The notes below the pieces were generated by a model. The model did not search any database and was not told the origin of the DNA. It worked only from the letters and a program-made list of their open reading frames with translations. Positions 1 to 64,000 of a stretch of DNA of 64,000 nt are shown here, piece by piece; the first letter of the stretch is position 1, and every line of letters begins with the position of its first letter. The position numbers and the translations under genes were made by a program. Origin of the DNA: Adineta vaga (taxonomy: Eukaryota > Animalia > Rotifera); contig CP075496.1 in NCBI GenBank assembly GCA_021613535.1, forward strand, positions 8,246,001-8,310,000. Direction: 5' to 3'.

Positions 1-740
1 TGAACTTCAGTTCAAAATCGTGTATAAGCATAACGAATAAGAAAACATGTGAAGACAGAAAAAAAAGTATGAACATCCTTGATGACATATGGTTCATTCT
101 CATATATTATAAGATTGATTTCAATTGCAAATCTATGCAAGAGAAAAGTTGACGTTTGACATAATCAATAGTCAAATATCTTCATTTACGTTTTATTAAT
201 GTGAAATTTCTCGTTTGAAATGATTTTGTAACTATATCAACTTAAACTTAGATAATGTATCAAAACAGAAGACAGAAAAAGCAAAAGAGCAATATAGTTA
301 GATATACTATTTATAAATACATATGTGTTCTAAGTTATATCCACATAAGATATACTGTAGATCAATTTATTTTTGAAAAAAATACACTCAAAACGTCTTA
401 TTTCTTATTTAATGAATTGCACACTAATTGTAACTAACATACTATACAATTTTTGATATTCTCTATCAGTCTTTTGTTAAACAATCGGTCTTGTTTCGAG
501 AAATGTTTTCTTGAATGTAGTTTGTTTAACATGACATCTGTTTTTTATTTCATTATTATATAAATAAGAAACAATTGGATATGTTTTTCTATCAATTTAT
601 CAAGCAAGATGATCTATCAAAACATTGATTTATTTCAATATTTCTACTCAATAGATCAGTATTGTACGTGTTGATCGCAAGATTCAATAGGCAATTCCAA
701 TGGATTTCCTAGTATTCCAGGTAAAAATTCTGTTTAGATA

Positions 741-2123
741 TTGAGATTTTATGAGTACTTTTCTTTAGCTGATCTTCTATCAAGTCTAAATAAAGCATGC
801 ACTGATGATACTTATCCGCATCATGAATTATCAGATTGTATTAATGATGCTGGTAGAAATGGTGATGTTTATCAACTTAAATTTGATTATGGATTTTGGG
901 ATCATATGATTCATAAATTAATTATTGGACTATTATCACAAGTAAAAACGATTACTAGAAGCAAATTAATGTTTTTTAATGCAGATAATAACGGCATATT
1001 AGATGATATTGACGATCCTATTCAATATACATCATATCTACATGATCTGGGACAATCAATTGATATTTTACATCACAATTTTTTATTCTCTTATGCAATA
1101 TGTTTTTTAAATTACTCTATAAAGATTTTTATTTTTTTTGAATTTTATTCAAGCAAATTCATTGTTTGTTATTACTGGTCCAGTTCTATTCTCAATTGAT
1201 TCACCAAAGCAACGTTACAATATTTCTTGTGACTGTCCAAACATGAATACGTGCATGTGGTTTTGAGGTGATCGAGCAACTAGTGTGAAAGCATATAATT
1301 CAGTTCTTTTGTTCTTCACTTTACAAGACATTAGCAATCGAACATTAACATATGTCAAATTTATTCAAAATCGTCGTCAAATTCTAGCAGCCTTATCACT
1401 TGTGAGATTATTTAGTACGAAACAAGGTATAATTTCATATTATTGAAGTGAAAAAATCTTTTTTTTTATTTCAGTTTGTAATAGTTTACCAAAAAATGTA
1501 TGGCTATCCGCTAGAAGTATGCGTCTACCACGCTATATTTTACGGCAACGTACTTAGAAAATAATAATCTGATTTTGATTGCTTGAGGAACATATAACAG
1601 ATTGAATGTTCTATCAAACGTATATATCTATGATCCAAATACTGGTTGTTATAATGTATCACAAATGAATACTTCTCGTATGAAGCATTCTGCAATTTAT
1701 TATAACAGATTTGGTATAGTTCTTATTATGGGAGGCGTTCTCAATTCTTCAGAATTAGTTTCCATTGTTGCTTCAGTATCACACGCAGTAATGAGTACAC
1801 CTCGCTATCATCATGTAATCGACATCATCTTCACCTCCAATCTTCTCATTGTTGGTAGAAAAGGAGTTGGCAATTCTTCGGAGACAATCGAAGAATATAT
1901 ACGAAATTCATTTAGTTTTCAGGTAATAGCGGAAAATTACAGGTGGTAATAATCATTGGCACGTATTTTCGACCTGTTATTTATATCATGTTGACTACAA
2001 AAATTTCACGCAAACCAGTTCAATGACAATGCCGCATATATTTCATACTGCAGTTTTCATTATGGGAGGTATCGATTTTCTAAAAGAATATTATCAACAG
2101 TCGAATATCTAAATCACTATTGA
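741..2123 (+). pseudogene. Degraded kelch-repeat (beta-propeller) gene with an unidentified N-terminal region
   Basis: Kelch-like segments VWLSARSMRLPRY, VYIYDPNTG..MNTSRMKHSA..VLIMGG, MSTPRYHH and FHTAVFIMGGID are spread over shifting frames with in-frame stops. An intron-like gt..tttcag lies at about 1428-1473. Boundaries are approximate. Confidence 0.6.
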
Positions 2124-3098
2124 TTGTATTGATTGTATTCATTAGAATCTTTTTTTTCTTCTAATATTTAAAAGGAAATAAAATGTCAACATATGAATCA
2201 ACACCTAGAATCTTCTTGATTGGTTGTGAATTAAATCAGATTATTCTTGTATATTTATTTTTGATAAACAATTGAATAAATGGAATTTTTCTAATGAAAT
2301 CTTAAACGAATAAAAAAGACAACAACAACAACAGCAGCAGCAGAAGAAGAAGAAGTCAAATCGTCTACGCTAACTTTTAACAATCATGATTAGCATTCCA
2401 AATAAGGCATCAATTGTAATGATAAGTATTCCCATTCAAAGATCATAATAACTCTAAGATAAAATTATTTAACACAAAAAAAAATCCGAGATCAATTTGA
2501 TTTAATTTTTTTGCTATCAATATATATTGTGATGACAAAAAAGTAAGTTATAGTTTGAATTTATACTGTCATCAAAAAGAAATTACAAAAGGATCATATT
2601 AATATACTTATTTTCACGGATGTATATTCATTCTACTTGAGTTCTTTCAAGCCTTTTTGTCTTCCTTCTCATTCTGACAACCGAGGATAAACATGCGTGT
2701 CAAATATATTTTCTCTTTTTTTCTCCTTCGTTCTTGGATTATAGAAGTCAAAACACATCAAATTCATATTTAGAATACTTTTTATCTAACTTCAAATAAC
2801 AACTAAGAGGAACATTTTTTTTCTCTTATTTTGCATAATCAAAAACAACTACAGGTGTAAATTATCATAATCTAAGTGAAAGTTAACGATTTTTTCATTA
2901 GTTATTTACTATACTTCTAAACGCATAGTATGCAATAGACAGACATTTTATAACTCAAAAACATCTTTTTTCTCTCACATGGATTTTACATGTCAGAACG
3001 TCATTTTACAAGTTGATAAGATTTATTATTAAAATCCATGGAGATGAAATCTGAATAGAACATTCTTCGGTTTTTCTTTCTTTTATTCAGATTTTCCA

Positions 3099-3656
3099 AT
3101 GACAAATATATCTGCTCGTCCATCTGTTCCACCAATGGATGGATGCAGTCGAACGTTAATTATCTTTGCTAGTTTTTTTACAATAGCTGCTTTAGCATTA
3201 TCTATCGTGGGTATATTAACACCTTCGTGGTATAATTTTCAAGATTCAAATGGTAACATAACATATTATAATCTTTTTACACAATGTACAAGTAATGTTA
3301 AAAATGGATCATCAAAATGTACTGAAATTTCACGAGAAAATAATTTTGGTATTGGTACATTATATGCAGCATCATTCTTAATTGTTGCTATTTGTCTACT
3401 TGGTTGTGGAATGCTTGTTGTATTAGCAATGAATATTACACGTTTAGCTGGTATATTTATATTTGTTGCACCAATTTTACTCTTTCTAGCAGCATTATTT
3501 ATGGTTGCATCATTTGCCGAACTGTCAAGAGTTACATTATACAATAGTTATAGTGCGATACTTGTTCAAACTAGTCATGTAGCAACTATATTCTCACTGG
3601 GTTTGATTGCTTTTGCTGCTGGTCGATTACAAAATTATTTCTATCAACGATTTTAA
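3099..3656 (+). CDS. Claudin/PMP22-like four-TM membrane protein
   Basis: 185 aa with four hydrophobic helices. The first loop carries TPSW...YNLFTQC...KC, a variant of the W-GLW-C-C signature. Confidence 0.8.
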   Translation: MTNISARPSVPPMDGCSRTLIIFASFFTIAALALSIVGILTPSWYNFQDSNGNITYYNLFTQCTSNVKNGSSKCTEISRENNFGIGTLYAASFLIVAICLLGCGMLVVLAMNITRLAGIFIFVAPILLFLAALFMVASFAELSRVTLYNSYSAILVQTSHVATIFSLGLIAFAAGRLQNYFYQRF

Positions 3657-3887
3657 ATATGATTTTTCAATATTTCGCTTTTGTTTTGTATGTTGTTCTT
3701 TCGATTGAATGTAAAATGGAAAAAGAAATGAAAATTCCTTTTAATACAACCGTTTGATGGCGACCTCATATGTCCATAGAGGTATTGTCATAACATGATT
3801 CATGATGAATGAAGTTGAGGTTTTATGATGCGTGTATATATATATATATATCTATATACGCATATTGAATTTACAGACATTCTAACT

Positions 3888-5087
3888 ATGCAACAAGTAC
3901 ATACTAATCGAGAAGTAATATCAGATATTGATCCCCGTAAGGGTGATAATTCATCTATGATTGTTCGTACCGATCTTTCATCATTTTTAAGTGAATATAC
4001 GAATTCACAACGACGTTGTGCGTAAAATGAGTCATTATTTTTCTAATCACATGTTGTACATATAGGTAATGATCGTCTTCAATCGCTTGAACATGAATTG
4101 GCAGTATTGAAAGGGCAAGTGAATGAAACGTTTTCATCTTCATCGGAACATGAGCTTAATCAAACATTTACATTAAAAAAACCGCCAACTTCACAACAAT
4201 CAACACGCCAAATGAAAAGTCCTTCACGTATTCCATTACCAATAACACCTCGAAGGTTATTGAACGATGATAAATCTGCTTCACCTACAAGTAATAAATC
4301 CTTATCAAATCCTTTACCAGCAATGCCACTTGCTCGTAGTAAAACTTTTCATAATGATAATGTTAATGAACTAAGTCGTAGTCGATCTCATAAAGTTCAA
4401 CGTGATCTCACAGAACAATCAGATATTCGAATACCGGCCTATTCATCTCTAGAAGATATCATTAAAGCCAATGAGGTAATTATTCAATTATTATCATAAT
4501 AATACAAATATTTGATTCTTTATCTTGATACAGGAACTATTTTTTGACAATGATCGGCTTCGAACCGATTTAAGTCGTTTAAAAGCAGAAAATATTGTTT
4601 TACTTCGATCGATGAAAGCTTCAACGACAATTGGAAGTGAATCATATCTAGGCACTGATCGAGTAAGAAACTAGGTCATAGTTTAATCATCAAAGTTATG
4701 TGCATCTTATTTTTGTTTATTCAAAGATCTTAGCAGAACGTGAACGTCATGAATTAACTATAGAATTGGCACGTCATATGGAAGAAAACAAGCGTCTTCG
4801 AAAGTCTTTATTAGCTCAATCTGCAAAATTCATTACATTACGTCAATCTATTTCTAATACTTCTTCACCAACAGCGAATGAATATCCTCGTACACCAGTA
4901 AGATAAAAAAAGCATAGATCATGTTTTCAAAATCATAATGAATCACATTTTTATATAGCGATCTGCAAGACAGCCAACGCCAAATTCTAGTCGATTATCA
5001 AAACCTAAATCCGCTCGATATAATTCCAATCATCGAGAACTTGACCGTGAAAATTCAGTTTATCATCGTGAACATAAACCTTCATAA
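3888..5087 (+). CDS. Uncharacterised coiled-coil protein with Ser/Pro-rich linker (about 5 exons)
   Basis: Exons join through short GT-AG introns: MQQVHTN.., RLQSLEHELAVLK.., NDRLRTDLSRLKAEN.., LARHMEENKRLRKSL. Stop TAA at 5085-5087. Confidence 0.7.
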
Positions 5088-5263
5088 TCTGTTTTTCACT
5101 ATACTTACTTATTCGATTCTGACGTATTCTCTGTGTTATAAACAGATAGATTATCTATCTTTTCCTATTCTATATACACGCCAAGATATTTAGTTTACTA
5201 TGACCTATCAGAGATATTCAATTATATTTTATTTTCAATAATCGAAATAAAGATAAAATACTT

Positions 5264-7365
5264 TTAAAGTTTAAGTTTATTTTGAATCCATGGTATAAAT
5301 GCTGATACTCGGGTATAAACACCAGCTGCTTTACTTGATGCACAAATAGCATCACCATAACTAACAATTCCAAAAAGATACCATTTTGAATTAATATTAC
5401 GGATCAATGGGCCACCTGAATCACCTTGACATGAGTCCGTACGAGTATCACGACTCATTGCACATATTTGACGAGCTTCATTCATTGGATTGCCTCGTTG
5501 TGCCCATACACTACATCCTGGTCCACCACGCAAATCGCCATTATGATTGAGGATTTCAATATAAGCTTCTTGTAATTGTTGAGCGATTTGTTTCGTCGCA
5601 CTATTTGTATAACCCCAACCAGCTATTTGAACGATTTGACCGACTTTAGGATCTTGCGAACCATCACCATTTGGTAAACAAATAGGATAGACGGACAAAG
5701 TAATTTGAGCTGGTTTTCGTAATTTTATGATAGCAATATCATTAATTAATTTCCTTGAATTGTACCCTTCATGTCGGAAAATTCGATCGATACTAAATTT
5801 TTGAACAGCACGTAAATCTGATTGACGTAAATTTAATAATCCAGCTACTACTTCATATACATTTAATTGTGTACTTGGTGGATCAAAGCAATGGGCAGCA
5901 GTTATCACATGAAAAGCATCGATTAATGTACCACCACACTAGATAGCAAACGTATTACAATTATTAGGTAAAATATGCGTAGATGTAATCTGTCTACTTA
6001 CAAAATGTGAACCTCGATTTTGTAGAGAAACAATCCATGGCCATACATAACTATTCACTGGTTGTCCATTGACAATACGATCACCAAAATCAATGCGAGG
6101 TTTAATTTCACAAATACCACACGTATTTGGTGTTGGTGTTGTACTAATCATAGATTGATCTAGATAAAATGCTATCGAAATAAAAAGGAAAATATTTATT
6201 TAAGTTGCCTACCAGAAATTTGGCATCTAGCACCACTGTAACGTTGTGGACATACACATGTGACGTCGTTGTAATTACCCTTATAGACACATGTACCACC
6301 ATTTAAACAGAAACGATTTGATAAACACGACTTATGTGATGGTGTAGTAACAGTTGTTGTTGTTGTTGTTTTTCTGTAAGAAGAGATTTGACAGTTTTTA
6401 CCCGAATATCCAGAAGAACAAACACAATAATAGGTAGCATCTGGACGATAAAAACATTGTCCAGCCTTGTTACATGGCATTGATATGCACGGATTAGCTA
6501 CAAAGAAAAGACGAACATTCCATTAAGAATAGACTATTTTAGTAATAAATTTACTTACCAATTGAGCAACTTGTACCTAACCATTGTCCTGAAGAATCAC
6601 ATTCACATCTATATCTATTATTACCTGTAGATAAACAGCGACCACCATTTTGACAAGTAGATGAACCACAATCTATATAATGAACAGTTATTTATCGAAA
6701 GAATCTCTCTAAACTCTTACGTGTGTTTGCATTTCGTGACGGTATAAGATAAGGAATACCGAATTCATCGGTTGTTGTATCATCTGTTTCGATACTACCA
6801 GCATCATAAATAAATTGAATATTTATGTTATGAATATTCATATGTTTAGCGTTCGATAGTGATGATGAAAACTGAAGTAAATAACATTGAGAGTTTGTAG
6901 GATAATTGAAAACGAATTTCGAATCATGAGTTTTTGTTGTATGCATCATTGATCGTGACTGATTCGGTACACTCAATGACGCCTTATCAATTGATCCAAT
7001 TTTACTAATAATAATTGATTTTAGTGAATACAATGACGGATTTACTGGACAATAGATCGATGATGATGTTGTAGAATAATTATTATACAAACGATAACCA
7101 GGTATCGAGAATAGTTGATGTTTGGTCGATGGTACAGCTTAATAGAGATATTGATCTCGTATTTTATTTGTTTTTAAATCAGTTTACCTTTATCTTTATT
7201 ATGTTTTGCTATCGTATACGACGATCTATGCAATTCTGCAGACTAAGAAACAAATAATTAGATAGATTTTATAATCGATATTCGACATATTTTAATACAT
7301 ACAGCAATATTAATAATTTTCTGACTACTTAAAATAATAAGCAAAAGTAATACACGGCTCATCAT
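5264..7365 (-). CDS. Secreted trypsin-family (S1A) serine protease with three EGF domains and an unassigned N-terminal domain
   Basis: Signal peptide MMSRVLLLLIILSS, three EGF modules, activation site DR|IVNG, catalytic triad TAAHC / DIAII / GDSGGP, and S1 Asp in DSCQGD. Confidence 0.92.
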
Positions 7366-7717
7366 ACTCTGGCATATGAAATGTACAAACAAACAAAAAA
7401 AGAATCAAACAATCTAATCGAAATAATATGTTACCATTGTCTTCTATGTTTTCGATTAAAGTCATATTGACTGTAAACATGTTTTTTGTATAAAGACTTT
7501 TTAACAAATGTTTTCAATGTATACTAAATGAAGACAAATAGGATTGATATAAAACAGATTCATGTATGCATTTCTAACTAGTTACTTCAAAATATGGTTT
7601 TTGAAAAGTTGCTAACAAATTTTTTTGATGATGATCAAAAACATATGAACATTCATACTGATCGCAATTGATCTGTTCGATCAGTAGACGTTAATTAAAA
7701 ATCTAATTGTCTTTCTC

Positions 7718-8826
7718 ATGTCATCTGTGATTCAAAAAGAAGTTGAAATCTATGTTATCTTTTGTAAATTGAATAGTGTTAATACTCTCCAAGGAAAATT
7801 TGAAGGTGAAATTGATGTTGTTTCATCATGGTTAGATACAATTCATGGTAATTATGATTCTGAACGTCATTGGAATCCTGAACTTATCTATGAAAATTCC
7901 ATGGATAAAGATATTAAAATTCGAACACGTGTTGAAGTGAAACCAAATAATGATAATGAACATCAGTTTGTACGTATCGTTCAATATCAAAAGATTATTG
8001 GAACATTTTCTGGATGGCTTGATGTACGAAAATTTCCCTTTGATATACAAAAAATTGGTACATTGAACAGAAAAGTTCTAAATTTGATCGAAATATTTTT
8101 GTTTCTCTAGGTGTTTTAATCACCAGTCTTCATCCGATATCTCGTATAAAATTTATTGGTAAACAAGAATATTGTTATTTAGCTCAGAAAGCAATTCGTG
8201 AAAATGATAGCTGGGATTTTAATCAAACTGTATCGATTGATTATAATACATATCAAGAACATACACCATATTTACGTTCTCAACAATATCCATTAATCAA
8301 ATTTAATGCATTAATTGCTCGTAAAAGTCAGTTTTATATTACAAATTTAATCTTACCATTATTTTTCGTAACATCAACAATTTTCGTTTCATTTACTCAT
8401 GATGTTGAATCCATTGGTGCACGTCTTTCTGCATGTGCAACAACACTTTTAACATCAATTAATTTTCGTTTTGTCATTCATAATTATCTTCCAAATGTTC
8501 CTTATTCAACTTATCTAGACGTATATTCAATGTGTTCAATTGTTTTTATAACTTCAGTCTTCTGTTGGCATGCATATAGTATTAAACAATTAGAGAAAAT
8601 AACCTATGCACAATTAGATACTTATATACTCTGTTTATTTGGATCGATTTATTTGATAGGACATACATTGTTTATTGCATATGCATGGATTATTCCAAAA
8701 CGACGACAAAAACGATTTTTAAAGAAAGTATCTAGGACAGTGGATCTATCGGATGAAAAACAACCTATTGAACTAGAAAATCTTCTTGGTTATGAACGTA
8801 GTTTTGATAAAATAACGGATGGATAG
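7718..8826 (+). CDS. Pentameric ligand-gated ion channel subunit, Cys-less (Pro-loop) type; 2 exons
   Basis: WNPELIYEN, Pro-loop LDVRKFPFDIQ, pre-M1 RKSQFYITNLILP, M2 GARLSACATTLLT, M2-M3 loop LPNVPYSTYLD, then M3 and M4. Intron about 8058-8110. Confidence 0.88.
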
Positions 8827-8868
8827 ATGTCTTTTGTTCAGTTGTAATTTTATTTTTTAAAATGCAAT

Positions 8869-11799
8869 CTATGGATAAAATGCTTTATTTTCTTCGGACA
8901 TTTTAATTAATAATTGTGTCGGCATAAAACGATCACCATATTTTGATTGATAGTTATACATTAAATCGACGATATTGAAAATGCCATATGTATCCATAAA
9001 ATGAAATGGACCTATAATTAAAAATACAAATATGAAAAATACAAGTTTTTGTCTTTTGTTTATATACCGCCTTTCATTGGAGGAAAACCTAGACCAAATA
9101 CAGCACCAATATCACCATCAGTCTAAAAGATAAGAAAAATAGCTATGATTTAGATACATATGTCAATAAGATATACGGGTGAATTAATAATATCTTCTTC
9201 GAGACATTTGGCAGCTTCATTTAAGATACGAAGAGTTATACGCCATTGAATCTGTTCTCTTGTTGATCTAAAAAAATTTTCTTGAATCAAATTCAGAAAT
9301 TATCAACTATTTACCTTTCATTGACGTGTATTGAAGGATTTTTAAGTATATCTTTAATCTTCGGATTAATCTCTTTTTTGTTATTTTTCAAATAGATATA
9401 GAATCCTTGTTCAGATTTTCTACCGAATAACTTATTTCTTACAAACATTCGTAATAATTCAATTACAGATGAATCAGTAAGACGTTCACCAAATATCTCA
9501 TGTAAACGATAAACAAGATTTGCAATAATATCAATACCAAATTCGTCCAATAAAGTCGCTAAACCAACATGAAAACCGATGTTTTTCGTTGCTTGATCAA
9601 TATCTTTAGCTGATAAACCTTCTTTGAGCAACAAAAATATTTCTACACTAGCAAATATCAATAATCGTGTAGTATAATATCCTGGTCCATCATTAACAAC
9701 AATAACAATCTTGCCTTGTTTAAGACCAACATTCACTGCTGAACAAATTGTATCATCAGAGGTCTGTTTAGTTCGAATAATTTCTAATAATTCAACTTTT
9801 TCCACAGGAGAAAAATAATGCATACCAACTATCTAATAGATTTATTGAAGAAACAAAGTCAGATTTATAAATCATTTGAAGAAAAGAAAAGATTTACTTT
9901 TTCAGGATGATCACTTCGTGCAACAATTTGATGAATAGGTATTGTATATGTATTGGAAGCAAAAATACAATGGTCTGAAATAGATTGTTCAACTTGATAA
10001 AGTATCTTTTGTTTTAAGTGAAGATCAGCGAATACATTTTCAATAATAAAATCACATTGATGGAAATTATCCAGCGTTGTTTGACATTTTAAATTCGACA
10101 ATATTCGAATGTAATCCTTTCTAGATAAAAACGATAATAAAACACTAAGACTATAATATTCTTTCTATTACTGTGTAATTCGATTTCGTTTGATAGAAGT
10201 CTGATAATTTGTTATTATTTGTGATTTACTAAGAGAAAGTGCATTGGATATTGAATCATATAATATCACTTGAAAACCTTTATCAATAGATACATTTGCA
10301 ATACCAGCACCTATCATATCAGCACCAACAATGGCAAGTAATCTACAAGAACAAATTGTATGTATTATTTGTATTTAGATTGTTATCTTACCGAACATCT
10401 CTTTGAGGTTTTCCATATTTATTCTTTTTACATTCGGTGCGTCCATGAAATAAATGAATCAATGCTTTTGATTCATTAGTCATACCCAAATCTGCAAAAG
10501 CCTACGGTTTTATAAATTATTCTATTCTTACAAAAACAAAAGAATGCAAAACATTTACTTTTGCTTCAGCATCGTATCCAACTGTTGAACCACGTTCCAG
10601 GGTTTGTCTAACAACCTAAAGAAAAATTTTCTAATCTCAGTTTTATTGTCATGTACAAAATTGATACAAACATCTAGAATTCTCACTGGTGCAGGATACA
10701 GACCTTGTGTTTGTGCAAGCACTTTAGTTTGCGCTTGTGATAATATATAATTCCGAATAGAAGTATTCAGCATAATCTTTGATTTTATATCTATAACGGA
10801 CAGTAGACTATGAATCATAGTATATCATGATATTCTTACTTTCCATGAAGCTAAATGCCCGTTTAGTTGGTCTTTGCACAATCAGTTGACTAAAACAAAA
10901 ACGAATGAAAACTCATTTCGAACTATATTTTGAATGAATGATCTCGAGGAATACATACTTTGCTTTTTGAACAGCAACTGAACACAAATATTCCATATCT
11001 TCTTCATCTGTTCCAATCGGTTCAACTAAAACATCAATTAAACCTAGTGCTTTCGCTCTTTTTGGTTTAATTTCTTTGCCAGTTAATAACAAATCAAGTG
11101 CATCAGATAAAAGGAGATTTCGTAAAAGTCTCTGTGTACCACCAGCACCAGGTAATAATCCTAATTTAACTTCTGGTACACCGAAATCCGTTCGTTTATC
11201 ATTCAATGCAATACGGTAATGACATGCTAATGCAACCTAATCATTAGAAAAAAGTATTATTAGAAAGAATCGAATGAATATATAAACTAACTTCAAATCC
11301 ACCACCAAGACACGAACCAGCAATAGCTGCTACAATTGGTTTTGTTGATTGTTCAATTTGATTCATAATCTCTTGTCCATTTCGTGACATTTTATAAAGT
11401 TCGTCACGAGATTTAACAGATTCAAGCATACTAAAAATACAAAAAATGAATATCTTCCATGATTAAGCATTCATTCGAACTTAATATCAGCTCCAGCAAT
11501 AAATGTACCGGGTTTAGCTGAAATAACAACAATTCCTTGAACATTATCATTCGTCTGTAAATGAGTAAATACGGGAACGAATTCATTCATCATTGCTTGT
11601 GATAATGTATTCACCTTTGTTGAATAAATCAAAAATAAGATGATTCAATAGATTCAAAATCTCACTTTAGAATTTGCTTGATTAAATTCAACAATAGCGA
11701 TAGCATCTTGATATCTTATTTTTAAATTTTTTAGATCAACTAAATAATAAGTTGAACATTTAGAAATGATAGAAAACATTAAGAGAATAACTTACTCAT
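8869..11799 (-). CDS. HADHA: Trifunctional enzyme alpha subunit-like (enoyl-CoA hydratase + 3-hydroxyacyl-CoA dehydrogenase), divergent, multi-exon
   Basis: [76 protein letters not shown]-terminus ends KAFYP*. Confidence 0.88.
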
Positions 11800-12409
11800 T
11801 GTTCGTCAATTAACAGTTATAAATACAACTGTTTTATATTAATTTCGAAGTTTAGAGATATACTCTCTTGTCTGTAATTTACCTTCACACAAAGTTGATT
11901 AACCAATCGAAATATAGATACAATGTCGTCAAAATACAACTATTTGATTACTACTTTTAGTTCCATCATCAACACGTGTGAGTGCGACAATCAGGAAAGA
12001 GTTTGTATATTCATATGTAATCAAAATAAAGCAATCGGAATTATCAATATCGATCTTACATCCAGAATGCAAAGAAATCTTTCTCTAACTTCAAAATCAT
12101 ATTTTAAATAAGACCAATTTATGGGTAGACATCCGTTCTAATTAATAAGTCTACACTTCAAAAAGGTGTATCGTGTGAAAGGAATACCATTATATAGTTA
12201 ATTATGATTTGTGAACATGAAAATTGTCCCTGAAATTCAATGAAATGCAATATTTTTCCTAATAAATACGCACACGTCATCATTCTTTATTAATTAAAAA
12301 AAGAAATCAAATAAATAATTAGAAACAAAAATAAATTTGCTGTTATGTGATTCCTGACTAGTTTCTGAAGATAAGGAAGAATATAGACCGAAAAATATAT
12401 AATTATAAA

Positions 12410-14036
12410 TTAATTTAATAGAAATTCATGTTTAGCAGACGTCAGATAATTCTTCAAACGGCTGGGATAATCTGTCATTACACCGGTCACAGACAATTCT
12501 TTGAAAGCATACTCAAATTCTTCATCATTATTCAGAATCCAGACATAAACCTAGAATTGAAATGTAGCGAAAATGGAAATAGGTTCAAAACGATTCTTAT
12601 TTGAAATATAAAAACATACGGGAATACCACGTCGTTGTAAATGTTTAAACATTTTTTTATTATTCAAAGCTCTGAATAAATGTAAATAGATTATGAAATA
12701 TTTGAATTAAAAACAAATTTACCTTTCGACAAGATAGAACATAATTCGAGTTTTGAAAGTTAAATTTACTGTAGTCTTTCTAGATACAAGAAAGAGAAAA
12801 CGAATCTGCATTTTGTTTTCTATATTAAATGAATTTTTATTTATACCGGAAAACTTCACCAGGTAGAGGAACTTCGAAGGCACCTATGTCAAATGTCAGA
12901 AGAAATGAAAATTACAATTCATTTTTATTTACCTGATGTCAATGGTATAAAAGGTAATAGTCCAAGCCAATAGCTCACCACAATAGTAGCTGCTTCTTTC
13001 ATGGAACAAAAGCGAACAATACGTGAATTCTATGAGAGTATAGTTTTACAAATTTTCTGTGAAGACGAAAGAAAGGCTATACTTCAACAATTAATTTTTT
13101 GCATATTTTATGACTAAAACTTCCCCAATAAGTTAAATGTTCTCGACCATACTCTTGAATAAGTTTCGAAATCTAAAATTGAAGAATGTAAGATGTATCT
13201 CATATTCGAATGTGATCTTAAAACATTTTTTTTTCTATTAGACATTTGTATAGATGAAAATACTTTTAAATCCAATATGAGATAATTCGTATAAAAAGAA
13301 GAATTACCTGTCGTATGAGTTCATCATTATCTTCTTTAACATCAATATTAATTGGAGTAGTTGGATAACGTTCGAAAACATCTTTTAACAATGGTATACG
13401 TAATAATTCGGAATCTTTTTGATTAACATCGCATGATATAGTCGTGCTAATGTCAAAATCATTGATCTTTTTGATAAGAATATTCAGCAATCTTACTCGT
13501 CTCATAATAAAGTTGCACGGTAGTATTGATAAAAGGTAAATCCTAAAGAAAAGAACAGATTTTGTTGTTGTTTCCTATTTAAAATAATGAATCAGAACTT
13601 ACATTATAGTTTATATCTCGAATGAATCCATCTTGACCTGCTGTTCTATTCAGAGAAAAATCATGATGAACAACAACTTGATGATCTTTTGTTAGATGGC
13701 AATCTAATTCAAGCATTTCTACTCCATTGGTTAATCCCCTAGAAATGATAATTATATAGTATCAATGAAAAAGTGTTGTATTCTCCATGTATTACTTGTC
13801 AAAAGCTAGAAGAGAATTTTCAATCGATTCGGCAGCTCCTAAGAATAGATAACGAATTGATACATATGTATTTATGTTAATTTTCTTCGTATTTTACCGC
13901 CTCGATGTGCTATATTTCGAACAATAAAAGCTGGTCGACGACGTTTGTGAATCCATATTGGTTTACGAAGAAGAATAAAAGATATTACTATGTAAACGGC
14001 GGGAACCGTTAGAAAAGCAAGGTAAACATACGACAT
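12410..14036 (-). CDS. GDPD1: Glycerophosphodiester phosphodiesterase / lysophospholipase D (GDPD1/GDPD3 family), multi-exon
   Basis: N-terminal TM followed by IAHRGG, ENSL, MLELDCHLTKDHQVVVHHD, IPLLKDVF..PINIDVK, WILN, GVMTDYP. Confidence 0.88.
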
Positions 14037-14295
14037 GACATGCAGACAAGGACAAAAACAACTAAATATGATGTTTCAGAAAATATATATATATATTTAT
14101 TCATTCATTCATTTTTTTAGAGTTCTCTTGTCTTCTCTGATTCATGAAGAAATTCAATTGGATAGTTTAGTCTTGCGACATCTATAAGTTATTTACCGAA
14201 CTTTGTAGAGAAGAAGTATTCCCATGATAATAAAATAGCTTCTATCATAACGACTCATCATTTAAAAGTCGAATCTTTGAAATATTTTCTTCTGT

Positions 14296-14309
14296 GTTGT
14301 CATGACGGC
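14296..14309. promoter_or_regulatory. Candidate RFX X-box upstream of CEP43
   Basis: GTTGTCATGACGGC has one mismatch to the RTHNYY-WT-RRNRAC X-box consensus and lies about 70 bp upstream of the ATG of a centrosomal/ciliary gene. Confidence 0.4.
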
Positions 14310-14381
14310 AAACTAAATCTTAACTAGACGAAAATATCTTGTCACTAAAAAAAAACGAGTTATAAGGTAACGGCGAATATA

Positions 14382-15819
14382 ATGAGTATCCCAACTGGTA
14401 CTTCCAATAGTGATGATCTTAGTGAACAACGTCTTAGTAATGAAGCTGAATTGCGTGAATTAGTGTGTCAATCTCTTGAAAATGATGGTATTTTAACACG
14501 TATTAAAGCTGAATTACGTGCTGCTGTATTTAAAACGATTGAAAAAGCAACGAATCCTATTTCGACAAATTCACATCCACCATCATACGATGGCATTACT
14601 GGTCGTATATGTCGTGCACTTGTTCTTGAATGGCTTGAACATTCACGATTATTATACACAGAAGATGTTTTAAAAGTAGAAACAACCGGTCCAAATCATC
14701 CACCACAATTGACACATGCTGAATTATTAGAACAACTTCATTTAAAACCAAATCAAAATCAATCACAACCACTTTTACATGTATTGATTCATCAAAGTAA
14801 AAATCCTCCGAAAGAAGTAATTAAACTAAAGATATGTCTTTTCAATCAAATAAAGAAAATCTTGTTTTTCTTTCTATATAGACTGTTTCAACAATAAATG
14901 CTCTTCCTGATTATATTGAACAATCAATTAATAATCAATTTCCTACCGAAAAAATTAATGATCTCAAACGATTACGTGAACATTTTCGTTCACTTTTTTC
15001 TTCTGCATTTGATGCCAATATATTAGATGTATTTCTAAATAAACACATGCCATCATCGACATCATCTTTTTCGAAACGTGAGTATGAAGAAATTTGTCTA
15101 CAATGGATGCAAGCATGTGCCAAAGCATTAGTACGACAAACTGAACCACCAAAACAAATTTCATCATTGTAAGTGATTAGTTATGGAAAGAACTTTTAAA
15201 TAATCTTCTTTCTTATTTTTTTAGAGTTTTTACTCAAATAATGAATTCAGAGAATATCGCCGATAATACTCACAGAATTACTCAAGCTGCTCGTTCAATT
15301 TCTCCTGCAAAAGAATCGAAATCTGCATCTTCATCATCAACGTCATCATCATCATCATCGTCTTCTTCATCAACATCACCAGATAATACTCGTAACAATC
15401 CTTTTACCTTTCCATTACCTACAACAATAGATACGCATAAAAGCGTTATTAAAAAAGTTACTGATATTGCTCCACCATCATTAATTAATTTTGATCAGAA
15501 TAGTAATAATGACGAAGATGATAATGATGACGATGAAGAAGATACATCAGCGTCGATCTTTTCAAAACGAAATGCTACAACTGCACAATTAAATCGTTTG
15601 GATACTATTAACCATATTGTTCAAGGTGATATAACTCCTCGAACACGAACAACTCTTCAAAAAGGTTCGAATAATGGTACAAAAAATCTTCCTATTGAAT
15701 ATGACGATGAAAGTATGAGTCAAAGTATTAGTCATAGTATAATTAGTAGTGTCGATGATATAACTGTTGATAAAGCTTCGACAAATGCTGCTAATATCGA
15801 TTTTCTCGAAGATTTTTAA
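14382..15819 (+). CDS. CEP43: Centrosomal protein 43 / FGFR1 oncogene partner-like (FOP dimerisation/LisH region), 3 exons
   Basis: ELRELVCQSLENDGILTRIKAELRAAVF..GRICRALVLEWLE..QPLLHVLI, followed by a Ser/acidic low-complexity tail ending IDFLEDF. Confidence 0.8.
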
Positions 15820-16597
15820 ACATATCCAACATATGAATTCTATTTTGTGAATCTTTTCTTTCCATTCTCTTTGTAGAGACTATGAAATTTGTCGTAGTCA
15901 ATTTTCATTTTTATAGACTTGTTTTTTCTACGAATATATGTTGAGTTATTTCCATACTACTATTTGCTTTCTGTTTCTTTTTACGAATATCATACGAACA
16001 AATTTCTCAGGCTCGAATTCATTTTATCGAATAAAACTTATTATGAAATACATTTCTTGTTATTGTTCTATACGACGAATTGAAGTTTCTCCTCGAATTT
16101 TAAGTAGAATAATAAGAAATAGATGTTGTTTTCAATTTTATACAACGAAGAAAAATCATTTGTACGATTTCTGTTTATTTTGAATTTAGTTTTGAAAAAG
16201 AATCGTATGAGATGGACGATGACTATTGGTTAAAAATCAGATTCTTTGCCTAGTTTTGAATGAAATGTATGATCTACAGAATTCTATTTAATATTCGAAT
16301 ATTATTCAAACATTTCTCATATTTTATTGACATTATTGTTAGTTTGTCTAAGAAGACATAACTAAAATTGAATTACTTTCTATCGTATAGTGTGTGAATA
16401 TACTTATTCAATAGAGTAAGCTAAGCAGAGTCAAAAGACACTCTTTTTATTGCCTTTTAGCTATTAAAAAAATACAACTCAGTAAAAGGAAAAAATAATT
16501 TATGATTATGTCTATAAATATCAATCAAATCAGATGACATAAATGGAAGAGATTATTGTTGAGATACATGTATCTATCAAAAGAATAACAAAAATAT

Positions 16598-18823
16598 TTA
16601 TCGACGTTTATTTTCAGTATCAGATGCACGATTCATCATTGCAAATAAATTCTCATCATCATCATCATCATCATCTTTTTTTCCTCGACGTGTTGGACGT
16701 TCATCCAGATCAAATTCTTGAGAAATATTGGAGAGATGAGCATTTGGATTACGCTAAAAGTTATAGATATTTATATATTATACAGATTTATGATTGAATT
16801 CAAAAACTTACTTTTGAAACATCGATCGTTACATCTTTATTCTTTGGCTTTTGATTTGTTGATGAATGTTGTGTATGTGATTGAATTCTAAGAAGTGAAA
16901 TATTTATATACAAATCAACAGATTAGAACTTAGAACGAACGGTGGTGGACGATAATCATCATCTTCTTCTTCCTCATCAAATAGTGATAATTTTACACGA
17001 CCAGACCGTGATGAGTTCCACTCATATTACTTCCAATCAGATCAGAAAGTAAATTCAATTGAGCAATCATTTTGGGATCAGGATTAATCATTTCCTAATG
17101 AGATTCAAAAACCAATACAAACTAATAAATATTACAAAATCATCTATGTACAATATCCGATGCAGCATTGACCATTGAAGTCGATTGACGAACCACTTCT
17201 TCACTAAGAATTGTTTGTTTGATACTTCTATTTTTCGAAAAACTTTCAAAACAAACAAAGAAAAATGAACTTTAGCCCTTCTATTTCATATCTTACATAT
17301 TCAAACCCAATTGAAAAGTACGTGTATCATCAGCTGGTTGATGTTTTTGATCAGCGTCAAATACATGAGTATTATTCAAACGACCTTTTGTATATGTTCT
17401 AAATATTAATTCAATGATAAATCTTTGTTATCAATACTATTATCAAACAAACCGAATTTCACCGGGTGGTTGAAAGCCAGTAGGAACAATACCATTTGTT
17501 TTCATAATAAATTGACCTTCTTGAGTTTGTAAATCTTCTCGAAGAAAAACAGAAACCTATGCAACATGGAAACTAGAAAGCGATATGTTTTATGAAATTT
17601 CATTTCATACTCGAATATGAATGTCTTGAAAGAAAAACAATGTTGTATCACGAATAAACAACCATTCAGCATCATTCAATCGTTCATAAAACTATAAAGA
17701 AATCAGTTATTCGAATTCAAAATAATAAGATTTACTTTATTAAAAGCAAGAAATGCTTTATCCAAAAGATCCAAAGCAGTAAAACTACGAACTAATTTGC
17801 GCATCGTATTAATATGATTATAAGTTACTTTAAGAATATCAGCTGCACATGGACAAAGCATTATTTGATATTTAACAGACATTGACATTAAATCATATAA
17901 CTAGAGAATAGAAATTTCAATAAATCAAAGAATATGAACAATCGATTTAATACCGACAAAAATAAACATGATATATGGTAGGAAAAATTACCAATCAACA
18001 GAAACTTGGAACACGCACTCATATACGTCATAAAATCTCATGAGAAATTCTCTTCAACATGTCTACTAAAGTATGTAATGTAAGTAGTATTGATCTATAG
18101 CTAAGAATTACATATTCTCCTTTGATACAAGATCAAACGTTTCTATTTTCTTTGTTTTGATTATTTTCCAACATTAGCATTGCGTACATTTTGATATATG
18201 GAGGTTAGTAATTTCAAAATTGAAATCTTCTTTTTTACTTGTTATCCAAGATTATTATCATCATTTCAAATCTGTAATGCACTCGTATCTCAATTGTGTC
18301 TGATAACTACATAAAACATAGATGTGATTTACATTATAACGTATGAATGAAAAAAACACATTTTTCATTTAGCTCAGTAATGTATAAGTTCTGTTATTAT
18401 CATTTGAGTAGTCGGAGAACCTTGTCGTTCTTAATCTCTTTCAAAATTTCTCTATCGAAAAAGAGATGATAAAAACAAATCCATAAGTATTACATACTTT
18501 ATCCATACTCGCTTCATTTAATTTCATAATACTCGTATGAGCTAATTTTTCAAAGATATGTTTCACTGCTTTTTTCGGATAAAGTTCTTGTGGTCGAAAA
18601 ATTTCTTCCAAAAATCGAGTATTAAACATTGATCCAACGATTTCATTAACCACTAAATAGAGCAATGAAATTCTAATCTCTAGTTTCTTCATCTTTCAAA
18701 TAATTGAATACCTTTAACAGATTTTTGATCTACTACTTCTTGAGCAGATAAACGTTGATCTAATATATAGATCATTTCTCCACCCATATTAAAGAAAATA
18801 ACCGGAAAACTTTTTAATGACAT
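16598..18823 (-). CDS. OSCP1: Organic solute carrier partner 1 (OSCP1/NOR1), multi-exon; apparent frameshift near 17014
   Basis: MSLKSFPVIFFNMGGEMIYILDQRL, FEKLAHTSIMKLNEASMDKLYDLM..VKYQ, TLFFFQDIHIRVSVFLR, LGLNM. Confidence 0.9.
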
Positions 18824-19362
18824 ATTCAAAATAATCGATAGATTTTTTGTACGAAAATAATCAAGAATTTCTCTCTCTCTTTCGTCGACCATCGATAAAT
18901 TTACCGTTGTGGTATTTCCTCTGTTATTGTATATTGATTCGAAATGAAAAGAGGGCGCCGTTACTCATGAAATTTTCCCTTCAAAAATGAGTTTTGATCT
19001 CTTTCCCTCTTCTGAACAAATGTATTTGTTCATTGATTCCTTTTTGTTTTTTTTTCAATTTGTAACACACAATATAAAATATTTCTGTAGTAACAAAGCG
19101 AACGAAGAAGAAAAAAACGAACAGAATATTTTACTATGAGACCATCTCAAATTGGTAGATGAGTGACGGAAGAAAGAAAGAGAAAAAAAAACGTATGACT
19201 TCAGCAGCATCAAAAATCAAACGGAGGCATAAGTCGAAAAAGATAGGATATATATAGATGTACTATCGAAAAAATACTAACGATGTGAAAAAAAACATTC
19301 ATTACTTTTCTTTAGATTAATCAAAAACATCTATTAATGATTATTTTATATCGATATGCACA

Positions 19363-21139
19363 ATGAGATTAACTATTCGTCATCTTTGTACAAAAATACG
19401 ACTTCGAAGACGTTTTTCTTTTATATTTTTAATAACTATACTTCTTCTTATGGTCTTTATTTTATTTATTATTGATTATAATCATCAACCGTTCGTTTCA
19501 TTACAAAATTCTGAACAAGAATTAACATTAACAACAACACAAAATGTTATTGTTAAAATTCTAACTAAAAATAGTCAAAAGTAAGATCGATAATGAGCAC
19601 CTAATGAGATATTGACATTGTCTTTGTCTATAGAACAGGATTATGGCCATTGGATGAGCAAGGCCGTTCGTTGAAAACAAATTTTCTCGTTCTTGACTCC
19701 ACCGGATTTTTCGGTTCTGGTGCAAGTGAAGGTGTTCAAGTGAATTGTCGTTCATCGAATACAACATTCATATGGACACGTCAACAGAATCGAATTGAAG
19801 AAATCGATTTTGTTATATCACATGATGCACGAGATGTAGATACTTTTCCGTTCAATAAAATTCATTTAAATAATGAACAGCAACAATATTCAATGGCATT
19901 TATTATGGAAAGTGAAGCACATTCATCCACGGGAAATGCTTGGAGTAATTATAATTTTAAAATGTCATACAATCTCGATGATAGTTATCCGGAACCAGCA
20001 ACATATTTTGATACGAATATCCATATTATGGATTTACTTAGACCATCGATAGTGAAATTTGAGGAAAAAGAAAAACAAGCGGATATTGTTTGGATTATTT
20101 CGAATTGTAATGTAAGTGACAAACGAAAAGAACAAGTTTCAATCATGATTACGAAATTTCTTTGTTATTTATTCTTATATAATCCACAATTCTCTTCACC
20201 TTTTCGTTATTGTTATTAGTATTAATGGATTAAGTTGAAAGTACACGTTCATTTAAATGAACAAAGATAAGATCTTAGAAGAATGGTCATCATCGGTAGA
20301 AGGATAGTAAAAATTCGATTTTTTAATAATAGATGAATTGCAAATGAGAGAGAGATAATGAAAGAAAGATCGTCGATTGTAAAAACAAAATTCATACGAC
20401 TAATATAACATATTTATCCGATCAAATGATTCTTAATTGTATCATATTTTAGGCACACAATGGTCGTGAAGGTTTTATCGAAGAATTAATGAAAGAAATT
20501 AAAATTGATTCATATGGTTCATGTTTGAATAATCGTCAAGGTTATGAAGATCGTATGGCTGAGAATGTTGATGCCTATACGAAATATAAGTTTGTTATTG
20601 CTATTGAAAATTCAAATTGTATAGATTATGTAACAGAAAAATTAGTTAAAGTTATCGAATCTGGTTCAATACCTATTGTTGCTGGTCGAACTAATCGACC
20701 TGATTATCGACGATTTATGCCTGATCATTCTTACATCAACATATTTGATTATCCAACAATAAAATCGCTTACTAATGATCTAAAACGTATTGGAAGTAAT
20801 CAGACTTTATATGAATCTTATTTATGGTTTAAAAAACATAAGATCAATATGAGATTATTTGCTAAACTTTCTTTAAATGAAAAATTGAAACAATTCGCTA
20901 ATGTGATCGGTTCAAATGCTACCATGATTCAAGATGGAATCGTACGAAAAGAAAAAGGTGAAAATAAAATTTGTAAACTTATACGATTTGTACGTCAAAT
21001 ACCTTGGCAAGAAATCGCAGCACATAATAGAACAGCTAGACCTGATGAAAACACGGCTTGTTTGCCTCAAAGAAGTATAATGACTCATTTTCAATTATCA
21101 CTATCTTCGAATAATAATCAAACGAAGAAGTTATCTTAA
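19363..21139 (+). CDS. Alpha-1,3-fucosyltransferase (GT10), type II membrane protein, 3 exons
   Basis: N-terminal TM anchor, MESE, WIISNC, IDSYGSC and the GT10 motif YKFVIAIENSNCIDYVTEKL. Confidence 0.9.
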
Positions 21140-21323
21140 AAATGATCTGTATCATTTTTCTTGTTCTTGATGATATTATTATTTTGTTTTCAATAAAAAC
21201 CAAAAGAAAATTGTTGATCTCTCGAAAACAATTATGAAGTAGTTGAATGTTAGAAAATAAGTGGGAGAGGTTTTATTTTTTTGAACTATTCTAATAAAAT
21301 AAATAATCTTTTACAAATTGAAT

Positions 21324-22405
21324 TCATGAATTAGGAAGAATTCTAACACTATCACCAGGATTACATAAGACCATAAGTAATTGCCAAGGAAATGGGGTTA
21401 ATTTTGGATCGACTCCAAGAACACATGTACTTTTCATCCGTTCATGATATAAACGCACTTCCATTTGATTACAATCAAGTGTAAGTTGTAATACATCGTT
21501 AGGTTGAATTTTATTGCTATTAAAATCGGTCTTCTTGCAACTACGACTGCAGCGTCCTTGTTCATAAGCTTGATTAGAACCAAACCATCCTACGGCACTA
21601 GGCAGACGAAAAGCATCTTCTTGTAAACTTATTTTCGATGCCATGCAACCAAAAAATATATAATAAGGTTGTTTACATTTTTCTAATCGAAATCGAATTG
21701 TATGAGAACCTCTTAAATAAAGTAATCGACCACGAACATATGCATAATCAGAAACTGGACTGGTATGGCGAGCAACAAAACCACCTTCTTCAAATCTGAC
21801 AGGTCCTAAACTTTGTAAGAAACGTTCTTGTAAAGTTGAATTCGGCTGATTTGATGATGTATCTTTTCGATTTGGTGAATTATTGTTCAGAGATTCATCA
21901 ATATGTAATTGCATGAGATAAATTGGATTGTTTTTATCTGGAACCAATTTTGCTGCTGGTGGAAATGTTACTTGTAATTCTAAATCTTTCAATTGTTTTT
22001 TCCATCGATCAAGATCATGTTCAGAGAAATCTCCGCTTCACGAGCAGAATGAAGATCATCAGTAATATCATCATACATTTTTGATAATGGTCCTTTTGCT
22101 TGATCAAGTAAATCTAATAAACTTCGTCGTGCACTTTCAGCAGCTATTTGAATCTTTAAAATCGAATCTTTTTCCCAACGATCAATTTTTTGTAAAAGAG
22201 AATTTTTTCTTGCCGATGGTTGTTCAATTTCTTGTTGAAGTAAATCGTGTTCTTGCATGATATTGTCTAATTTTGCAGCAAGTTCTTGTCGATGTTCAAT
22301 GACATGTTTACCACAAAATGTCTTCTGGCAACCATCACAAGTTAAAATTCCACCACTCTTATTACATGTAACACATTGTTTCTTGCCACCTGAGTTCGTA
22401 GTCAT
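21324..22405 (-). CDS. B-box/coiled-coil/SPRY-like protein, array copy 1 (one frameshift near 22032)
   Basis: CxxC-x7-CxxC-x4-CxxH-x3-H zinc motif, coiled coil and a C-terminal SPRY-like domain (IFFGC, VGWFG, DVLQLTLDC, PFPWQLL, GDSVRIL). Restoring 1 nt joins the two ORFs into a paralog-like protein. Confidence 0.75.
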
Positions 22406-22739
22406 TCTTATCGTTGAAATATTTTAATAAATGTGAATATGATACTTTCAAATGACCTTCTTTCCTTATTTTTTGAGCGAAACATTGAGAGAAGGAAATA
22501 GAAAAATATACCATTCACCGTAACAAATATGTTTCTACTACATGTAGTTAAGTAAAAATAATCAATATGAAATTGTTAGTATCGTATCACATGTTTTTTT
22601 CTTTGCATTCAAGGTAAAATATATGTGGAACTGATAGTACTGTTTTTTTTTCATATATGAAAACATAAGTTTAAGAATTCATATTCAAAGAAAAAAGTAT
22701 GTTTTTCTACACTATCTATAGACATACACATTATTTATT

Positions 22740-23020
22740 CAAAACAAAGCGTAACAAGTACCTAACATTCGAACACCCTCAAAATTTCTATGAAAAATAA
22801 TCATTAACAATCGACAAAGAAAAGATCGTTTGTTCATATTTACCTTCAATACAGTTTTTTTGTTAAATTATAATCGAAAGAGATCTGTAATACGACAACT
22901 TGTTAAATAAAGATGCCGACCTTGAACATATGCATAGTTTGATTTAGAACTAATATGTTTGGTTTGATAAACATCTTGTTCGATACTAATAGCATCTGAT
23001 AGTTGATCGAATCTTTCGTC
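22740..23020 (-). pseudogene. Relic of the SPRY-like domain (array copy 2), internally deleted
   Basis: ERFDQLSDAISIE..KHISSKSNYAYVQGRHLY and LKVNMNKRSFLCRLLMII..VRMLG align to the paralog domain. The middle of the domain and the B-box are missing. Confidence 0.7.
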
Positions 23021-23302
23021 CATTCTATTAGTTATGACTATGTTTACTAGAAAAAGACTGTTGACATCTAACACAAATCATAATACCTCGTTTGGTTTTA
23101 GTTGTTATAATTATAATCGTTTTTCTTTTTCAAATATGTAATTAAACGTAGCGGTCATATTATTTTTATTCAGAAATGATACGAAGAAAACGAAACATTT
23201 CATTATGTCTTACAAGAATAATTTCAGTTCAAAGTTGAGTGTTTACTAATTCATTCATAAGGTCAATGTATATTACGATTCATATCGTATTTGTTAAAAT
23301 AT

Positions 23303-24413
23303 TCATGCATCATTAAGCACTCTTACACAATCACCGCTACGAGATAAAACTACTAAAAGCTGCCAAGGGTAAGGTGTTTTATCAATGTTGACGTTGATAA
23401 TGTTTGTTTGGTTCGAACGTTCATTGAATAATAGTATTTGTTTTCGACCACAATTAAATATAAGACGTAATACATCGTTTGCTTTTATTTTACCACTATT
23501 ATGTCCATGCACTTTCGAATTACAACTACATGATCCATGTTCATATACCTGATTATATCCGAACCATCCAACAGAACTGGAGGAACGAAAAACGTCTTCT
23601 TGTAAAGCTACTTTGGATGACATACATCCAAAGAATATATGGTATGGTTCTTGAAACTTTTCGAGTTTGATTCGTATCATATGGCTACCATCTGAATACG
23701 TAGTCGACCACGAATATATGCGAAACTGGAAGTTAGACCAGCATGTATCACCCGGCTGCCGTTGTCGGCAATGAGAGCACTCCCTGAGGATTCATAAAAT
23801 GCTTCTCGTAGCAGAGTCCAAGAAGTAGGTTAATGACGCTGTACATGGCGATGGTGATGGTGACGAGCTATTTTTACTTGTCGATTGATTACTAGCCGCA
23901 TCTTTAATTTGTAACTTGATCAGATAAAGTGGTTCGCTTTCATCCGCCATCAATTTAGCAAATGATGGCGATTCAAGTTGTGCTGCAAGTTCTTTCAATT
24001 CTTTTCTCCATTTATCAAGATCATGTTCTCTGAAAAATCATCAGCTTCACGAGATGCGCGAAGCTTTCTGCAATGTCAGGAAATTTTTTTGCTAGTCGTT
24101 CTTTCGACTGTTCAAGTAATTCTTTTAAAGTTGTCCGAGCTGTTTCAGCAGCCATTTGAATTTTAGCAATTGAATATTTTTCCCAATGATCGATTCTCTC
24201 GAGCAGAGCATCTTTTTTTGATGAAGGTTGTAGCAGATCCTGTTGAAGTAAATCATGCTCTTGCATAATATTATCCAACTGTCCCGCAAGTTCTTGTCGA
24301 TGTTCGATAACATGTTTGCCACAAAAAGATTGTTGACATCCATCACAAATTAGAATACCACCACTTTTATTACATGTTACACATTGTTTTTTATTCATTG
24401 CACTAGCACTCAT
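23303..24413 (-). pseudogene. B-box/coiled-coil/SPRY-like gene, array copy 3 (about 4 frameshifts; pseudogene or assembly error)
   Basis: Full architecture is recoverable across frames, with indels near 24062, 24028, 23820 and 23700. Its N-terminus is nearly identical to copy 1 (KKQCVTCNKSGGIL). Confidence 0.65.
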
Positions 24414-24490
24414 TTTCGATTGTGTAAGATGAAAAGCTGGAAATCAGTGTTGTTTTTGTGCTTTAGAAATGAAAAGAAAGAAAGAAAGTA

Positions 24491-24640
24491 CACGTGGAGC
24501 ATATATAATGACGTCATTAATAGATTGAAGTTAACCATCATTAGTACTAAAAATGCGCACATATATTCACATACAATTTCAATTCGAGCAAAGTATACTC
24601 CGTGAGGAAAGCATCGATGTTTTTTGTAGCAATTACGTCA
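24491..24640. promoter_or_regulatory. Cluster of E-box, CRE and CRE/CEBP-like sites upstream of array copy 3
   Basis: CACGTG at 24491-24496, TGACGTCA at 24509-24516 and TTACGTCA at 24633-24640. Confidence 0.35.
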
Positions 24641-24780
24641 ATGATTTATCTGTAAGAAGAATCAATTGCGACTGTTTTTTTTCTTTCAACTCTCTATTAG
24701 CCAATAAAATGCCAAAATATTTTAATTTATTCAGTGAAATCAAAAGTATCAACAACTTTCATCAAAAAAAAGAAAAGAAT

Positions 24781-25872
24781 CTATAAATTTCCAAGCATTC
24801 TAACACAATCATTTTTATGAGACAAAATAACTAATAATCGCCATGAATAAGGAGTTTTGTTGATATCCACTTTCAATATATTGATTGTATTCAAACGTGG
24901 ATTAGATAAATGAATTTCATTTTTAATACAATCAAATTGAACATGTATCATATCGTTTTGTTCAATTGAATTACTTCTATAATGATATTTTTTACAATTA
25001 GTGCTACAACGTCCTTGTTCATATACTTGATTAAATCCAAACCAGCCGACGACATCAGGTAAATTAAGTAAATGTTCGCTCAACGCTGTTTGAGATGATT
25101 TACATCCAAAGAAAATATGATATGGTCGATTACATTTTTCAATTTGAAATCGAATTATATGACGACCTGTCGAATAAAGTAATTGACTTTGTATATATCC
25201 GTATTCAGAACTAGCAGATGTATGTTTGGCAATACAACCACCATTTTCCAAAGTGATAGGACCAAATACATTTAAGAATTTATCCTGGATCCGTGAATTT
25301 AACGATATTGTTGATGCAGAAGGTTGTTTATTGTCGACTGACTGATTTTTATTCGATTTCATTTTTTCATGTATAATTGAATGAGTGATGGATTTTTGGT
25401 CTTCTGTAATCTTAATTGAATATGGCAATAAACTTTGTGATTTTAATTGTGTTAATTGTTCTCTCCAATGAACAAGTTCATTTTCAGCATAATCATCAGC
25501 TTCACGAGATGTACAAATAGAGATAGCTATATCACGACATGTTTGTGCAAGTTTTTCTTTCGTTTGTTCAGTTAACTTTTTTAGATTCGTTCGAGAAGCT
25601 TCAGCTGCACATCGAATCTTTGCAATATATTCTTTTTCCCATTGATCGATTTTCTCAAAGGATGATTGATCTACTGATAATTCTGAAATTTTATGTTGAA
25701 TTAAATCATGTTCTTGTATGACAGTGTCCAATTGACCAGCTAATTCTTGTCGATGTTGAATCACATGTTTACCACAAAAGATACATTGACATCCATGACA
25801 TATTAAAATACCTGTACTTTTGTTACATGTTATACATAATGATTTGTTTGTTGCACTTGCATTTGCACTCAT
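24781..25872 (-). CDS. B-box/coiled-coil/SPRY-like protein, array copy 4 (intact, intronless)
   Basis: Continuous ORF. The likely start MSANAS at 25872 is chosen by paralog alignment. Confidence 0.85.
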   Translation of the reverse strand: MSANASATNKSLCITCNKSTGILICHGCQCIFCGKHVIQHRQELAGQLDTVIQEHDLIQHKISELSVDQSSFEKIDQWEKEYIAKIRCAAEASRTNLKKLTEQTKEKLAQTCRDIAISICTSREADDYAENELVHWREQLTQLKSQSLLPYSIKITEDQKSITHSIIHEKMKSNKNQSVDNKQPSASTISLNSRIQDKFLNVFGPITLENGGCIAKHTSASSEYGYIQSQLLYSTGRHIIRFQIEKCNRPYHIFFGCKSSQTALSEHLLNLPDVVGWFGFNQVYEQGRCSTNCKKYHYRSNSIEQNDMIHVQFDCIKNEIHLSNPRLNTINILKVDINKTPYSWRLLVILSHKNDCVRMLGNL

Positions 25873-26240
25873 ATTTGTTTGTTCGTTTTGAAATAAAAAG
25901 AATTCTTTTCTTTTAACTAATCCTCTGACTTTAATTGGAAATAGATATGGACGAATGAGACAGCAAAACGACACAAATGATTTTCTTAAATGAATCATCG
26001 AAATAAGGTTTCATCGATCGCATCGCACGCATCGTCTCCAGTGAATTGTTGAATAAGTAGAGAGAAATTTCATATGACAAATTCTGATATTTATTTAACG
26101 AACAGAGTACTAAAATACAACTATGATTGCCAATGGATTTTTCTTTTTCATTTCCATCGTCTATATCGAGCAGTTATTCCTACAAATTATTTTAGTACTC
26201 TGAATGATACATATTCGAACAAATCATCCAATAGGTAAAA

Positions 26241-27323
26241 TCATTTTCTAGGCAGAATTTTAATAGAATCATCTGGATGAGCTAATACCACTAAAAATTG
26301 CCAAGGCAACGGTGCTTTCTCAACATTAACTGCAAGTTTATATGTTTTGTTAATTCGTTCATGGTACAATGCAATTTGTCTTTTATTACAATCCAATGTT
26401 AAACATAAAATATCATTTGATTGAATTTCAGTACTATCATAACCATGTATGTTGACATGATTATTCCAGGTACCATGCTGATAGACTTCATTATGACCGA
26501 ACCATCCGATAGCAAAAGGTGAATTATAGTTGATTACTTTTGGCATTCGTTCCGATGATATACAGCCAAGAAAAATCATGTAAGGAGATGTACTATGAAG
26601 AATTTTAAATCGAATCCGATGACAACCTTGAGAATAGAGTTGTGTACCAATGACATGTCCATAGTCTAGTTCTGTACCAATATTTTTAGCAACCAAACCA
26701 TCATTTTCCACGGATACTGGATACGTTGCTTTAAGAAAACGTTCTTCTAAATCGGAATGTGATACTTTTCTTTTTCTATTAATGGTATTTGGAAGTTGTT
26801 TTTGAACAATTCGAATATTATGAATTGAAGATTGTTGATCTTGCATTAATTGAAGCGAATTGGATGATTGAATTTCTACTCGAAGATCATTCAATTGTTG
26901 TATCCATCGTTTTAAATCATTTTCTAGAAAATCATCAGCTTTATAAGATGCCTTTAAATCCAAAGCAATTGCACGAGATATTCTTGTAAATCGTCTCTTC
27001 GTTCTATCAAGAGTCTGTCTAACTTCATCTCGAACATTGTCTGCAATCGTTCTGATTTTCTGAATTGATTCTTGTTCCCATTTATTTATTTGACGTAAAT
27101 AAAAATATTCATTGGATGTTTTTTCAATATCTTGTCGAAGTAATTCATGATCATTCATAATATCTTCTAATTGATATGCAAGTTCTTGTCGATGTTTCAG
27201 AAGATGTCTCTCACAAAATTTTAATTGACAACCCTCACAATTCGATATCGTATGATTCTTACGACAAATAACACAATGTCTTGTTTCAACAACATTGTTA
27301 AGAAGAATTTTCGTTACCGGCAT
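26241..27323 (-). CDS. B-box/coiled-coil/SPRY-like protein, array copy 5 (intact, intronless)
   Basis: CVICRK..CEGCQLKFCERHLLKH, ADDFLENDL, IFLGC, IGWFG, LTLDC, PLPWQFL. Confidence 0.85.
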   Translation of the reverse strand: MPVTKILLNNVVETRHCVICRKNHTISNCEGCQLKFCERHLLKHRQELAYQLEDIMNDHELLRQDIEKTSNEYFYLRQINKWEQESIQKIRTIADNVRDEVRQTLDRTKRRFTRISRAIALDLKASYKADDFLENDLKRWIQQLNDLRVEIQSSNSLQLMQDQQSSIHNIRIVQKQLPNTINRKRKVSHSDLEERFLKATYPVSVENDGLVAKNIGTELDYGHVIGTQLYSQGCHRIRFKILHSTSPYMIFLGCISSERMPKVINYNSPFAIGWFGHNEVYQHGTWNNHVNIHGYDSTEIQSNDILCLTLDCNKRQIALYHERINKTYKLAVNVEKAPLPWQFLVVLAHPDDSIKILPRK

Positions 27324-27559
27324 GATGTTGAAATGAAGAAACAATTGGTTTTGTTTATGTCGCTATATTATAAAATAGTAAAAGAATTTGAAAAGCTTCT
27401 TTTCGATTAATTCCGCCGATCTATTGTTTTTTTGTTATACTTTATCAAATTGATTCTTGTAAAGTTTCAGAAGTTGAATATAGAAAAGATTATTTTAACA
27501 ATCATATTCAAAAAGAAACAAAATTGTTTTTAGATTTTATTACAAAATATTCTCAGATC

Positions 27560-28645
27560 TCATTCAACTATGAAACGAGTTTGATCTTTGTTATTCAAAT
27601 GTAATTTAGATGCAGAAAGAATTCGTACACAATCATCTTTATCAGTTAACATCATTAATAATTGCCATGGTAATGGTGCTTTTTCAATATTAACACTAAT
27701 CACATGTCTCTTATTGGTATCTTCATGAAATAATTCTAATTGTTTCTTTTCACAATCAAATGTTAAATATAAAACATCATTTGCTGCTATTTCATTACTA
27801 TTATAACCATGTACACTCGGATTACCATTACGAATACCATGTTGATAGACTTGATTGAAACCAAACCATCCAGCAGTAGATATTGAATTGATCGATATTC
27901 GTTTTTGAATAACTTCCGATGAAATACAACCAAAGAAAAGATTATATGGTATGCCACATTGTTCGATTTTGAATAGTATCGTATGTCGACCTTCAGAATA
28001 ACGTTGTTCACCAAGAACATATTCATAATTCCAATCATTACTCGTATGTTTAGCAAGAAGACCATCATTGTCCAAAGTAACACTACCAATAACTTTCGAA
28101 AATCGATCTTGTGTAATTGATACTGGTATATTTTTCATTGTATTTAGATCTTTAATAGAAATTAGTTTAATAACAGACCATTCATTATCGATTAGTTTTG
28201 CTTGAACAGGTGAAATCATTTCTGACTTTAATTGTTTCAATTGATTTATCCAACGATTTAATTCATTTTCGGAATAATCATCAGCTTCACGAGATGAACG
28301 AAGATTCATTGCAAGATCACGATATGTCTTAGTTAATGGTTCTTTTGATTTCTCAATCATTTGTTGTAATTGTTTTCGAGCATTTTCTGCAGATATTTGA
28401 ACTTTTGTTATTGTTTCTTTTTCCCATTCATCAATTTTTAGAAATAAAACATGATCTTTAAATGCTCGTTCGAAATCTCGTTGTAATACATTATGTTCTT
28501 GCATGATACTATCTAATTGTTGACTTAATTTTTGTCGATGTTCAAGCGTATGTTTTCCACAGAATGTTTGTTGACATCCACTGCAAGTCATGACACCAGT
28601 ACTATTCGAACAAGTGATACATTGAAGTTTTTTATCATTGGTCAT
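27560..28645 (-). CDS. B-box/coiled-coil/SPRY-like protein, array copy 6 (intact, intronless)
   Basis: Likely start MTNDKKLQC at 28645, with the same motif series as the other copies. Confidence 0.85.
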   Translation of the reverse strand: MTNDKKLQCITCSNSTGVMTCSGCQQTFCGKHTLEHRQKLSQQLDSIMQEHNVLQRDFERAFKDHVLFLKIDEWEKETITKVQISAENARKQLQQMIEKSKEPLTKTYRDLAMNLRSSREADDYSENELNRWINQLKQLKSEMISPVQAKLIDNEWSVIKLISIKDLNTMKNIPVSITQDRFSKVIGSVTLDNDGLLAKHTSNDWNYEYVLGEQRYSEGRHTILFKIEQCGIPYNLFFGCISSEVIQKRISINSISTAGWFGFNQVYQHGIRNGNPSVHGYNSNEIAANDVLYLTFDCEKKQLELFHEDTNKRHVISVNIEKAPLPWQLLMMLTDKDDCVRILSASKLHLNNKDQTRFIVE

Positions 28646-29283
28646 ATTAATATTGAAATCGTGTAATCGTATAGTGAAGGTTAAAAAGAAAATAAAGTTT
28701 AAATCCAATGTACACATAGAAACAAAAGAAGAGAAAGAAAGAAAGAAAGAAAAACGGTACAAAAATGTTCACAGGTTTTGTCTTTCGATTATGAGTCGAA
28801 GGTGAAAGAAACAGATAGAAAGCCATGTGCTTTTTTTTTAGATTTATGAGATGTTATGTGTCAATAGAGAAGAAATCGAGTAAAAATGCTTTAACTTATG
28901 CATACGTGTGTGAATGAATTTAAAAGTTACTTTTTAGAATAGAAATTGAGAAAGTATATAGTAACTAAAAGATTTATGACGGCAATAATGATTTAAATAT
29001 AAAGATATCAATTTAACTTGATGTATGCTCAACAAAATTGAATTTGTTCTTTTGAGGATATGATACTAGAACGGTTCTAAACGACTTGTTTGTTTTTTTT
29101 TGACACAAAATCAACAGGAAATGTTTATCTTCTCCTGACTACAATCATGATTATAATGTTAGACATATAATTGATGTTATATATTACTTTTATAATCAAT
29201 TAATCGAATTAAGAAGTATGTATATACAAATTTCCCAAGAGTATTGAAGTAGATAGAAGCAGTAAAATGTTTTTATATTGGAT

Positions 29284-29964
29284 TTAACGACGACCATTCA
29301 ATGGTTGAGTCAGCATTTGAATGAGATTCTCATAGTTAACACGACCATCTGAACTAATATTCAATTCACGTAAGATTAAATCGACTATAAATATAGAAAA
29401 AGAAATGATTTGAACGAGCATAGGATCACATAATCATACCATCTTTATCAGTTAATTTTTCTCCTGTATTGGTAAGAAGATATCTCAATTGTTGAGCATC
29501 AATATATCCATGTCGTTGTGTATCATAGAGTTGAAATGCAGCCATGATTTCATTCGGTGTATTTTCTGTTGATCGATGTTCCAAAACAATTTTAAGAAAA
29601 TCATCAAATTCTACGATACCAGCATCTATTTTTGCGACATAAAATTACGTTAGAAAATAACTGACAAAGAGAGCTACATACCTTTTTTATATTTAGTAAA
29701 ATATCGTTTGAGCTCGGCAATTGTTGGTGCCATACTTAATGATCGCATTATAAAACATAATTTATCTGGTGTATCAACATAACCTTGTGGAGCAAATAAT
29801 TGAAAACATTGACGAAAATCTAATTAGAAAATTATTCGATATGTTAAATTGAAATTCATCTCTCTCTCTCTCTTACTGTCAATTTCTTCTTCACTAAAAT
29901 TTTTTGACTAGAAATATCAAATAAAAATGATGCTTCATTATAGTTCTGGTTGATTACTTACCAT
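29284..29964 (-). CDS. Calmodulin-like EF-hand protein (CALML4-like), 5 short exons; absent from the ORF track
   Basis: Spliced translation: M-SKNFSEEEIDNFRQCFQLF..IMRSLSMAPTIAEL..GIVEFDDFL..EIMAAFQLYDTQRHGYID..LTNTGEKLT..DGRVNYENL. Confidence 0.85.
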
Positions 29965-30882
29965 ACTTATTGAATTCTGATTAAATAATCGTGAGAACTC
30001 AAAGAAATCGATTGACGACTTGATTTCTTTGTCCTACTTACTGATCTATATGAATTTGATCGACACAGACATTATATTCTTTTCTTGTACCAAATCAAAC
30101 AGACGAAAAGAAAACTAGGTCGACAAACAATTAGTAAGTAGAAAAGATTAAAGTATTGACAAGGACATGACAGCGATGAATGAAGAGGAAGAGAATAGTT
30201 TATTGAACTATTCGCTCTTTTGTATACCTATTGAACAAATACAATGACCTAAGAGGGCGCTATGTGACAAACATAGACTTTTTCAACAAACGAAAGATAA
30301 ATTCTTTTATAAGATATTTGTGTTTTTGATCATTACATATTTCTACAATATTCATCGATTTGTGTGCTGACATGTATATGGATATACTCTTTTTTTTTCA
30401 CTCCAATAGTGCACTGCGATGTTTTAAATACATATGATGATTTTTACTTTCCGAAGAGAAATCTCTACAACACATGTATAGTCGAGATTCATAAAAGAAC
30501 CATTTCTAAACTGACATTCATTTGTAGTTGCTAGCAATCGCTTATACACTTGTTTTTCAAATATAGCACTTGCTGCAGTAATCAAACACACCATGGTCTT
30601 TACAACTTAGTCATACAATAAAGAAAATACAAATGGTATATCTTTCCGCTCATTATTTTCATATCTATCTATGAGTATTTTTCAGTTCACTGCAACGAAA
30701 GAAAAGAGAAAGAACATATTCATATTCATTCTTTTCTACTATGCATTTTAAGATACACTTGAATGAATCACATACAGGTAGGCATGGTTGAAAGAAGCGT
30801 CTTTCTATGTCGTAATCATAACACATCACATGTTTGTATTCATTATGTATCACTATGAATTGAAAATTGAAAATTATTTCAA

Positions 30883-32118
30883 ATGAATAATATTTGGATT
30901 TTGTTCTCTTGTCTTTTATATTCCATCGATGGTAGAATTACGAGACCTCGAATATGTCGAAATTGTACGGGAAAAATCCATAAAAAACAAGATTTAGAAT
31001 TAACGAAATTACCATTAATTATCGACAAAACTCAGATATGTATAAAGGCAAATTATGAATATTTCATTATAATTAAATCTGGAAGTTTTTCACGACGAAA
31101 TTTTACTCGATCAACATGGGCAAAAGAAATGAAAGAACATTTTCATATTCCTATTCTATACGCGATCGGTACTCCGAAGAATTCGTCAATTCAAAAAGAT
31201 CTTTTTGCTGAAGATGAACAATTTCATGATTTATTACAATTTAATTTTCTGGAAAACTATTATAATTTAACGATTAAAACGACTAGTGTTTTAGTTTGGT
31301 ATGATCGACATTGTTCAAAAACTAGTAAATATTTATTCTATGTTGACGATGATCTTCTTATTCATACGGAAAAATTTATTATTTACATGATGCAAATGAA
31401 TTATTCGGATGCAATGGAAGGTTGGTTTGAAAAAGCCGGAAAAATTCTCCGAACAGGTGTTGGTGGTGTTACAAAAGAAGATTTTCCAATTGATATTACA
31501 CCAGATTATTTGTGGGGTGCAGCAGTCTTATATCCATCGAATATTGTATCGAATCTCTTGATAAAATTTATATTTAATACGACATTACCCATATTTTTTC
31601 GTGATGATGTATTTATCAATGCTTTCATAGCAGAAGAAGCTGGAATAAAACGACAACAAATGAAAGGACTCGTATTGTATGATCCAACTGAAGATAGTTT
31701 GAAAGATAATATGATTGTAATTGATTTTACAAATGAAGAACATCGCTATCGAGCATGGAATTGTTATAAATATAATAAGCAATGTAATCGAAATCTGTTA
31801 TTAACGTTATTTAAATTCTTTTCAGTATTAAGTTTATTTGGAATAATAATTTTATCTTGTTGTAAAATGATCAAAGCAATGAAATGTTATAAACCATTAA
31901 TTTATCAATTGGATGCGATTTATTATGAAATGAAAACGATATGCGAACAAAATTTGAGCGTATTTACGATTATTATGAGAAAATTTTGTCCAACGATTAA
32001 ATGTCGAAGAGTAAAATTTACTATTTATTTAATATTACATTCAAAACGAAATTATATTCGACTAGGCTTTTTTGTTATTATTCTAATTGTTTTTTATCAT
32101 TTTCTTCTAAATAAGTAG
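30883..32118 (+). CDS. Beta-1,3-galactosyltransferase-like (GT31), single exon
   Basis: RRNFTRSTW, EDEQFHDLLQ..ENYYNLTIKT, YVDDD, PDYLWGAA, DDVFI. Confidence 0.88.
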   Translation: MNNIWILFSCLLYSIDGRITRPRICRNCTGKIHKKQDLELTKLPLIIDKTQICIKANYEYFIIIKSGSFSRRNFTRSTWAKEMKEHFHIPILYAIGTPKNSSIQKDLFAEDEQFHDLLQFNFLENYYNLTIKTTSVLVWYDRHCSKTSKYLFYVDDDLLIHTEKFIIYMMQMNYSDAMEGWFEKAGKILRTGVGGVTKEDFPIDITPDYLWGAAVLYPSNIVSNLLIKFIFNTTLPIFFRDDVFINAFIAEEAGIKRQQMKGLVLYDPTEDSLKDNMIVIDFTNEEHRYRAWNCYKYNKQCNRNLLLTLFKFFSVLSLFGIIILSCCKMIKAMKCYKPLIYQLDAIYYEMKTICEQNLSVFTIIMRKFCPTIKCRRVKFTIYLILHSKRNYIRLGFFVIILIVFYHFLLNK

Positions 32119-32399
32119 TTTCTTTTTTATATTCGAAATATTTATTGTCATATCATATACCACACCCTGACAAGAAAAAAAGTTAAAACAAAAAACAAAG
32201 ATGAATCTATTCTTTTGATTCATTGCATAAATCGTCAATTTCATTGGAATAGAATATTTAAACATCAGTTTTAAAAACGGATAGTAACATTCAAACAAAA
32301 AAAAGAGAGATTTTATATCTCGAACAAAACATTCGCAACGATATTTTGTTTACATAATTAAAATATTACAAAAATATTTTCTTATCACTTCTATTCGAA

Positions 32400-34500
32400 T
32401 CAGTCATCTTCATTTTCTAATGATGGTTCTACTGTTAATGCACTACCATGCCCACTTCGTTCTCTAGTTAATGATGTTCCATATGTCCATTCATCCGTTT
32501 CAGGATCATAGATTTCAACAACGGATGAAAAACTTCGTCCATCATAACCACCCAAAGCAAAAAGACGTTTATCAAGTGTAACACAACTAAGTGCTGAACG
32601 ACGACAATTTAATGGTCGAACATAAGACCATTGTTGTGTTATTGTATCATATCGTTCGACAATATCTAATTGCATAGGTCCTTCAATATTATCCGATGCA
32701 TAACCACCAACAACATATATACATTCAGCTAGAGGAGCAGCTGCAGCACCAGAACGAGCACAGGAAAGTGGTTGTTCACGTTTCCATATATTCGTATCAG
32801 GATTATAAGATTCAACATCTGCTAATCGTCGATGTCCATCAAAACCACCAATTGCATATAATAAACGACTATGTGTACAAACAGCTAAACCAGTACGTGG
32901 TATATGCATTGAAGCAACTTCTTCCCATACATCTTTATCAGACAATGGAGTATATCGTTCAACAGTTGCATGTAATTGTTGACCACATAAACCACCAACA
33001 GCATAAATACTATGATCAATAGTACCGACACCAAGACGATTTCGTGGATAGATCATTGGTGCAACTAATGTCCATTTATTAACAAATGGATCATAACGTT
33101 CAACATCATGACAATCTCGATTTTCATTTCTGAAAAAAGATAACAAAACATCAGTTTAAAATCTATAATCTTTTTCAAAAACGATTATTTACTTTGTACT
33201 ATATTTTCCACCAATAACATACACACGCATATTAAGAGAAACAACGCCGACACCACTTCTTGGAACTTGTAAATCTGCACATCGTTTCCATTTTTGTGTT
33301 TCTAAAAAATAACATTCCATCGTTTGAATAGGTTTATTAAAATAACCACCCGCACAATCTAAATTAATCAATCAATAAAAATCAAAAAGAAAATCACAAT
33401 GTAAACATACAGATAACAAGTGGTTTAATCGGTGCACGATGTGGTGGTAAACGAAAGTAACGATGTGAAGTTAAATTTTCATAAACATTAGCAAGAAATT
33501 CTCGACAACGTTGCATATCAGGTGGAGCAAAATCGTCACAATTAATTACATCTTTTAAAAATAATGGATCAAGAAATTGTAAACGAATACATGGCAAGAT
33601 TTCAGAAAGTTCAGCACGTCGATTGGATACATCATGCCGCACCCATTGCATTGCTGCCTAAGTAAAAACAAATGAATTGCTATGATTTTATAATTCGAAA
33701 GAAGACAACGTTTTTTTTTCTTACGTTGTAGATAATAGATTCACATTTAACTTTGACTTTATCATCTTTAATAATTGAAAAAACATCTGGGAAAGTAAGT
33801 GTAAGAAATTCTTCATGTCGTACAACATCTTCAAAATGTTCGAAAATATAATGTAGAGCAGCTTCTGTCAATGGAGGACATTGATACTGTTTTCCATAAA
33901 GAAATAATCCCACACAATTTGATGCATGGAATTGATCACGAAGATATGCAACACATAATTCAATTAAATCATCAATTAACAATGGAAGTGATCCTTTTAA
34001 AACGCCCAGTACCTAAACAAAACAGAATTAAGTTCGTTCAAAAAATCAAAAATCTCTAAACTTTATTCAACTTACACATTTATCATTCAATTGAACATGT
34101 GATGTATAAAGAAAATCTAAGATAATACTCATGGCTTGTGGACAAGGGACTGTTTGAGTTAAATCAATATCTTGTAATGTACGTGATTCAATATGTCCAG
34201 ATGTACCAAACATGGAAGAAAAATAAGGACAAGCTGATGCTAATACAACTTTATGTGCTAAGAAACGTTGACCACTGACACATAAAATTACATCACAAAA
34301 GAGTCCTCTCTTCGATACATTGCCATTGTATTAGTTAGATGAGCAGATCGACTAGATTTTATTTGATAAGAACGATCTGAACCAGAATGAATTTTCATTG
34401 TATATTTGCCCATGTCAAATTCGTTTAATTCATTCATAGAAAGTAAACCATCAAAATCGTCAACTGCATTTGTATCTATTTGGTAGTGCCCGTTTAGCAT
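32400..34500 (-). CDS. KEAP1: Kelch-like ECH-associated protein 1 (BTB-BACK-6 kelch); apparent 1-nt frameshift near 34305
   Basis: FLAHKVVLAS, NCVGL, WVRHD, and KEAP1-typical kelch blades ADLQVPRSG, PRNRLGVG, LLYAIGGFDG, ARSGA, RRSAL, LGGYDG, RSGHG. Confidence 0.87.
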
Positions 34501-35339
34501 GACAATGCCTTTTCTTGTCGAAAAATAAAATACAGAACAACAAAAAACTTTTTTTTGCACTGCTCACCATGATATCTGCAAGTTACTTGATAAAGTACGT
34601 TCTTGTCTTGCTAGTCTCACTCAGCACTCACTCACATCACATCACATCGCATGTTATCAATGATTACCTAGATATTTTCTACTAATTAAATTTTAATGAA
34701 TATTTTTATCTTCAAAATGAAATTTTCAAAAGAAGACATTTATAATAGATACGTTTTCTTAGAATTTTATTCATTTTTCTTTCTTCAATCTAGATGTCGC
34801 GCTAATGCAAATCAATCGATATTTCATATTTTGAGACGATATAGGATTCACGTGATATAAAATGTACTTTTAATCGTAAAATAAAATCGAAATATGATTT
34901 ATTTGATTAAAATATAATCATAGTCCATCGATAAAAATGATAAAATCTATAATTTCCATATGAGTAAAAAGGAACTTGATTATAGTTAACAAAAAAAAAA
35001 GATTAATAATAAAATGTATCCGATTATATCTTCTATAATAAGTACAGGCAAACGTTTTTATGCATATTTTGGATATACATATATCATCATCATCATCATA
35101 AATGTGATATCGAATCATAGATTAAATAAGATGAAAGATAAGAAGACAAACATCGAAACTTGATGAGTAACAACAATAAAGCAAATAATAATATTACTAT
35201 GTTTTTCTCAAAAATCTTTTTCTTACTGTATATACTCGATTAAATGGATCTATATATTCTAAAAATAAACAAATTCTTTTACTTATCATTTAGATTGTTG
35301 TGATATTATCTCTCATTGTAACAAGCAAGACGAATACTT

Positions 35340-35711
35340 ATGAGTGGTGAACGTATACCTCTTTCGAGTGCGAGTGTTGATGCTAGTTTTTATACTGGTC
35401 AAGAAGTTTCCACCGGAGATTCTGGTACAAGTGGAATTGCTCGTCGTATTCTCCATGGTTTAACAATAATCTCGGTTTTAGTTGCTGCTGGCACTACAAT
35501 CTATGGATCAGTTCAAGCTGAATCAGCTGTTATTGTCCTACCATTTATTGTTGTATTGACTTGGTTGTTCATACATTTTCTACTATTATTTTTTTCAAAA
35601 AAAGATCATCATGATTTTCATCCACCGGCATGGTTTATATTTGTCTCAAGTGGACATATTTTTATACAATCATTAATTGTGATTATTTTAACATTATTTA
35701 AAAAAAGTTAA
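35340..35711 (+). CDS. Small three-TM membrane protein of unknown function
   Basis: 123 aa ORF just after a splice acceptor, with three hydrophobic segments. Confidence 0.7.
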   Translation: MSGERIPLSSASVDASFYTGQEVSTGDSGTSGIARRILHGLTIISVLVAAGTTIYGSVQAESAVIVLPFIVVLTWLFIHFLLLFFSKKDHHDFHPPAWFIFVSSGHIFIQSLIVIILTLFKKS

Positions 35712-36233
35712 TTAGAAATTAATTCATGAATAAAATATCGACGCATAGTATCTTTTCTGTAGTTTAGTTCTTTTTCATCAAAACATTTCCATACTTTACT
35801 CTAGAGAACGCATGAGTATGTCACATTAATTAGAAGTAGAACTAGAAAAAATATGTGTGTACAATTCATTTTGAAAACTAATAACAAATACGAAGAAATT
35901 GACACATATGAATCTTAAATTATCCAATCTGATTTTGATAGTAATCGTTACAAATACTTCTTGTGACAGGAAATAGTTAGCGATTCAATTTTTTCATCCT
36001 CTATAATATGGGAGAAAACATTAGTTTTCTAGGATATTCAGAATGTTCGCTGCAGACATAGTTTTCTTAAATGCGACTGTGAAAGGAAGTTGTTGTTATT
36101 GTCTAGATAAAAGATGAAAACATGTTAATTGCTGAACTGCATTCTCTATATTTCAAAGTCCAAATTAGAACTTTCATGATTTGTTTTATTTAATATAGAG
36201 TGTTCAATAAATTAAAATAGCGCTTCTATTCGA

Positions 36234-36987
36234 ATGATATATTTGATAATTCTTCTCGTTTATATTCATCAAGGATTTTCTGAACCTAAAATCATATTTT
36301 CATTTGATAATAATCATATACAAGAATTACTTCATAATAATTGTTCATCTTTAAATGAAAATTCTCATTTATTTGCATGTTCAAATGAGCTATTCTATTA
36401 TTTACAATTCAATTTAGATATTTCATTAACTTCCGTTCAATCGAAATCTAATCAATGCAAAATTCTAATCAAATATAATCCTATATCAATTTCATTTTCA
36501 ACTCATTCGATTATCGTTAACCAAGAAAATATTGTAACGATTGTTATGAGAAAAAAAGACCATCACTTATTTTTTCAATCGTATTCTTTGTTCATAGAAT
36601 ATTCAGTGGAATAAATCTTTAAGAATCTTCGTTTATAATCCAACAAATGAAAGGAATTATTGTTCATTTGAATTATTACCAATAGGTTCAATTTGTGCTT
36701 ATTCATCTTCAATTATACCACAGAATATATCTTGTTTTATAAACATAACTCTTTCTAAAGATGATTATTTTGAAACTCTTCATTCCTCTTCACTTAATAT
36801 CAACACAACTTCATTACTTCAACAAAAAACAAAAGTTAATCAACAGTTTTTTTCATTTTTAATAACTATCATTCTCATTACTTTATTTTCTCAACTCTTA
36901 CTCCTCGGGAATTTTCTTCATCTTGAACGGACTCATCATGATATACCAAATTATTTAAAATACTATGATAATTCATCTAATGATTGA
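36234..36987 (+). CDS. Uncharacterised protein with signal peptide and C-terminal TM, 2 exons
   Basis: Signal-like MIYLIILLVYIHQGFS, intron about 36534-36597, a Cys-containing ectodomain and TM FFSFLITIILITLF. Confidence 0.6.
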
Positions 36988-37537
36988 GGTTGCTTTCATG
37001 CATAATACACTTGTACTTACAAGCATATTATCAGAGTAATCAACTACTGATCAAAACATCTTTTTTTTCTTATTCTATTCGAAGAAGAAAAAAAAATCTG
37101 TCAGCCCATCGTCGGGTTGTCTATTCTCTTTTCTCTAATGTTTACTTTGGTAGAACACAAGTTTTTTCCTTGATGAATATTAGATGTGGTGTAGAAAGAG
37201 AAACTAGGTTTGACAACCTGTCAATCAACTAGAATATTCTTTCTAGTTAATATTTTTTTTTTATATATCACTCATAACATGTGTTAGTCAAACCAATTTG
37301 ATATGATTGTTTTCGTAATAGGAAAAACACAGTTTTATTTTTCTTGAAAGTTTCTGTAAAAGAATTTTCTTCGAACGTCATTAGGTAACAACCACTAATC
37401 GAGTACATTTTAATTCATACTTTAAATTGACAAAGTACCAACGCTTAATTACTAGCATCGTCTTTTTTTTTCTATAAGTACTTCTATGCTTTGATAGAAT
37501 CAGACAGATTCTCTTCTTACTTAGGTTTTTTTTTTAG

Positions 37538-39359
37538 ATGCTGAATACTACATTAAATTCAATAATGTTTTATCATCAATGGTCGACAGATAAATTTCTT
37601 CGAATATTTATTTTAAGTAGCATTTTATGTCTAACATTGTTTGGAAATATTTATATTCTCTTCGAATTATTATACCATCGTCATCGTACTCGTTTACATT
37701 TATTTATATTTAATTTAGCAATTGGTGATTTAACTATATGTTGTTGCACAATGACATCAGAATTATTTCTTATTCTTTATGATCAAGAATGGATTTTAGG
37801 AAATATTGCCTGTAAATTAACATTATATATTCAAATTGTGACAATTGCATCAACAACATTTATTAATGTAGCAATGACGTATGATCGGTAAAGTAATTTT
37901 TGCTAAAAGATTCTATTTTTAAGTTCATAAGAGAGTGACATTTATAGATGATAATGGACCTGCGAAAAAAATTATTTGTAAATTTCTATTTCGATAGTTT
38001 TATTTGTAATTAGATTTTTTTGTTCGCTTACAGTTGATTTGATTCTTATGTGACATTGATTCATTATTAGATCAGCTTCCAATGATTATTTCAGTATTAT
38101 TAAATCACATTGTAATATATTCTTTATATGACACATAGAAAAATAATGCTCTTTCGCACGTATGAAAGACGAATTTTCTTATTGATATTTGAAAAAAAAT
38201 GATTATCACGTGTTATTGATCGATATATATGTTTGCGTTATTTTGAGAATTCTATCGAAATGAAACGGTTCTTCATGAAAGATACTTAAGGATGTTTATA
38301 TACTTGAGAAGATACTACTATCTAAATAGAAGAAGAATGTTTCGACCTAAAAGTACCATAAGCATTCATTAGTATTTAATAAATAAGAGTAATGTCATAT
38401 GTCCCCAAACGTAGTAACTAATAAAGAATAAAGCATAATTATAATTAAAAAAAATAAAAATTTATCAGACATATACCAATTTTAATTTACTGCTGAAACA
38501 AAATATATGCTGTCAAAACAAGACGACGAAGATTTTCTGAATAAATCTTATAAATAATATTTGCTTGACTTATCTCTTTTTAAATGAAAGAAAATCTGTA
38601 TTCTAATCTTGATTTAGATATGAAGCTGTCTGTTGTCCATTACGAATAGTAATATCATTTGGTCGTATTTATCGAATTATCATTCTCTGTTGGTTATGTT
38701 CATTTATTGTTGCTATACCTCAAGTATTCATTTTCGAACAAAGTCTTTTTCCTGGTAATTCAACTAAACATCGTTGTGCAAGTACAGGCTATACTGCTGA
38801 ATGGCAACGTCGTGCTTATTTCACAATATTTGTTACTTATATATTGATTATCCCAGTCATTTGTATGACATTTTGGTATATTCAAATTATAAGTGCAATT
38901 AGTATATCATCCAAAGTATGGACACAACATATGCGTGGTGAAACAATAGCGAACATATCTGTTAATTTAACTTCACCGACTAAAGTGAAAACAGTTAAAT
39001 TAGCATTAACAATTATCATTGTTTTCGTTATCTGCTGGACACCATATATGGTTTTGACATTAATTGAAATCTATTCCAACGGTCGTTTTCGTATTCCATC
39101 TTGGGGTGATGCAATCTTAAAAGCAATGTGTTTCATTCAAAGTAGTCTCAATCCATTTATATACTTGCGATTTAATCAAAGAAAAAAATATTCGCCAATA
39201 TTAATTCTCGCAGCTGCTTCAACCCTTTCAAATACTAATCATAGAAAAAACCGACGAAAACAACGTGAACGTGGTGGTTCAATATCATTAAATTCATTTG
39301 CAGAAGTATCGTTTCGAAAAAATACATTCACTTCAATCGAAGAAAGACCAGAATCATAA
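37538..39359 (+). CDS. Class A neuropeptide GPCR, vasopressin/oxytocin-CCAP-GnRH receptor superfamily, 2 exons
   Basis: GN, NLAIGD, WILGNIACK, DR|YEAVCCP split by an intron (about 37888-38618), KVKTVK, ICWTPY, LNPFIY. Confidence 0.85.
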
Positions 39360-41042
39360 AGTTTCCTTGACAATCCAACGTTCTAAGTGAATCATTTGTT
39401 TTTTATTTTTAAATTGATAAAGTTTGTTCTCATATTGTACTTCATCTTAATAAATGTTTCATTAATGTCGAATGAAAAATTCGCAGTGATTACACACGAG
39501 CAATTAAGCGATTTTTCACTATTTATTCTTATGGAAATTCTTCATAGGAAACGATTATACTGGTATGACTGTTCTTATTAGACATTATTCTTCTTGATGA
39601 CGTGCATGTTTCTTTTTTGGAATTCAATCATTATATACATTATAAGAACACAAGAGATCAAAGATTATCTGCAAAAGCACGTTTACTGCTTGAATAATGA
39701 GCTTTTTACAGTGCTTTATTTCATGGCACGAACGTACGTTTTTATCATAAAAAAATGCAGTCGCAATATGATCTTATGGTGCTAAATCAATATTATAAAC
39801 GTTACCAATAATAAAAGAAGAAATATAAATTGACATTGGAACTGTTATAAAAGTAATTAGTTAACACGTTTCATTTAATGCTGAAATGCGCTTCACTGAT
39901 TTTGATAGCATGTTCTATTGTTTCGTCAGTTTACACTATTCCCATTTGATTCTAATCAATGACTGATAATTATCAAGTATTCGACTTTTTTCCTACGTAT
40001 TTGAGCTTTGAAGGTCACAATTACTTCGTCTTCTTAAATTAACAAAAATACTGTTTGTTTTTTTTGTAGCATAGACATTGATTCTCACCTGTCATCTAGT
40101 ATTCGATATACTCATAATCATTATTGTTGAAAAAGAGCTAGAATTGGAAATTTACATATAAATTATTCAACTATATTTTTCATAAAATATTATATTAGTA
40201 AAAATATAGCGTCATAAAATGCAGAACAGTGTATAAATTTTTTTGTAAAAGCACTGAAAAAGTATACTTTTGGATTATATGACGAGATATTTTATACAGG
40301 AAAGGACTCGATACTTCTAGTATAATGAAGTATATTGTCTCAAGATACGTAAAAAAAAACTTAATTTCTACTCTCAAACAAAGAGCTTCCGAGCTATAGA
40401 TCAGTTTTTAACGCTGAATAACAAACGGAAATTGAATATTAATCTATTTCTGCATGCCAGGTTTTCTGAAAATGGAAGTTCGAATAAGTGTCTTACTAAA
40501 TCAATTGCGTTCTTAATAAGTCTTTTGTTTTGGGTTATATATACTTATTTGAATGATACATGAAACTTAATAATTAAACAAACGTTCTATCGATAAAAAT
40601 ATGCGCAATCGTGCGTCACAAGTATGATTACTGTCAAACCCATTCTAAGAAGTATAGACACATGCTGGGAAGTTCATTTTTTTTCTATCAACAACAGTTC
40701 TGAGTACAATGGCACTGACTGCTGCTGCGATTATCATGACAATTATCTTGACATATGTACTTATTCTGTGTACAACTTTCATTTAACTATATAACATGCA
40801 AACAATCATTATATTTATTATTTTGATATGACAATGGATTCGAGTAATAACACTCAAAATAGAGCACACCCATGTCAGATTTGTCAGATTTAGAATGAAA
40901 TAATAGTGTGATATCTTCAGAAAACCCTTGTTCTTATGTACTTTGTTTTAGTGATAAATATTCAATAGGTTTTATCGGTTGGATTCTTTTACATGACAGT
41001 ACTATATTCAATAGCATGTCTTACTCATAATGAAAGGATTTT

Positions 41043-42790
41043 ATGTCAGTAGTATTAAGGAACGAAGATTACTCAATTTGAAGATTTATCCAATGAATTA
41101 TTCTTAGAAATATTTGAATATATGGATGTTATGGATCTTTTTATGATATTTTTATCGTTCAATAATCGCTTTTCATTGGTTTTATCTCTATGTAAACTTC
41201 ATGTTGTTGTTGTTACTAATCTCCACACTTATCAAATTAAATTTCTCCATTCATGTCTTATTCATCATGTTCAACAAATCACTTGAAGATCACTTTCTTC
41301 TAGTTCAATATTTAGTGTTCTTTCTATACTACGTATTTATCGTGCACTATGAGTATTATCTGTTTTTATATCAAACGACACTACGAACTCACACAAATAA
41401 CAAATAATGTACAACTAACTCTACTAAAATAGGGCAAATCTTTTGAAAAGATGTTTTACCGATAAACTGATATTCTTATTCTTTCGATTAGAACACCTGG
41501 CCGTCTACTTTCGTTTGAAACAAATCCTCCGATATTACCATCATTGAAATCATTTCCATTACATATTGCAACATTTTGTGATTTTCATTCATTAAATGTT
41601 ATTTTACATTGTATGCCTAATCTTCATCAATTGATTCTTACTATCATTTCTACTTCATTAAATCCAACGAGATATTTAGATGTTTAATGGTGATCAATGG
41701 AAACGATTATTAATTCATTCGGTTATTTTTCGAAGAAATATGAGGATTGTTATGTAACAATTCATCGACCACGAAATTTTTATTGACGATGGAGGTAAGT
41801 ATATGAAAGAGATAAAGAAATTATACATTTTGTAAGCAGATTGCGCATGGCTCTTGGAACGTTTGATATACATTTATCAACAAACGACAACGATCGATAT
41901 CATCTATTTTATGCAATCAATATACAGTTGTATATAAATATTCCGATGGATACAGAAGTATTTCATGTTCCATCGTATGATCAATTATTTCGGAGACTTG
42001 ATAATCTGATTATTGAATTCGATTCAAGTATAACTAGCTGTTGGCAATATATACTCGAACTTCGTAAGAGATTATTTATTTGAATTAATTTTCTAGGAAT
42101 AGTTCTTTACTTTAGTACGTATACGTCGTAATACTAGTGAAGACAAGTAAAAATACTATGCGAATCAAATCACAAGTCTAGTAGATTTAACTACTATTAA
42201 GAAATTAGAATTTGAATCAGAAAAAAGTTAATTGTATTTACATTTTATCAAAGAAATTTTATTGTAAGTTTTATGTTCGCTACTGTTTTCAAATAGAATG
42301 TAGAAGGAATTTCGTACTATATTTTTTTCTTGTTTTAGTGCAAGTACATGTATGGATCAATTAATAATTTGTTATGAATTGGTTTTTTCTTCTTTATTAT
42401 ATGACAGTATATGTCTTATTCTGGTCTTTCATCGAAAAGAGCTTACATCTGTCTCGAAGATGGATTGAAATTAATCGAACGTTTTCCATCATTTATTCAT
42501 CTCGAACTCTATCAGTATTCTGATATGATTTTTACCACTTTTAAATATTCTTCTTGATGGTTTATCGAATCTAATCCATTTAAAGATCTCTTATCATCGG
42601 AAAAAATTACCTGATAATAGAAAATTCTTTAAAGATTATATTGTAAAAAGGCGTCGTCAAACTTTTCCACTCATAATCTGTAACGCAGATGATATTTCTA
42701 TTGAAGTTGATCAAGAAATTATGGATATTTCTTTAAATGGTTGTCCAGTCTGTAGCAATATAGCATGGTGTCTTTGGATTTATTGTATAT
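41043..42790 (+). pseudogene. Degraded F-box protein gene
   Basis: F-box ITQFEDLSNELFLEIFEYM..NNRF. Downstream LRR-like fragments (MPNLHQLIL, FPSFIHLEL) are broken by stops and frameshifts. Confidence 0.65.
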
Positions 42791-43465
42791 AGAAATATTC
42801 TTCGATTAATAAAAATAATCAATTATTTAGAAAGTAAAATGTTTGACTATATCGCTAGAATTGCGATACATAGAGGTTTCCAAGTGGAACAATATAGAAA
42901 TAGTCACGTTATTCAAACACATCCAACATTTATTGAACATTCTTTTCTTCATTCGTATGTACATAATCAACAAGTGATCAGATTGGTAATGCATTTCGAA
43001 CGACAAGCTCAGCAATTGTTGAATTAGTACAAACGACACATGAAGCCTAAGATGCAACTGTAACTAGTAGTACTGCTGATATGAAGGTGAACTGTGTAAG
43101 TTAGATTTCATATCAAATCAAAAATCGGAAAATATATACTTCTATTTCCGTACACTAGCGAAACATAGATTTCTATTGTTAACGATGAACAGATTTTACG
43201 ATTAGTTTCATTCATTATTGGACATAGCTTTTTAATAAAACAATATATATGTAAATGTATGTATATTTGGTTTTACTTTAAGTGAATACCTCATTTAATG
43301 ATCCTGTATCGTCTACAAAAAAAAACTGATATGAATAAAAAAAGAAAAATTTTTTCCAAAAGAAAACAAAAAGAAAACAAAACGTAAATATTTAAACGAT
43401 GTAGATATATACATATGAAGAAGATAACAAACAAAAAAGATTTATGTTTCAATTCGAATAAGTAG

Positions 43466-44890
43466 TTATTTATGTTTATTAGCTTGAGAACGAGATGCAT
43501 TCTTATTTCGATTGTTCATTGGATTTAAATCCGAACTCAATTGTTGTCTTGCTTGGCCACATGCTTGAGCAAGATTAATATCTGAGAGAGAGAGTTTATC
43601 CATTTTGATTAGAAGTGTTTCGAATGGAAGATTTTTTGCTGTTTGTTTAATAAGTGCAACAAGATCCATTGCATTATCACATTTATGAGCTTTTGAGACG
43701 GTATCAGTGGGACCAACTTCAAGTGTTTCACATACAATAACAAGTGCTAAACGAAATAATACTTTGACACCTTCACAGAAAAACATATCCCAAATACGAA
43801 ATAATTGTGGTGCACGATAAGTCCGTGAAAATAATGTCATATACCAATCAAGTGTATATAGAATTGGATCAACATCAAGTTTTTTCTAAAACGAAAAATA
43901 AGAATACTTTCAAATTTATCATAGAAAAGCTTGTGTTAACATGCATTTCAAATTGTAATAAAAAAATTTGAAGATAGCCTAGGATAGATTATTTCGACTA
44001 AAGAAACAAATCTACCATTGACACCTCAATGAAAGTTCATCGAACTCTCTCTCTCTCGAACAAGTAAGATAAAACTCTGAAATACAACTGAATGTCATTC
44101 AAGCATTACTTACAAGTAGACGATAACCTTTCGATGTAACTTTTTGTATAAGTATTTCAGTTGCTAATGCATCTTCTTTAACTGCCATTAATCCATCACT
44201 GAAATATCCTTTGACATATTCTTCATTAATCTGAACAAAAACCCAAAATGCTTGTTCCGGTGGTAAATGCATTAATAATATTGCAGCAATCGGTGCTTGT
44301 GCTTGGCAATAACCAACGTCTGGATCATGTACAGCATAAGCTTTCAGTACATCAAATAAACTTTGTTGTCTAAAAATAAAATTATCCTTTCTCTAGTCTG
44401 TATTCATAATTTTCTTACCCGCATCCATCATCTCGAAACATTTCATGATCAGGAAACGAACGGGCGAGATCTTTTCGAATATCTTCTAATACATGTGATG
44501 CTGGTGTTTGAGTTAAATACATATTAAATACATTTCCTGTTGGACAATTTCTATCTGCATTTTCATGTCGAAATTTAGCTGCTGATAAATGATACCAAGC
44601 TTGACCACGAACAGATGGTGGTATACCTTTCCGGCAACGTGCTTTGACTTTATCAAAACGTGAAGCAATGAATGCTGGCCATCGAGCAAACATTTCCAAC
44701 CATTTTTGTTCTCGGCGACGAGCTACTGATGCTTTTACTGATTCTTCCATTCTAAAACGAAAGAAATGATTTTCCGAATACAAAACGTTCATCATTCTTA
44801 CTCAAGTTCATTGGGTGAAACAAAAAATCCATATGTATTCGGTACTTCATCACGTTCATGTTCACTATTACGAGAAAAATTATTCACCAT
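43466..44890 (-). CDS. TBC1D10: TBC1 domain Rab-GAP, TBC1D10/EPI64 family
   Basis: RREQKWLEM, RCRKGIPPSVRGQAW, IRKDLARSFPDHEMF, GYCQAQAPIAAILLMHLP, RIWDMFFCEG. Confidence 0.9.
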
Positions 44891-45107
44891 TTTGTTAAAT
44901 CAAATCTAAGATCATCTGAAAAAATAGCAAAACAAACTATATTTTCTCATTATTACAAAACAACATTAGGAAAAATATATATATATATATATATATGATA
45001 ATGTTCAATTCTATATGCAGATAAATCAAATTTGATAAAAAAAATATATATACATATGAAATAATAAAAACAACGAAATATTCATTTGAGAGATTCATTT
45101 TGTTTTT

Positions 45108-48100
45108 CTAATGATGTGCACCGTCATCATCGTCGACTAATAATAAGTCTTCTTCATCGTTGTGATTACTATCAGTTAAAATATTTTGTCTATTCGAATT
45201 CGGACATGTATGATAATATGCATGTAAACGAAAATCTTCGTTTTCATACGCAACTAATTCTTCAACTATGGATCGAAAAGATATTCGATCACCGGGAGAA
45301 AATGTCCAACAAGCACGCATTAATTTATGTCTAAAATAAATGAAATTTCATAAGAGAACAATCGTATCAACTATTCATACAAGATCTCTGGACAATTTAA
45401 TGGACGTTCAAGTGTAATGTTTCCATAACGAACATAATGTACAACTTCTTCATTACCATAACCTTGATAAGGCTGTTCAGCTAATGTCGCAATTTCCCAT
45501 AGAAGAACACCGAATGACCTGAAGAATATGTTCTAGTACGAGAAATAGAATGAAAATGAAGAAATCCTACCAAACATCAGAAACAGTATCGAAACGTCCA
45601 TCTCGTAAACTTTCTGGTGCCATCCATCGAATTGGAAGAAAACTTCGACCACCACGTCGATAATAATCTGTTTCATAAATATCACGTGTTAAACCAAAAT
45701 CTACATGAAAATATTCCATCATATTCATCGATATAATCAATTAATATTACAACTTTACCTCCAACTTTACAAGTATGATTTCCATTGACTAAACAATTTC
45801 TTGCTGCTAAATCTCTATGTACAAATTTTTGATCGGACAGATAATACATTCCATCAGCTACATCTAAAGCTAATTGAATCATTGCTGATTCAGATAATAT
45901 TGAATCATATGCCTATAATAAAAGAAGGAAATCGAATTATTTTTGTTTTCTTTTTCTATTTAAATCTAATCTAAAGACTTACATTAGCTTCACCTTGTCG
46001 ATGTCGATAAAGATAATTTTTTAAATCACCATTTTCCATTAATTCCATTACTACATAAGGTGGTCGAATGCGTGAACATATTCCATACAATTGAATAACA
46101 TGATGACATTGAAATTGTCTAGAAATAAAAGAAAAATCGTATAGAAATAACTATTTTCCTTTGAAATAGTTGACGAACTTCATGATCGATGCTTCTTGTA
46201 ATAAATCTGTTGGATGTGTTGTTCGAAGCTTTGAAGGAGAAAAGAGAAAGAATGATCATAAGAATTAATTTCAATCAATAATAAACAAATGGATATTTAC
46301 TTTCACAGCACATGGAGTTACTGTTCCATCTTGTAATTTGAGAGTACCTAGATAAACTTGACCGAAATGACCTTGTCCGATAAGTCTATCTAATGCAACA
46401 GAATCTTTATCAATTTCCCATTGATCTGGTGTATATAATTCTAAATCAATACATACAATAATCAATAAAATTAGAAAATAAAAATTAACAAACCATAATT
46501 GGGATTTTTCGATATCGATGCTTTATTATCTCCTCGACCATATTTATAATAATAAAATGGTGCACCAATAATAATAGTTAATAAAAGAAAAATCGATCCC
46601 GTAACTAACATAATTAATATTATACGATTTTGTCGACTTAACATATTACCTAAAAGAACGACATACATATTTCAATTTCAAAAATATTTATATGAACTAA
46701 CTAGGTATATCTTCTGTGATAAATCTTAATTGAAAATAAAAATTTGTTGAATTATCTAAATACTGTTCATCAAGAATCAATTGTCGATCTTTGTATTCAT
46801 TATCTGATCTAGCAACTGTATAAGTTATAATTCGTAATTGATATGCTGTTCGTGGTAAAAGTGTCACATTAATAGAATGAGTATTATGTCCAACGCAACG
46901 ATTTTCTTTAGGTCCATTGACACTATCTTGTCCAATTGAAATGACATAAAAATAAATTAAACCATTTGGTTGTAATGGTTTTGACCATGATATATGATAA
47001 TTAAATGATTTTGTATTCACTGATAAATGATTTGGATCTTCTGGTAGAACGATCAGTTGAACATTACGTACGATATCATTTGATGCTAAAACAAACAAAT
47101 GATAGAGAAAATCTTTTAATTCGAATACATACGATCGCCTGGCTTTGTACGAACAGTTAATGTAATTCCATTTAGACTGCATGCATTTGATAATGTTTCT
47201 TTTGATGTATCATGACATGCATAGACTTGAAACATATATAATCGTGCTTCTTTCAATCCATCGATAAGTATTCGTGTTGTTGATACTGAACGATTGTAAT
47301 TATTAATATATGGTTTATGTTCAACAACGGATTGTTCAAGAGAATCTGATTTTGCTTGATCTTGAAAAGCACTACTTTTATCTTCAAAATAAATATCAAG
47401 ATCATTGATAATTGTATCTTTTAGATCTGGACGAATGAATAATGCTTCTTTTCGTTGACTTACAGAATTTATTAATTCATATTCTAGAATTGACAAGTCT
47501 GTAACAACTTGATCAATTTCTTGATTTCCTGTAATTTCTTCTTCACTTTCATCATCATTATTGTTAATAATACCACTTAAACGAGGTTTAGTGCGAGAAC
47601 AACGTGTTGTTTGTGTGAGATTCAAATCATTGCTTTCCACATTTACTTCAGATAACCAACGATCTGAACAAAAAATAAATAGATCATTGGACATATTTTG
47701 ATATATATATATAGCTCACCTTTCATCAAACAAAGTAACCTCCAATTATCAACTGGTAGACGATCTGCAATGGGTCCGTAGTAAACAAGATATGTTGTAA
47801 TCGCACCATGAGATTTCGATGGTGGTTGCCAAGTTAATTCAATAGTTGAACGAGATAATGATTCTCCACGTAGATTAAGTACTGGTTCTGGTTGTCGTGG
47901 AGATGTACGAAAGTAATCAATTGGAGAAAATAAACCAATTGTATTCGCATTTGAAGTAATAGAAGCATATACAGCATACCATTCGTCACCATTTAATGAT
48001 GGTAAATCAGCATATAATGGAAGTGTTCCACCTAGAATAAAAGATTCTCGTTTAACATTGAAAGTGTCAGATGTATCTTTCGAAGTCTATTTCTATTAGT

Positions 48101-50554
48101 TAACAAGTTTACGATTGATATATTTATTGCCATATTAAAGCAAACAAATATCAATCGAGACATATCAATAATCTATGAGATTTTCATAATGTTCTACTTT
48201 CGAATTTTCTTACCATGTGGTGCTAAATTGTAACTAACTTTTTCCACTAATCGAAACCATTTATGTGATTGTGTTGCATCAAAATGTGTTTCATTTTTTG
48301 ATTTAGTTGGTTTATAATAGACTGACAAAAATGGTCGACGTAAATGTTCAGCTTTACCACTTGAACGAAAAAATAATTCTTTCGGTACTGATACAATCAC
48401 TCGTGCAGTTAATGAACGTATTCTATCCACAGTAATTCTTAACGAATTTGATTCACATGATGTTAAATATCCATTAGCATATCCATTGTATGTATCTTGT
48501 GATACTTGAAGTTCTAAAAAAATATACGATTTTATGTCTACAAGAGTTATTCGATAAAGTCTCACACAAACCTTTTTCCTTTGACATTGTGTAATTAATA
48601 AAATCCGTAATATGTTTTATACATAAACGTGCATTACGAACAATATTCAAACTTCCTTGAATAATAGGTGGTGGTTGAGTTAACGGCCAAAGTTCAGTAA
48701 GAAATTCATTTTCTTCAATTGTAATTGTTGCATTCGCTGTCGTACCAATACGTCGTAGTCGAGAAAACATATTAAATGTTGAAAATATTTTTACATTATG
48801 AATGGTAAATTCATGATCAATCTGTTCGAGACCATCGAAAGCTTTAAAAGCTTCATTAAAATGATTTCCACGTGCATCAACTGTTGCTATATTGTAAATA
48901 TTTAAAGTATGAACACGAGAACAATATTTTAATGATTGAAAATCTGCTATCGATCGAATATGCTTTTCTCGACAAGCTCCATTACAATAGTTATTTTCTG
49001 GTGATGATATACAACGAACACAACGTGAACCTGTTTCATGCTTAAATCCAGATGGACATGCAACGATACATTCATTTATTTCATCTAATATATAACCAGA
49101 ACCCATAAAAAATGAGGTGCATTCTTGACGAGTAATACAAAGAGAACCACCAGTCTAAAATCAAAATCGTTTATAAGAATGAAAATAATCTTTTCGATAT
49201 ATGATTAAATAGTTTACCTTTAACATATTTGGTGGACATTGTGGTACACATTTTCCTGTTGCATAAATTCTCATATTACGGCAAGCATTACAAATTAAAC
49301 TTGTTGAATTTGTTGTATTACTATAATAACATCCTCCAACACATTCTGTTGGACAACACGTATTTTCGGATAAACAATTTCCTTTACATTGCGTTGAACA
49401 TCGTTGTTGACATTGTGTTGGTGACCAACATGCTGATGGACATGTTGGACAAAAAGCACAATTATCACGATTTTGTCTTGAAATTACTTGTGTTTGCTTA
49501 GCTTCCATAATATCATTCCAACGTATTGATGTCGCATAACATAATTGGGCATTTCGAGCAATAATTATACTACCACGACGTATACTTATTAATGATATTA
49601 AACCTAAATCATCCAATAGAAAATTATCTATAATTATCAAAGAATAACTATGATATAATTCTCGTCCATGTATAATTGATAAACGTGGAAACATCGACGA
49701 AAAGGAACGCATAGATGAATAACCTAATAATATATAACCATATACTTCACGAAGACGTGGAAAACGTATTTGTGTAGTATTTGTTGTACTGGCATTTGTT
49801 AAGGAATGCATTGGAGCATATGTAATTGAACCAAGTATAATCTCACATAAACTCAAAGCTTGATTATCAAGGCCACGACGTAATTCAAATAATGTAATTC
49901 GTATATCGCCACAGACTAGAGAAAGAAAATATTTAAAGAGTGAAACTTTTCTGTTTGGTTTAGACAAACACAAGAAAAACTTTTTAATCACTAGTTGAAT
50001 AGCATACGTATAATGTTTTTGCAAATCAACAAGAGCATATTTTAAGTTGTCATCTTAACTAATATTACAGTTAGCTTAAGGATTGACTATGAGACATCTT
50101 TGTAGGAAATCTAAAAAATATCTTTTCATTTGTTTTAAGTAAGGAAATAACTATGACCTACGTTCGACATTTTTCTCCTATTCTGCGTCATTGTGACCGG
50201 AGAACATACGTCATTCTCGTTTATTTTCCACATCTCATTGATGTTCTAATTAACATCAGGCAATTCAGCACGCATCTCGAAAAGTCTCTCTAGTGACATT
50301 GAGATTTTAATAAAATACAAATAGAAAAGAAAAAATACTTCGTTATTTTGTATATAAACTATATGAAATAATTCAATCTAATCGAACTATACTACCAAAC
50401 GAAGAGTCACGATAATTCTCAAGACAATTTCATTACCTTTCGGATGTGGTTCAGCTATAGCTACTGTCTCCACTGAAACATTTTTGTTTGCTTGAATCCA
50501 TAAGATACATAATAATAAAATATAATAAATCACATAGAATTCGGACTTGTTCAT
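45108..50554 (-). CDS. Insulin/IGF receptor-like tyrosine kinase, multi-exon
   Basis: Signal peptide, L1, Cys-rich, L2, FnIII domains, TM, juxtamembrane [45 protein letters not shown]. Confidence 0.92.
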
Positions 50555-50815
50555 CTAGAATAAAAATCAATATATAATGATTCATTAATTATTAGAAAAT
50601 AAATACTGATTTTTTTAGTTATTTTATCTTTTGAATATAAGAAAACAGAAACGCCCAATACCAACTGATGACATTAGAAAGAAAAAGATTTTCTTTTTTT
50701 TTCTGAAATTACACACATACATATATATATAGAAGAAATAACAAGTGCATGCAAAGAAAAAGAAAGAGAAAAAGAAAAAGAAAAGATACTCTCAACACCG
50801 GCTGTTATATATACT

Positions 50816-53800
50816 TTAACGTCGAGTTGTTTTCAGTTTTGGTTTAGTAGAACTCGAGAGAACATCATTAAAAAATGCATCACTATCCCAATCATTTTTT
50901 GGTTGATTTGATGAATTTGGTTTATCTTGTACCCATGCAGAAATGTTTGTTGTAGTTGAAGATTTGTCTGTCATTGTTTGAGACACTGTGGCTGATGCAG
51001 AAGCAGAAAAATCTTCCCATTTATCACCACCGAGTTCTTCTGTATCACCCCAATCATTCGATTTTATAGCATCCCATGGTGTTGGATTCTCTTCTTCATC
51101 TTCATTCTTATCCTCATTTTTATTAAAATACGCAGCTAATGCTGATGATTGTCGTTCCTTGAAAGAAAGAAGATTTTTTTAATATTATAAACACTTTGTC
51201 TTATTACTTACTTGTTCTTCCCTTTCTGCTTTTGTTTGTAATTTAGTCGGCACATTTGTTTTCACAGTTGATTGTCCATTACTTGTGTTACCTATAGATT
51301 TTTTTTTCACATGATAAATTAAATGTATATTGAAAAGTCGAAGGAAAAGAAAACGGGTCATGCAAATAGGTTTTACATTTTTGTTTTGTTTATGTAAAGC
51401 ACGTAAATTATACCCGAACAAAAGAAAGAAAGAAAAACACGACTTCAACCATTCAAAGAAAAAAACAATCTATTAACGATCAGTCATAGATAAGTTAGAA
51501 GGCAATCGATCGAAACGAGTCAAGTTGTTTTATCAAGGTGATGTTTATGATTTCGAATAACAATGTGTCAGTTACGTTAAAAATCTAATTCGATAACGAA
51601 AGAGAATGACTAGAATATAACTACATATCTATTATGACGATTTACATGAGAAAAAAGTGATTGACTAAACATTATGATAATCCTTTAGACAAGTTTTATG
51701 TTATGAAGTAGTGTATTGCATAAACAAAGACTTACGTCTATTGTTAATGAAATGATTCAGATATTTGTTGTCGTTTTAATAAAGAAAATATTATTTTCAT
51801 ATAAAGGTATATTCTTCAGACAGTTTTGTCAATTGGGAAACATATTATAAATGAATATAGAACTTTAATATAAATTACTAAATAATTTAGCTTATATATA
51901 TATCTTTTCATTGTCAACATATTTTTTTATCGATTAGATAAATGATGCATAGAAGAAAACTGACCTTTCGTTGATGTTGGTGTTGGTGTTGGTGTTATTG
52001 AAGTATTAGCTAACGTATTTTGCGAGTCGCTCTTTGCTAGTGTTAAATTAACTGATGGTTGTTGAGGTTTCGTTGTTAATTTTCCAATATTGCTGGAAAG
52101 TGATGTTATAGCCCAAGATGTCCATGATGTTTCATTTGCTATTCCACCAACATTACTCGAATTCACGTCTTTTTCTAAACAAATCATGAACATTGTTTTT
52201 TGTTATATAAAACAAAATTTTTCTTACCCATTTCAATAGCTAATTCAGGTTTCTCTGAAACCGTTTCTAATTTCTTTAAGAAAACTTGAATCGTCTTAAA
52301 AGCCTATCGAGAAGAATAAAATATATAATTCATACGAATTTAATTTGAATTTAATCTCATACTTGTTGTCGAACATCTAATTCCGGATCAATTGTTGCTT
52401 GACAGACGATTGGTAGAATTTTTGAAGCAATATCTTTCAATGTAAAAAATCGTTCAGAATGATTCAAAGCATAGATTGATGCTTGTCGTGATGGTCCAAA
52501 TGGATCTTGTGTACCGCGACCAAACGCGGATATAAGTAGACGACCACGTAACTAATAAAGATTTATTAAAATATGTCGGAAAACGAAAAGAAACAAAAGA
52601 TCATTTACACTTGGATTAAGATGTGCTGCTATTTTACCAAGACAAACAATTGTGTTCGTACGTATTACTCCTTGATCATCACTTGTTTGTAAACGAGAAA
52701 AATGCTTCATTAATTCGATATTTAAATTTTTATAATTTAATTTCGGAGTCAAGAATAACATTGCCTATGATAATAGAAGAAAAACAATAGATATCATGCG
52801 GAAATAAGACGATTATTCAAGGCAAGAATTCAATCGATAAAATACATACTTTCACAGTTGCTTCTCGAATTGCCGGTTCTTGATCAGTAAAGCCCGTACA
52901 AATATGTGTAAATATATCATCATTAATTACAGCTGGTGTTAAATGTTCAACATACGTATCTAACTGGAAACAAAACAAAAAAGAATTTCAAATAAAGAAA
53001 AAAATCACAATCTTAGATTTCTATTAACTTGTTGTAAAAGTCGAAATCGAGTCATTCGATCTGTTGATGCAAATAATTTCGTTATTATTGGAACAATACG
53101 TTTTTTGTAATCGGCATCCGAAAGTTTTTTTCCTAATTTAAACAATGTTGGTAGTACAGCTGAACCCGATGAACCAAATTCATACGCATTGAATAATAAA
53201 GGTAATAATTTACGTTCATTAATATGTGATGGAAATTGATCGACTTTATCTGGTAACGAATTAAAAAACGTTTGTTTTTCACCTGGATCTTTCAACTAAA
53301 GAAAAAAATGGATGAATTTTCATCTATTGATTTATTTGAAGCAATAGAAATACATACTTGAATTTGTTCGAGAAATAGAAGACATTCAACTAACGGATTA
53401 TTTTGAATAAAAGGAGATTGATTTAACTTTTCCATTGAAGTACGAAGAGATGGATTTGGATTCATTAATTCACCATATGCAGCAGATAATGGACGTGGAA
53501 TAGAACCTAATTGACGATAGGACGTAGCAGAAGTAGCACCATTACCATTGAAAATTTCCCAGATTAATGTTCCAACAAACCAAATATCACGTGCTCTAGA
53601 AAACAATCGTTCGATTAGTTATTTAATCAATCTAAATCTTACTTCTGATTATCTCCAGATTTCTTTGAAGTTCCTGATGGTGGTTCATAACGTTGACACG
53701 TTGGTAAATATCGTGATGGAATATGAATTTGTTCATCATTAATCGATTGTACAAACTCCAAACAAGCTAATTTCCAATCACATGACTTAGCATCGACAAA

Positions 53801-54489
53801 AACCGTACTTGTATTGATATTTCCATGTGACAATTTACAATCATCATGAAGAAATGTTAAAACACACTACAAAAGAGAGCATTTTACTTAGTTAAAAATA
53901 GATTTTCTTTATCTATCTCTTACATATAATTGTTGTAAACCCCAAGCAATTTCAAGTAAATGTTCTGAATTAAAACCGTCTGCATTATTATTTGATTTTA
54001 ATTCATTTAAATATGTTTCGAGTGTCATTGCTTTTTCTGTCACAACGTAAACTGCTTTGTCTGACTGAAAAAGAAAATAAAATACAAAGAAGAATTTGAA
54101 AAAGTAGAATTTTACTTCAACACCATCGAGATACACGAGAATATTCGGATGCCGTAAAGTTTTCATACGTTTTAATGCAGCTTTTGCTAATTGTATCTAT
54201 AGATAATAACAAAAGAATAGATTTAGATAGGAAGATAAGTCTTGCTTAACTTACATAAGCATCATTTTGACAAGAGAGTATTGTTACTAAATCTCCTGTT
54301 GTCTAAAAAATAAATAAAGAAACCTTAGAATGATAATTGACAATAATTAGACCAATTTACCTTTTTCTTCCCATTTAAAATCGTCCAAATGGATCGAGGA
54401 TTATTTGTTGTTGATGCATTTTCAGGAAGAACTTCATAGCCAAGATCTTTTAATGGATCTTTTCCACCGGAAAAAAATGAACTCCACAT
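50816..54489 (-). CDS. SCYL1: N-terminal kinase-like protein (SCY1-like pseudokinase with HEAT repeats)
   Basis: [64 protein letters not shown], and an acidic W-D tail. Confidence 0.9.
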
Positions 54490-56423
54490 GAAGTTTTCAA
54501 TCACACAAATAAACAACTATACAGCTGATAAATGATTACATCTGTTCAGACATTCTTCCAATATATTATACGCTAATGTGTGTCTTTGTCTCAAGAAAAT
54601 GTAATTGGACAGAAATCATTGTTTCATCAAACAATTTTATTTGAAAACAAAAATAATTCAACATCTTGTTTTCTTCGCAATTCTATCAAGGAAAAATAGA
54701 AAAATAATGACAAATAGATGGCGATAGTAGTACTCATGATGAATCATTACTATTAGCAGGCACACACACAATCAATCAATCAATCATTCAGTCAGTCAAA
54801 TGCAATCATCATCGTCGTCGATAAAGTATTGAATCGCTTATGATCGTCTATCTGATAAGATAGAATGATGTTCAACGTCTACAAAGTGTTTGATTCGTAA
54901 TTATAAGTACTCACATTTCATAAAAAAATATTATGATAATCTAAGCGTGAAGGTTCTTTGCATATTTCCAGTAAATAGAGAAGAGAAAATAGGTTACCGC
55001 AATTTCTTTTTCTTACCTCACTGTATGTAAATCGATAACATGCATTTCTACGTTCATTTGTATAACAAATGTTATAGAGGTAATATGATCAGATGAAGAA
55101 AGAAGGAAAAGATTATTTAACATTTCGATGAATAATTTCTTTCTCTTCGATGAATCTTTTGTACAAAGAAAAAAGATGTTGAACTTGTATGTTCTTTTTT
55201 CAATGTCACGTACTATATTAAGCTATTTTTGGATGAATTTAATATCTAGAATTACAAGACGATTTGGATGTAACACGTTTATTATATGATCTTTGACTCG
55301 TAAGAAATGATTTCTTATCTATTTTGTTAAACTAAACTTGTTAAGTTGCTCGAAGAATATGTTTGTTGTCTCGGCGTTTCAAATTTCGAGTAAAAAAATC
55401 ATATCAATATTATTGAAAGTGTTGGATTTCGAGCAGAAAAATGACATAACTCCATACAATCAAATATTACGTTTAATCGTTAATTAAGTTCGTATACTTT
55501 TTTCCATTGAAAACATATTTAGTAAATAATCATTGTCTTACGTTCTTATTCCATTTCGATTGCAATTACATATATATCATTGTTTGAAATCATGCTGTGT
55601 ATTCTCGTGATAGATTCTTTTCAGAGATATAAATCGCCTCCGGGGCATGATTGATTATTACATGAAAAAAGATATTCATATATTTCCAGTTGATAAGTCT
55701 AGTAATCGATTCAACTGCGAAGAAACTACCCAATGATCTTGATTATCTCTTGTTTTCTATTTGAACTAGATCATTTATTTAGTAATCTTTATTAGATAAT
55801 CATATTTTTTTTCATTGATAATGATCTGATACATATATAATATATCATTATCGAAAATTGTGTCAGATTTCTCAGATAGTTCATCGACATCATACATAAA
55901 TCGTTGAGGTCAAAGTAAAAAACATTAATGGATATTCAATTTTGGTTATTTACTGAAAACTATTTACCACTTGTGACATATATTTATTTCTTTGAAAAAC
56001 TTCATGAAAAAAGCTTTTATAATGAAAAAATATCTTTTCGAGTATCTACTCGTCGAGAATGATGTTTTTAATGTCAATCAACAAAAGTAATATCAAAACT
56101 AATAGTGTAATTTTCTTCTTGAAAATGAAGAAAATCATGATATTTTCTCACATCTCTTTTTTTCTACTCTTTTCCACTTTACAAAAAAAAATCAAATGGC
56201 AGAAGTTATTTTTACTTTCATCTTAGAATACTATCATTTTTGCATTTTTTATTCTTTGAAAAGTAAAATAAAATGCATAACTTTTAAATATGAATTAAAT
56301 TTGATTACATCGGAAAGAAGAAAAATCTAAAGTACAGACACTTCCTTTTTATTGTTTAAAAAAAATTATTATTCATTATCACAATTTTTCTGTGTAAAAT
56401 GACTGCCTCTTTTACATCGACGA

Positions 56424-58188
56424 TGATTTTCGTTGTGTTTTTCATTTCATCAGGTAAGTTCAATATATAGTTTCAAACGAAAACTAGATTGATTGAATCT
56501 TTATGCTAGTAATTTTTACGTGCAATGCAGCAAATAATACAACTCAATTTGATAATTTTACTATTGAATGGCAGGATTTTAGTTTGTTTACATGTGGCAC
56601 ACCAACGACTCTTGAGGTCTCATTATTTACTTGTTTACCAGCGCGAAATTATTCCTTGGATGAAGTCACTTGTCTTGAAGAAACAACGATTGATTTCGAT
56701 ACAACTACATGTCAAAGTACTACTGTGACAACTGCAATGGTGTATACAAGCACTCCTGCTATAACAACACAACAAATAACGACAATGGACAGTACAACTG
56801 CATATATCGAAGTAAATAAACATAAACTTCGTTTGTAACAATTTTGCTTTTTTGTGAAATCTAATCCATCAGTAGATCTACATTATTTATTTTATTTTTA
56901 GACATCAACAAATAAAATACAAGTAACAACGGCAAGCGCAACTACAGATAGACAGACGTCTATTACTGTTACAACCACCAGTACTAGCACTGTTGTATCA
57001 ACTACTACTACTACTACTACTACTACTGTTGCAGCAACCAATAGTAGTACCGTTGCATCAACTACTACTACTACTGTTGCAGCAACCAATAGTAGTACTG
57101 TTGCATCAACTACTACTACTACTGTTGCAACAACTAATACTAGTACTGTTGCATCAACTAGTACTAGTACTGTTGCATTAACTACTACTACTACTACTGT
57201 TGCAGCAACCAATAGTAGTACTGTTGCATCAACTACTACTACTACTACTGTTGCATCAACTAGTACTAGTACTGTTGCATTAACTACTACTACTACTACC
57301 ACTGTTGCAGCAACCAACAGTAGTACTGTTGCAATAACTAATACTAGTACTGTACCAGCCACAAATGCCAGCGGTACAACATCAAACATGGCTTCTACTG
57401 GTACATTAATGACAACTGTTGCTGGTTCTATTTCAACAGTAACAAATGCTGCAGGAGATACGTATAAATGTGTGGATGAACTTTACATAGGTGTTTACTG
57501 TAATGTATCATCGAATCCATGTGATATGTCACATCCTTGTCTTAATTCTGCAACTTGTTATCCGAATAATACATATCCCAATGGATATTATTGTCAATGT
57601 CGAACAGATTATAGTGGTAGCTATTGTGAAATTGATAACAGTGTATGTCAAGAAGGTACATGCTGGTAAGAGAACTATCGGTATTCGAACATTAATAACG
57701 CTTTTCAATATTTTAGGCATAATGGAACGTGCATTTCCGGAAATTCTAGTTTTTCGACTACGAATGGATCTAGTTTTCGATGTGAATGTGTGGAAGGTTA
57801 CAATGGGGTATACTGTGAACTTGAAACAAATTTATGTGATAATATAACCTGTGAAAATAAAGGTGTCTGTCAAACAACTTATCAACAATGGAAATGTTTA
57901 TGTCTTGATACATCACTTTTTTACGGTGATTATTGTCAATTTAAAACAACTAAATTACGACTTCGAGAAATTTTAAGTAAATCATTTGCATCAATTGCCA
58001 TCGCAGCAATTATTGCAACCTGCACATTTGTTGTAATTATGGATATACTTAAATATGTATTTCATATTGATCCAGTTGAATGTGAACGTGAAAGTTATAG
58101 AAAACGACGAGAAGAACGACGACGTGCAAGACGACCACCGAAGAACGATGACTTGAAACTTGCATTAAGATTTCAATATGTTACATAA
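56424..58188 (+). CDS. Mucin-like type I membrane protein with Thr-rich repeats and several EGF domains
   Basis: Signal exon MIFVVFFISS, Thr/Ser repeat exon, about 3-4 EGF modules, TM FASIAIAAII and a basic cytoplasmic tail. Confidence 0.85.
56980..57355 (+). repeat. Coding tandem repeat: (ACT)n-GTT-GCA modules encoding TTTTVAATNSSTVAS
   Basis: Alternating actactact..gttgcagcaaccaatagtagt and actgttgcatca units with variable ACT counts. Confidence 0.9.
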
Positions 58189-59278
58189 AAAACAAACTAT
58201 AGAGAACTTATTTTATTTTACATATATATGACATATTTTATTTTATTTTATTTTATCGAATTAAATCATATTTTTCGCTTTTTTCATTCATCTAATGGAA
58301 TTCTGTCGATAAAATCATGGAATGGGAAATCATTTCTTGTGTTTCTGAAGAGAATTTTTGATATGATGAGAGAATTTTGTGCAGAAAATTCACGTTGGTA
58401 AGATGTTTCAACCAAGTCACAGAGTGTAAAGAAAAAATAGTTTAATTCACATTTTATAGGAGGAAATTAATGTAGTAAAAGAAATTGCGTATTAATTAAT
58501 TCTTATTTTCTTTCAGGATTAATGATAGTTCTATAAAAGTTAATATTACATTAGTAAATGATAATAAAGTTTTGTTCATATGTGATAATATAAAATGTAG
58601 TATGTATATGTTGTCTTATTTTGTTATTTGTTAATTAATAGGACTTATTGTTAAGCGAATATTGATTCATCGATTGTGATTGATATAAGAGAAAGAAAAG
58701 ATTTCTCAGAATAAAATTTAGTTCATTTTTGGACTATTTCGTAGATGCTTCATACAGGATATTTGTCATATTGATGCTAGAATTGTAGATTATATTGAAG
58801 CAAACGAATTCAATGTATTTATATTGTCATAACATCATTGCAGTAATTAATATTGACATCTAGTGCAATCAGATTGATCACATTATTTTCGACAGGAAAG
58901 ATAAGTGAAAAACTAAGAATTTATGATTCCGTAAAGTTAATTTGATTATCGTTATTATTTTTTCGAATAAAGATATTGTTAAATGTCTATTGAAACTATT
59001 TTACACACTAGAAAATCGTCAGTTTTCATTTCTTTTCTCAAATATTGATCTATCAAATATTTCTACATGAAATTGTGAAGTGGTAATAAATTATTTTTTA
59101 GACAGAATTCTAAAACAGATGTATTACAATATTTATTATCTATTAGTTATATATGATCATGTTGTAAGACTGTTATTTGTTACAAAATAGATCAAGTCGA
59201 AGATTTAAAGATTATTTTTACAGTATTATGTGGGTGATAATCAATTGAAAGATATATCTTCTTTTAGTATGAATACAT

Positions 59279-60185
59279 ATGCTTCCTAATCTTTTTTATA
59301 TAATTAATTTTTCAATTTCAATCTTTGTTGCAATTATTGCCTTAATTATTGCTTTTCTCATTCTAATTTCTGTTATTTGCCATCGATCTTGTCGTACAAT
59401 TTCAAATCTTCTCATATGTAACACATCCATAGCAACGATTGCTTATTATCTACTCAATCTTATATCCATTTTCTATGCTCTTCAAAATAATTGGGCATAT
59501 CATCAACCAGCTTGTGTTTTTCGTGCATATTCCTATACTGTTCTATGTGCAGCTCTTTGTTATTCATATTCTATTCATGCTATTAGTCGTTTATTCTTTA
59601 CTGTTTTTTACACACATAAATCTCTTCAAACATGGTTTGTTCATTGGACGATGATTCTTATTAGTTGGTCAGTTAGTATTCTAACACCAATTGTACCTTT
59701 GCTCATTTTTAAACATGGCTATCAATTAGAAGAAGAATCTCGTATATGTTTACCAACAACAAAAATCTTTCTTTCATCGATATGTTCGCTTAGTATTGCG
59801 TTTCTTATTCCTTTAACTATTGTAACAAGTATCTATGGTATTATCTTTTTCCATGCACGTCAATCTACGCATCGAATTCGAGGTTTTACTTCAAATGTAA
59901 CGACTATGATGATGACAAGTCAACCGAAGTTACTTAAAGTTAAACGTGAAATAAAATTAATGAAGAAAATCTTGATATTAGTGTGTCTTCTCCTTTGTGG
60001 TGGAACACCTTATTCAATTCTTGTATTATGGCATTTTTTGTGTACGAAATCTCCACCAGAATCAGTATTTATTAAGTACGAATTCTATATCAATTTTTAT
60101 TGCATTGAAAATGATCACATTATTTCGTATGTGTAAACAAATAAAAAATAATGTGTTGCAATATTTATCAAGATTGCAACGATGA
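59279..60185 (+). CDS. Divergent orphan class A GPCR, intronless; apparent frameshift near 60066
   Basis: NLLICN, ACVFRAY, AISRL, ICL, LIP, GTPY. TM7 (YLLSTNSISIFIALKMITLF) continues in another frame to the stop at 60185. Confidence 0.75.
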
Positions 60186-61075
60186 TAATGTTTATTCGAA
60201 CAAAATGTTTCTTTCGTTTGAGAAGAGAAACTTATAAAAAGAAGATGTTTTTTTTTCTTCTTTATTTTTGTTATTGATATAATCATCGTTGTATTTCTCC
60301 CACGTCGGAGGGTGAAAGCGATGTTTCATTGAATGAATAAAAATAAATCTCTAATCGATAGAGAAAGGTAACAATTGAGAAAAAAGAACAGAATATAAAT
60401 ATACATTTCATCACGAATATGCCTTTACCATTTTACCGATGTTGAATCATCAATTCTTGTAGAAAATGATGAAACGAACCGTTTTCGTTAGTATTGAATC
60501 AGTTATCGACCAGTGATATAACCTTTTACTGACATAAATATTGTAGTTAAGAGTTCTCAATTTTTTCTTTGATTATGTAAATATGATTTAGAGGTATGAA
60601 TCGATCGAATCAGGTAAAGCCTTCAGTGACATATACTTTTTAATGTAATGACATCTTTTCTTTTACATTTGAATCGCATGACTCGTCTAACGAGAAGTAT
60701 AATGTATGTAATATTTTTCCTTCTTTCTCCCGTCAAAAGTATGGCTGCAAATAAAATAGCGGAATGAAAAAAAAACATCTTGTTTTTATTCTATTCAGGA
60801 AGCTTTGACGGCAGGTACAAAAATTGTAAGTAGAATGTCGCTTCGATTGTTTTAATCCGATTTGGAATTATTTTCGCTATCGAATATTTACAGTCGATGT
60901 ATGTCTTTTTAAATTATGAAATATATTTACTTGTCAAGGAAGAGTACAAATATTTGTTTTTTCTTGCAAATAAACTTTAGAAGAAAAGAAGATTTTTATC
61001 AAGTTTTTCTTTTCTTTTTTCAAAGATTATTACTTTTTAGATATTTGTGGTCATTCTTATCGTTGATCATATCGA

Positions 61076-62464
61076 ATGGCTTCAAACTTATTACCAACGC
61101 AGAGAGACAATGATTCACCATTTCAAGGACTTAAAGAACAACCACTTGTTCCTTTAGTACGTGCAATTCAACCATTACTTGCGATTGTTCCGGACATAAA
61201 ACAAATGATAGTTGTAATTCAGCAGAAATGTACTGAATTAGTCGATGCTCTTTCGTCAGATGAAGTAGGTTCAATTTTACTTTACACATTCCGATCGAAA
61301 AAATCTCAGTCTTCATTCCGTTCAATTCTTAATAAAACACTTCGATCACAAGTTCACGAAAATATCTTTCCTTGGTTTCTTTATCTTCGATTATTTCTTA
61401 GTGCTCTATCAAAACTTCCATCCGTACCATTTCATACAGTCTATCGTGGAATTAAAGACAATGTTCTTGACGATTATTCGAAAGATGAGAAAACTATCTG
61501 GTGGAGTTTTATATCTTGTAAATCATCTCTTCAAGCGGCTGAAAAACTTTTCGATGGAAATAATGCTAAAACAATTTTTATTATCGAATGTGATATGGCT
61601 AAAGATGTTAGTAAATATTCTCAAGATGAAAATGAAATTTTACTATTTCCGGCACGGCATTTTGAAGTTATATCATTGGTAGAATTTAGAAATCAACTGA
61701 ATCTTATTCAATTGAGAGAAATTCAAGCAGAACCTCCTCTTATTGAAATACCATCGGTGACTTTCATTGATCGATCAGTAATAGAATCTTCAAATCAAAG
61801 TTCTTCTAAGCATCGTCTCGAATATTTCATAGATCAATATTCTCTACACGCAAAAATACATTTAATCGAACAACGAATCGTTGACGACGAAGTACCAATT
61901 ATTGTTAAACATGCAATTATTAAAAAGCAATGTAAAGGATTATTATTATCAAAAAATCTGATTACAGCATCTGGTTTATCATCTCTCGTTACAGAATTGA
62001 AGGAAAATAAAACACTGGAATTTCTCAGTCTTTCACACAATCATTTAGGTGATAGAGGTGCAAAATCTTTAGCAAATATACTATCTGTTGATACTTGTCA
62101 TCTTAGTATACTTAGTCTTCATGGAACTAGACTTACTGATGAAGGTGTGCAATCTCTTTGTGATATGTTAAAGAAAAATACTAGTTTAACTTGGCTTCAC
62201 ATTGGTCAAAATAAAATTAGTGATCAAGGAGTAAAACAATTAACCAATACATTAACAAATCATAATAATGTTCTGGAAGCACTTGATCTGTCAAAGAATA
62301 AGTTAATTACTGATTCGAGTATTGATTATATTGATAAAATGTTCAAGGAAAATAACACCTTGAATACATTATGGATCAATCATTGTGATTTGTCATCGAA
62401 AGGAAAAAATAGATTGGAGCATGTTGTTAACTCATACAAACATTATTTTGTTCTTACGGTGTAA
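61076..62464 (+). CDS. ART-family mono-ADP-ribosyltransferase fused to RI-like leucine-rich repeats, intronless
   Basis: R-S-E motifs TVYRG / WWSFISC / DENEILL, followed by about 5 LRRs of about 28 aa (LSLSHNHLGDRGA, LHIGQNKISDQGV, LDLSKN). Confidence 0.88.
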   Translation: MASNLLPTQRDNDSPFQGLKEQPLVPLVRAIQPLLAIVPDIKQMIVVIQQKCTELVDALSSDEVGSILLYTFRSKKSQSSFRSILNKTLRSQVHENIFPWFLYLRLFLSALSKLPSVPFHTVYRGIKDNVLDDYSKDEKTIWWSFISCKSSLQAAEKLFDGNNAKTIFIIECDMAKDVSKYSQDENEILLFPARHFEVISLVEFRNQLNLIQLREIQAEPPLIEIPSVTFIDRSVIESSNQSSSKHRLEYFIDQYSLHAKIHLIEQRIVDDEVPIIVKHAIIKKQCKGLLLSKNLITASGLSSLVTELKENKTLEFLSLSHNHLGDRGAKSLANILSVDTCHLSILSLHGTRLTDEGVQSLCDMLKKNTSLTWLHIGQNKISDQGVKQLTNTLTNHNNVLEALDLSKNKLITDSSIDYIDKMFKENNTLNTLWINHCDLSSKGKNRLEHVVNSYKHYFVLTV

Positions 62465-62568
62465 ATAAATATTACTTATCTACTGTTTATTTTATTGAAA
62501 CTTAAATAAGAATATTTTCTTTAATAAATATTTTTCATACGAATTGAAAAAGTACAATTTCTTTGAGA

Positions 62569-64000
62569 TCAATAAAGTGCACAAAGTACTTGTCCTCTAT
62601 CTAAATTAGTGTTTCCTTCGAAAAGCATAGTTTTATCGTATGTTGAAACAATCTGTAAAGCATATACGTATGATGTATAAACTGTAGCCAAAGAACGAGA
62701 CACGTATGTATTCCAATTTGATTGATTATTTGGGAAAATATTATTCACATAAATTGAACTACCCAGTGAAGTTTCTATACTAACCCAAAGACGATAAGTT
62801 GGATATGCTTGAGCGATAATGATGATATCCGAAGCAAAGATTGGACTAATCAACAACCAACCTATTCCATTACATGCTGTTTGACTTGCTGAATATGTTG
62901 TCAATGCTGAACTTATTAATTGTGTACAAACCCATTGAGACGAATATTGAATAAGGATATAACCTTGTGATTCACACGGAAGACATTTATTTGCAGTTTG
63001 AGACCAAAACCATAATGGCATTTGACAAGTACAAGTACCATCTATAAAAAATTATTTTTAAAAGAGATTATGACTTCCTCTCGTTGTTTTGTTTTTGTTC
63101 ATGAATTTAGAAACTTACTGATACAAGCAAGATTTAATGCTTGTGGACATTGACTATCACTGGTACAGTTATCATTATATGTGCCTTGATTAACACACGA
63201 GGATGTACTATTTGCACCATTCCCTATTACCCATGTTTGTCCTTCATAGCAATCACATGTATACAGTTGAGATTGCAGTGGACAATCACAAGCAGGATAG
63301 GGACCGGGTAAACGACAAAAAAGTCCAACTTGTGTATCACAACTCGAATTTAGTTCACAATAACCTGTATATGTTGATACTGGTTCACATCGAGCATAGG
63401 ACCAATATGTTCCCAAAGGACAGATACATACTTGTGTGCCTGGATCACATACAAGATCAAGTTGTGTGTTACATGTCGAAGTTATACATGAAGCATGAAA
63501 TAGCGCATAAGCTATTAATAATCATATTCTCAGAATTTCCTTTGTTTATTCTAATTTTACTTACTAGTACAGCCTGAAATTGTATAATGCGTATTCGAAG
63601 GACATTGACATGTTCCATTTCTATGACAAATAAGACCTTTATCAGTCGTACATTCTTCATTTCTTAAACATATTTCATTAAGTTTTTTAACTGTTGAACA
63701 TTTCTTTTGGTTATAATTCCAATAAGTTTGACTCGAACAAAGACATGTGAATACCGTTGGACTACATGTTAAACCTGTTCCTGATAAACATTGAACTTTT
63801 CCACTAGCACATGTTTCTAAATAGGATGCCGTTTGACGAAGACGAATAAGTCCAGCTATGAGCCAAGCAATTGTCAAGGAAATAAAAAGAATCAGAAAAA
63901 ACAGAATAATAAAACGACGAGGATGAGTTGAATGTTCATAGTGCAGAAATGTATATAAACGTTTGGAACGTGACCGTTCAGTAGTTCGTTTTATTTCAGT
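62569..64000 (-). CDS. 5'-partial type II membrane protein with Cys-rich (EB/EGF-like) repeats and a C-terminal C-type-lectin-like domain
   Basis: The frame is open to the window edge (..HPRRFIILFFLILFISLTIAWLIAG). It has repeated C-x3-C..GL-x-C..CxC..YW units, then TYSASQTAC..LWV..VLC. Confidence 0.72.

Follow-up and report, generated by a model that had tools for sequence, protein, structure and literature searches.

We have characterized a tandem array of RING-less TRIM-like genes in a 64-kb window of the Adineta vaga genome, the window being the whole stretch of DNA that was analyzed. The array occupies the minus strand at positions 21324-28645 and holds five full-length paralogues, designated E, D, C, B and A, together with one truncated relic. 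It is fairly probable, in our judgment, that this is an old, syntenic set of five genes and a relic whose proteins serve as dimeric adaptors, each paralogue with a stable target, and not as arms-race receptors.

Results

Composition of the array

Positions of the array genes, their predicted parts and the flanking genes are given in Table 1. An earlier note on this DNA had counted six paralogues on the same strand; the strand and coordinates held, but the count reaches six only if the relic is included, and in the reference no more than three are intact single ORFs (E, D and C; 360-363 aa). The array paralogues are only 41-54% identical to one another.

Table 1. Features of the array and its surroundings, in window coordinates
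Feature	Position	Strand	Description and evidence
Fucosyltransferase (Glyco_transf_10)	19650..21139	+	two ORFs; Pfam E 6.5e-32
Gene A	21324..22405	-	full length; one base missing at ~22032 in reference
Relic copy	~22760..23100	-	translation; tblastn pieces, E 6e-5 to 2e-3
Gene B	23303..24413	-	four frameshifts in reference copy; three-frame translation
Gene C	24781..25872	-	363 aa, intact; ORF
Gene D	26241..27323	-	360 aa, intact; ORF
Gene E	27560..28645	-	361 aa, intact; ORF; AF2 model pLDDT 80.6
Gene E, PRY/SPRY (predicted)	~27611-28141		aa 169-345
Gene E, helices (predicted)	~28214-28558		aa 30-144
Gene E, zinc finger	~28538-28621		aa 9-36
EF-hand gene	29263..29913	-	several exons; tblastx
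Galactosyltransferase (Galactosyl_T)	30883..32118	+	single ORF; Pfam E 3.3e-22

The break in gene A falls at codon ~125, inside the conserved READDFSE turn, and the gene was translated with an X at this position. Gene B carries frameshifts at ~24063, 24026, 23828 and 23699 in the reference. Public contigs hold a version of gene B that is ~97% identical and has four indels at the frameshift sites, which restore a full 370 aa frame; this open version, reconstructed from the indels seen in contigs of public runs, occurs in contigs of both DNA-like and RNA-like runs (run types guessed). The two versions differ by 17 non-synonymous and 9 synonymous changes, a ratio of ~0.6. That the frameshifts mark a dead gene was considered and rejected as a general statement, given the open version in the contigs. 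In the relic, a zinc-finger remnant is fused to pieces of the SPRY part and the coiled coil is gone; it lies outside the RNA-like contigs, with a depth of 0 in three runs at 22850-23049.

Intron-free gene bodies

The proposal that the coding sequences are free of introns was supported by the lack of splice joints in RNA-like contigs and by the gene models of A. steineri and A. ricciae, which have one exon each. In three RNA-like runs, the contigs pass through the bodies of B, C, D and E with no joint and leave the spacers mostly bare, unlike those of a DNA-like run, which cover the whole array region. RNA-like coverage extends over 27698-28663 for gene E, 26158-27333 for gene D and 24734-25903 for gene C. 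These contigs, whose ends need not be true transcript ends, stop 10-31 nt before the start codons of C, D and E, with neither joints nor loose ends. The adjoining galactosyltransferase is also a single ORF, and the intron-free state is not unique in the window; the fucosyltransferase holds an intron, since it is split over two ORFs. A Penelope-mediated or retroposed origin of the intron-free copies was considered; no terminal repeats were found, and the Penelope paper concerns intron-containing NRPS genes.

N-terminal zinc finger and absence of a RING

The N-terminal zinc finger is a cross-brace that is only B-box-like. Its seven ligands are invariant (C9, C12, C21, C24, C29, H32 and H36 in gene E numbering), and their spacing, C-x2-C-x8-C-x2-C-x4-C-x2-H-x3-H, closely resembles that of AN1. 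The ADDxxExxL, FFGC, GWFG and PW motifs, previously listed as conserved zinc-binding and structural motifs, do form columns that vary little or not at all in an alignment of 30 sequences, but none of them supplies a zinc ligand. With the Pfam ANCHR-like B-box model the finger reaches 15-22 bits, below the cut-off of 27, and zf-AN1 and zf-UBP score alike. A profile search of the PDB with the finger placed zf-AN1 best (E 0.0095), followed by the B-boxes of TRIM25, TRIM28, TRIM3 and PML at E 0.1-0.2, and PDB sequence searches with a single protein and two profiles returned only weak AN1, UBP, PHD and TRIM B-box matches. With the N-terminal model, the best Foldseek rows were the ZnF-UBP domains of USP49 and HDAC6 (rmsd 1.0-2.0 over 38-41 residues, E 0.4-0.8), and no B-box appeared among the top 50. 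The likeness to AN1-type and ZnF-UBP fingers thus consists of ligand spacing and of the best profile and Foldseek rows, every match being below significance, whereas the context of the finger in the array proteins, a coiled coil and a SPRY, is that of B-box proteins. UniProt automatically names the relatives 'B box-type domain-containing protein'.

The array proteins were confirmed to be RING-less. No RING-like Cys/His pattern was found in any frame of the 64-kb window, the zinc finger begins within residues 5-21 of each family ORF that showed the motif, and the RNA-like contigs have no joint in the 10-31 nt that they reach beyond the ATGs. The space upstream of gene E is filled by the EF-hand gene, which we counted toward there being no RING exon at that position.

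Coiled coil and SPRY-like domain

In the AF2 model, helices at residues 30-63, 66-120 and 126-144 follow directly on the zinc finger with a pLDDT of 91. The coiled coil comprises ~115 residues and ends in a conserved READDxSExxL turn, after which comes a disordered linker. When the N-terminal 150 residues were folded alone, Foldseek and VIA returned helical matches at background level; the Brat coiled coil was among the weak VIA matches (Z 7.0), not above the helical background.

The C-terminal domain is a divergent PRY/SPRY (B30.2) fold, and the SPRY-like character suggested earlier was upheld by structure searches with the AF2 model. VIA aligned 161 residues with the PRY-SPRY of TRIM16L (Z 19.2, rmsd 2.6), with further matches to TRIM25 (Z 18.7), TRIM14 (Z 18.4) and the HERC1 SPRY (Z 17.9). 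Foldseek ranked the PRYSPRY domains of TRIM67, TRIM72 and TRIM9 and the SPRY of HERC1 at the top (E ~1e-9), and its SPRY matches reached a TM by target of 0.59-0.80. The structure alignments begin at about model residue 169 and take in the PRY part of the targets. Atlas neighbours bear SPRY and zf-B_box domains. The Pfam SPRY and PRY models gave no match at E up to 1 in any of seven ORFs, and no SPRY chain in the PDB was matched by single-sequence or profile search. The TRIM-type order of zinc finger, coiled coil and SPRY was likewise borne out, TRIM72 being aligned over 290 residues.

Orthologues and synteny

The same five genes occur in A. ricciae in the same order and between the same flanking genes. 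Elsewhere, the array comprises three genes in A. steineri and four and five genes, respectively, in two further bdelloid contigs. The EF-hand gene and the fucosyltransferase adjoin the array in all of these, each in the same position at the four other bdelloid loci compared, the former upstream of gene E and the latter as a conserved array boundary; the galactosyltransferase, a conserved outer boundary, and Oscp1 are also present where the contig reaches them or their gene model is recognised. The same genes flank the array in all five genomes.

Phylogenetic analysis resolved five orthogroups, which pair rank for rank with A. ricciae (support 100/99); A. steineri holds three of the five. The paralogues had diverged before the species under comparison arose, and gene C falls with sequences of Rotaria. 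Lineage-specific duplication without one-to-one orthologues was not seen: all five genes have positional orthologues in A. ricciae. Orthologues of gene E are 76-80% identical, gene D matches A. steineri g2 at 62% and A. ricciae g2 at 66%, gene C is 62% identical to A. ricciae g3, and gene A is 92% identical to A. ricciae g5. The identity of D and C to their orthologues is thus only 62-66%, versus 94-98% to A. ricciae for the two main exons of the neighbouring EF-hand gene.

Selection

The array genes are under purifying selection. Their dN/dS ranges overall from 0.03 to 0.38, these ratios being approximate, since they are pairwise NG86 estimates at a dS of 0.5-1.3 in an AT-rich genome, and leaving a few positively selected sites possible. 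Against A. steineri, the ratios are 0.31 for E, 0.38 for D and 0.32 for A, which makes D the fastest-evolving array member in that comparison; against A. ricciae, they are 0.13 (E), 0.30 (D), 0.36 (C), 0.18 (B, paired with A. ricciae g4) and 0.03 (A). Gene A has been strongly constrained, as judged from its ratio of 0.03 and its high identity to A. ricciae g5. The galactosyltransferase, used as the rate control, has a dN/dS of 0.21-0.36.

Of the domains of E and A, the SPRY shows the strongest constraint. Domain-level SPRY ratios lie at 0.07-0.48. In sliding windows pooled over three orthologue pairs, every SPRY window falls at 0.16-0.53, and linker residues 166-180 are the sole stretch that reaches ~1.1. 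The variation in linker and loops that had been read from the sequence is real between paralogues; between orthologues, the two loops singled out by the earlier note have a pN/pS of 0.16-0.47. The description of the array as diversifying was consequently not borne out: variation is purifying and the orthologues are collinear and one-to-one, which is what the earlier note itself had set against its interpretation.

The wider family

At least 131 matches to the family were found in the 101 Mb haploid genome. In other members, this zinc finger/coiled-coil module precedes different C-termini, namely NHL, Vint, lamin-tail and possibly macro-like ones, and the NHL-fused members at two loci match the Pfam NHL model at E 3e-22 and 8e-33.

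Discussion

TRIM coiled coils form antiparallel dimers in TRIM structures. By analogy, the array proteins may dimerise through their coiled coils and so display two SPRY domains. Every paralogue would then have its own, evolutionarily stable binding partner, because the loops are paralogue-specific yet kept between orthologues. Since the proteins have no E3 domain, they would probably act as adaptors or scaffolds.

The closest known arrangement is that of the RING-less vertebrate TRIMs, namely TRIM14, TRIM16, TRIM16L/TRIM70 and pyrin/TRIM20, which share the order of zinc finger, long coiled coil and PRY/SPRY and lack a RING. The TRIM20 CHS-B30.2 and the TRIM14 PRYSPRY stand high in the structure match lists, and TRIM16L is the best match of the array SPRY. 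The array differs from these proteins in an identity of 8-14%, in a SPRY unseen by Pfam models, in a single zinc finger with seven ligands that lies below every B-box model threshold, and in intron-free genes placed in a conserved five-gene row. TRIM-NHL proteins (Brat, TRIM2/3/71) and the expanded B-box families of other spiralians resemble the family in that the same module is joined to NHL in this genome; the genes in the window, however, end in SPRY and not NHL, and the family ORFs examined have no RING.

The resemblance to TRIM5alpha and the teleost finTRIMs, with tandem B-box/coiled-coil/B30.2 genes and SPRY-loop variation between paralogues, underlies the reading given in the earlier note, in which these proteins are lineage-specific, diversifying intracellular innate-immune receptors whose SPRY loops track pathogens and which rely on a separate E3 partner. 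TRIM5alpha and the finTRIMs carry a RING, have undergone lineage-specific duplication and are positively selected in the B30.2 loops (PMC2657112). The array, in contrast, lacks the RING and has collinear orthologues, which match one-to-one in A. ricciae and in part in three other genomes. All of its dN/dS ratios lie within 0.03-0.38, the SPRY is constrained in every window, the two named loops included, and most so among the domains of E and A; the paralogues, moreover, are older than the species compared, with gene C beside Rotaria. We therefore regard diversifying receptors as unlikely, even with the TRIM-like layout, the large and often tandem family, the concentration of paralogue differences in the linker and some SPRY loops, and a rate of evolution in D and C about that of an expanded glycosyltransferase in their favor. 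The variation in copy number from three to five across species, the relic and the broken version of B also favor diversification and weigh against our preferred explanation, pointing to some birth and death in the array. The lower orthologue identity of D and C relative to that of the EF-hand gene likewise counts against our explanation. In the papers searched, this family is nowhere described for rotifers; they yielded no expression or infection data, and a rotifer infection paper makes no mention of the family.

Purifying selection would be expected if each protein were an immune or stress sensor for an invariant microbial or damage-associated molecule. The layout is common to TRIM sensors, the loops of each paralogue are kept between orthologues, and elsewhere in the family the scaffold is fused to other binding domains, NHL and lamin-tail among them. 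There is no way here to tell such sensors from binders of the animal's own partners, however, and with neither induction data nor a signalling domain found, we hold this role to be possible but rather improbable. Far less credible is a decaying cluster of little function, in which duplicates drift to pseudogenes. Only three of the six copies are intact in the reference, and the difference between the two B versions, at ~0.6, is in keeping with decay, but dN/dS is well below 1 in all five genes, the broken A and B included, the open B version occurs in both kinds of run, and the array has been kept in at least five genomes.

Conclusions

Our preferred reading of the array, that of conserved adaptors, bears on how such loci are interpreted. 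A tandem TRIM-like array alone is not evidence of an arms race; in this case, the genes have been retained gene for gene across Adineta under purifying selection. A fold and a layout can now be given for many rotifer proteins listed merely as 'B box-type domain-containing' or hypothetical, whose SPRY domain is hidden from sequence profiles. The breaks in the reference copies of A and B merit a check: they are assembly errors or else allele-specific decay in an animal that is asexual. For bdelloid biology, the results bring to light a big family of RING-less modular scaffolds whose partners could be sought. We tentatively raise the idea, which we consider doubtful at present, of a bdelloid-wide modular system in which one RING-less zinc finger/coiled-coil scaffold is combined with interchangeable C-termini (SPRY, NHL propeller, Vint/Hint, lamin-tail and possibly macro-like). 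If true, this would amount to an intracellular recognition and adaptor toolkit of parallel origin to that of the vertebrate TRIMs, with no E3 ligase of its own.

Results

The minus strand of 21324-28645 carries a same-strand array of paralogues, although what the earlier note took for six genes are five full-length copies (A to E) and one relic, and only E, D and C, with ORFs of 360-363 residues, are intact in the reference (Table). The named proteins nearest to them belong to Adineta steineri, A. ricciae and Rotaria, which marks the organism as a bdelloid rotifer. The conserved motifs singled out previously are true invariant or near-invariant alignment columns, but they are not the zinc-binding positions, the ligands being a separate set (C9, C12, C21, C24, C29, H32 and H36 in gene E numbering).

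Table. Array genes, neighbouring features and family ORFs. Locations are window positions, except those prefixed L042 (A. steineri locus) or L029-L036 (family ORF loci elsewhere in the same genome). dN/dS values against orthologues are pairwise Nei-Gojobori estimates, to be read in light of a simple method and dS of 0.5-1.3.
Feature	Location	Strand	Description	dN/dS vs A. steineri	dN/dS vs A. ricciae
Gene E	27560-28645	minus	Intact ORF	0.31	0.13
Gene D	26241-27323	minus	Intact ORF	0.38	0.30
Gene C	24781-25872	minus	Intact ORF	no orthologue in array	0.36
Gene B	23303-24413	minus	Four frameshifts in reference; dN/dS for open version	no orthologue in array	0.18
Relic	~22760-23100	minus	Between A and B; zinc-finger remnant fused directly to C-terminal-domain pieces, coiled coil absent		
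Gene A	21324-22405	minus	Full length; one base missing at ~22032, within conserved READDFSE turn	0.32	0.03
Galactosyltransferase			Neighbouring gene	0.36	0.21
EF-hand gene	29263-29913	minus	Upstream of E; multi-exon; 94-98% protein identity to A. ricciae in the two main exons		
SPRY fragment	L042:7767-8003		Isolated, upstream of array, outside called genes; matches last ~80 SPRY residues (64% to gene D)		
NHL repeats	L032:284-1726	minus	On shared module		
NHL repeats	L033:198-1634	plus	On shared module		
Vint/Hint domain	L034:198-1448	plus	On shared module; E 7e-43		
Lamin-tail domain	L036:365-1288	minus	On shared module; 30.5 bits, below cut-off		
Possible MavL-like macro domain	L029:186-2012	plus	On shared module; weak match		
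Possible MavL-like macro domain	L030:180-2129	plus	On shared module; weak match		

Pfam returned no SPRY match and only sub-threshold zinc-finger matches, and PDB sequence searches returned no match for the C-terminal half. The SPRY fold, a check set beforehand, was borne out by modelling gene E with AlphaFold2 on an alignment of 30 sequences (mean pLDDT 80.6). The model runs from a small finger through helices (30-144) and a disordered linker (155-174) to a beta domain (180-345). The top Foldseek matches were the PRYSPRY/SPRY domains of TRIM67, TRIM72, TRIM16L, TRIM9 and HERC1 (E ~1e-9; TM by target up to 0.80), and a structural search against representatives gave Z 19.2 for the TRIM16L PRY-SPRY (161 aligned, rmsd 2.6) and Z 18.7 for TRIM25. 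TRIM72 aligned collinearly with the model over 290 residues, and Atlas searches were concordant with this fold.

The N-terminal 150 residues modelled alone reached pLDDT 91. The best structural rows for the finger were ZnF-UBP, PHD, RING and AN1 fingers, all with E > 0.3, and in a PDB profile search an AN1 finger (E 0.0095) preceded the B-boxes of TRIM25, TRIM28, TRIM3 and PML (E 0.1-0.2). No B-box appeared among the top 50 structural matches. On this evidence the finger is termed B-box-like only, a putative B-box. The proposed B-box/coiled-coil/SPRY layout is supported for its coiled coil and SPRY domain.

Contigs of public sequencing runs were aligned to 22850-28849. In three runs presumed from size and coverage to be RNA-like, contigs covered the bodies of genes B, C, D and E, left the spacers largely without coverage, contained no joints and, for C, D and E, ended 10-31 nt before the start codon; a DNA-like run had coverage in every bin. 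Intergenic spacers are just 237-369 bp, the interval upstream of gene E is filled by the EF-hand gene, all frames of the entire 64-kb window are devoid of RING-like patterns, and the zinc finger begins at residue 5-21 in family ORFs from elsewhere in the genome having the motif. The array genes are thus RING-less and, as far as the contigs show, unspliced, as had been proposed.

An alternative version of gene B, ~97% identical to the reference, was found in three runs from two studies (the DNA-like run, 2013, and two RNA-like runs, 2024). Its indels (+A behind 24063, -2 at 24026, +TT behind 23828 and +A behind 23699) lie where the reference has its four frameshifts, and with them introduced the gene reads as a single open frame of 370 residues, which counters the idea that gene B is simply dead. 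In the DNA-like run the depth of the open version is half that of its flanks; the reference B may therefore be a broken copy confined to one allele of an asexual animal, or a product of local assembly error. Listed changes separating the open version from the reference comprise 9 synonymous and 17 non-synonymous ones (ratio ~0.6). The break in A is recent, allele-specific or an error, since identity to the A. ricciae orthologue is 92% and dN/dS against it is very low (Table).

The syntenic locus is kept in four other genomes, and the galactosyltransferase, EF-hand and fucosyltransferase genes that flank the array most closely do so in the window as well. Three array genes lie in A. steineri, bounded by galactosyltransferase/EF-hand on one side and fucosyltransferase/Oscp1 on the other; the array numbers five genes in A. 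ricciae and, in two further bdelloid contigs, four and five. Five orthogroups emerged from a maximum-likelihood tree that included every array member, and in it each window gene pairs with the same-rank A. ricciae gene (support 100/99). The clustering of gene C with Rotaria sequences in a wider tree places the origin of the paralogues before the divergence of the genera compared. The EF-hand gene is a useful slow-evolving control beside the array.

The SPRY is the most constrained domain of gene E (dN/dS 0.13-0.24); in gene A (0.07-0.30) it has the lowest ratio against A. steineri, and against A. ricciae only the coiled coil (0.02) is lower. Among pooled windows of 15 codons the disordered linker (166-180) alone reached ~1.1 and all SPRY windows lay at 0.16-0.53, although pairwise counts leave room for a few selected sites. 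Two segments quoted earlier as hypervariable do differ between paralogues but are largely conserved between orthologues; five E-group sequences, for instance, share an identical E-type loop. Window dS was lower against A. steineri (0.48-0.64) than against A. ricciae (0.72-1.30), and in protein trees the window genes nonetheless group with those of A. ricciae; dS may be distorted by a base-composition shift.

Discussion

The results show a conserved array, under purifying selection, of genes for TRIM-like proteins that lack a RING and carry a SPRY domain cryptic to sequence profiles. By analogy with TRIM structures, the coiled coil would form an antiparallel dimer, with the conserved READDxSExxL turn folding the last helix back, and the dimer would present two SPRY domains for binding. 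Because each paralogue keeps its loops across species, we think that each would bind its own stable partner, serving as an adaptor or scaffold. A ubiquitin ligase, if one takes part, would need recruiting in trans, and such a putative partner, suggested in the earlier note, is possible.

That note had read the array as a diversifying receptor repertoire. Copy number does differ among species, from 3 to 5, but purifying selection with one-to-one orthologues, an outcome that the note had listed as refuting its reading, is what we found, and that reading is not supported. A putative defence role is possible, either through sensing of a conserved pattern or across the family as a whole.

The family profile hits this genome (100.8 Mb assembly, six contigs) at least 131 times, in many cases over the zinc finger and coiled coil only. 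This N-terminal module is common to the extracted family ORFs in alignment; beyond the C-terminal domains in the Table, many others have SPRY-like C-termini. None of the papers searched was found to describe the family. As one module carries varied C-terminal domains in the same genome, domain shuffling on a single zinc finger/coiled-coil scaffold is suggested.
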